A stretch of DNA of 64,000 nt from Octopus vulgaris (taxonomy: Eukaryota), in the NCBI GenBank assembly GCA_951406725.2, contig OX597820.1, forward strand, positions 98,828,001 to 98,892,000. The letters are read 5' to 3'. This document shows positions 1 through 64,000 of the stretch, in pieces; within the stretch, counting starts at the first letter, position 1, and every line of letters starts with the position of its first letter. A model generated the notes under the pieces. The model saw only the letters and a program-made list of their open reading frames with translations. It had not been told where the DNA came from and made no database searches. Position numbers and translations under genes: made by a program.

Positions 1-60
1 ATCTCTTCTTCCAACAACGTAGTTTGTGAAATGAATAGATGTGTGATCAACATCTTTTCC

Positions 61-186
61 TCATATATCAGGAAATTACATCTGCATTATTATGGATACA
101 TTCATCTTCTCTGTGAATAAAATCTCTCCTCATATCTCCGGAAATTACATCTGCATTATTATGGATGGATTTACCTTTTCTGTGAA
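61..186. repeat. Imperfect 2-copy tandem duplication, period ~69 bp
   Basis: tcatat..ggaaattacatctgcattattatggat...tctgtgaa occurs at 61 and again at 130. Confidence 0.8.
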
Positions 187-593
187 GCTAACAATCTTTT
201 TAAAAACCTTTTATAAAACTGTGCATCATTAGAAAACATTTTAAGTCTGCTTACAATCTAACTTTGCTTTTCATAGAACTCTCTTCGATACTTCATGAGT
301 GTAGCCTCACCCACTAGGATGTTTGGAAAACTCATATGTGTTTTGGCTGATGAATACGGGACACTTGTATTTGCTGCAATATTAGCAGCTTTAAATAAAA
401 CTGTTCTTCGTATGAAACAATTGTTCTGAACAACTAATCCATTCTTGTTGCTTTTTTCTTGTTTATAATCACCCCACATTATTTTATGGTTAATGCCATA
501 AAGATTTCTGGTGCATCTATGTTAAGTACCACATTTATGTGAATTCATTGGAATTCACTTGAATCTTAATTGTTTTACTGAAATTATATATAC

Positions 594-662
<69 letters not shown>

Positions 663-817
663 TATGTGCGTGTGTATGTATGTATACACAATCATACATA
701 TATACAAGCATGTGTACTGGGAAACGCTGAATATCTGTGCAAATCATCTATATATATATATATATATATACCTTTAGAACATATACAAACACACATGCAT
801 ACGTGCATACATATATA

Positions 818-920
818 CCCTGTCGTTGATGTTGAAATTCCAATGAAGGAGCCTTGTATCTAGGTTACAAACCGATTCTTTCTCTATTGGCAAGAAATCT
901 TGAAATAAACTTAATAATGA
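818..920 (+). mobile_element. 3' UTR end of a (CATA)n-associated RLE LINE family
   Basis: Similar to 58460-58556 and to the UTRs at 33675 and 59941; runs directly into (CATA)n. Confidence 0.6.
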
Positions 921-1246
921 CATACATACATGCATACATGCATACATACATACATACATACATACATACATACATGCATACATACAAACATACATGCATA
1001 CATACATGCATACATATATGCATACATATATGCATACATACATGCATACATATATGCATACATTCATACATACATACATACATGCATACATACATACATA
1101 CATGCATACATGCATACATACATGCATACATATATGCATACATTCATACATACATACATACATACATACATACATACATGCATACATACATGCATACATA
1201 CATACATGCATACATACATACATGCATGCATACATACATACATACA
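920..1246. repeat. (CATA/CATG)n microsatellite
   Basis: Read directly from the sequence. Confidence 0.95.
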
Positions 1247-1508
1247 TTTCTGTACAGCAGTAGGCAAACATCAGCTGTCCAAAAATCTTAACATAAATTT
1301 AAAGATAAAAGGAAAAGCCCTTACGTTTCAGAAAGAAATGATAAATGATAATACAATCGGATTTTGAACTTAAATTTATACCTGTAATTACTAGAACACT
1401 TGTTATATAATTAACTACTCCACCAACAATATTGAGAAACCAGAACGAATACGATGAAAAGCGCATGGCAGTTTTCGTCCGTGTGCTTTTTCCTCATTTT
1501 TCATCTGT

Positions 1509-1920
1509 TTGAAGAAAGGCTGAAGACGCTCGACCTTTATTCTCTAGAAAAACCACGACGCCGTGGTGATCTCATTCTTGCTCACAAAATCATTAACGGA
1601 AAGTGTAACCTCTCGAAAGAGCTGTTCTTCACTCCTGCTCCAGAGCGTCGGCTGCGGGGTCACTCCGAAAAGCTCTATCTGCGACGATTTCATCTCAATC
1701 GAAGGAGAGGGGCTTTCTCCATCCGGGTTGTGGACCCGTGGAATAAGCTGCCGGACGAGATAGTGAAGATGCCGACGACCGCTCGGTTCAAAGTCTCTCT
1801 TGACCAGAAATTGCCTGAACTCTTTGCATGAACACCCTCCCTGTACATAACTCCATGTGCCCCTACATGGCCTTGCTTTTTGGTTTTTGAGGTAAAAAAT
1901 TAACTTAACTTAACTTAACT
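1509..1920 (+). mobile_element. CR1-clade LINE, 5'-truncated: ORF2 C-terminus, 3' UTR and (TAACT)n tail
   Basis: ORF 1454-1831 contains EERLKTLDLYSLE..RRRGDLILAHKI, RGHSEKL and FSIRVVDPWNKLP..FKVSLD, typical of the CR1 C-terminus; tail at 1900-1920. Confidence 0.9.
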
Positions 1921-2066
1921 ATTGGGTAGGCTGTTGCATTCATGACAATAATTTCAAAAGTTTGATCCCGGTCAGTATGCAATGTTCTTCAGCACTTCAC
2001 ATTGCTCCATCTTAATCAACTAAAAATAAATATCAGCCGACTAATGGTTCAGCTCCATCCCCTCCT

Positions 2067-2100
<34 letters not shown>

Positions 2101-2739
2101 CCTCTCTCACTTTCTCTAGTTGCCACGACTTCAAGGTTTCGCTTAATCAAGAGTGCAAATGTCGGGAAGATGTCTACATCTGCTCTCGACGACATAGCCA
2201 CTTGAAATTACTAACGAGATTGATATGAGATACCAGCTTGTACTCACTTGTGAATGCCGGCAGTGTTTTCTCCATTTAAGTTATGATCCAGTATCCAAGG
2301 TAACTAGTGGTGGCCTGTGTCAGTAAAAATTAATTGCATAAAATTATGTTTAAAAAAATGCATTGCAATCACTTCAGTCGCCATGAAGAATTACAACTCC
2401 AATTTTTTGGACGTTCTCTTTCATAAATGAAGGGAATATTGAGATATTAATGCCACAGTTGAAATACTACGAAATAATTTATATTAGTATAGTTCTTGGT
2501 TTTAGTCGTTCAGGAAGATAGCATTGGTTTCACACTTATAACGTTTTTAAACGTAAAGCTAGTTTTTCAGACTTGTTGGCCGAAGGCACAGAGCCTCTCT
2601 ACAACTGGAGGTAGAAAAATGCTCTTGGTCAGACAGGGATGTGAAAACGTGAGCTTTAAGAGTTTGCTTCTTTTCAAACTTATGAACTATTGATATGTAT
2701 ACATACATATATTTACATATGTGTTTCTGTGTGTGTGTA

Positions 2740-2787
<48 letters not shown>

Positions 2788-2835
2788 CACATATGTATAT
2801 ACATGTACTTACATATATATATATATATATATACA

Positions 2836-2879
<44 letters not shown>

Positions 2880-3071
2880 CAGCCACCACGTGCTTCAAGA
2901 AATTATATGAAACATTATACTATAAAATATTTTGACATAAGTGTCTATAATGCAATATTTGCGCTCAAATAAAAATCGCCTACAACTATATATATATGTA
3001 TGTGTGTGTGTGTCTGTATGTACGTGTACAAATATATTTATACACATATATATGTACATATATATACATAT

Positions 3072-3102
<31 letters not shown>

Positions 3103-3292
3103 CATATATACCTATATATACATATATATATATATGTATATATATACATATATATATACTTATATATATGTATATACATATATATATGGGTATATATATG
3201 CGTGCGTTTGTGTAAGTATATGTAGGTATATATAAGCGTATTTATATACCCTTATATAGACAGAGATGCGATTTGTTTGCATGCGTAGTATG

Positions 3293-3402
<110 letters not shown>

Positions 3403-3742
3403 GTATATATAATGCATCCGTAATGTTAAGCTGGTGCAATGTATAAGACGCTGTTCTTTCTTGGGTGCAGGACGGCGCCTCGAATCCATATTATATAATG
3501 ATTAAATAACCAAATGTTGAAAAATTGTTCAGCTTTTGAATTAAAATTTGAGGCAACATGTTGGTTATACAAATTTCCTTATGATTTCAGCATGGGGAAT
3601 AAATGTTTGTATGTATGTATGTATGTATTTATGTATGTATGTATGTATGTATGTATGTATGTATGTATGTATGTATGTATGTATGCATGTACGTATGTAT
3701 GAATATGTATGTATATATGTATGTAGCTGCATAGTTAGGTAG

Positions 3743-3780
<38 letters not shown>

Positions 3781-3867
3781 ATGTCGGATAAAAATTTTTT
3801 TTTTCGAGAAAAATTTTATCAATGGCCAGCATATTAAAAAATACCTTTAAAGGTTAAAATTATAAAC

Positions 3868-4023
3868 AACTTATAAATAAAGGCAAAAGAAAAATTTCTT
3901 ATGCCAAATATGCCGAAAATTGGACATATTGTCCATTACCATATAATATGGTAATGGACAATATGTCCAATTTTCGGCATATTTGGCATTAGAAATGTTT
4001 TCGTTTGCCCTTATTTATAAGTT
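3868..4023. repeat. Fold-back palindrome with ~77-bp arms
   Basis: atgccaaatatgccgaaaattggacatattgtccattaccatat-a-reverse complement; outer arms imperfect; TA runs nearby on both sides. Confidence 0.9.
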
Positions 4024-4033
4024 ATATATATTT

Positions 4034-5464
<1,431 letters not shown>

Positions 5465-5467
<3 letters not shown>

Positions 5468-5954
5468 GTTCAGCAAAATTTAGATTCAGATGAATATGAT
5501 ACGTAAGTTAAAGGCACCAGAATTTGGTATGGTATTATCCATATAAATCAAATGGGGTGATTATAATCAAAATATGCAACAAGGATATCCTAGGCAGTGT
5601 AGTGCAATCGTTTCATGCTACTTCATTTAATTAAACAATGTAAGTATTACATCAGTTTTAAAATGTAGAGCACTCTTCAGAGTGATAAAATATCTGCCCA
5701 TGAGGAAAGACCTTCTGCTACTATGTTTTTAATGATGAAATTAACCTCTCTGTCTATATATCTACCCTCTTTGCATGTTGGCAAATGGAATAAGTATAAA
5801 AATGAACATTGTCTATTCAATTAAAAAAATTCTATATGTGGCTGAAGAGTGCTTTACACTTTAAAACTGATGTAATACTTACATTATTTAATTAAATGAA
5901 GTAGCATGAAACGATTGTACTACACTACCTTGGATATCCTTGTTGCTTATTTTG

Positions 5955-5960
<6 letters not shown>
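5465..5960. mobile_element. Penelope-like fold-back element in (TA)n; inverted arms 5562-5680 and 5842-5960
   Basis: ~119-bp inverted repeat containing a hammerhead core; (TA)n on both flanks. Confidence 0.7.
5837..5924 (+). ncRNA. Type I hammerhead ribozyme with a long helix II insert
   Basis: tgtgg CTGAAGA gtgct..~50 nt..agcat GAAA c-gatt-g TA ctaca; helices I, II and III can all pair. Confidence 0.7.
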
Positions 5961-6012
<52 letters not shown>

Positions 6013-6470
6013 TATATACTATGAAATAGTCATTGTATAGAGAGTGGCTATAAAGTTTACTTCTTAACCACGAGCTTCCGAGTTCGTTCCTACCGCGTAG
6101 CCACTTGAATCAATGCTACTTTCTATAGCCACGAGTGGATCCATACCTTGTGAGAGAAAGTGGGTAGATGGAAACGGTTTAAATGTCAGTCGGGTGGATT
6201 ATGTCTGTAAGTCAAAAGTACATTTGAATTAATAAAACCGATGACCCAATAATCAACAAAAAAGGGAAAAGAACTGAAAGTAAAATATTCCGGGTATACA
6301 AAATTCATCAGTAATTGATTTTTATTATATACAGTTGTAATTAGTAGCGTTAAAACCGCAAAAGCACGACAGACTGTCTGACATAAATGAACATGGTTTT
6401 AGTGTTGTGAAATTATTAAAATTACTTCTTCATGAAACATGTATAGATAGATAGGCAGATAGAAAGATAG

Positions 6471-6501
<31 letters not shown>

Positions 6502-6562
6502 GATAGATAGATAGATAGACAGATAGACAGACAGACAGGTAGACAGACAGGTAGACAGATAG

Positions 6563-6683
<121 letters not shown>

Positions 6684-6699
6684 TATTCATACATACATC

Positions 6700-7100
6700 T
6701 TTTAGATTTTACATGTTTCTGTCATTAGACTGCGGTCATTCTAGGGCAGCACCTTGAAGAATTTTAGCCGAATAAATCGATTCCAGTACTTATTTTTTTG
6801 TTTTTTCGCCCTTTTGCCGAACCGCTAAGTTACGCAGATGTAAGCACACTAACGCCAGTTGTCAAGTGATCGTACAGGACAAACATAGACATAAAGACAC
6901 ATTCACACCACACGCACGCGTGCGCGACAAGCTTCTTTCAGTTTCCACTCTACTAAACTCACAAAACTTTGGTCGGCCCAATACTACAGTAGCAGTGGCC
7001 CAAGCAGTGGTCCAAGCAGTGGCCTAAGGCGTCACGCAGTGGGACTGAATCGAGAACAATGCGGTTGGTAAGCAAACTTCTTACTGCACAACCACGCCAA
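6700..7100 (-). mobile_element. tRNA-derived CORE-type SINE (family B, OR2-like), diverged
   Basis: Reverse complement matches the fuller copies at 48138 and 58026; contains an internal 12-mer x3 (agcagtggccca). Confidence 0.75.
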
Positions 7101-7928
7101 GCTCCGAAGCGACCAAAGCCTTGTGGGTGGATTGGTTTTTGTAGACGGCAGTTGAAAGAAGTCTGAAAATCAATACGCTCCTCTCGTTTTTCACTCATCG
7201 GTTTACCCTTCGTGAAGGTGTTTCCATCGCCTGTTTTGTCAATTGATTTTCATCACTCAATCGGGTTTCTGAAATGCAGCAATGCCAATACTGTAACGAG
7301 CCAACCCCATTGCTATTATGCCATTTCGTCATTCAGGATTACTCGACACTTTGTAATCAAGAAGTGTCCTCTAACATTCCGCGTTCCCAGTCTTAATCTG
7401 TATTTGTTGTTTGCTTGTTTTCTTACATATATACATAATATATACATAAATATCCATACATGTATAAATATTCAAACATATATGCGTATAAGTGCTTGCT
7501 TGAAATTCAATTTGGTGGTGATACTGATATCCGTTACATTCCCAAACTCTGAAACAAATTTCTAAAAACTGGAATTAACCTTGTCTTCAGTGTTGAGGTT
7601 CGTTGAAATTTCTGCTACCCCGAAACAGATGCCTTCGACCGTGATTTTTTGGTTTCATGTCCTCGTGACTGGGGGAGAGTTGGGGCAACACCTCATTTTT
7701 TTTTTTGCTGCTGAAGAACAAGTCAAATGCTGTTTTCTTCATCTAACTTGTTTATTGCATATATTCAAATCTCTCAAAAGGATTTTGGAATCAGTATATC
7801 ATCACCATGGCTAATAAGACTGATTCTTCGTGTGACTGATGGCAAGTCTGTGACAACTGCTGCAAACCTTACTAGCGCCAAGACAATTTACTGAGGTACT
7901 CTAGTCAGAATAATTGTATCCTCTGTGC

Positions 7929-7960
<32 letters not shown>

Positions 7961-8377
7961 GACCATGAGAAAGATGTGATCTTTTTGATCGACCTGAGAA
8001 GCTACTTGCATCTAAACAAACTACTGTCGCCATAGTAGTTTTTGAGGAAATATGCTCGTATTTTATTTAATAGAGCATTCCCTATTTTTCTTTCTATGTT
8101 TTTTTTCTGGCAAGAATAATCATATCGCAATTTCGAAATATATGATCGTTTATGAAACTCGGTTGAACCCTTTAGCAAATGGCACTCGTAATAAATATAG
8201 ATTCATAATAAATGTTTAATGCATTTATAAATCGTGACGTATATTTGCCATTTAAATATGGCTAACCCCTAAGGGTGGATGCTACTGACACCTTCTCCAG
8301 CTGACTTTAGACACATTTTCTGTGCCCTATTAGTAATTGCAAAGGGAAGCCATCCTTCCCGTCTGCAACTTATGATA

Positions 8378-8422
8378 CACACGGACTCGAGTTTCTGGGT
8401 ATTGACCCGTCATCAGCGTGTG
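8378..8422 (-). ncRNA. Minimal type I hammerhead ribozyme
   Basis: Minus strand: cacacg CTGATGA c-gggt-caat-accc-a GAAA ctcgag TC cgtgtg; perfect 6-bp helix I and palindromic helix III. Confidence 0.75.
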
Positions 8423-8426
8423 ACAA

Positions 8427-8640
8427 TCACAGCTGTCGATGAAAAGTAGGTTTCCTTAGCAAACACTTATCCATTTTCCAGCATCGTAAAGACACTGATA
8501 TCGAAAAGGTGTGATCAAGAAGATTTCCGTAGATAAAGCCTCGCCCCATCATATTTTTTTCTATTTTGTACTTTACGAGGATACTGAAAGCCATGCCTCT
8601 TGCTTGGCCAGTTAGGTGCAATATCGTATGTTTTGATTCT
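8427..8640 (-). pseudogene. Possible decayed Penelope ORF C-terminus upstream of the HHR
   Basis: A frameshifted reading HGFQY..KYDGARLYL/EIFLI resembles the PLE RLxLExxxI terminus; weak match. Confidence 0.35.
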
Positions 8641-9010
8641 GTTGCTTCCCGTTTTTATTTCTTTTTTTCTTTTCTTTTCAGGTAGTCAGTTTTAAAATCT
8701 TCACTGTGGGACCCCTTTGGTTTGTTCGACGATCGTGTGAGAGATGTGCACGCTTGATCATCCGATTTCATTGTATATAATATACATTATGTGTATATGT
8801 GTGTGTGTTCATGTAGTGTGTGTGTTCATGTAGTGTGTGAGTGTACGTATTACTGTGACAACACACAAATATCAGTATTTGTGTGTGTGTTTATGTGTGT
8901 GAGTATGTGTGTATTTATGTGAGGGTGTGTGTATTTGTCCATCCAGGCGTGTGCATTTGTGTGCGTTTATGTGCGAGTGTGCGTGCACGCGCGTGTACGC
9001 ATTCGAGTCA

Positions 9011-9058
<48 letters not shown>

Positions 9059-9711
9059 TCGTAATAAATGTTTAACGCATGACTGAATTTCAATGCTATC
9101 AAATTACGTTATGAGCATTTTTTTTATTCTGTCCCAGTAATGAATTAATGAAATGCTTTATACGATCTATATTTTCCGTAATTATGTTTGTTTGTTTGTT
9201 TTGTTTTCTTTCTTTTTTTTCTTTTTTCATATTTCTTCTGAATAACCGATTTCCTCTCGTGTTGGTAAACCTATCAAATATTGATTAGTGAAAGTGATGC
9301 TCCAGCATGGCACTCTCCCTAATGACTAAAACACACTAAATAACACATAACAGGTTCCCATTAAAGAAACGAGATTCTTGAAGCATAACATACTGTGGAT
9401 TTATTTGTAGTTTATGCTATAACGATTATTTACAGCGAAATACCACTGTGTACTGAAATATAATAAAGACGTTGAAACGAAGGAAGCTTCTCCTTTACTT
9501 GTGTTAGTCACTGAACTGCAGCCATGCTACGGCACCGCCTTAAAGGCTTTAGTTGAACAGATCGCCTCTAATATTTACTTTCTTTTAATCTGGTGTTCAT
9601 TCTGTCGGTTCTTTTTGTCGAACTGCTAGTTTACAGGAACGTAAACAAACCAACTCCAGTTGTCAAGCAGTGGTGGAACAAACATAACACAAACGCAAGA
9701 AGCACACACAG

Positions 9712-9775
<64 letters not shown>

Positions 9776-9782
9776 TAGATAT

Positions 9783-9833
<51 letters not shown>

Positions 9834-9835
9834 TA

Positions 9836-9873
<38 letters not shown>

Positions 9874-9876
<3 letters not shown>

Positions 9877-10138
9877 AGGCGCAATGGCCCAGTAGTTAGG
9901 GCAGCGGACTCGCGGTCGTAGGATCGTGGTTTCGATTCCCAGACCGGGCGTTGTGAGTGTTTATTGAGCGAAAACACCTAAAAGCTCCACGAGGCTCCAG
10001 CAGGGGGTGGTGATCCCTGCTGTACTCGTTCACCACTCTTTCTCCCACTCTTTCTTCTGTTGGCCTGCTCGCTTAGCCAGCGGGGTGGCATCATTCGAAG
10101 GCTAAAACTACATCTGATGGACTGGTCGGTCACGTGAT

Positions 10139-10140
<2 letters not shown>
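9874..10140 (+). mobile_element. tRNA-derived SINE (family C)
   Basis: Box A-like tggcccagtagttagg and box B-like gtttcgattccc; related copies at 46800-47086 and 62187-62450. Confidence 0.8.
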
Positions 10141-10170
<30 letters not shown>

Positions 10171-10175
<5 letters not shown>

Positions 10176-10420
10176 TAATCCAAACGGGAAAACAGAAAAA
10201 ACAACAACACGTGGAACAATAAAGTATTATTATTAGGCGCTCAGGAAAGAGGGAAGAAGGAGGGTATGACGTTTCGAGCGGAGCTCTTCGTCGGAAACAT
10301 AAGAGAAGGAAGAAAGAAAGATCCTGAGGTGGGCGAACAGAGGGAAAAAAACGCGACTGGTTTTTACGAAGTAAACATGATGAAGGGCCGGAAGTTTTGG
10401 ATAACAGATGCTGGTTTTTA
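10171..10420 (-). mobile_element. Penelope-like pLTR fragment ending in (TA)n, with an HHR motif at 10264-10298
   Basis: Minus strand CCGACGA a gagc tcc gctc GAAA CGTC; homologous to 13346-13550 and 51468-51722. Confidence 0.65.
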
Positions 10421-11269
10421 AAGACAAAAGAGCGAAAAAAGGAAGGTTGGTAACACTCGATGAATGGGAAGAATAATGTGTATGTATGTGTACGTGTGCG
10501 TGTGTGTATGTGTGTGTAAGGCGAGATAAAAAAAATATATGTATATGTTAGTGCGTGCGTATGTATGTAAGTGTGTGTACGTAGGGCGAAAGGTAGTTGA
10601 CATAGCAGTCACAAGTCAGTGGTCAGTGGTAAAAAGGAGGAGGGAGGGAATGGGTGGGGGGCGTATGTGCGTGTCGTGTGCGTGTTGAGAGTAGTGTGTG
10701 TGTGTCCAGTGTGCGTAGTTGTATGTATGGCAAGTAAATTTGAAGTGTGTGTAAGTGTTATGTATATATATATGCAAATGTGTGTGTGTGAGTGCGTGGG
10801 AGTGGGTGTATGTATGTGTGTGCGTGTGTGTACAAAAGGTGGGGGTATTAAGGAAACAAACTGCAACTGAGGGAAAGATGGAAAAGTGCTCCCGCGGTGA
10901 CAGGCGTAAGAGAACCCAAGAAACGCGCCGGCCCCAGATACGAACAAGAGATCTAGTCGGAGCCCACGGGCGTGGTGCATGCATGCGTGTATGCGTGCGC
11001 GAACGCGCACATGCATGTATGTGCGCGCGCCTGCGAGTGTGTGTGTGTGGATGTGTGAGTGTGTCTGTGTGTATGTCTGGGTGTCAGTGTGTCCGATTGA
11101 ATGTATGTAAGTATGTGTGTGTATGTGTATGAGTGTGTATGTATGTACGTGTGTATGTGTGGAAGTGTGTTTATGTGCATGTGTGTGCGCGTGCCTGCGA
11201 GTGTGTGAGTAAGTGTGTGTATGTATGTGTGAGTGTGTATGTCTGTGTGTACAGGATGTATGTATGTGT

Positions 11270-11432
11270 GTGGGTATATATAGTTTCCATCTACCAAATC
11301 CATGCATAAAGCTTTGGTCGGTGCGAAGCTATATTAGAAGACACTTGCGCAAGGTACTGCAGAGTAGAACTGAACCCGAGACCACATTGTTGGGTGCCAA
11401 GCTTCTTACCCACACAGCCATACCTGCACCTA
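11270..11432 (-). mobile_element. SINE family B 5' half, diverged
   Basis: Reverse complement ggtgcaggtatggctgtgtgggtaagaagc..accttgcgcaagtgtcttct. Confidence 0.7.
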
Positions 11433-11996
11433 GTATTAAATATTTTAAAATTATATTCCTTTAGAACATCTGTCCATATTCATATTTTTACCTCTCAAAT
11501 AATAAATAGTTTCAAGTATTTCTAATTAGACATTAACTATATCAGTTTTTTCCCCATTTATTTCGCTTTATGTTAAATAGATTTTCAAAAGTTATTGTTC
11601 ATTGGATTCTAAACTCAGTCTTACGAATGTAAAATAGATAGCGCTCATCCTTAAAAGCGGTACTTGTTGAAACCACATTTTAAGACGTTGATACGAAATA
11701 TCAGGCGAGAATAAAACTAGACAGAGATAACTAAGAGAATTGAACCCCATGTCTGCTATAATCCCAAGTCCACCATATGCGATTAGACCAAGGAGACTTT
11801 GACAGCTTTCCATCATTCAATGCTTCCGGCTGAAACGTAACAAATTTACTCTCTCCCCTGTTCATTTCGTCAAATGCAAAATAATGGACTTTCTTGAATC
11901 ATCAATAGACCTTACACACGCACTTACACAAACACACACACACACACGTTTATATACATACACACACATATGTATATATGTATATCTATCTATCTA

Positions 11997-12228
11997 TCCG
12001 CTCAGTCGAAGTCGACTCTCGGTTACTCCACGGATCAGTGTCCTCCAGTCAGTTCTATATCTATGGCTATGTCCATTCCGGTATCACTCTTGATGGTGTC
12101 AAGCCAGCGGGTTCTTGGTCGGCCTCTTCCTCTCTTGCCACTGACCATTCCGAGAATGATGCCCTTCTCCAGGGATTTTCTCCGCATAATATGACCAAAA
12201 TATGCCAATCTATGCTTGGTGATCCTAG
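11997..12228 (-). mobile_element. RTE (BovB-like) LINE 3' end
   Basis: Minus strand reads RLAYFGHIMRRKSLEKGIILGMVSGKRGRGRPRTRWLDTI..WRTLIRGVTESRLRLSG*, followed by a (GATA)n tail. Confidence 0.85.
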
Positions 12229-13345
12229 ATGTATATATATATATACATATATCAGGTTCATATATATATGAACCTGATAAAAACTAGGCACTATGCGTTG
12301 TCTAAGCCAAATAAGATTATCTATGAAGAAAAATGACCAATATCAATGTGAATAATCCCCACAACCATGAACCCACAAACACTTTATATTTCAATAGAAT
12401 AAAGGACGACTCAGTTCAGAATAAAGAGACTGAGACATGAAAAGATCTTAACCAACCACAGAAAATATGTATTCCTGTCATCAGCTAGCAAACAGATATC
12501 ACCATCGTTTCGACACCTGGGCAGAAATGGTCAATCCGACAGCGTCAACATTGTTAAAAATATAAATGCTGCTCAGCAATTAATAATAATCAGCACGAAA
12601 CATTAGCGTAGTATGATCATTACACCAACATCTGCTTATGTGTTTTTCCTGTGACATAGAGAGAGAGAGAGAGAGAGGAGAAATGGAAAGACAAGAAAAG
12701 ACGTCAACAAAAAACTATAACATTACAACCAGCCAGAACGAGGGGGCAGCCATAATGTATGTATGTATGTATGTATGTATGTATGTATGTATGTATGTAT
12801 GTATGTATGTATATGAATGGGCGGAATTATGATGTTAGCACGTGATAAAACTTCCCTTAACTTTTGTATTTTCAAAAGTTTTTCGATTCTGTCTTCTGCA
12901 TAATGGAATTGATATGACTATGCAACAACAAAAGAAATCTCCCACCCAACATTTTTTTAATCCGTGCATTTAAAATACAGACAGTCCGAATCTACCATTC
13001 GTTTCTATTTATAATTTCCAAATAATTTTTAATACTTTTATGGAAGAAATTCAATTGATGGTCTTCATACTTTTTCACATAACCCTGGACTTTATATGTG
13101 AAATGCCAATGACATGCTGCATGTCCATCAGTAATATTTGCTGACAGACAGCCGTGCAGTGGTACAATATATAGTCCAAGTAGATGAGAGCCTTCTTTTT
13201 AAGGGGAAAAAATGAAGCTAGAAGAGTGGTGAAGAGGTTTTGGATACTTGTGACTGTCGTAACCGACGATGTGCCAGCTTTTTTTTATTTGCACATGTGC
13301 GTGTATAAAGATATAATTAAAACAATATGTATACACCCACGTATA

Positions 13346-13550
13346 CTAATTCAAACATGAAAACACAAAGAGAAAACACAATAACGCGAGGACGTCAAAC
13401 AAGTATAGTGTTATTGGACGCTCAGCAAAGGAAAGAAAGAAGGAGGATTTAACGTTTCGAGCGGAGCTCTTCGTCAGAAATATAGGAAGAGGAAAGATCC
13501 AAGGAAGGGAAGACGGAGGAAAAAAAATCGCCAACGATACACACGCGAAC
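13346..13550 (-). mobile_element. Penelope-like pLTR fragment nested in the Merlin-like relic
   Basis: Homologous to 10171-10420; carries an HHR. Confidence 0.65.
13447..13481 (-). ncRNA. Minimal type I hammerhead ribozyme
   Basis: attt CTGACGA a gagc tcc gctc GAAA cg TT aaat; helix I attt/aaat, palindromic ACGT helix III. Confidence 0.7.
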
Positions 13551-14165
13551 AAAGCCTAATGGTGTGAATTTTCTAAAACACATTTAGAGACAAACGATTT
13601 TCACAATGAATTCCAATTTAAGCGGAATCTACATTATCTGAATCATATTTATAGAAAAGAAATATTGAATTTTCTCAAGGTTACGAAGAAGCAAATCTTT
13701 GGGGCATAGTTGTGTAGATATGCTGAAATATTTATATGTATAAAAGGATGTATATATAACTAACTCTGTAAAAATGTATGTGTATGTATATATATTTGTA
13801 TGTTCCTGTATGCACTTATACATGTATAAGTTTCAGAAGATATTAGAATAATGAATAAAAGTCAGTCATGATAAGAGATCTCCCAAGAATCTATTTCCTT
13901 AATTTTTAACTACTGTTTCTGGCATACATATCTACGCAATTTTGATTTTGAAGTATTTCAAAAATATTTGGAAATTATGAAGAGAAACGAATGGTAGATT
14001 TGGACCGTCCGAATTTTAAAACCACGAATTAAAAAAAAAAATTGTGCGTGTTAAATTTTTCTCCAGAAGTTCATGGCTTCATAGGAATAAGCGTGGAAAA
14101 CTGCATCAGGATGACCAATTTTCAGAGTTTTAAAAAATGCAGATTTTTCGAACGAAGCAAACTAG

Positions 14166-14295
14166 ATCCCGAGGGCGATTTTACCTTTCATCCTTTAGGG
14201 GTCGATAAAGTAAGTACCAGTTGAGTTTTGGGGTTGATGTAATCGATTAACACCGTCTCAAAAAATTCCATGCCTTGTGTCTATATCAGAAAGGA

Positions 14296-14300
<5 letters not shown>
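14166..14300 (+). mobile_element. SINE family A (Nin/Deu-domain-like), partial
   Basis: Contains the core cctttcatcctttaggggtcgataaagtaagtacc. Confidence 0.7.
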
Positions 14301-14388
<88 letters not shown>

Positions 14389-14389
<1 letters not shown>

Positions 14390-14681
14390 GAACGGACCAA
14401 TTCTGAGGTTACACCTGTAAAAAAAAAAAGGGGTAATATAAAGGGAGAAGGGGCTCTCTACCTCTTTTGACCAGGCTCCCGTGGCTTTTATGGGTTTTTC
14501 CACTAGTAACCTTCCAATGCGCCTCCCCCTATTGGAAGTTTTATTTGTTATATTTTTCGTTGTTATTTGAATGTTTACACGGACTTTTCTTTTTCACAAA
14601 AACCCTTTGTAGTTTTCGTCCTGTATATGTCCTTATGTATGTTCTTGATTTATGTTAGCCCTTGTGGCCAATAAAACCAGA

Positions 14682-14684
<3 letters not shown>
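14389..14684 (+). mobile_element. Probable LINE 3' UTR between (ATT)n tracts
   Basis: Ends tgttagcccttgtggccAATAAAaccag followed by (ATT)n; resembles one of the SINE A tails. Confidence 0.45.
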
Positions 14685-15150
<466 letters not shown>

Positions 15151-15275
15151 ATATTTATGTTGTGCAAACATCATGTGTCATATTACTTAACTCGGGCTTT
15201 AAATCATCTGCTACAAAAATAAATATTACATTGCGGTGTTTTCCCCTCCAAACAAATGATCCCTTAAACAGTATA

Positions 15276-15325
<50 letters not shown>

Positions 15326-15737
15326 AGCTGCTGATATTACTGCAACAACAACTGCTACCATAGCTACTATTACTAGTACTATAGAAGTATCACGTACCAC
15401 ACCTAACTATCTATCCCCTACGCCTTTACTTCCAGCTCCCTACTTCACTTTGTTTTTATGCGACAGTTAATATATTTGTTTCCACGGGGTTTTTGGGTCA
15501 CCTCAGAAGATTTTTCTTGATTGATGCTTTTTCAGGGACTTTTCTTCCTTTCTTCCTCTCTTCCTTTCTTCCTTTCTTCTTTGCGCGTTCATTCTTAGTA
15601 CAATTCCACTTTCTTACGGAAGATGTTTACATCACATGCATGACTGGTGTTTTCTCAAGGTCACTTATCATCACACAACCAACTTAACCCCAACCGCGAC
15701 ACACACACACATACACTCATATATATACATACATACA

Positions 15738-15785
<48 letters not shown>

Positions 15786-16199
15786 CGTGCATACACACAC
15801 ACACTAGCTCTTGTATTACCACGCACACACGCACGCACACACACACACACATACACTTCTGTTCTTATTTATTTACAAATCATTTTCAATTGTTTTGTGA
15901 ATGAAAGCCCTTAGATTCAGAACCAATTGACTTATTTATAAACAAGGTTGGGTTCAATAAAAATAAGATTAATTGCTTGTTTATCGTAGTGTTGCAAGTT
16001 AGTGAATGACAAAGAGGTTAAATTTTAGGGATCACAGACCGAACAGGGAGTCAACCGTTGATATCTAGTTACCGTGACTGCTGCAGAATGTTATGACCAA
16101 AGCAACTTAAACTCTGGTCTAATTAAACCAATCAATTACAAATCATGAGACTAGAATTATTGATATAAACAACCAAAATACCTTTGTTTGTTGGCTTGT

Positions 16200-16200
16200 G

Positions 16201-16267
<67 letters not shown>

Positions 16268-16280
16268 CAGCAGCAGTGGC

Positions 16281-16350
<70 letters not shown>

Positions 16351-16394
16351 ATAGCAACAGCAGCAGCAGTGGCAGTAGTAGTAGTAGTAGTAGT
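16200..16394. repeat. (AGT)n microsatellite
   Basis: Read directly from the sequence. Confidence 0.95.
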
Positions 16395-16667
16395 TCTTGG
16401 TGTTGTTGCTACTGTTGTTGCTTAGTGATGGTTTTTGCCCTGACTGAGATGCGAACTATGACCAAATTATTTTGGCTGTGATAATCCGATCCTTTTCCTT
16501 ATACTCTGAGCAGGTGTGGCCAAATTTCAGCTCCGATGCCCATATACGTTTTCTGACATTTAATGTGCATTCGTGAAAATATATTGGATAAACTCCGTAC
16601 TTTCATCAGAGTAAATGCAGAAGGTAATTAGTGACGTGAAAGCACGCTATAAAAATAAAACTGCTGA

Positions 16668-16715
<48 letters not shown>

Positions 16716-16718
<3 letters not shown>

Positions 16719-17280
16719 GCCCTGAATCAGTACCAGGCAGTGGCTCTCATGGCTTCTGATCTTAACTGACTGGAAGTGTTATTATGTACATTGTTTTATC
16801 TTGGTATGAAAGATGGACTACAGCAAATATTCTGCTCAATACCACAGATTTGCTTGTCAGTTGTTTGACCTTAACCAGTTGAACATGTCCCTTAGCGGCT
16901 GGCAATATATGCATGTCTGATCACGAGCAGAAGTAGTGGGGGAACATCATGGACATTTGTTGAGAGGAATTCTTTGGGGTTTGGAAAATTCACCTTTGGA
17001 AACATGGTGTGTTTCGTTGAACATCCTCAAACAACTCTTATTCAGAGACCTTTCGAGCGGAATGGGCTACTCGAACTGAATAAAATTCTAACTGGACCCC
17101 ACCTGCAAGGTAATATGAGGTTTATCTTGATATGAGATCACTATGTCGCGCACACATGGTTATGATGCATGTGCCTGGTCTACCCTTATGAGATGGGTAT
17201 TCATGAGGAATATACTGGGTTTCGTATATTTTACACCAGTGTTACTTTGATGGCAAACACAGCTCTCTCATTCAATAGAA
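16716..17280 (+). mobile_element. ~550-bp non-coding repeat in (TAA)/(TAC)n, copy 1; probable long 3' UTR of an R4/Dong element
   Basis: Collinear with 26025-26546 (cagtaccaggcagtggct...ctctctca[tc]tcaata). Confidence 0.7.
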
Positions 17281-17281
17281 A

Positions 17282-17338
<57 letters not shown>

Positions 17339-17373
17339 AACAACTACTGCGGCTGCTGCTGCTAATAATAACA

Positions 17374-17465
<92 letters not shown>

Positions 17466-17466
<1 letters not shown>

Positions 17467-18565
17467 TGCAAAAATATCTACTTCAGAAGGAAGGAAAACT
17501 GATCCAGATAGCGGCAAAACACGAGCAAAACAAAAAACTGTTCTCAGTATTTAAGGAAGCTGAAAAATACAAACAAGAAATCATACCACCTAATAAACAT
17601 GAAGAAGAAGAAGAAGATGAAGAAACAACAAAAGCTATAAAACAAATGAAATCCAAACTAAAAATAGAACAGCAACGAACCATGATAAAACGATGGCAAG
17701 AAAAGCCCCTTCATGGTAAATACTGGACTAAACTAAACGCAAAAGAAATAGACAAAGAAAAATCCCAGCAATGGTTGAGAAGCTCAGGACTCAAAGCAGA
17801 AACAGAGGGATTTTTAATTGCAGCACAAGACCAAAGCCTCCCCACCAGAAATTACCAAAGACATGTAATGAAAAGAAATATTACAAGTAACTGCAGAATA
17901 TGTGGAGATGGACAAGAAACAATAAATCATATTATCTCTAGCTGCCCAGTCCTGGCTAAGAAGGAATATATTCACAGACATGACAGAGTTGGAACTTACA
18001 TACATTGGAAGCTATGCCAACATTATGGAATAACAACAGAAAAAAGATGGTATAGGCACACACCAGAAAAGGTCACAGAAAACGAGAAAGCAACCATACT
18101 CTGGGATATGCCGATACACACAGATAGAGAAATTAAGGCCAACAGACCAGATATAGTTGTCAGAGACCATGAAGAAAAAAAATGCTTTCTAATTGATGTA
18201 TCAGTACCGGCAGATGACAACGTGTCTCTAAAAGAAATGGAGAAACTCTCAAAATACAAAGACCTGGAAATAGAGGTAACTAGAATGTGGAATCTGAAAA
18301 CAGAAACAATTCCTATCATAGTAGGTGCATTAGGCATGATAAAAAAATATTCAGACAAATACATAACAAAAACACCAGGACTTACAAACACATATAACAT
18401 ACAGAAAATTGCACTACTAGGCACTGCACACATCCTACGCAGAACACTTTCCATACAATAACCATCAGAGCATCACAACAAATCACAGCACATACCCAAG
18501 GCACACAGAGCTGCGCTCGGTAGTGAAGTGAAAGCACGCTATAAAAATAAAAATAAAACTACTGA
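17466..18565 (+). mobile_element. R4/Dong-clade non-LTR retrotransposon, 5'-truncated, with intact CCHC knuckle and RLE endonuclease, in (TAA)n
   Basis: Open frame 17466-18461: LHG, AETEGFLIAAQDQ, CRICGDGQETINHIISSC, RHD, RPDIVV..IDVSVP..EKLSKYKDL, IPIIVGALG; (TAA)n on both flanks. Confidence 0.95.
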
Positions 18566-18584
18566 ATAATAATAATAATAATAA

Positions 18585-18882
18585 AATCTTAAAATACAAA
18601 GATCTGGAAAAGGAAGTAACTCGAACGTGGAACCTAAAGACAAACAATTCTTATACTAGTAGGCGCATTAGGTATGAAAAAAAATATTGAGACAAATACA
18701 TTCCAGGACTTACAAATGTATATAACATACAGAAAATAGCACGACTAGGCACTGCGCACATCCTACATAAAGCACTTTTAATAAAACGAAAATAAGATAC
18801 CACAAAAACAACCAGCACATACCGAAGGCACACAGAACTGCGCTCGGTAGTGCAGTGAAAGCACGTGATAGAAATAAGACTA

Positions 18883-18887
<5 letters not shown>
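18585..18887 (+). mobile_element. R4/Dong 3' fragment, diverged copy
   Basis: KYKDLE.. through a 3' UTR homologous to 18250-18565; flanked by TAA repeats. Confidence 0.85.
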
Positions 18888-18960
<73 letters not shown>

Positions 18961-18961
<1 letters not shown>

Positions 18962-19199
18962 GGTGCATTAGGCATGATAAAAAAATATTCAGACAAATAC
19001 ATAACAAAAACACCAGGACTTACAAACACATATAACATACAGAAAATTGCACTACTAGGCACTGCACACATCCTACGCAGAACACTTTCCATACAATAAC
19101 CATCAGAGCATCACAACAAATCACAGCACATACCCAAGGCACACAGAGCTGCGCTCGGTAGTGAAGTGAAAGCACACTATAAAAATAAAACTACTGAAT
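18961..19199 (+). mobile_element. R4/Dong 3' fragment, near-identical to 18323-18565
   Basis: Direct sequence match; flanked by TAA repeats. Confidence 0.9.
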
Positions 19200-19271
<72 letters not shown>

Positions 19272-19273
19272 TA

Positions 19274-19309
<36 letters not shown>

Positions 19310-20585
19310 AGGAGGAGGAGGAGGAGGAGGAGGATAACAACAACAACAACAATAACAAACATGACACTTTATTTACTGGGTATGAACAGAGAGCCTACTG
19401 GATTAGGACGTATGCTTAATGTTCATAATAAAAAAAAAATATTTAAAAAGTTAAGTCCTAATTTTCATACAATATCTAAGCAACGATTTGTTCCGCCTGC
19501 TGAAAGAAAAAGTAGTGAGAAGCGGTAAATTAAAGAAATTTCAGGTCAGTAAGAATTACAGAGAAATGTCTGATGACTTTAGGTATCGGTGTAGATACCC
19601 CGACCTCAAACACATCATGTACACATGAGCGAAGTATAACACAAGACGTTTGAAAACATTCTTTAACTCAGTAGATTTTGCGATGTTAAATCTGCTTAAA
19701 TTATCTCTATTTCTATTTCCCTTGAATCACATATTTATATCGTCTGCCAACGATATGAATGTGTGCATTTATGCATCATGTGTCCGTATGATAGGTCCTC
19801 TCGAGTTAAATAACACAGTATTGGTTGGACATTCTATCACAACATCTGCGTTAAGATGGCTATAAAGATTGTCTTTTAGTATTAATACTGCTATTCTCGC
19901 AAATAATTATCTTTTAGTAAGTACGCTGACTATTTGCGGGATCTGTGCTTGAAAAGTCACTGAAATTCTGTATATCGTTGGCAGTGAGGTTCGATTGGTA
20001 TGCAACTACCGGACGTCTGTCACTGAGGAGACGGTGTACGTCGAAATCATGTGATGTGGAAGGTTCAACGCACGTAACAGACGATTCTCGTCTGCCAATG
20101 ATATAAATATTCGTGCTTTTATTCACCATGCGTCCTTATGAGAGGTCATCTCAACATAAATATCACGGTATTCGGCGTTCTAAATATTCACCCATGTTGA
20201 TTTGGACATAATGATTACCTTTGATATATATATAATTAAGGGCACTAACAGGCACGCTAACATAACGGTCAAAATGACCAAACCACAAGTTTTCACTTAA
20301 ACACAAAGGTGAAAGCGGGCAAATGAAGAAAACCCCAAAACCCCGTACCAATGACGAAATTAATCAAAAATTAAAAAAGTCGGACATACCTGTATCGCTG
20401 TAATTTCGAACTTTGAGAAATACCTTTACTTGATCTCCAGTAAACCACTGATATCCTAGTAAACAATAATATCTATATAATATATATTCGCTTCGATCAC
20501 TTTTTTAAATTTGCTGCGGCATTAAAAAGGGTCATCGAACATATTGGTTGAGATGAACAAACTCTTTAGCCCTGGGGTCGGTAAG

Positions 20586-20643
20586 ACTTGCTGAAGATGA
20601 ACTAAGAGTATTTTTTAACGTTCGAAATCACGTTGATACGGGT
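20586..20643 (+). ncRNA. Type I hammerhead-like motif with a diverged inverted partner at ~20380-20440
   Basis: acttg CTGAAGA t gaac..gttc GAAA tca-cgt-tga TA cgggt. Confidence 0.55.
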
Positions 20644-20753
20644 ATGTCTGTTAGTACCCTTAATTATCAATTTATAATTTTTACCTTCATGCGTTTTTTA
20701 CACATGCTACGCCACTGATATTATTATAAACAATAATATCCATATATCTGTAT

Positions 20754-20796
<43 letters not shown>

Positions 20797-20995
20797 CTTT
20801 ATTTAAAAGCAGCAGAAATTCAACAAAACCTGTTACTCGGAGTTTCACGTTCCCGTTCGTCGGACAGGGAACGGGAAACTCCGAGTAACAGGTTTTGTTG
20901 AATTTCTGCTGCTTTTAAATAAAACATATTACTCTACCCCTGTTATTTGAGTACTCTTTTTTCCACCTTGTTTCACATTTATGTGTTTACTCCGG
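20797..20995. mobile_element. Fold-back PLE-like mini-element in (TA)n, copy 1
   Basis: Inverted arms span 20798-20923, followed by a ~70-nt tail; same family as 53535-53763. Confidence 0.8.
20829..20868 (-). ncRNA. Minimal type I hammerhead ribozyme (U4C core variant)
   Basis: cctgt CCGACGA acg-GGAA-cgt GAAA ctc-c-gag TA acagg. Confidence 0.7.
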
Positions 20996-21068
<73 letters not shown>

Positions 21069-21804
21069 CAATCATGACTGTGTGTTTAAGAAGTTGGTCA
21101 AGTAATGACAGCATGACTTTAACAGTCATGAATAGGTAAAACAACGCTAAAAGTTATATTGCTGCTGGAAAAAATGTGAAATAACGGATTGCAAGGAGAA
21201 ATACGAAACAAGCGGATTAAGTGAAACAGTCTGACACGGAACTGAAACCTTACTGCAGACATGGTGTTTAAAGAACTTTTATTACAATGCAATATCACAG
21301 GGAGATACTCATGAATATCTCACCGACCTGTATACATATATATATACTCATAGGTAATTAATGAGAATTAAATAAGCGGTAGCGCTACGCGTAAGTTAGT
21401 GTTGAAGTTTCTATTTCACTGAAAAGAGTAAAATAAAATCGAAACACATATGTAGTTATCTCCCATGCATACCAGGAAAACGTGAGTTATAAATAGGGCT
21501 TCGTTCCCCACTTACCGGATGCTTACTTTTTGTTAGCATTTTTAATGGTTCTTGTATAAAATATTACCTCTTACTACTCCTGGCTGTGTGATTATTTTGC
21601 AAATAAATATTAGTTTCGGGTTCGATTCAGCTGCACAGTACTTTAAGCTGACCAAAGTCTTTTGAAAGGAATTTAGCAGAGTGAAACTTTGTAGATGTGC
21701 GTCGGAGAGACAGTTCTTGTTCTTGGGTACTAGACAAAATCTATTATCCCGTTAACACTCTCATCTGACCATGGGTGCCTTTAATATATTTGGATTTGCA
21801 TTTC

Positions 21805-22132
21805 TCAAAATCTCTCGTGGAAGCGCCATCCAACCAAAATGCAAATATATGGGAAACTACCACCTGTGTCATCTCTTGTGAAAGGTAGGAGAGTCCAGTT
21901 TGCTGGACATTGTTGTAGAGCTGAAAAAGAAGTAATTTCTACTCTTCTCCTCTGGAAGCCATCTACTCGCAATACCAGAGGGGCGCACACTCTCCTACCC
22001 TGATGTAATCTCCAGGGATACAGGCATCCAGCAACAGGACCTCCGTAATGCCATGATGGACCGTGAAGTCTGGCGTAGCATGGTAAATTCCATTGTCTCG
22101 ACCACGGTCGAACAATGATGATGATGATGATG
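21805..22132 (+). mobile_element. RTE-clade LINE 3' end with (TGA)n tail
   Basis: NLSWKRHPTKMQIYGKLPPVSSLVKGRRVQFAGHC..LLLWKP..AMMDREVWRSMV. Confidence 0.85.
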
Positions 22133-22862
22133 CCTTTAATAACGTCCACTCTGTTGTAAAGGTTCGGACCAGGTCTTATGTCAAAAGATAATTCCCTCCT
22201 TCTCTTACTCCACTAGTCTTGGAGACTCCGAAACGGATCATAGATGCTACTCTTATTTCTCTGACTCAGCAATTTTAAAGAAAATGTAAGGTAGACTACT
22301 GGTATGATAAGGACCAACTAAGGAGCATATATAAAGTCGATTAGCCTTCAGAAACGGCTACAAGGCTTCATGTAATCAAACACTGCAATCAGAAATGTAA
22401 TAAAGATTTGGATGGTGCAATCCTTGATGAAATGGCTGAAGGAAATAAAAGGTGAGGATTAGCAAGACTAGAATACTTCGTGTTAAAGTAAATGACGAAT
22501 TTCAAAAAGTAAAATGACCAAATGTCTTTAAAAAAACTGGTTCTCATGTTTTCTTTTCCTTCTGTAGTTGACCTGTGTGACCTTCCGCTTTTTTGGTAAA
22601 TATTTTTAATGACTGTCCTAAAGAATTACTTCGTATGATTTTAGCGTTATGTCTATTGGTATATTCATAAGAGACCTCCCAAGTCACTGAAATTTTTCTA
22701 TACAGAGTTTTTAAACAGTTGACTAATTCGCAGTTGTTTATATGCAGTTTGCGTATACATACATACGTAAATATATATATAAATATATATATATATATAC
22801 ATACATACATATATATAATCATTATACATAGGATGTACATGCATATATGTATTTGCGTATAT

Positions 22863-22925
<63 letters not shown>

Positions 22926-23260
22926 TATACATATATATAGTCTTATACATACAAAATATATATATTTGTGTATTTGTATCAATTCTGTATATGGCCATAC
23001 ATATATATGTTTGGGTGGGTGTGCAGGTATACACACATAAATGCATGCTTACATGTACATATCCATATATACATACATACATACATGTATACATACATTT
23101 CAAAGAAGATTTGCTGCACTTAAGTTTTCCCAAAAAGTGAAAAACTTTAAGATTTAAATTTAAGAGTGAAAAGAAACAACAGTAAAAGCAAATGAGTATC
23201 AACATTGAGAGAAAGTAATATTGTTGGAAGAAAAAAAATAACTTTATACGTACGTACCTA

Positions 23261-23297
<37 letters not shown>

Positions 23298-23573
23298 GTA
23301 TATATATATAAATATATATATATATATTCGAAATAGACAACATACGATGACAGTGTCAAGCATCATGTGTGGGACAGTGTCTCTGTCTTTTATTTATTCA
23401 GCTGACTCTGGCAGATAGGATGATAACTTGCCATGTACATCACATTACTGATATGTCTTATGTAAACTCACAACTGCTCTTACCGTCTTGAGATGCCCTT
23501 TTGTGGTTGCTAATGAGTGTCAAGAATATATATGCACACACACGCTTATATGTATATATATATGCATATGTAC

Positions 23574-23638
<65 letters not shown>

Positions 23639-24092
23639 TGTATATATTATACATGTATGTATATACATATGTAGATATATATATATTGTGTATGTCCGTA
23701 TGTGATTGTGCAAGCGTTGTGTTTTCACACAGAAGTGCAAAGCTGTCGTTACACACCTGTACTACAAATGTACACATATGTATTGTCTGTTGTAATATTT
23801 GTTTTGTTTTTTGTTCTTCAACGAATTTACTTCCACCTAAAATTTTCGTGCGACTCCGCACGAAATCACTGGGTGCACGGAATTAATGCAATATAATAAC
23901 GCGCATTATTAACACACACGTACACACACGCGCGCATGCACATACGTACACTCATACTTGCATACATACGTGTGTGTGTGTTTGTTTGTGTGTGAGTGTG
24001 TGCGTGTGTGCGTGTGTGCTAATATTGAAGAGTGCGTAGGAGTGGCTGTGTGGTAAGTAGCTTGCATACCATTTGAAGAAAGAAGGAGAAAC

Positions 24093-24153
<61 letters not shown>

Positions 24154-24157
24154 TAAC

Positions 24158-24212
<55 letters not shown>

Positions 24213-24218
24213 GTAATT

Positions 24219-24255
<37 letters not shown>

Positions 24256-24389
24256 TAATAATAATGATAATAATAACAATGATAATAATAATAATTGTAT
24301 TTTATGAAATGTAATAACTAGCAAATGTTTAGTGAATACAACTGAAGTAAATGAATATAAACTCATTTCTTTTGAATCTGAAATGTTGG

Positions 24390-25030
24390 AGGGGCAGAAG
24401 TCACTCATGCCTCCCTTCAGACAAAGATCATTCCTCCTTATCGATATGACTGTCGCTTCAGACAAAAATCATGCCTCCTCATCGATATGACTGTCCCAAT
24501 CGATATAAATGTATCTGTCAAGATCTATCAAAAACTGAGCAAGTATAAAGATCTTGAAATAGAAATTGGCAAAATAGGAAACATCAAGACGAAAATAATA
24601 CCTGTTGTCAGGAACGATAACAAAAGGGGCCGATTACTACCTAACTCAAATACCAGGAAATCCAAAAATGGAAGAAATTCGAAAAATAATGTTCGTGGGA
24701 ACTGCCTATATCCTACGTAAAATATTGTTAATCCTCAAAATATTTTAATCCGTAAACAGTGTCAAAAGAGTTTTAAATGTACATAACAGCAAACACATTT
24801 TACTGCCATCTTAACATCACACTATCATCTTATAATCAAATTACTTTCAAAAACAAACTTCCAATTTACTTCTGTTTTGACAGACATCCTCTAGAACAAT
24901 ACTTTGTGCAAAACTAAATATACGGCACCCTAGTCATAACACCTATTTGAGCTTCTAACTTATCATTTGAGGTGTCTGGATGAGACTTGGAGTCAAGCTG
25001 TACCAATACAAAACAAAAGCCAAACATATA
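24390..25030 (+). mobile_element. R4/Dong 3' fragment (another family), decayed
   Basis: IDMTVPIDINVSVKIYQKLSKYKDLEIEIGK..KIIPVV; lies downstream of (TAA)n; local duplication at 24418-24496. Confidence 0.8.
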
Positions 25031-25372
25031 AGGAGGAGGATGAGAAAGAAGAAATAGAAGAAGAAGAAATAGAAGAAGAAGGAGAAGAAGAAGAAGAAGA
25101 AGAAGAAGAAGAAGAAGAAGAAAAGGAAGAAGAAGAAGAAGAACAAGAACAAGAACAAGAAGAACAAGAACAAGAAGAAAAGAAGAAGAAGAAGAAGAAG
25201 AAGAAGAAGAAGAAGAAGAAGAAGGAAGAAGAAGAAGAAAAGGAAGAAGAAGAAGAAGAAAAGGAAGAAGAAGAAGAAGAAGAAAAGAAGAAGAAGAAGA
25301 AGAAGAAGAAGAAGAAGAAGAAGAAGAAGAAGAAGAAGAAGAAGAAGAAGAAGAAGAAGAAGAAGAAGAAGA
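25030..25372. repeat. (GAA)n microsatellite
   Basis: Read directly from the sequence. Confidence 0.95.
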
Positions 25373-25932
25373 ACTGCAACAATGGGATAGAAACAGTGGA
25401 CCACCTAATCTCTGGATGTAAGGTTTTAGCACCTGTAGAGTATAAATCAAGACATGACAGAGTTGGCAAATATCTATACTGGATAATTTGTCGGCATTAT
25501 AAAATCAAAACTGCTGGCAAATGGTACAAGCACCACTCCGAGGCTGTAACTGAGGGAGAAAATGTAACTATTGTTTGGGACTTTCCAGTATGTACACACC
25601 AGACCATCAAAGCAAATAAACCAGATATTGTTGTGAAAGACCAAAAACAATAAAGTCTGTTTACTGATTGACATGAGCATACCCTGTGACCATAATATCT
25701 CGGCAAAAGAATTTGATAAGCTCAGAAAATATAAAGATTTGCTAATCGAAATCAAAACGATGTGACATCTCAAGACGGTTACAATTCCAGTTATTGTAGA
25801 AGCACCTCGAATAATCAAAAAATGGAACTGAAAATTATTTAAGAATGATCCCTGGCTTACCATCCAGGCAGGAATTGCAAAATATTGTCTTAACAGGTAC
25901 GACACACGTATTGAGAAGAGCATTGTCGCTAG
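25372..25932 (+). mobile_element. R4/Dong RLE fragment, frameshifted
   Basis: ETVDHLISGC..RHDRVG..WDFPV..KPDIVV. Confidence 0.9.
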
Positions 25933-26024
25933 GAATTTTCTTTCCTTTTTCCCTTTTATTTTCTTTGTTTAATTTTTTTTCTCTCTCTGTCTTCCACTTT
26001 TTCTCTATCACATGACTTTATAAA

Positions 26025-26545
26025 TTAATGCAGTACCAGGCAGTGGCTGTCATGGCTTCTGATCTTAACTGATTGGAAGTGTCATCATGTACATTGTTTT
26101 GTCTTGGTATAAAAGATGGGCTACAGCAAATAATCTGCTCAATACCATAGATTTGCTTGTCAGTTGCTCGATCTTAACCAGTTGAGCATGTCCCTTAGTG
26201 GCTAACGATATGTGCATCTCTGATCACGAGCAGAAGTAGTGGGGGAGCATCATAGCCATGTGTTGAGAGGGATTCTTTGGGGTTTGAATAATTCACCTCT
26301 GGAAACATGGGTATTTCGTTCAACATCCTTAAACAACCCTTATTCAGGGACCTTTTGAGCGGGATGGGTTACTCGACTAGAAGAAAATTCTAAATGGGCC
26401 CCACCTGCAAGGTGTTTATGTTGATATGAGATTACATGACGCGCGCATATGGTTGTGATGCATGTGCCTAGTGTACCCTTATCAGACAGGTAGTCATGAT
26501 GGGTGTATTGGGCTTACTTTGATGGCATGCACTGCTCTCTCACTC

Positions 26546-26546
<1 letters not shown>
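26025..26546 (+). mobile_element. ~520-bp non-coding repeat, copy 2, ending in (TAA)n
   Basis: Homologous to 16716-17280. Confidence 0.7.
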
Positions 26547-26608
<62 letters not shown>

Positions 26609-26609
<1 letters not shown>

Positions 26610-27304
26610 TGATTGAAACAGTGGACCACCTAATCTCTGGATGTAAAGTCTTAGCACCAGTGGAGTATAAATTAAGACATGACAGAGTTGGCCAATATCT
26701 CCACTGGCTAATAAGTCGGCATTACAATATCAAAACTGCCGACAAGTGGTATAATCACCACCCTGAGGCTGTAACTGAAGGAGAAAATGTAACCATTCTG
26801 TGGGACTTTCCAGTACATACAGACCGAACCATCAAGGCCAATAAACCAGATATTGTTGTGAAAGACCAAAACAATAAAGTTTGCTTATTGATCGACATGA
26901 GCATCCCCTGTGATCATAATATCTCAGCGAAAGAGTTTGACAAGCTCAGAAAATATAAAGACCTACTCATTGAAATTGAGAAAATGTGGCATCTCAAGGC
27001 GGTTACAATACCAGTGATCGTAGGAGCACTAGGAATGATCAAGAAGTGCAAAAGATTGTCTTAACTGGTACATCACACGTATTGAGAAGAGCATTGTCGA
27101 TGTAAGAACTGTTGCTGCTCATGTATTTTAATTTAACTTTAAAAAAAAAAATGAAAAAAAAAAAAATGAAAAAAAAAAAAAAAATGAACGAACTACTGAG
27201 TTTGGTTTAATGGCCTACCAATGTATACTATGAGTTTCTTTGCCCTAGGAGTCGGGAAGACACTCGGCAAGAAATGGAAGCAAATTTGAAAGAAGAAAAA
27301 AAAA

Positions 27305-27305
<1 letters not shown>
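26609..27305 (+). mobile_element. R4/Dong RLE fragment with 3' UTR, TAA-flanked
   Basis: ETVDHLISGC..RHD..KPDIVV..LIDMSIP..KYKDL..IPVIVGALG; short internal deletion near 27045. Confidence 0.9.
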
Positions 27306-27335
<30 letters not shown>

Positions 27336-28389
27336 GGGGCTAAATAACAACTTGGGCGTACACTAAGAAGCTCTCTCCACAAAACAAACTTATTATAAGA
27401 TTGATGGGAAGGAAAACTTCGCGATACAACTGTGGGAAAAGTTCAGTTAAAGCAAAGGAACTAAGAAATCGGTAAGACTTTTGCTAAATACACTGTAATT
27501 TCTTTCTTAAATGCGCGATATTTCAAAACGTCGAAACTAGCACCAGAGAACCTGGAAAAACACACCAAACACACCAATTACACAGTATGTAAACTGAATA
27601 ATTATCTGTCCATGCAACTGTCCATACATCTATGTGTGCATGTTAATATTTACAAGCAACATGAATAATGCCTACACGACACACGCGTACACACAGAGAA
27701 AATAAAAGAAAAACACGTCGAGCGACGCCGAACCAAACAAAAACACAGCGACTTTCCGCAAACGAATATAAACAGGAGCAAATTAGTCGCTCAGTTTAAA
27801 ACATCACTAAACAGTTACGCCCAGAAGCATAGCTACCAAAAAAAAATAGAGACGATTTTTGATTTATCAGCCTACCATACAACAAATATATCCATTCGAA
27901 GAAGAAGAAAACAGTGTCTTGCCAAAAAGTTAACCCTGAACAAACAGACTCGTCTCCTATTGTCATTGTCAATGCTTTAATGACAAGCCAAAACTCATGC
28001 CAGATCGTTCATCGCCCAGGACAAGGATCAATTTACCCATTGGGGAACCAGACTGAGATCGAAAAGTCTGCTGCTGGAACAAACTCTCAAAAAACGAACT
28101 ACCAAGTAACCAGAACCTAACCCTAGACCTGTAGTGACACCATCAAAAACACCAGTTAAGCAAAACGTATAAATCGGACTAGGGAGCATCATAGAGATGT
28201 GTTGGAAGCTTTCTATACAGCCCAACGAAACCCAAACAATAACCTCATCGTATAAGCATGCACTTCATTGAGAAACTTAGTAGGCAACGAAGTACGCAGA
28301 TATATACATGCAAATATATCAAGTAATGTACGTAGATACATCATTAAGAATAAAAAGTCCACTGGCGCTGAAATTAGCCAAAGGAGCCA

Positions 28390-29750
28390 CCTAAGACTAA
28401 GGAAATGGAAGAGTTCTGGAAGGAGATATGGAGCAACAAAAAAGAATATAATGCTGAAGCTGACTGGATAGAACATGAGAAAGTGAGACGAGATGAAGTT
28501 GAAGAGCAGAAATGGGAAGCAATAGGAGTAGAAGAACTAAGATGTGTTCTTAGAAAGTCTCACAAATGGAGAACCTCAGGAATGGACTGGATCCCTTGAC
28601 TTCTGGTTGAATTGTTTGACAGAAGTACACCAACATTTTGCTGCATCTCTAACTGATATCATTCGGAACCCAGAGCAAATACCTGCCTAGCTGACCGTAG
28701 GAACAACATACCTTCTACCAAAAACTGAAGACACGGAAAATTCGAAGAACTACCGACCAATAGCATGTCTCAACACCACCTACAAGATACTCACATCGAT
28801 ACTAACTGAAAGAATAGACACTTCCATTCAACACAACTCTATCATTCCACAAGCTCAAAAAAGCTGTAAAAGGAATTCTTATGGATGCAAAGACCAATAA
28901 CTCATGGATAAAAGGATCGTAGAGAATTGACGGAACAAAAAGAACCTGTGTTGGCATAGATAGATTACAAGAAAGCGTTTGATAGTGTCTCGCGTATTTG
29001 GCTGCTCAAGGTCTCTCCTGTCGTCTCCAAATTCTTACAAGGTAGCATGGTCAAGTGCAATACACGTCTCCTTCCTACACAATAGTAATGGGATGAGCCA
29101 ATCTAACAACATCAACATCAAAACGAGGCGTCCTCCAAGGTGACTCCCTCTCTCCATTACTCTTTTACATGGCACTGATCCCACTCTCAAACGAATTGAG
29201 TAACACCAGGTATGCGTTCAAAGTGTATAACATTATAGTAAACCATCAGTTTTATGTGGACGATCTGAATCTGTTTGTTAGAAATGACGAAGAGCTAGTA
29301 GGGCTGCAAAAAAGAATTAGTAGAAACAAATTGAGGAGCAGTGGAGCCAGAAGCCTTTACATTGACAGTATATACTTCAAAGCATAAATGCTGATGTAGA
29401 CCAAACAACAACCCATCAGTGGCTGAGCTTAGGACCGAAAGCAGAGACTGAAGGTTTCATATTAGCTGCACAAGATCAAAGCTTGCTTACCAAAAACTAC
29501 CAGGCTAGCGTTCTGCAAAACGGTTCTGACCCTAAATGCAGACTCTACGATGGATTTGATGAAACAATAGACCATCTTGTCTCGGGATGTCTTTTGCTGA
29601 CACCAAATGATTTGGAAAATATGTAAACACCACAAAATCAGCACTCCTGCGTACTGATATGAACATCATCCTGAGCCAGTCGTTGAAGGTAAAAATATAA
29701 CTATCCTCTGGAAGTAGCGTCATCAATAGATAGGATACACGCCTACTAAT
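28390..29750 (+). pseudogene. Decayed R4/Dong RT and linker/CCHC region; the element may extend upstream to ~27335
   Basis: EEFWKEIWS, LLPK..NYRPIACL, IDYKKAFDSV, QGDSLSPLLF, YVDDL, AETEGFILAAQDQ, ETIDHLVSGC, with stops and frameshifts. Confidence 0.9.
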
Positions 29751-29759
29751 ACCATAAAC

Positions 29760-30160
29760 TAATTGTTTAATTATTGACAGTGGATGGTTAGAGCCTCTAT
29801 CAACGTAAAAGGCGTGTTCATCTGGTTTATTGTAGGGTTTAAATTTGCCTGTGTTAAGATTAATATGAATATCTAGGTTAGTGTTAGTTTAAAGTTAGTG
29901 TTAATTATTGTTTTCGACTAAATATGTTTCGTAATCTTTTCCTCGTCTTACCCATTTTTTCCATTTTTAAGGCACTACTCCTACACTGTTGTCTTTGTAT
30001 TATCCAATACTGGCTTCTATTATTTCGTCTTAAGGACATGTAGACTGTAAAGGGCAACTCTGTTCCATCATAGCTCCCAGTAGCGATATGAAATAGCTTA
30101 TCCATATTCTTTTTCATCCAGTAGGAATTATCAAGAAAAACCAATGACTTCCTAACGTTT
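29760..30160 (-). pseudogene. Penelope-like RT fragment
   Basis: RKSLVF..WMKK..FHIATGSYDGTE and LDIHINLNTGKFKPYNKP..YVDRGSNHPLSIIKQL. Confidence 0.85.
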
Positions 30161-30399
30161 ATCTGTTTTTATAAATGTGTTGGGAAATTTCTTAAAAGAT
30201 CAATAAAAAATATTTGTAACTTGTGGTTGGAACTATTAGATCTATGGTTGAATTTAGCATGTTTAACTAAATTTATGAGATCATCTTCAGATCTACCTAG
30301 ATCTTTAAAATATGGGGGATATGGGTGTGTGGTCATGTGTGAGTGTGCGCGTATGTATGTGTGTGTGTGTGTATGTGCATATGTATCCTTTATTTTTTA

Positions 30400-30531
30400 C
30401 TTGTTTTAATCTTTAGACTGTGGCCATGGTGGGGCAGCGCCTTGGAGAATTTTAGTCAAATAAATGGATCCCAGTACTCATTATTTTCTTTAAGCATTGT
30501 ATTTATTTAATAGCTTTTCTTGTCGAACCAC

Positions 30532-30588
<57 letters not shown>

Positions 30589-30740
30589 GACACGCTTCTT
30601 TCAGTTTCCGTCTACCAAATCCTCATTCACGAGGCTTTGGTCAACCCGAGACTATAAAAGAAGACACTCGCCCAAGGTGTCATACAGTGGGATTGAACTC
30701 GGAAGCATGTGGTTGGAAAGCAAACTTCTTATCACACTAC
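30400..30740 (-). mobile_element. SINE family B, diverged, with internal (TA)n
   Basis: Matches family B head and tail. Confidence 0.75.
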
Positions 30741-31059
30741 CAGACCAACGTACTGATTCTCTTTTACACTCACTTGTAAACCCAAACGTGCGTGTATCTG
30801 TGTGTGAGAGAGAGAGAGAGGAGAGAGAGAGAGAATGTGTGTTATTTATTGAAAAATTGGTGCTAAAAACTAAATAAATCCTGAATATAATTCACAAGTA
30901 TTAAAATGAGTTATATAAATGTAACACAATCGCACTTTCCCTTTCGTATAAAACCCGATAGTTTATGTAATTGTAAGAAATCATATTTTCCCAAGATGAA
31001 TTATATATATGTCGTCACCAAAAGGGGAGGACAATATAATATAATGTCATATATGTGTG

Positions 31060-31141
<82 letters not shown>

Positions 31142-31158
31142 TTATATTCTATTATGTG

Positions 31159-31199
<41 letters not shown>

Positions 31200-31249
31200 G
31201 TATATATATGTATATATATATATATATATATACATACATACATACATAC

Positions 31250-31281
<32 letters not shown>

Positions 31282-31365
31282 TTATATATTTATATATATA
31301 TATCTATATATCTATATATATATTTATATATTTATATATATATATATATATTTATATATATACAT

Positions 31366-31442
<77 letters not shown>
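31060..31442. repeat. (TA)n/(CA)n compound microsatellite
   Basis: Read directly from the sequence. Confidence 0.9.
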
Positions 31443-31445
<3 letters not shown>

Positions 31446-31794
31446 GTTATTCAACCTAACTAAAAAAACAACAGGGAACAAGAAAAAGAATAAAGTTAGT
31501 GAAAAGTTGAAGTAACGGGCTTCCTCGGGGATTCGAGACTCTAACTTTAAGTAACTTTGTAATTCCATTTTTTTTTTTTGGCTCAATTTGCTGATATCAT
31601 CCTAGAACTGACCAATAGAATTTTGCTTATAGTCAAAACAGAACTGTCCGGGGAAAAAAGAAGAAAAAAAAACGATGCTATTAAACATTCAGCCGACCGT
31701 GAAATCAGAAAAACCAATGACATTTTAAGGAAATGGTCAGCTGGAACGCTGGACAGTGGTCAAACAAACTCATTAAAAGTAAGTTAATTATCTA

Positions 31795-33590
31795 CGGTAG
31801 CCTCCCGGTTAAGTATGCACCCATTTAAGTATGCATCCCAGATAAGTACGAACAAAACCTTCAAGAACCACAGGTTCAAGTTTATCAACGATTTATTCTA
31901 CGGCAACATTGACGAACATCTAAATAACTAGATTACCCGTGACCCGTTGAGCCACCGGGAAACTCTGAGTTTCACAGCACGGGGTTTTGTTTTGTGAGTC
32001 TTTCTTTTTTTTTACTTTTCAAAGTTATTTTGCATGTTTTCAACTAATGTGAGATCGAAGTCACACGTAAAGGAAAAATTTGGCTGCTATTTTTTGCACG
32101 CCCTGCTACCACTTAACAGGTATTACGGGTCCCTTATCGCAAATAGCTGTTACGTGATAGCAGGGCGTGCTAGAAATAGCAGCCAAATTTTTGAGGTAAG
32201 ATACGTTGAATGCACTCAAAAAAAAACTATGGAAAAAAAGCTATTTCACACCGAGATTACGAATATTTTACGAAATATTTACCATATTTTTAAAGTCATT
32301 TTCATATTAAATTATTTTTTAGATATGCCAAAAAAATTTTTGTAATGGTATTCACTTTAAATATTATCTGTTTAACAAAAGCTAAAATATGAATACTTAC
32401 TGTACAAACAGCTTACATTTTTGAAATCACATTCACTTAAAGATATTTCTAAATTATTAAAATAGTGTGTTTAACAAAAGTGAAAATAGAAAAATTTACT
32501 GTAAAAAACAACTCGTATTTTTTTCGTGGTCAAGTCACTTCTCTTTCAGAATTAAGGTTGGTTTCGGAATATTGTCCCATTATGCACTGCTTTGAGCATT
32601 TATACTCCGAAAACCTCTTATATCTTTAAAAGCGATTTACGCGAAACTTGTTTTATTCTGTTCGTATTAACAATCCAGGGTAAACTTAATTCATATTTTC
32701 CCATTATGCGCCAGTTTGGCTGGGTAACATTGCAAGCAAGCAAGCAAGATTCAAGCTGACTGTTAATGTTTTATAGATAAACGGCTCAAGGTATGTGATA
32801 TCTTGTGAAGTTTATAGTTCAAACATGCCATGCAAAGTCATCTGACTCAGATTTTATGTTTGTTTGTTTTTTTGCGTTTTGCTTGCTATGTCACTCGTCT
32901 TGGCTTCCTCTGAAAGCAATCAAAGTACTTTTTAGGTCATTGTAACCATCTCCTGCTGCAGCTTGTGAATTTTCAAATAGCAATTGATCTTCGGTGTTGA
33001 GCACGATGTTGTGCAGTTTGTTGAAGCCGTTAAAATTGACATTCTTGACTGGTACAGTAGCATCGCCATGATCACTTTCGTCATCAGCGTCCTCAGTTAC
33101 TTCTTCAGTTCGCAATCTTTTCATCAACTCCTCAACATCCCCCAAAATCGCTTGTGCATATTCCGTTTGTGCATATCTTTGATGTTATCTCGTTCAAAAG
33201 CTTCAAAATAACCTGGTGCAGTATCCATCAACAAGAGAAAGCGGCGTCCCGTTTTCTTTTTCACTTCGGGATAAAATACTTCGATGAACCATTTACAACA
33301 CGTTTTGACATCCATCCACGCTTTTCTCTTTATATTTTCCGACTAATATGCAAAGAATTTTGTGCGATCCTGTGGCATTTGCACAAGCAAGGAGAGATTC
33401 GTTCTTTAGCTTTCTTCTTTCCTCAGGTTGTGCTGACCTCTTCGTATGGCATAAGCAGAGTATATCTGCGCAGCAACCGAAAAAATATCGCTGTTTCATT
33501 CACGTTATAAACATTTTCAGCATCATACTATTCAATTACGCCATATCAATCGTTCAATGCAGCCAATAGCTCCGGATCTTCTTTGTTCAT
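31795..33590 (-). mobile_element. Tigger/pogo DNA transposon relic (DDE_1)
   Basis: YNVNETAIFF, LLACANATGSHK and WFIEVFYPEVKK..LLLMDTAPG in 33124-33510; Tigger-like terminus TA|cggtagcctcccggttaag at 31795 (boundary inferred). Confidence 0.8.
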
Positions 33591-33761
33591 TTCAATGCAA
33601 TCTATAGGCGAAATAATAAAACTATGGAAGACATTTCTCAGGTTTAAAATGTATTGTTTTCGTTATCTACATTTCAAAGAGGGAGCTTTGTACGTTTGTT
33701 AGAAACCAGCTTCTTCCTCAGAGGAATAATTCAAAGGATTAAAAACAGAAGAGCCCTACAA
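33590..33761 (+). mobile_element. 3' end of a (CATA)n-associated RLE LINE, diverged subfamily
   Basis: MQSIGEIIKLWKTFLRF resembles the ORF end at 59860; UTR runs into (CATA)n. Confidence 0.65.
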
Positions 33762-33937
33762 ACATACATACATACATACATACATGCATGCATGCATACA
33801 TACATTCATACATACATACATACATACATACATACATACATACATACATACATACATACATACATGCATGCATGCATACATGCATACATACATTCATACA
33901 TACATACATACATACATACATACATACATACATTCAT

Positions 33938-33970
<33 letters not shown>

Positions 33971-34030
33971 TACATACATACATACATACATACATACATA
34001 CATACATGCATGCATACATACATACATACA

Positions 34031-34064
<34 letters not shown>

Positions 34065-34124
34065 CATACATACATACATACACACATACATACATACATA
34101 CATACATGCATACATACATACATT

Positions 34125-34156
<32 letters not shown>

Positions 34157-34260
34157 CATACATACATACATACATTCATACATACATACATACATACATA
34201 CATACATACATACATACATACATGCATGCATGCATACATACATACATTCATACATACATA
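33762..34260. repeat. (CATA)n microsatellite
   Basis: Read directly from the sequence. Confidence 0.95.
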
Positions 34261-34682
34261 TTAACTTAGATTATAAACGTTCTCTAGTGTTTATGCACGT
34301 ATCTAAGTTTTAAGCAAGGCTGGAGTCAAAGCATGACAACGCTGTTCTTATGTATTTATGTTTCAAGATATTGAGACAGAAAGAAGTATTCAAAGCTATC
34401 TTTTGTCTCATGTAATAACGAAAAACAGATAGGCATTTCCTTACTGGTATATTAATTCAAGAGATTGTTGATCTCGTCCCATTATCTCCCCTTCCTCTTC
34501 CTCTTCTTATTTGGGGTCAGTTGCGATTGAAGCTAAGTGTTTCCTTTCATTCTCTCGAAGCGAAGATAGTTTCATTATGTCAACAATTTACTGTTTGGTA
34601 TTTAGTAATATATATTTATCTTTCTTGGCCCACGTTTACCAAATTCATACCACAGTCCATTCTAAATTACTGCTGTTTGCTC

Positions 34683-34753
<71 letters not shown>

Positions 34754-34826
34754 TGTGCGAATCACATATTCTTTACACATTTACACAAATTCGGAAAAAA
34801 GAAATATATATGTACGTATGTATGTA

Positions 34827-35127
34827 TCTTCTATTTTTTAAATTATAATAAATCTTCCACTGAGGAGGGGACCGATTTCCAACAAAGATACAAGGCTTCA
34901 TCTTTGGGACGTAGTTAACACACAAATTCATAGTTGAAACTTGAAAGAAGTCTTGCATAATTTTACTGTTGCACTCACAGATTGCATTTGTAATTCGCGA
35001 ATTAGCCGGTCAATTTCTCTTTCTGAAAATCCCAGTTTATCCAGATTCTCCTTTAAGCTTTTACTAACAAAACCTAGTGCTCCAGTATTATTGGCATGAA
35101 TATGAATTCACAGTCTGGATATAAACT
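34827..35127 (-). mobile_element. (CATA)n-associated RLE LINE 3' end
   Basis: Reverse complement of 59720-60022; LYPDCEFIFMPII/GALGFVSKSLKENLDKLGFSEREIDRLIRELQMQSVSATVKLCK. Confidence 0.8.
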
Positions 35128-35148
35128 ATATATATATGTGTGTGTGTA

Positions 35149-35198
<50 letters not shown>

Positions 35199-35589
35199 TG
35201 TACATATATATATATATAAATATATATATATGTATATATATATATATATGTATGTATGTATGTACGTACGTATGCATACAAACTCGTAGCTAACAGGTAG
35301 GTATGTATGTGTGCATACCTATACGTAGGTAAGAGGTATGTATGTATGTATGTATGTATGTATGTATGTATGTATGTATGTAGGTAGGTAGGTAGGTAGG
35401 TAGGTAGGTAGGTAGATAGGTAGGTAGGTAGGTAGGTAGGTAGGTAGGTAGGTAGGTAGGTAGGTAGGTAGGTAGGTAGGTAGGTAGGTAGGTAGGTAGG
35501 TAGGTAGGTAGGTAGGTAGGTAGGTAGGTAGGTATGTATGTAGGTAGGTAGGTAGGTAGGAATATGGGAAATATTATTTACTTGCCATG

Positions 35590-36262
35590 GTATACAGTTT
35601 TCATATTCAACTACTAGAAATTTAGCTCAGATTATAGCCACACAATAAACAGAGAATTGGGGAATGTCTCAACTCAAGATCTATAAACAGAAGTAAAATC
35701 GACCATGTTGATTGTGAAATTAATTTTAATGATAATTTTACTGAACTAGATGTCGATTATTCCTAGATGTCGATTATTCAAGTAAAAATAATCCTGACTC
35801 TGATACAGTTAACACCAAGTCTTAATATTAATTATAATAATGATGATAACCCTGCCTTAAAACCTAATTCTGAGAGGACTAGTAAGAATTCTTTTAATCA
35901 TGAGTACCGAATACAAGTAAATAAATGCCTGTGGTATTTCAAAAACAAAACTGCCAGTCCTTTAGAAAATCAGTGTTTAAGGGAAATTATAGTCTATCAA
36001 TGTAATGTAATAACAGGGGACCATAAATATTATTACATCGGTTCATTGGCAACAAATTTGGAAATCTAGATTTCATAATCATTCTCGTTCATTTAAGTTT
36101 AGAAGAAAAAGTAATTTTACAAATCTTAATAAATGCATTTGGGATTTGAAAGCAAAGAACATTGAGTACGATTAAAAGTGATCCATTATTAGTTATGCAC
36201 CATCGTTCAATACTGGCAATTCTAAATTTGATGTTTGGCTTGAAGAAATATATTAGATGATT
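35590..36262 (+). pseudogene. Penelope-like GIY-YIG endonuclease region
   Basis: SYSTTRNLAQIIA..; PLENQCLREIIVYQCNV..YYYIGS..NHSRSF..IWDLK; interrupted by a SINE. Confidence 0.9.
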
Positions 36263-36264
36263 AC

Positions 36265-36660
36265 TTACTCTTTTACTTGTTTCAGTCATTTGACTGCGGC
36301 CATGCTGGAGCACCGCCTTTAATCGAGCAACTCGACGCCGGGACTTATTCTTTGTAAGCCCAGTACTTATTCTATCGGTCTCTTTTTGCCGAACCGCTAA
36401 GTGACGGGGACGTAAACACACCAGCATCGGTTGTCAAGCAATGCTAGGGGGACAAACACAGACACACATACACATACATATATATACATACGTATATACG
36501 ACAGGCTTCTTTCAGTTTCCGTCTACCAAATCCACTCACAAGGCATTGGTCGGCCCAGGGCTATAGCAGAAGACACTTGCCCAAGATGCCACGCAGTGGG
36601 ACTGAACCCTGAACCATGTGGTTGGTTACCACACTTACCACACAGCCACTCCTGCGCCTA
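36265..36660 (-). mobile_element. SINE family B, full length
   Basis: tRNA-like head ggcgcaggagtggctgtgtggtaag, CORE-like cttgggcaagtg, tail tgaaacaagtaaaagag. Confidence 0.9.
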
Positions 36661-37219
36661 TATAAATAAAAATTATATTACATTTGAATAGGAATTTTAC
36701 AATGAAATGTTACTACAAATTTTGGACGGCATTTAAATATTTCCATTCTTAATTATAATTGTTTTTCATATTTTATATAATAAGCATAATTTTTCTGAAG
36801 AAGTTTACTATATTTAATAAGTAGATAACTAATTGTCGTTACGTAAAATCTCCATGTTTCTAATTTCCGTGGCGTAGAATTCTTGTTTATTTTCTAATTT
36901 TTCGTTATCCACTGACGTCGCCAGTAGTTGAATACGAAAATAGCTTTTCTTAAATTGTATTTATTCTTAGCGTTATTTTTGTATGCGTTCGCGTACAGGA
37001 AATACTCCCTTAGTTCACTTTGAATTTAACTAATCTTCGAACGCCTTGAAAATGTTGTATTTTCGGATATATTAATTTCAATGATACTTTCTATATCTGA
37101 ATATGTTAAAGAAACAATTATTGGCTTTTGCAAGGTGAATTCTACATTAAAAAATGTTATTTTCTCTATACGTATTTTTGTTTTATAGACACAGGCTTGT
37201 GTGTGTGTGTGTGTGCGTA

Positions 37220-37438
37220 TGCGAGTGGGTGCTGAAAAGTTGCTGGCTTTAAGAGTATCACGAAAGGCATGGCTGGAGGCCCAACCTTCTGTGTTCTTTT
37301 ACAGGGCTTAGAAAAACTAAAGGACCGCTGCAATAAGTGTGTGAATCTGAGAGGGGGAATTTGTTGAGTAAAATCAAAATTAACTGATCCTCCCATATTT
37401 TCTTTTACTCGGAGCCAGGATTTTCAGCCCCCCCCTTG
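37220..37438 (+). mobile_element. Mariner-derived MITE
   Basis: TIRs gggtgctgaaaagttgctggct / agccaggattttcagccccc; internal GLEKLKDRCNKCVNLRGEFVE* (mariner C-terminus); TA flank. Confidence 0.75.
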
Positions 37439-37488
37439 TATATATGTATATATATGTATCGAAAATATTTACATTATATATATATATA

Positions 37489-37565
<77 letters not shown>

Positions 37566-37583
37566 GCAGACAGACAGACAGAA

Positions 37584-37669
<86 letters not shown>

Positions 37670-38188
37670 GTTAATATGCATGATTGTACGTTACTACTTC
37701 TCTCAAAAATTAAAACCAGGATGCTTATCAAGAATAAGGATACATATTTAATCAATTCAATTATACTTTATTGAATATGTTTGTTATTTGCCGCCGTAAA
37801 CATAAATATAACGTAGAATAACTCGGCGAAAATATTAAACAAGAAATCAAAAACATTTAACCAAAACAAATTGCCGTCCCATTTCCATTTTTTTTTTCTT
37901 TTATGCACAACTGTAATGCCATGCTTCTGACATAATGTTTGCAAGAAGAAAAAAAAATAGGTCATTTCCATTAACCGTATTCAACCTCCAAAATACTTAG
38001 ACAGATGTTAATAATTTTGAAGGTGCTGTCTGGTTTGAGAGACCACCATGACCACAAGTTTAAACGATCTCCCAAAAGATTTTCATCCCATCCCAAGTGT
38101 AAAATTTAAAACAGCAGCACGACAACGACGACAATGTAACAGCAGCAGCAGAAGCAGCAGTAGCAACAGCAGCAGCAGCAATAGCAGC

Positions 38189-38251
<63 letters not shown>

Positions 38252-39594
38252 CGTCGTCGTCGTCGTTGTCGTGGTGCTGGTGGTGGTGGTGGTGGTGATG
38301 GTAGTGGTGGTGGTGCTGGTGGTGGTGCTGGTGTATTTTCTGCAGTGCCAAAATCACCGCCGCCGAAACCAAAGCTAAGTCTTTCTGTATTGAGTTTCTT
38401 GATATAAACGATTTTTTAAGCTAATAGAATTGCACTCGAAGGACACCGAAATTTTCGGTTAATAACAATTAATTGGAACTCATATGCACACATGTAATAT
38501 ATATACACACATACACACACAAAAACCCACACACGCACACACACACACACGCACACTCGCATACACACAATGCACATACATGTGTATGCATGTACATATA
38601 TATATATGAACATATTCAAATACGTACATATACAAACGGAAAAACATTATATACGCGTCTGTGTTTCTGTATGTGTGTGTGTGTGCGTGTGTGAGTGCAT
38701 GTATGCGCGCGTTTAAACGAAAGAAGAGTGCACCCAGTACATTCTGTAGAGTTTGCTCGGAGTATCCTAGGCTGGAAACAAGTCTTATTCCTCAGATGTT
38801 GTCAATAAGGGAAGTTTTAGCAGCGTGCGACAGAACAGATAAGACAGAACCTTATTTGTCGCCAGAAAAGCATTTTTCCCGTTGCTAACGTAATGCTTTA
38901 CACGATGCTGCTAGAATTCAAAGGCGCTACAAAGATATAAAGAAGGCCATTTTCGTTAACAAGGAAATCTACTCTTCGATTCTCTCCACTATTTTTTTCC
39001 GAATCAGTCGGTTGAAATCACTCCGGGTAAATGCTAGTCTGTGCCGGCAATTCGAAATCACATAGGATATTTTGTTATGATACAGAACAAGTTGTTCCAG
39101 AATATGTTATTTCTCAGACAGCCAGAATTGCAGTTATGCATTTTACAAGCAGAAAAGTTCTGTTGACGATATTCCAAGTTAGGGTAAGATATTTGGTTTC
39201 TAAGTTCCCAAATATAATAGGCGAGCGAGGTCACTGTTGAGGTCACTGATCGTAGCAAATTGCTAACTGAAATCCAGAGTTTCAGAACAAGGAATTTCGA
39301 TAGGGATACATAAAATGTCACAATATCAATTTAGGGAAATTTGTGGACGATTCATATGCATGCATACATATATACATACATACATACATACATGCATACA
39401 TACATACATACATACATACATACATACATACATACATACATACATACATACATACATACATACATACATACATACATGCATACATACATACATACATACA
39501 TACATACATACATACACACACACACATACATACATACATACATACATACATACATACATACATACATACATACATACATACATACATACATACA

Positions 39595-40797
39595 TGATGG
39601 GCATCCACTCGTTACCGAAGAAGACCATTGCTAGCCTTTAGGAACATTGTGCGCTCTAGGACTAGCTTATATTTTGCATTTGCTGCTCCTCCGTTGGTGG
39701 CTAATGAGGCCTGCTCTTGACAAGCATACACAACTACAAACATTGCAAGCCAAGCTATTCCTATTCACTACACTAGCAGTGCGCTTTCGAGCAGCACGAT
39801 TAAATTATTCAAGCAGAATAGTGCTCCAAACGTGTCAACCCCCTCTTTAACCTTCGTCCTACCTCTGTGGTGATGACAGTTATTGCTCTCCCATGGCGGC
39901 GAGCAGGCAGAAACGTTAGCACGCCGGGCGAAATGCTTAGCGGTATTTCGCAGGAGTGGCTGTGTGGTAAGTAACTTGCTTACTAACCACATGGTTCCGG
40001 GTTCAATCCCACACCGTGGCACCTTGGGCAAGTGTCTTCTACTATAGCCTCGGGCCGACCGAAGCCTTGTGAGTGAAAAGGCGGCGAGCTGGCAGAAACG
40101 TTAGCACGCCGGGCGAAATGCTTAGCGGTATTTCGTCTGCGTTACGTTGTGAGTTCAAATTCCGCCGAGGTCGACTTTGCCTTTCATCCTTTCGGGGTCG
40201 ATGAATTAAGTACCAGTTACGCACTGGGGTCGATGGAATCGACTTAATACCTATGTCTGTCCTTGTTTGTTCCCTCTGTGTTTAGCCCCTTGTGGGTAAT
40301 AAAGAAATAGGTATTTCGTCTGCCGCTACGTTCTGAGTTCAAATTCCGCCGAGGTCGACTTTGCCTTTCATCCTTTCAGGGTCGATTAAATAAGGACTAG
40401 TTACGAACTGGGGTCGATATAATCGACTTAATCCGTCTGTCTGTCCTCGTTTGTCTCCTCTGTGTTTAGCCCCTTGTGGGTAGTAATGAAATAGGTATTG
40501 CTCTCCCAGTCAGTCTTCTGCATATCGCAGGCCTTTAATGAGGACTTGACAGTCCTTAAATCGCAGCTTTGGTTTCTGCCGGGGTCTCTTTCCACTAACA
40601 AGTTCCCTATATAACATCTGTTTAGAGATCCTGCTATCTTTCATTCTAATAAGGTGTCCAGTCCAACGTAGCCGGGGGCTTGTGAAATATCGCCTAAATA
40701 CTCAAGATATCAGCTTTCCAGCGACCTGTGATTTCTGTTGATTTAGTAAATAGAATAGAAGACTCCTTGGAAAGCAAAGGAGCTGATGCAGAGCTCT
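39595..40797 (-). mobile_element. RTE LINE 3' end split by a SINE insertion
   Basis: RLRWTGHLIRMKDSRISKQMLYRELVSGKR..PKLRFKD (40500-40700) continues to CNVCSCVCLSRAGLISHQR (39680-39750). Confidence 0.85.
39894..40495 (+). mobile_element. Composite SINE: A head, B head, then dimeric A; 13-bp TSD
   Basis: TSD tattgctctccca at 39881-39893 and 40496-40508. Confidence 0.9.
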
Positions 40798-40844
40798 ACA
40801 TACATACATACATACATACAGACATACATACATACATACATACA

Positions 40845-40878
<34 letters not shown>

Positions 40879-41018
40879 CATACATACATACATGCAAACA
40901 AACATACATGCATACATACATACATACATACATACACACACACATACATTCATACATACATACATACATACATACATACATACATACATACATACATGCA
41001 CGCATGCATACATACATA

Positions 41019-41396
41019 CACTTGCGTCAGAAATTAATTAGCACTTCTCAAATTTCTACATTAAATAGGTTAAATCAATTAACCTTATGAGCTGTTCAAA
41101 ACGTCTTACGCGATGAGAAAACTTAGTATGGTGTGATTTCGGTCCTTGCGAGGCGCTACCTATATCTATTAAACAAAGGAAGATTTGTCTGCATCCGCAC
41201 TCCAAGTTGTTGCACTGCTATGTCAATATCATGAGGCTGTAGACTCTCAAACTGCTCTGCAAACAAAGTTACGTCATCGTTCTGCGCAACAGTGAACTCG
41301 CAACAAAGCAATAGTTCGAGATATGGCCACTAGGTGACAGCACATACCTTGAGTGAAGAGCAAATCAAGGGTGCTAATTAATTTCTGACGGTAGCG
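41019..41396. mobile_element. Tc1/mariner non-autonomous element
   Basis: TIR core cgtcagaaattaattagcac / gtgctaattaatttctgacg; TA on both sides. Confidence 0.8.
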
Positions 41397-41853
41397 TACA
41401 TACTGCTGGATATCGTTGAACGACTGCTGAATGGGAAACATTTCTAGAACATGCAAAAGTAGTCTCCCATACTTTTATTTCAAATTCCAATAGAATTTCA
41501 AGCAAGTTTCAATGAGGCTCATGATGTTCTTATGAAAAAATGCATAAAAGGTGGATACATTCATGACAATAGTTACGCACTCCAATTAAGTTAGGAGGAA
41601 GACTTGTTAAACATCCTCAAGTTGTGCTGAGTAAGTCATTTCTCTGTCTCAAAAGCTTCCAGATATAATTCTTCAAAGACGTGTGAGTGTGTGTGTGAGT
41701 GAGTGTGTGCGTGTGTATGTGTGTATCATTATGTATGTATGTATGTATGTATGTATGTATGTATCTATGTATCTATGTATCTATGTATGTATGTATGTAT
41801 GTATGTATGTATGTATGTATGTATCTATGTATGTATGTATGTATGTATGTATG

Positions 41854-41884
<31 letters not shown>

Positions 41885-42409
41885 GGGCGGAAGAACTCTT
41901 GAGAGTCAACGGCCATCCAATAAATGTGTATTTTTTTCTTATGGCTTAAGGCTGTATCATGCGCGGGGACATAGAAATAATTGAACTGAATACCCGATCG
42001 CGCGGTTAAACCATTTGGAGTGAAGGACTCCTAGCCTTCTAGGAGAAGGTAACTCAGGTAACTGAGATAACTCCGACATAAAACCTGCGGCTCAGTGGTT
42101 ACCGATGATGTTGACTTGTTCTTTTTTTCGGATTATGGCTGCTGTTGCTTAGTGAGTGGGATTGACTCAGTGCACAGCCCTTCCTCACTTTAAAAAAAAT
42201 CTTCTTGCACAGACATTGCACGATAGCAACATTGTTCATGATTGTTGATAGTGCTGTGAGTCTCAACGGAATAACTGACTGTAGCTTTAAAAAGCAAATA
42301 AAAGTCACATTCGATCACAGCACCAATAACAGTTAGGCTTCGTGCAATGGCCATACTCGATAACGAGGGGGCAGCCATCATCATCATCATCATCATCACG
42401 TATGTATGT

Positions 42410-42665
42410 ATAAAAAGAGTGCATCAGTTTTTTTTAGGCCATTTGTATGGATTCAAAAAAGATGCGTAGCTCATCAAAGAAAAAAGCTGTATTTGAAGAC
42501 AAATTGATACAAATAATCTTCAGAATCCTTTCATCACAACTATTCAATGAATTCAATAGCTGCTTCACTGCGAGTTCGGAAGAATTGATATGCTTGGATC
42601 AGATGATCTTCAACAATTTTGGATATAATGCTGGTTATACCAGACTTGAGAGATTGTATGGCGCT
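42410..42665 (-). pseudogene. Possible decayed mariner transposase C-terminus
   Basis: PYNLSSLV*PALYPKLLK loosely resembles PYSPDL..D..LFPKLK. Confidence 0.35.
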
Positions 42666-42752
42666 ATGGAGGTGTTGATTGACCTCTCTCTCACTCTCTC
42701 TCTTTCTCTCTCACTCTCTTTCTCCCTTTCTCTCTTTCTCTCTCATTCTTTC

Positions 42753-42800
<48 letters not shown>

Positions 42801-44237
42801 GACTACATTTCATACGTACTAGTGGAGAAGATTGAGGTCTGGCTAACTAGGAGGCCATGTATTTGAGAGAACAAGAGGATGGAGATAAGCACGCATCCAC
42901 GCCTGGGTTATTCTAACCTTATGACACAGTGCAGCGCCCTGTTAGAAGAAGTATAATCTTCCGTTGCCTACTCTGTCTATTCGAGGCTTCACAACTTTCT
43001 GCAACATCTCTGTGTAGACAGCGGCAATAACTTTTAAGCCCTTTGGAAAAAACGTGAGGAGGCATCATATCTCCCTAATTGCTGACAACTCCCTGAACCG
43101 TCACAGTAGCCGAGAACTGTTGGAACCCCCTTATGTATGACTGTTGGAACCTCATTAGGATCTCTAGAAAGACCAAAGCATTCAAGCCTCTTAGTACTTT
43201 AACTTATTTAGAAAGCACTATGTACAGATCGAACGATTCTCTTGTAACATCCGACATGAACTGAACTCCTTCACATCACATACGACTTATACCGTGTGTC
43301 TTCATGTACAATTCTTCTTATGGTGCATTCTGAAACCTTGAGGTCATTTACAGTGAACTGATTGACTTTCTGGGGCTTTTATCGATTATTACTTGGATTT
43401 TTTTGTACAAAGTTATGTGTTCTAATAACATTAAGACTCTGTGCATGTGTTTTGCCTTTAGATGCTGAAGTTGGATCCCCGTCAGCAGCTTCCAGCTCCT
43501 TTCAAACTTTGGTAGCGGGACACTCTCAGGAAGGAATCGATCTTTGTATCACTCTGCTGCACTTCTAAGGCAACGATTACAGCGTGCCTTTTAATCAGAT
43601 GTCTGACATTATTTATCTAAAAAGTGAGCTAAAAAGATTTAGAACTCTCGAAAGAGGTATCCCCAAAAAACTGATGCACCATGTGTATGTGTGTGCGCGC
43701 GTGCGGTGGTGTGTGTGTGTGTGTGTTTGTGTATGCATGTGTACGTGTGTACGTACGTCTGTGTTTGCATTTCTCCCACCATTGCTTGACAACAAGTGTT
43801 GGTTTGTTTATGTGTCTATACTTTAGCGGTTCTCCAAAAGGAACCGATAGAATTGATAATTATCAAACATTAAGATAAATACGATTTGCTTGCCTAAAAC
43901 TTTCAAGACGTCCCCAATATGGACATCTTCCAAATATCTGAAAATGGAAAATAATTATCTCTATTTGCATTGAAATGTCTCACTTCACAAAATGCTCAGT
44001 TAACAAATAACAAGTTATATCATGTTGAAAATTTCTCAAAAGAATGAAAGAGTACTATATATGAAATGTTTGGACCTTCGTAATAAGTAAAGAAAGTTAA
44101 ATATCAAATATGTGATTTCTCTGCATTGTTTCCTTATAAACCCTTAATTTCAGATTCATATTTCTAATCCCGCCAAATAGTGTGAAGCATGAATGATCTT
44201 CCCTGTAATAATTGCGGTTTCTAAAAGTCGTGTTTAA

Positions 44238-44586
44238 TCTTTATATATAAAGCTGAAGTTGTCTGTGTATGGCAGGTTTGGTAGTCTTGACCAAAATTGA
44301 AAGTATAATAGAAGAAGACTTGCTCTTCCTTCCGTAGAAGAAAACATTCAGATCGGACCATGTTAACACCAAAAATTATTTACATCAAAAAAGGGGTTTT
44401 TTTCTATGAAAATCCCTATTTTTACGATTTTTTGACTGCTGTGTCGCTATTTTTCTGTGTATTTCAAACAGAAAAATGTTCACTTAAAGAGAATAGCAAG
44501 CTACATAATGCAAAATTTTTACTTTTCAAAAATCCCAATTCTAAAGGGTCGAAACAAACCCGAGCAACGCCGGGCGATACTGCTAG
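44238..44586 (+). mobile_element. Non-autonomous Helitron
   Basis: 5' end A|TCtttatatataaa; subterminal hairpin cccgagcaacgccggg; 3' end CTAG|T. Confidence 0.85.
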
Positions 44587-44744
44587 TAAACGATATATTT
44601 ATGTTTATACATACAGATATATCGTGTGTATGTATGTATGTATGTATGTATGTATGTATGTATGTATGTATGTATACAGGCATGGTTGTGTTGTAATGAA
44701 TTTCGTTTTGCAACTCAATGGTTTCAAGTTCTAATCTACTGTAC

Positions 44745-44959
44745 TCTTTTACTCTTTACTCTCTTTTACTTGTTTCAGTTATTTGACTGCGGCCATGCTG
44801 GAGCACCGCCTTTAGTCGAGCAAATCGACCCCAGAACTTATTTTTTGTAAGCCTAATACTTATTCTATCGGTCTCTTTTGCTGAACCGCTAAGTTACGAG
44901 GACGGAAACACACCAGCATCGGTTGTCAAGCGATGTTTGGTGGGACAAACACAGACACA

Positions 44960-45039
<80 letters not shown>

Positions 45040-45170
45040 TATACATATATATACGACGGGCTTCTTTCGGTTTCCGTCTACCAAATTCACTCACAAGGCT
45101 TTGGTCGGCCCGAGGCTATGTAGAAGACACTTGCCCAAAGTGTCACGCAGTGTGACTGAACCCGGAACCC
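44745..45170 (-). mobile_element. SINE family B, head truncated
   Basis: Matches 36265-36660. Confidence 0.85.
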
Positions 45171-45585
45171 TGTGTTTATCTCTCACCGCTTGCCAACCGG
45201 TTTGTTTATGTCTCCGTGACTTAGCGGTTCAGCAACAAGACAATCATAGTATATATGCAATGTCAAATAAGTACCTTATGAAACAAAACACTTCAACGCG
45301 ATGGCCCTAAATGACTGCTTCCCATGTCTCCACCCGATATTCAATTTTTAATTAGTCTGAATGTCAGAGTTGTCTCCCTTTCGAGAATTAATAATTAAAC
45401 ACTAATTAGGTATATTTTTTTCTTTAATTCAAGTGTAATTTTTATTAATTAAGCTTCTTTGGCTTACTATACTAAGTCTCTTAACACCGACTCATCTGTT
45501 TGAAACATTTTAACTAAGCTGCAATACCGCTAAGACCTCATGATTTATTAGGACGAAAATATCAAGTTGTTTTTAATGTGTGTAT

Positions 45586-45630
<45 letters not shown>

Positions 45631-45784
45631 CATGCGTATGTGTGTATGTGTGTGTCTACGTGTAAGAGCATATATACATATATATATATGCATGTGTATG
45701 TTTTTATATAATATATATGTGTGTGTATATATGTATATAATATATATATGGAGAGAGAGAGAGAGAGAGAGATAACTATAGATA

Positions 45785-45828
<44 letters not shown>

Positions 45829-46666
45829 TGTGTATGTTTTTATATAATATATATGTGTGTGTATATATGTATATAATATATATATATATATATATATGGA
45901 GAGAGAGAGAGAGAGAGAGATAACTATAGATATGCATATACATACATACTTTTCTTTACTTGTAAGCATTACAGGATTTTTTTTCATTTTTCTTTTTTCT
46001 TTTCTCGAATAGTTTAATGTCTATAATTTTTCTCTGCTGATATCAAACATAATTAGCACCAATCTGAGATTAAAATAAGGAGGAGGGTGGCGGTAAAGTG
46101 AGAGAGAGCGACTGACAAACAGACAGACAGACAGACAGACAGGCAGGCTGAATGACCGACAGACGGTGGGCGCATGGGAATAGAGAGTAACAGTCCCATT
46201 GCTGTGATTCTCTCTGTCTTCTTTCTCGAATTAGTCTTTATGACATCAAATATCATTTACATTGAATTCTTAGTATTTACAATATATAATTTATATTTTA
46301 TAATTTTCTCAGCATGCTTTGAAAATATTGATACTTTTTTATCGTTTCGTAAATACTAGATATTTCACATTATTTTACAATAATTATTAGTTTGTCTTCA
46401 GCGACAGGATGTTGTTACAGATATAGCAATAATAAAACCAGTCATTTAACTCCGTTTAGCTTCAAATTCGCGTGGTCACAAGTAAACTCACCGCTCACTG
46501 TTCTTTACTGTCATATCGTTTCCTTTCTATGAAGCCAGGGAAATTTTCTTATGTGTTGTTAACCCTGTCTTAAATCGTCGCTGTTTTTGTTTGTGTTAAA
46601 ACCTAGGTCAGCAATTCTGATTCAGCAGATTTATGATCGCCTGTATTACATTCATAACCATCATAG

Positions 46667-47130
46667 GAGCAGGCATGGCTGTGTGGTTAAGAATCTTGCT
46701 CCCCAACTGTGCGCTCTTGGCTTCAGTCCCACTTCGCAGTACGTTGGATAAGTGTCTTCTACTATAGCCCTAAGCCGATCAATAGCATGAGTGGATTTTG
46801 TTTGTTCCTTCTCGAGCCATGCCTAGCTCAAAAGAGCCGGTTTCCCGGTTTCCTTGGCGTATAGGTTTCCCACCTGGACGGGGCACCGGTCCGTCGCAGG
46901 TGAGCTGCAAGATGCAGGAGGAAAATGTGGAAGAAAGTTGTGGGGAAAGAGTTAGCAGAAGTTCGCCATTACCTTCTGCCGGAGCCGCGTGGAGCTGAGG
47001 TGTTTTGCTCATAAACACACACATTGCCCGGTCTGAGATTCGAACCCGCGAGTCCGCTGCTCTAACCACTAGGCTATGTGCCTCCACATGAGTGAATTTG
47101 GTGAATGGTAAATAAAATAAGCCCATCGTT
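46667..47130 (+). mobile_element. SINE B head interrupted by an antisense SINE C (46800-47086)
   Basis: TSD-like catgagtggattt (46786) and catgagtgaattt (47087). Confidence 0.8.
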
Positions 47131-47147
47131 TGTAAATATAGATATAC

Positions 47148-47562
47148 GAAAGTAATAATTTAAAAGATGTCAAATTGACATAACAGTTGTTTCCGTAAAG
47201 GGATGATATCATTTATTCCACATCTCATACAATGTTATGCAATGCATGCAATTCTTATTGTCCATTCACTTCTTCGGATGTCGTGATTTGAAGGTTGCGA
47301 TCGACCTAGTGCTATTTATATATTGTAAACACGCCCAAATGAACGCGTCTCAAAATATTCATTAAGTCGTCCATGCCTTCAACTCGTGACATTGGGAGAA
47401 GTAAATGGACCATTTTATATATTTCCATATACAATGGCATGTATTACATGACGTTTATGAATTGCATAACATTATATGATATATGTAGTAAATAATATCG
47501 TCTGTTTACAAAAATAGTTGTAATGACAATTTGACTTCTTTCTTCATTTAAATTATTACTTT
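47148..47562. repeat. Old diverged inverted repeat (arms ~47148-47310 and ~47362-47562)
   Basis: aaagtaataattt/aaattattacttt, gtcaaattg/caatttgac, atgttatgcaat/attgcataacat, tccattcacttct/agaagtaaatgga. Confidence 0.7.
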
Positions 47563-48137
47563 TATCATTCACTCTGTGGGGCTTATATTAAGCCAACTGG
47601 AGTTGTATAGAGCTCCCTTTAGTATCGGTTGATATCTTGCGGATCTCCTTTTGATTTTGGAATATTACACTAGCCACGAACCTGCATGATGTGCTAATGA
47701 GGCAATAGCCAACTTAATAATTATTCCATCAATCTGTATAAATATATGCATCATAAATACATACATACATAAATATACATGTATGTATACATATATGTGC
47801 ATGTGCGTGTGTGTGTCTTTATGCTTGTGTTCGTCCTCCACCACCTCTTGATAACCGGTGTTGGCTTGTTTACGTCCCGTAACTTATCGCTCTGGAAAAA
47901 TCGACCGATAGAGTAAGTGCCAGACTTAAAAAGAAGTAGAGGAGTTGAGTTGTTCGTGTAAACTCTTGAGGGTGGTGCCCCAGTATGGCGGTATTCCGAT
48001 TACTAGAACGAGTAAAAAAAAAAAAAAACTTCTAAATCCAGGTGGGGTTCTTTTCAACCCTCATACCCTCTCTCGCTACATTATCGTGTTTACTTTTCTT
48101 GTGACAGTAGGATGTGATTTTACATAAAGTTACCACA

Positions 48138-48546
48138 TAGGCGCAGGAGTGGCAGTGTGGTAAGTAGCTTGCTAACCAACCACATGGTTCCAGGTTCACT
48201 CCCACTGCGTGGCATCTTTGGCAAGTGTCTTCTGCTATAGCCCCGGGCCGACCAATGCCTTGTGAGTTGATTTGGTAGACGGAAACTGAAAGAAGCCTGT
48301 CGTATATATGTATATATATGTGTGTGTGTGTATATGTTTGTGTGTCTGCGTTTGTCCCCCTAGCATTGCTTGACAACCGATGCTGGTGTGTTTACGTCCC
48401 CGTCACTTAGCGGTTCGGCAAAAGAGACCGATATAATAAGTACTGGGCTTACAAAGAATAAGTCCCGGGGTCGATTTGCTCGACTAAAAGCGGTGCTCCA
48501 GCATGGCCTCAGTCAAATGACTGAAACAAGTAAAAGAGTAAAGAGT
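48138..48546 (+). mobile_element. SINE family B, full length
   Basis: Complete head, core, internal microsatellite and (GTAAAAGA)n tail. Confidence 0.9.
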
Positions 48547-49644
48547 ATAGATATGTTAATCTTCAGAAATTGAAATAGGTTCTTCAATTATGAGTAATCC
48601 CTTTCGTATTTGTTAGAAAGATATGCCATCGTTTGAAATATTCTTTTCAAAACAAAGAACAGCACTGATTAAACTGTAATCTACGAACCAATTTCGATCA
48701 CCAGTAGACGTCATTTTATCCTAATTACTCTTTTCATGGTATAGACAAATCCACAGATTTTAATTTATTTTTTCTATTTCATAAATCATAACCAATGACT
48801 TGTGCAATAAGAGTGAACATCTATTTTATGAGTGGTGTGTATTAAGTCTGTAAAATTGTGCATAAAGTATATGTATATATATATATAAAGGGCATTAAGT
48901 AATCATCGTATTCCAATTTCTTTCACTTTTCAATGAGTAGTAGATGAACGACTATCTTTCCATATACACACGGCATAATCTACGCTTTCAAGTTCTTTGG
49001 ATAAAGTTTTCAGAAAAAACCAATAGGTTTACCATTAATTCCATGAAATAATCACGGATCCCGCTAGTATGATAAAATGGTGTAACTGAAGTTGCATGTT
49101 TTTCGTTTTTTATTTGATTTCATTGTTTTATTTCAAGAAATTTAATTCATTATAAAAAAAAATAAAGTATTCTGATTATAATTTCTTGCATATTGAATTG
49201 AAATGCAAGGCTTGGCATATTTCGGGTCATAAACAGTAACAAATGATACTTAAATGCACATTTCCAAGTAAAGTATCTGAAACATTTATTGATTAAACTG
49301 AAATGCGGGAGGGAAAAATATGAAGTATTATTGCAGCTAAAAATTGTGTTCTCGGTTTCATTAATACCACATTATAAGGCGCGTGAGAATGGCATTGCGA
49401 GTGAGAGATGTCTATTATTTCAAACAGAGGTGCGAGGAGCGACTTAATTGAAAATAGACCGACACATTGCAAACACAAATTTTCATTTTCCCCTGTGCGT
49501 TCACCACTTCTCTAGAGTGCTGGTTCAAAGCTGAAATACAAATGTTTATGCATTCAATTGCAACGTTTATATCGCTTAACAATCCCTGTATAGTGATCTG
49601 TCTGACGCTTGTCTATAATATTTACTAATATGTTTAAAAAAAAG

Positions 49645-49840
49645 CAGGCTTGCAGAATTGTTAGCACGTTCTGCAAAATGCTTAGCGGCATTTCGTCTGT
49701 CTTTACGTTCTGAGTTCAAATTCCGCCGAGGTTGACTTTGCCTTTCGTCTTTTCGGAGCCGATAAAATAAGCATCCGTTGAACACTGGGCACGATGTTAT
49801 CGACTTAAATTGCTAACCTTATGTCAAAATTTGAAATCGG
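49645..49840 (+). mobile_element. SINE family A monomer, diverged
   Basis: Head gcagaattgttagcac..gagttcaaattcc plus Nin-like core. Confidence 0.75.
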
Positions 49841-50141
49841 TATTTACATACATGATTTAAAATTCTGATACATTTTCATTCAGATTGTATCCAACTTGTC
49901 TTCTTTGTTACACAGGCACACTAGCTATTGATGGGACCTTTGAAGGGTGTCTGACCCTTTAGATAAAGGATTTAAAAAGTAAATGTATATTGAATAACGT
50001 AATATTCGATATAGTATATTTTACAAAATTATGACTGGATAGTTTCAATGACGAGTTTCTACGTGACATGAGGCTCAACAACAACAAAAAGGAGAACACG
50101 TAATATGTTCACAACACATTCAGTCCATTGCGGTAATGGGA

Positions 50142-50190
50142 CTTTGAAACACTGCGGTGTTTCGATCTTGTTGTGTCTCTTCAGTCAAAG
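50142..50190 (-). ncRNA. Type I hammerhead ribozyme, unit 1
   Basis: ctttga CTGAAGA gac-acaacaag-atc GAAA cac-cgca-gtg TT tcaaag. Confidence 0.85.
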
Positions 50191-50548
50191 CAACACCTGG
50201 ATCTATGAGTCTAAACAACAATTTTGGCTCTTATTTGCCGATGTGTGCTGTTATCAAACAAGCCGGTAATAAATTTCACGTACGGAAGAACAACGAAAAA
50301 TTCTTTTTTTAAATCTAGTTAATGATAAGATTTCTACTCCATTAAATCTGAATGATAGAACAGTCTATTTGTTGATTCGTTATGAAAATTTAATGCAGTA
50401 ATAATATAGTTTGAGTATTATTAAACTTAAATTAACGATAATGTAGTTTCTACAGTAATAAATCCTCGTTTAACATGAGATTCAACAACAACAAAATGGA
50501 GCACACATAATATGTTTACAACACACTCAGTCCATTGAGGTACGGGGA

Positions 50549-50597
50549 CTTTGAGACACCGAGATGTTTCGACCTTGTTGCGTCTCTTCGGACAAAG
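50549..50597 (-). ncRNA. Type I hammerhead ribozyme, unit 2
   Basis: ctttgt CCGAAGA gac-gcaacaag-gtc GAAA cat-ctcg-gtg TC tcaaag; helix I extends as gaggta/tacctc. Confidence 0.8.
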
Positions 50598-51467
50598 CTA
50601 CCTCTGGATCAATGAGTCTAAGCAAGAATTTTGGCTCTTATTTGCCAGGACATGCTGATGTCTAACAAGCCGATAAATTGCCATATACGGCAAGAACAAC
50701 GAAAAAATCGTTTTTGAAACCTAGTTAATAAGAATTTTTACTCCAATATATTTGAATGATAAACTCGTATTTGTTGTTTCGTTACGAAATTTGATGCAGT
50801 AATAATATAGTTTTCTGTATTATTAAACTTAAATTAATTATAATAAAGCTTCTACATTAATAACACCGCATTTAATGATAATATCATTTTTACATTATTA
50901 AATCTAGATTAATAATAGTTTCTAAATAATAAAAACTGGATGAATGAATAATTTTCTACGCTTTTAAATCTGAATGAAAATAGAGTTTTTATATTATCAA
51001 ATTCGGTTGTGGAAAAATGTAACATTTGAGGTTAAGATGGTGATGCTGTTCTTATTAATAGTGGTGAGGATGATGTGGATGAGAGTGCTGTGTTGTTGGG
51101 GTTTTTTTGCGATACTAAAGACAGTGATGTTAATGACGGTTGTGGAAGGAGGGAAGGGGGGTAATAGCAAAGGCGATGGTGGTGATGGTGGTGGTGGTCC
51201 TCGTCGTCGTCTTGATCGAGCAGACCCTATTTTCAAAGTTATTTCACCGGTGTCCATTTTGTCTTTTTATGCATATGAAGGGCTGCATTATCTAACTTTA
51301 CCGTTCGTTACTTAAGGCTGTAGGGCGATTATTTAAAGGAAAGTTGGTTGCTCTTTCTAGCAGGTCGCCTCCAATCCCGGAGGTGATGGTGATCGTCGTC
51401 GCCTATGCCGTCCTCATCTTCGTCCTCGTCATCGTCGTCGCCGTCCTCGCTATTGTCATCGTCATCG

Positions 51468-51722
51468 TTACGTTTCGAGCCTACGCTCTTCTACAGAAAG
51501 GGACACAGAAAAAACGAGAAGAGAAAAAATGTGTGTAGTGGCTAACGATCTATCATGGAGACTTGTTTCTCTCCTTGTTTTTTCTGTGTCCCTTTCTGTA
51601 GAAGAGCGTAGACTCGAAACGTAAAAGACTTTTCCTATTCCTGAGCGTTATACTAATACATCTGTTTGTTTTGTACACCACCTGTCTTCGTCTTTTGTGG
51701 GGTTTTTTTCGTAAACTCTCCC
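51468..51722 (+). mobile_element. Penelope-like pLTR fold-back with variant HHR cores on both strands, ending in (TA)n
   Basis: Arms ~51468-51530 and ~51563-51624; cttt CTGTAGA a gag..ctc GAAA cg TA aaag at 51592-51627. Confidence 0.7.
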
Positions 51723-51974
51723 TATATATATATATATTTGTATATACCACAGATAACTATTCTGTACTGTTACTTTTGTGGCCAGAAAAATCAGTAAGTA
51801 AATTTTGATGAAACGATAAAAGATACTGAAGTATATATATACATATATATATACATACATACATACATACATACATACATACATACATACATACATACAT
51901 ACATACATACATACATACATACATACATACATACATACGTGTGTTTGCGTCCGTGTATGTAGTTATGTAGTAAT

Positions 51975-52180
51975 CTCTTTTCTACTATAGGCACAAGACC
52001 TCAGATTTTAGAAAGAAGAGTACATCGACCTCAGTGCTTAACTGCTACTTATTTTATTGGTCCCAAAAGATGAAAGGCAGAGTCGACCTCAGAAAAGTTT
52101 GAACTCAGAAGATAAAGTCGGACGAAAAGCTACAAAGTATTTCATCCGGTCAGTTAACAATTCTGCCACCTCACCGCTTT
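51975..52180 (-). mobile_element. SINE family A monomer, old
   Basis: gatgaaaggcagagtcgacctc..ttgaactcagaa. Confidence 0.65.
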
Positions 52181-52408
52181 TGTACTATGTAATAATACGA
52201 GGTATCCTTACAGGTCTGTGTGTTAGTAATGACACGTTTTAGCTTCACTATGAAAACCGGATACTGTGGGGAAATCACGTTTTATTTTATCAGTGGCGAG
52301 AAAAGGGAAATCACTCTGAAGAACTTCAATATCTTTTATCGTTTCATCATTATATACGGATTTTTCTGGCCACAAAAGTAACAGTACAGAATAGCTATCT
52401 ATAGTATA

Positions 52409-52825
52409 TATTTCTTTACTGCCCACAAGGGGCTAAACATAGAGGGGACAAACAAGGACAGAGAAAGGGATTAAGTCGATTACATCGACCCCAGTGTGAA
52501 ACTGGTACCTATTTAATCGACCCCGAAAGGATGAAAGGCAATGTCGACCTCGGCGGAATTTGAACTCAGAACGTAACGACAGACGAAATACCTGTTTCTT
52601 TACTACCCACAAGGGGCTAAACACAGGGAGGATAAACAAGGACAGACAAACGGATTAAGTCGATTATAGCGACCCAAGTGCGTAACTGGAACTTATTTAA
52701 TCGACCCCGAAAGGATGAAAGGCAATGTCGACCTCGGCGAAATTTGAACTCAGAACGTAGCGGCAGACGAAATACCGCTAAGCATTTCGCCCAGCGCGCT
52801 AACGTTTCTGCCAGCTCGCCGCCTT
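52409..52825 (-). mobile_element. SINE family A dimer with 17-bp TSD
   Basis: TSD tagctatctatagtata at 52392-52408 and 52826-52842. Confidence 0.92.
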
Positions 52826-53476
52826 TAGCTATCTATAGTATACACAACATCGAATAGAACTTAAGTGAACTACTCTGATTTGCATAACAGTGTAAAGGTT
52901 GATAATACTTCGGTTTAATATTGAATATTTCTCATCTTTTCCTCTCAGAGAGAATAGAATCTTTTTAACCCAACGGCTTGAAGTTTGAATGGGTGTGGAC
53001 TACTTGTACCAATGTCCGAATAAATTATTTGCGCAAATGTGAAAAGTAAAATTCATCGATATGTTTTTGTGGAAATTTGTGAGAGATGGTTTAGAAATTA
53101 CCGTTTTGTCCTACACTTTGCTTTGTTTGAATCGTGGGGCTTTCCAGATGAACGGAAATATATTTTTCCGAATGCCGAAATCGTAATGATTTTAGATAAA
53201 ATGTCGGCTGTTGAAATAGGTTTACCTAAGCTCGTTCTTTCCGTTAATTACTTTGATGTTCATTCTAACGTAACACCCAGATTTATATATAAATATATAT
53301 ATATATAATATACGAAGAAAAAAATATTAAATTGTGCAATATAGTAGTACTGCTTCTCAGTAAAACAAAGCACCATCAGGTTAAAGTATAAATATAGAAT
53401 AGTGGTACAACAATGCACTAATATTTACTGGAAATAGTCGATAATATCAGACGCTATAGTAAAGCTTCACTATATA

Positions 53477-54265
<789 letters not shown>

Positions 54266-54270
54266 ACGTA

Positions 54271-54555
54271 GCTTAGATTCAAGGGTACACAGCTTTTCAG
54301 TAGCCTCCAAACGATTCGAAAGATTTACATGTGGTGGATATAAATGTTTACAAATAATTGGTTCTCCTAGTGTCAAGCGGAACGGACGAACCAGCTTCCT
54401 TGCAGGAAATGCATATGAGGGCAGCAAACATTCTTTAACCAAACGTGAACTATTAAAGGAAGATTAATGAAAGTGTAGCAACATGAATGACGTTGCCCTA
54501 GAATGGCCACTGCTTCAGGTCTAAGTTTGAAACAAGTAAATGAAAAAGAATAAAA
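54271..54555 (+). mobile_element. CR1/L2-group LINE 3' end, decayed
   Basis: LRFKGTQLFSSL / KDLHVVDINVYK*LVLLVSSGTDEP resembles GPxLFNxLP..FK..VPDEP. Confidence 0.6.
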
Positions 54556-54645
54556 AAATATGTATATATTTACTTGCATATATATACATATATCTACATA
54601 TATACATATGTACATGTGTGTGTGTCTGTGTGCGCGCGCGCGTTT

Positions 54646-54689
<44 letters not shown>

Positions 54690-54738
54690 ACGCAAAGGGG
54701 GGGGACATATTTCAATGTTTTTTAATATATATTTTGAT

Positions 54739-55325
54739 AAGGCGGCGAGCTGGCAGAAACGTTATCACGCCGGGCGAAATGCTTTGTGGTATTTCGTCCG
54801 CCGCTGCGTACTGAGTTCAAATTTCGCCGAGGTCGACTTTGCCTTTCATCCTTTCGGGGTCGATAAATTAAGTACCAGTTACACACTGGGGTCGATATAA
54901 TCGACTTAGTCCGTTTGTCTGTCCTTGTTTGTCTTCTCTGTGTTTAGCCCCTTGTAGGCAGTAAAGAAATAGGTATTTCGTCTGCCGCTACGTTCTGAGT
55001 TCAAATTCCACCGAGATCGATTTTGCCTTTCACCCTTTCGGGGTCGATAAATTAAGTACCAGTTACGCACTGCGGTCGATATAATCGACTTAGTCCGTTT
55101 GTCTGTCCTTGTTTGTCATCTCTGTGTTTAGCCCTTTGTGGGTAGTAAAGAAATAGGTATTTCGTCTGTCGCTACGTTCTGAGTTTAATTTCATCTGATG
55201 TCAACATTGCCTTTCATCCTTTCGGGGTCGATTAAAATAAGTACCAGTTACGCACTGCGGTTGATGTAATCGCCCTATCCCCTTTCCCCGAAATACTGGC
55301 CTTGTGCCAAAATTTGAAATCAGTA
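54739..55325 (+). mobile_element. SINE family A trimer
   Basis: Head plus three ~185-bp bodies joined at gaaata|ggtatttcgtctg. Confidence 0.9.
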
Positions 55326-55516
55326 CATATATATGCATACGCGTATATTAAAAAAAAGAAAAGGTAGTAGTAAGGGGAAATTATTCTGACCGCTGACGTC
55401 ATCATCTTAATTTTATAATTACTAATCGATATTAGTACTGAAATTTTCTTCCCATAATGCTACAACGTTAACGACCGGAATTAAATAACAAATGCACCAA
55501 CACACCGTAATAACAA

Positions 55517-55626
<110 letters not shown>

Positions 55627-55987
55627 GATGTCTGTATATATATATATAATCATATAGGATTTGGTTGATAAACATATTTGGTTTCGCAGTAACACCCTTT
55701 TCCTTTCGCTGCTTAAACCCCTGTAGTGTTCTCCTGAAGTTAAATATTCACAGCAAGACTGTATGTTTATTAGATATGTTGCATATTATTTTCATATTCA
55801 TATTAATTCATAACTTTGTTGCGTTGGTACACTAAATATTAAATTCCAGCTGTCGACCTTCTTGAAAATTAAAGTAATTCCTGATGAATATTGGTTTATA
55901 CGAAACTACTCGGTCAATCTTTCTCTTTTCGCTACCGTGAACTGTTTCGTGTGGCCAGGTTATGGTTTGATAGCGAGATAATATGCG

Positions 55988-56060
<73 letters not shown>

Positions 56061-56095
56061 GTGTGTGAGTGTGTGTACAGTGAGAGAGAAATAGC

Positions 56096-56158
<63 letters not shown>

Positions 56159-56223
56159 TTAGTTAGATAGATAGACACACAGAGTGAGCGTATGTATGCA
56201 TATATATAAGCATATATGTACGC

Positions 56224-56279
<56 letters not shown>

Positions 56280-56382
56280 ATGCATACGTATATATGTATA
56301 GGTATGTTTGTATGTATGCATGTATGCATGTATGTGTGTGTGTATGTGTGTGAATTCTCAGCAGCCGAAACTCTATCTCAAG

Positions 56383-56456
<74 letters not shown>

Positions 56457-57039
56457 TACATATATATAGATACATACAAGTTTGTATGTATGTATGTATA
56501 TACACATTCATGTCTATATATACGCATATATGCATGAATATATAAATATATATATATGTGATGTTTGTTGGCATATATATATATATGGTATATGCTGGTA
56601 TATATATATGTGTGTGTGTGTATGTATGTATGTGTGTGTGTTTGTGTGTGTACGCGTTTATCCATTTATATATTCATATATGTACATATATACATATATC
56701 TGTATGTATACATACATGCATAAAATGCACAAATATCAGTGAAATACAGTACAATTGTGTCGGCTCGATTCAAGTATAATTCGCAAATGTGCTTAAATAA
56801 TTATTAAAACAAATAAATACAGGCTAAACCTATGTAAAATCGGTTAATTTTATAGATGAAACTTAGAAGATACTCGCGCACGCGCATACATACGCGCACA
56901 TATCCATCAATGCTTACATGGTAGAAGTCGCGTCGTGACCAATTAAGAGGAAATCCTTGACCCATTTGACGCTAAGAAGAATCTCGAGTTTGGTCTTCAT
57001 ATCGCTAATGAAATCTCATATGGCTTCAAAGGCCTACTA

Positions 57040-57900
57040 GGGACTTACCAGCCACTCCACACCAACCACAAGTGAGATCCCACACCTTATCTCCAGCGGC
57101 AGCCCGCCCACCTGGATACTGGAACCAACGATGCTGAGTGAATCTACTGGCCAGCCCACATACCCTGCTGTACAAGGTGCATGGCAGAACATGCTAGATA
57201 TCACATTAGGGTTGCTTCTATGACCATACTTGTGTCTGAGTAGGCTTGCCTTTGACAAGCTGATACGACCGCACTGGTCACATGAAAGAGGCTCTTTCGC
57301 ACACTTCACAAGAAGGGGGTCCACGTCTTCTATATATTGAGGTCGACTTTGCCTTTCATCCTTTCGGGGTCGATAAATCAAGTACCAGTTACGCACTGGG
57401 GTCGATATAATCGACTTAAATTCGTTTGTCTGTCTTTGTTTGTCCCCTCTATGTTTAGCCCCTTGTGGGTATTAAAGAAACATATATATTTACCAGTACG
57501 TTTCAACTCAGTGTATGCAACCTTGTTGTTCTTGAGTTATTTAACACCAGTAACAATCATATTCCCCCACAGCACCCCACCTGATGCAATATCTTCCCAG
57601 GCATAAGTATTAATATTTGTTGTGCTTGCTCCAGCTCGCCATACAACTGTTTTACATGCAGGTCTCCTCTAAACAAACAAGATGACCAGATCATCTGAGT
57701 TGGTGTTTCGTCATCTTGAACTCAATACACATCATTTTCGAAACTACAGTTTTCTCGTTTCCCGGAGATGAGATCGCCATGAGATCTTTGGAATATTACG
57801 CAAACGTCACTGGTGACATCGCTCATGACGCTGGATAGCATACAGTAATTTGTCTAGATCTCTTATACATACAACAGTACTGTTAAGACACCTGCTTGAT
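57040..57900 (-). mobile_element. RTE LINE 3' relic with a SINE A fragment (57338-57482) inserted
   Basis: LR*SGHL..KQLYGELE, then CDQCGRISLSKASLLRH zinc finger. Confidence 0.65.
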
Positions 57901-57995
57901 AGTCCCCAACGTACGCACATACATACAAACATACATACATACATACATACATACATACATACATACATACATACATACATACATACATACATACA

Positions 57996-58025
<30 letters not shown>

Positions 58026-58027
<2 letters not shown>

Positions 58028-58197
58028 GGCGTAGTAGTGGCTGTGTGGTAAGTAGCTTGCTTACGAACCACATGGTTCCGGGTTCAGTCCCACTGCGTGG
58101 CACCTTCGACAAGTGTCTTCTACTATAGTCTAGGGCCGACCAGAGCCTTGTGAGTGGATTTGGTAGACGGAAACTGAAAGAAGCCCGTCGTATATAT

Positions 58198-58236
<39 letters not shown>

Positions 58237-58427
58237 TGTGTCTGTGTTTGTCCCCCAACATCGCTTGACAACCGATGCTGGTGTGTTTACGTCCCTGTAA
58301 CTTCCGGCAAAATAGACCGATAGAATAAGTACTAGGCTTACAAAGAATAAGTCCTGGGGTCGATTTGCTCGACTGAAGGCGGTGCTCCAGCATGGCCACA
58401 GACAAATGACTAAAACAAGTAAAAGAG
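58026..58427 (+). mobile_element. SINE family B, full length
   Basis: Same structure as 48138-48546. Confidence 0.9.
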
Positions 58428-58459
58428 TATACATACATACATACATACATACAAACAAA

Positions 58460-58556
58460 AATACCCTGCTGATGTTGAAATTCCGATGAAAGAGCTTTGG
58501 ATCTAGGTTAGAAACTGGCTCTGTCCCTATTGGCAAAATAAAACCGAATAATGACA
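58460..58556 (+). mobile_element. 3' UTR end of the (CATA)n-associated LINE, flanked by CATA repeats
   Basis: Homologous to 818-920. Confidence 0.6.
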
Positions 58557-58779
58557 TGCATACATACGTACATACATGCATTCTTGCATGCATGCATGCA
58601 TCCATCCATCCATCCATCCATCCATACTTACATACATACATACATACATACATACAAACATACTAGATAGCTGCAACTCAATTTTCGAGCAAGGCCATTG
58701 CTTGATTGCGTTCTTAAATCAGCACGGATTTAGCTTTTCATTTCCTGGAAGGAATATATATTTTTTCGCACAAATTTTT

Positions 58780-58990
58780 TTCTACTCTAGGCACAAGGCC
58801 CGAAATTTTGGAGGAAGGAGCCAGTCGATTAGATCGCCCCAGTACGCAACAGGTACTTAATTTATCGACCCCTTAAAAGATGAAAGGCAAAGTCGACCTC
58901 GGCAGAATTTGAACTCAGAACGTAAAGACAGTCGAAATACTGCCAAGCAATTCACCCGGCGTGCTAACATTTCTGCCAGCTCGCTGCCTT
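58780..58990 (-). mobile_element. SINE family A monomer
   Basis: Reverse complement of head aaggcagcgagctggcagaaa plus core and alternative tail. Confidence 0.85.
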
Positions 58991-59619
58991 ATTCTTTTGC
59001 ACAAATTGGCAACGATGGGCGCCTTTTTCTGTAGGTGCTCAGAGAGTTGACACCTATGCTGAAACATGCTTTTATTCCGTCATAGATTTTTCATTGTGTT
59101 TCACTTTTTAGATTAAAACCAACCATAGTATGCAACACATAACAGAAAGATACCTTTAAAATCAAGCGATGTATGTGCCTGAAACTTTTTAAAGTGGGGA
59201 AAGCTCTTGCACAGGACCACCCTATACAACGTATCCATACACCTGTGAACGAAGCCGCAGTGTTTGCGCCAGAGATTTTCTTTTTCTATAGAGATGTCTA
59301 AACAAAGATTATGAGTCTGTCACTCCCTGTGTTTGGATGGCCATTGACTCTACTGAGTTCATCTTCTTTTGTCGCATGTTGCTTTTCATCCTGAAATGAA
59401 AACTACTTTCCTTACGAAGGAGATTTAGTAGAGTTGCCGGTGTAATCGACGGCTGCCCAACCAAGCAGCAGCTTGTACTGGGTTTGGTGTTACAAGTAGC
59501 ATCAAAAGTGACTCTGCATACATACATACATACATACATACATGCAGACATACATACATACATACATACATACATACATACATACATACATACATACATA
59601 CATACATACATACATACAT

Positions 59620-60022
59620 AAATGCAGGTCAGCTGACCTGCAGATATAAATATCTCTTTGAAAAATCAAAGTAAAAAAAAGAGGATATCTATGGACAGCT
59701 GCTTCCAAACCTCCAGCTTCTATATCCAGACTATGAATTCATATTCATACCAATACTAATTGGAGCACTAAGTTTTGTTAGTTAATGCTTAAAGGAGAAT
59801 CTGGATAAACTGGGATTTTCAGAAAGAGAAATCGACCGACTAATTCGTACATTACAAGTGTAATCTGTGAGTGGAACACTAAAAATATGCAAGATTTTTC
59901 TCAAGTTGCAAATGTGAATTCGTCTGTGTTAACTATGTCCCAAAGATGGAGCCTAGTATCTTTGTTGGAAATCGGTCCCCTCCTGAGTGGAAAATTTATA
60001 ATAATTAAAACATAGAAGAGAA
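59620..60022 (+). mobile_element. RLE non-LTR retrotransposon 3' end embedded in (CATA)n
   Basis: VS*PADINISLK../EDIYGQLLPNLQLLYPDYEFIFIPILIGALSFV..SVSGTLKICKIFL; CATA tracts at 59517-59620 and 60022-60135. Confidence 0.8.
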
Positions 60023-60284
60023 CATACATACATACATACATACATATATACATACATACATACATACATACATACATACATACATACATACATACATACA
60101 TACATACATACATACATACATACATACATACATACCTCTCGATAATTCCGCGACCTATGATAGCTGTTCGCTATCTCCTGTCTAACCATGGTGTATATAG
60201 CAATGATTCCATGTTTGCATTTCAATTGTTTTTCATCGCATGATACCCGCTACAATCTTCTCTAAAAAAATCAAAGATCCACAA

Positions 60285-60515
60285 GTCGAACCGCTAAGTG
60301 ACGTGGATGTAGACACTAAAACTGGTTGTCAAACAGTGATGAGGGACAAACACAGACACAAAGACACACATATATTCGACGGGCTTCTTTCAGTTTCCGT
60401 ATACCAAATCCTCTCACAAGGCTTTGGTCGGCCCGAGGCTGTAGTAGAAGACACTTGGCCAAAGTGCCTCACAGTGAAACTAAATCCAGAACCATATGGT
60501 TGGGAAGTAAGCTTA
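60285..60515 (-). mobile_element. SINE family B, partial
   Basis: Matches the family B middle region. Confidence 0.75.
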
Positions 60516-60954
60516 ACGTCTCCTAAATCCATTAAACTATTAATCTTTCGAAGATATTCTATAACCATCCCATGTTCAGGGTGGAATGGTTATAGAATGG
60601 CATCTTTTCGTGCACTTTGACTGGTTGGATAGGATCATCGAAATGCTGGTGGCTTTTCTTTTTCTTTTTTCCTTTTATTCTTTTTAACGCTGGATATAAA
60701 AAATTATTCAGTGGATAAGTCCGAGAGCCTTTGTAGTTAATTACGTGTGTGTTGAATTATTAACTTGACTTTTGGCTTATATTTTTTTATTAGCAAAACC
60801 TCCTTAGATATCTTTCTAGTTTTGTGGAATTCTATATTGAACTGTAACATCAACTATTGTTTTTTCCGTCATTTTTGTTGCATGTACTGTATTGTAATGT
60901 GTTGCGATTACACCTTGTTGTAAATGCATTGTCAAACTATGGAGGAGTGTTGTA

Positions 60955-62186
60955 TCAGGCTGAGTAAAATGTAAGCAACGTTTTGAAACATGAAATTCGT
61001 CACAATATATTTCAACAATGCCGAAATTTTATTCATCAAAGTACCATCACAATCAACAACGAGTTACAAGTTTGTTTATTCCGGTACCATGAAAATCTGG
61101 AGTTCTGGAGCTGATAAACTCTTTGAACGCACTTTCACTATCGGTTTGCCTTTTGAACTCCTTCTTTCACAGGAAACCATTAAGGTGCTTGAAAAAGTGG
61201 TAGTCGGTAAAAGAAAGGTCTAGGGAATAAGCTGGGTGGGGAAGAACTTCGTAGCCAAGTTCCCTCATTAGTAAAACGTGTGGTCGAGCATTGTCATTAA
61301 GAATGATTGGCTCTCTTCTGTTGACCAGTCTGGGACGGAATAGCAGTTTTTCGTTCATTTTGGCAATTCCATGGCAATATGTTTCTGCAGTAATGGTTTT
61401 TCTGGGTTTTAAGAAGGTATAGTGGATTTGTCTAGCAATAAACCACCAAACACTCACCATAACCTTCTTTTTGAAGAGCTCGGATTTAGGGAAGGTTTTC
61501 GGTGCTTCATTTTAGTCCAACCACTGCGAAGAAAGATTTTTTTATTATTGTACAGAATCCACTTTGCATCGCAAGTTACAATACGGTCGAGAAATGGATC
61601 GGTCTGGTTATGGAGAAGAAGCGACGAGCAAATTTTATATCTGTATTTTATATTCTGTTTTATATCTGTATTTTATATTCTGTTTTTCATTCAAATCGTG
61701 TGGTACCCATTTATCGAGCTTTTTTTGATTTTCCGATCACATGCAAATGGTTGCAGGCAGTTTTCTGGTTAACTTGAAGTTCTTTTTCTAGTTCTCGAGT
61801 GGTTTTACGTGGCTCTTTCTCAATGACGGACTTTAATTGACCGTCATCGATGACTGATGGGCGTCCAATATGCTCACGATCTTCAAGGCTTAGGTTTCCA
61901 CTGCGAAATCGTTTAAACCATTTCCGCGCTGACCACTCACTGGTCATTTCCTTACCAAACGTTTCGTTGATATCGCGACCAGCTTCAGCTGCATTTCGTC
62001 CTTTTTTGAAGTTGAATAGCAAAATTGCGTGAATATCGCGCTTTGACAGTTCCATTTCAGATGATTATAAGAACGGTGAAAATAATATCTATGTTAAGTT
62101 ATCGATACATTTGGGTAAGTCTATGCCTGCATTATCAGACAATTGCTTAAAAAAATGCTTTAAAAATATTCAAAACTCTGCAAAAA
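60955..62186 (-). mobile_element. Mariner (D,D34D) transposon with a pseudogenised transposase
   Basis: ORF 61711-62055 has WFKRFRSG..GRP (HTH); DRIVTCDAKWILY; NDNARPH; PHPAYSLDLSFTDYHFF; terminus TA|tcaggctgagt. Confidence 0.92.
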
Positions 62187-62450
62187 TGCAGGGATGGTGG
62201 TGATCCCTGCTGTACTCTTTCACCACAACTTTCTCTCACTCTTACTTCCTGTTTCTGTTGTACCTGTATTTCAAAGGGCCGGCCTTGTCACTCTCTGTGT
62301 TACGCTGAATATCTCCGAGAACTACATTAAGGGTACACGTGTCTGTGGAATGCTCAGCCACTTACACGTTAATTTCACGAGCAGGCTGTTCCGTTGATCG
62401 GATCAACCGGAACCCTCGTCGTCGTAACCGACGGAGTGCTTCCATCCATC
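62187..62450 (+). mobile_element. SINE family C body with a different tail
   Basis: gcagggatggtggtgatccctgctgtactc shared with 10000-10050. Confidence 0.7.
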
Positions 62451-63805
62451 CATTGTAATATATTCCATCAACGTTTTTATAGTTAAATATAACATGGTGT
62501 GTTCCCTTTTATGAATTTTCTTTGTGTTCATCTAATCTGTAATCATGATTTGTTTCTTGTAGTATAAGACATGCATGGTATGGATATTTTCCATTGGTGT
62601 TCGTCTGTTGTAATAGGGGAGCATGGATTTCTAATTGTACTGTTCTGTGACATAATCTAAAAGTCGACTGAGTATACACGTTAACTAATGTTTGTTTACA
62701 CGTAGAATTTATTTATTTAGAGGCACTTAGATAAATATTTAAAAGCTAGTTCAAAAATTCACCAACCAGAGAATATCCTCTAAAAAACTCTTAAGTGTAA
62801 AACAAACATCATTCACAACGGCTGCCCATTTCTAAGCCAATGGTAATGATACGAAATCTTTGATGAAATTAATATTAACAATAACAATGGCCGTTACCGC
62901 TGAACTTAATGATTGGGTTATCAGAGATTATTTTGTTATATTGCTGTTTCTTTGATTTTTCTAAATTTCCACCTGTTTCTCGATCATTTATGAAAGTTGT
63001 TTTTTTGTTTTTTTGGCACCTATAAATATTCATTTGAATGTTTTTCATTTCATTCCCGTCTTCTTACACGGATAATTCAAGGGTGACAAATTTACGTTTG
63101 GCTAGAAATTACATTTTGTAACGCATTTGCTTCCTCTGGGACATTACATACGTATATATATAAGAGAAATTTCTACAAAAGAGCTGAGAAATGAAACCGC
63201 CATGCAAAACAAATGAAGATTTTGTAGTATAGGACATGCCAAACTTAACAAATAACGTTGTCTTGTTGAATCGAGAGACTTTCTATCAGTCTCGTCGACT
63301 GGCATATCAAGCCTTCTCTTCCACATACACTAGCACATGCACTCATAAACACAGACATACATACGCATGCACTTTTACACACACACACACACGCACTACC
63401 TCTCTTGTTTTCTCTTCTCTCCTTGTTCACATGAGACCAATATCTTCATTACTTCCCCCACTGAGTTCATTTAACCTTTGCCCTTTGATATCTCTGTTCT
63501 TTCGTTTGTCACTTTTAACTTCACTTGTATTATTTTTCTTACATTATTTTTCATATATTTTTATACGTTTTCGTTATTACTTTTCCATATCTTTGTATGA
63601 TGTAGATATGTTTATGGCTATATTTGTATTGTCATTAGTTTCTCGCGCTCTTTTCGTTATTTTAGTTGTTTTGTTTTTGTTTCTTTTGTTTTCTTTTGTA
63701 TCATTATTACTTACTGTTTTTACCTTCACATTTATCCATTCCGAAATTTCTTTCTCATACTTCTCTTGATAGGAGATACTTCACAATTTATTCATCTTTT
63801 CATCC

Positions 63806-63867
<62 letters not shown>

Positions 63868-63950
63868 CACTATCTCTATCTCTATCTCTCTCACTCTCTC
63901 TCTCTCTTTCACCTGTCTCTATCTATCTATTTATCAATCTGTCTGTGTAC

Positions 63951-64000
<50 letters not shown>

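Follow-up and report, generated by a model that had tools for sequence, protein, structure and literature searches.

Copies of a decayed R4/Dong-type LINE family of Octopus vulgaris lie in (CATA)n arrays, likely through recognition of the repeat

Several retrotransposons target microsatellites: Waldo is specific for (ACAY)n, Mino for (AC)n, Kibi for (TC)n, Koshi for (TTC)n and Dong for (TAA)n (PMC3812793). Togen, which targets (TG)n, and some HERO families are also microsatellite-specific and are of the RLE type (PMC4640811). The R4/Dong elements carry, at the N-terminus, a Myb/SANT-like domain without zinc fingers, which has been argued to direct targeting (PMC7998251), and the Dong element of B. 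mori has an HDV-like ribozyme at its 5' end (PMC3774820).

In O. vulgaris, 51 Dong-R4 consensus families have been catalogued, which cover 92.7 Mb (PMC13282606), and other octopus LINE/Dong-R4 families have been reported (PMC8967140, PMC9115989). These libraries concern the same class of elements in the same kind of genome as those described here; the excerpts of the three papers give neither targets nor sub-clades, and those of PMC10294476, PMC5035012 and PMC7728395 give no targets for such elements. In the excerpts of PMC3747384, (CATA)n is mentioned only for LINEs of the L1 clade in algae, as their 3' repeat. Literature searches brought up no RLE element that targets CATA or CTTA, and Repbase, Dfam or the Zenodo library may already hold one.

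The window analysed here is a stretch of 64,000 nucleotides of the O. vulgaris genome (GCA_951406725.2, contig OX597820.1, positions 98,828,001 to 98,892,000). An earlier note, made from the letters of this window, had reported an RLE C-terminus between two (CATA)n tracts; both arrays are real, and a decayed RLE end lies between them (Table 1). The segment at 59626–60021 (396 nt) matches the final 391 nt of the script consensus of a family that we call A at 93% identity, and is a 5'-truncated copy of this single-ORF LINE of ~3.84 kb. The RLE end that it encodes reads VSxPADINI...YPDYEFIFIPILIGAL...KICKIFLKLQM, in a reading frame with one frameshift and several stops. Downstream, decayed fragments of a mariner-like transposase were recognised by eye in the ORF list (61167–62064, minus strand).

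Table 1. Elements and arrays located in the window
Feature	Position	Strand	Remarks
Family-B 3' end, with degenerate internal tract	764..920	+	CATA array 920-1247 follows
Dong-like RLE element, young, AAT-flanked	17467..18564	+	Control outside the CATA lineage
Subfamily-C 3' end	33594..33753	+	Followed by a ~500-nt CATA array; 5' side without CATA
Second family-A copy, 5'-truncated	34827..35123	-	91% to consensus; short CATA at 3', (CA)n/(TA)n at 5'
Family-B 3' end	58429..58554	+	CATA upstream, possibly the internal tract of the element itself
(CATA)n array, inferred target	59517..59620	+	5' junction of family-A copy
Family-A ORF end, 5'-truncated and decayed	59626..59917	+	RLE, catalytic E..S/CP..D..K region to stop codon
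Family-A 3' UTR, ends ...AGAAGAGA	59918..60021	+	Conserved core common to families A, B and C
(CATA)n array	60023..60134	+	3' junction of family-A copy

A DNA search of the genome (2.8 Gb in 227 contigs) for the element gave 3781 first-look candidates, 40 of which were scored, at 89–92%. The script consensus obtained from the longer copies is 3837 nt long with a fixed 5' end and has one ORF of ~1170 aa, in which the alignment of motifs shows, in this order, an N-terminal helical (Myb-like) domain, an RT, a CCHC knuckle and a C-terminal PD..D/E..K endonuclease. In the intact relatives, Pfam matched RVT_1 and no endonuclease-phosphatase family, the signature of an APE domain, and a profile built from relatives finds its best matches in the PDB among R2 proteins. 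The assignment to the RLE elements is thus borne out.

The copies of family A have a median identity of 90.9% to the consensus (maximum 96.5%). In 150 RT hits that were scored, the longest open frame was 505 aa and no A or B ORF proved intact; family A therefore looks dead. With the substitution rate of 0.0036 per Myr used in PMC13282606, rough arithmetic places its activity roughly 10–30 Myr ago. Near-identical full-length A copies are clustered at 73.4–74.5 Mb of contig C14 of this genome, G000 (L037, L039, L040, L045, L046, L056), with another on C21 (L043); they have their flanks in common and are segmental duplications. Several A copies contain inverted segments (L064, L071, L079).

The four further 3' ends listed in the earlier note are present, and each is indeed followed by CATA that has the orientation of the element, but they come from three families, all decayed (A, B and C), and not from one. 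These are probably among the 51 families already catalogued in this species. Family B is ~4.0 kb long, with about 59% amino acid identity to A, while subfamily C is older and 86% identical to A when the consensus sequences are compared; its CATA/CACA tails were assessed by eye only. The 3' UTR of family B contains an internal CATA tract, so that the sequence of B includes its own target. Since this tract may supply the CATA found upstream of the 3' ends at 818 and 58460, that CATA is weak evidence of an insertion site. The linker of the B ORF also includes an expandable (TAG)n tract (L216, L217, L226). A block of ~60 nt is conserved between the 5' UTRs of A and B despite the 59% protein identity, and is a candidate promoter or RNA structure.

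The flanks of family A were examined in 79 independent copies, i.e., 90 loci minus 11 repeat fetches or segmental duplicates, the junctions of L004 and L042 being placed by hand. The queries contained no arrays, so the flanks were not selected for. A junction was scored as CATA when at least 13 of 16 bases matched the repeat within 8 nt upstream. By this measure, the 5' junction is CATA in the element's orientation in 49/79 copies, including 13/14 full-length and 36/65 truncated ones, whereas reverse-orientation CATA occurs in 2/79 and AAT in 0/79. The background of the score amounts to 5.0% and 2.9% within the window, to 4.7% in flanks and to 2.7% in arbitrary regions; against a null of 6%, the binomial p is ~1e-39. 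Random 5' flanks, which the earlier note had named as the outcome that would speak against its proposal, are thus not what is seen. An oriented array found at dozens of different truncation points indicates that CATA is more than a tail.

The dominant unit upstream of the A copies is CATA in 50 cases, TA in 3, CA in 2 and GATA in 1, with none in 23. This is not the composition of the genome: in 400 kb of arbitrary DNA, arrays occupy 10620 bases for TA, 3598 for CA, 3104 for CATA and 3064 for GATA, so that TA arrays are 3.4 times as abundant as CATA, and CA and GATA about equal to it, yet all three are rarely used. The proposed specificity for a tetranucleotide is therefore supported. It is either incomplete or its traces have been eroded at some junctions, since the 30/79 copies below the CATA score comprise, besides rearranged or inverted copies and copies with (CA)n/(TA)n flanks, several with plain flanks. 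At the 3' side, CATA is found at 29/35 junctions.

Family B behaves in the same way. At its true 5' junctions, CATA occurs in 22/30 copies of a set collected from the 5' end (reverse 0) and in 22/30 copies of an RT-anchored set (reverse 3), in which three misses stopped at the internal (TAG)n tract. Copies of A and B often abut each other within a single array (L004, L005, L010, L185, L201). The nested loci (these five, L011 and L012) include an A whose 3' end leads directly into the 5' end of a full-length B, as well as B-3'UTR-to-A chimeras.

These data make it very probable that family A is of the R4/Dong type and came to lie in (CATA)n arrays through its protein, which would have recognised and nicked the repeats and copied the element's RNA in at the nick. 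The arrays presumably existed before the insertions; a search by way of host repeats, in which at most 35 two-flank copies were compared with the collected genome loci, yielded neither a clean empty site nor a target-site duplication. Inside the arrays, the cleavage site and the target-site duplication are not resolvable. A look for empty alleles in ~3% of each of three read runs gave no depth on unique flank.

The causality might be reversed: the element would need only a minimal CATA-like site, and would make the arrays itself through its CATA tail and a duplication of a few units at the 5' side, both being later expanded by slippage. RTE elements have been cited as microsatellite generators (PMC9115989, PMC2887409), many 3' tracts here consist of only 1–3 units, the 5' tract is short in some copies (L060, L009, L024), and there is CATA within the 3' UTR of family B. 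This model still requires a CATA motif at the site, however, and the 5' tracts are not shorter than the 3' tracts (medians of 31 and 20 nt, an asymmetry that is not significant, p=0.10). It also fits poorly with the distribution of the arrays: in forty 10-kb stretches taken at round coordinates, which make up the 400 kb of arbitrary genome, only 5/52 CATA arrays adjoin an A, B or C element (6/18 in the window), so that ~90% of the arrays have no adjacent element and targets are plentiful. We consider this reversed order of events improbable. The same counts, together with the equal abundance of GATA arrays, contradict the suggestion of the earlier note that the elements help to explain the abundance of (CATA)n: with only ~10% of the arrays next to an element, the elements use the arrays and do not account for them. 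The 400 kb contain 5 A/B/C copies. CATA stands on the 5' side of every one of the four that include a 3' end, but not of the remaining copy, a fragment of B; extrapolated loosely from these 5 counts, the genome would hold ~35,000 copies.

It could also be that there was no targeting at all, and that the element inserted broadly, its copies surviving in microsatellite-rich DNA or annealing to it by their truncated 5' ends. Such passive accumulation has been proposed for Waldo-A/B of Drosophila (PMC3812793), the octopus genome is very rich in microsatellites, and 23/79 A copies have no upstream repeat. Passive accumulation does not predict flanks that are specific in both motif and strand as above, nor that another motif, AAT, flanks a related family of this genome. 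This explanation is already largely refuted, and we regard it as very unlikely.

Under the favoured reading, that of an element which recognises the arrays, the RNA would be bound by the element's own protein, and a pre-existing array would be recognised by the Myb/SANT-like domain together with a clade-specific basic arm and/or the endonuclease. The RLE would then nick one strand of the array and reverse transcription would be primed there, as in R2; an early stop of reverse transcription would give the truncated copies joined to the upstream array. That reverse transcription is target-primed is suggested by analogy with R2 and Dong.

The N-terminus of the A lineage aligns with that of the AAT-flanked elements. 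The model of this domain consists of three helices (pLDDT 84), and its structural neighbours, at middling Z scores of 4–5.7, are Myb/SANT/trihelix domains, including GT-1, Zeste, ISWI, TRF1 and Myb; Foldseek returned nothing at E≤0.001 with the same model. A basic arm, S-x-R-R-x-R-x-Y, precedes the first Myb tryptophan; it marks the CATA clade and is absent from the AAT elements, which makes it a candidate determinant of specificity.

At the RNA level, a descriptor used without a validated positive control detected no HDV-like ribozyme in A, B, L260–L262 or the AAT family of this genome, and Rfam gave none either, its hits being microsatellite artefacts below threshold. A stem in the 3' UTR, plausible by eye, was discarded: in a covariation test whose outer helix was off register by one column, it had no covariation support (82/500 to 310/500 shuffles scored as high), and the RNAalifold consensus, at only -0.73 kcal/mol, folds differently.

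The lineage is not restricted to this genome. A protein search with a 171-aa RT piece gave 147 proteins, with up to 60% identity, nearly all unnamed, including one homologue from Argonauta; ESM Atlas returned only hypothetical RT clusters, mostly with unrecorded taxa. In a metagenome scan, 80 loci were kept, 71 of them Dong-like, with mostly AAT flanks, and 9 that score as members of the CATA clade (L309 marginally). An end repeat is visible in 4 of these 9, and the other 5 do not reach or show one: L261 has CATA at both ends, L260 and L262 have CTTA at the 5' end, mixed with CATA units in L262, and L263 has CTTA at the 3' end. None of the four, three of which are single-ended, shows AAT; this sample is biased, as a repeat is more readily seen where the contig stops within it. 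The ORFs of L260, L261 and L262 are open over their full length.

In an RT tree (LG+G4) built from 41 rows and 459 columns, with seven distant rows, most of them APE-type, left out, A, B and their unnamed relatives form one clade (support 100/99), sister to the AAT-flanked group (99/97), which is called Dong-like here from rows that include no named Dong, R4, Rex6 or EhRLE sequence. The two together are separated (100/100) from outgroups on a long branch, which we labelled NeSL-like and HERO-like from their N-terminal zinc finger and PF02902 protease. As the earlier note had supposed, the lineage is thus distinct from the TAA-type Dong elements; the note understated it, since members also occur outside this genome and some are flanked by CTTA. 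The latter appear at two places in the clade, whose weak internal support gives no order for the switches, and 17 unnamed proteins placed in the clade come without flanks. A preference for (CWTA)n may be common to the clade. The wider proposal, of an undescribed and widespread R4-type sub-clade, sister to the TAA-specific Dong, that would be specialised for (CWTA)n, would switch between CATA and CTTA and would owe its choice to the Myb-like domain with its RRxRxY arm, seems to us evenly balanced.

The AAT-flanked Dong-like elements of the same genome served as a control. The element at 17467–18564 gave 80,525 candidates in a protein search, including identical hits and open ORFs of 1225 aa. 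In 30 loci of its family, AAT is found at 10/10 of the 5' junctions that are visible and at 28/28 of the 3' ends that were located. This AAT-specific family (in the window, also 18583–18877 and 18953–19193; elsewhere, L218 and L219) is very young, with copies 99% identical and several 1225-aa ORFs open, and is probably still active. A second Dong-like family, about 66% identical to the first in nucleotides, is present at 25390–25900 and 26609–27305, where one copy follows (AAT)n and the other a 330-nt (AAG)n array; (AAG)n is possibly another target of this family. Some AAT-flanked metagenome elements have tRNA-like heads at their 5' end (L269:84-168, L273, L274, L277, L281); ARAGORN found a tRNA-Gly in L269 only, the other heads being recognised by eye. 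A downstream stretch common to L273 and L274 resembles the core of the HDV ribozyme.

The A lineage therefore resembles Dong, DongAg and DongBg (PMC3812793, PMC7998251) in its single ORF with RT and RLE, its zinc-finger-free Myb/SANT-like N-terminus, its microsatellite target and its mostly 5'-truncated copies; full-length profiles of the lineage and of the AAT-flanked elements align with an HHalign probability of 100% at 29% identity. It differs from Dong, which targets (TAA)n, by its (CATA)n or (CTTA)n target, its well-supported separate clade and its additional arm; the descriptor used here and Rfam detected in it no HDV-like 5' ribozyme like that of B. mori Dong (PMC3774820). HERO microsatellite families and Togen (PMC4640811) are likewise RLE elements that have switched to microsatellites, but they belong to other clades, HERO-like and NeSL-like proteins falling outside the group formed by Dong and the tetranucleotide lineage.

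The closest target is that of Waldo (WaldoAg1/2, WaldoFs1; PMC3812793), as (ACAY)n includes the (ACAT)n seen at the A junctions. To say that a CATA-type target had not been described before was thus an overstatement. Waldo, placed in the R1 clade by the title of a cited reference, is of the APE type, whereas the A lineage ends in an RLE and lacks an APE domain, and it rarely uses pure (CA)n while Waldo is specific for (ACAY)n. Because the two enzymes are of different types, their common target is convergent.

The A lineage is a real target-associated R4-type lineage with a new target variant, and its CATA/CTTA switch is testable. It adds a target class to those of the RLE retrotransposons, convergent with that of Waldo, and it means that two sister lineages split the microsatellites of one genome, one using AAT and the other CATA. 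These elements also account for the recurring flank similarity around some CATA markers. How RLE elements change target bears on R2-based genome writing, and retargeting becomes testable with compact proteins without zinc fingers whose targets are one base apart: if the reading proposed here is true, L261 (CATA) on the one hand and L260 and L262 (CTTA) on the other would be a natural set for the one-base retargeting of an RLE element.
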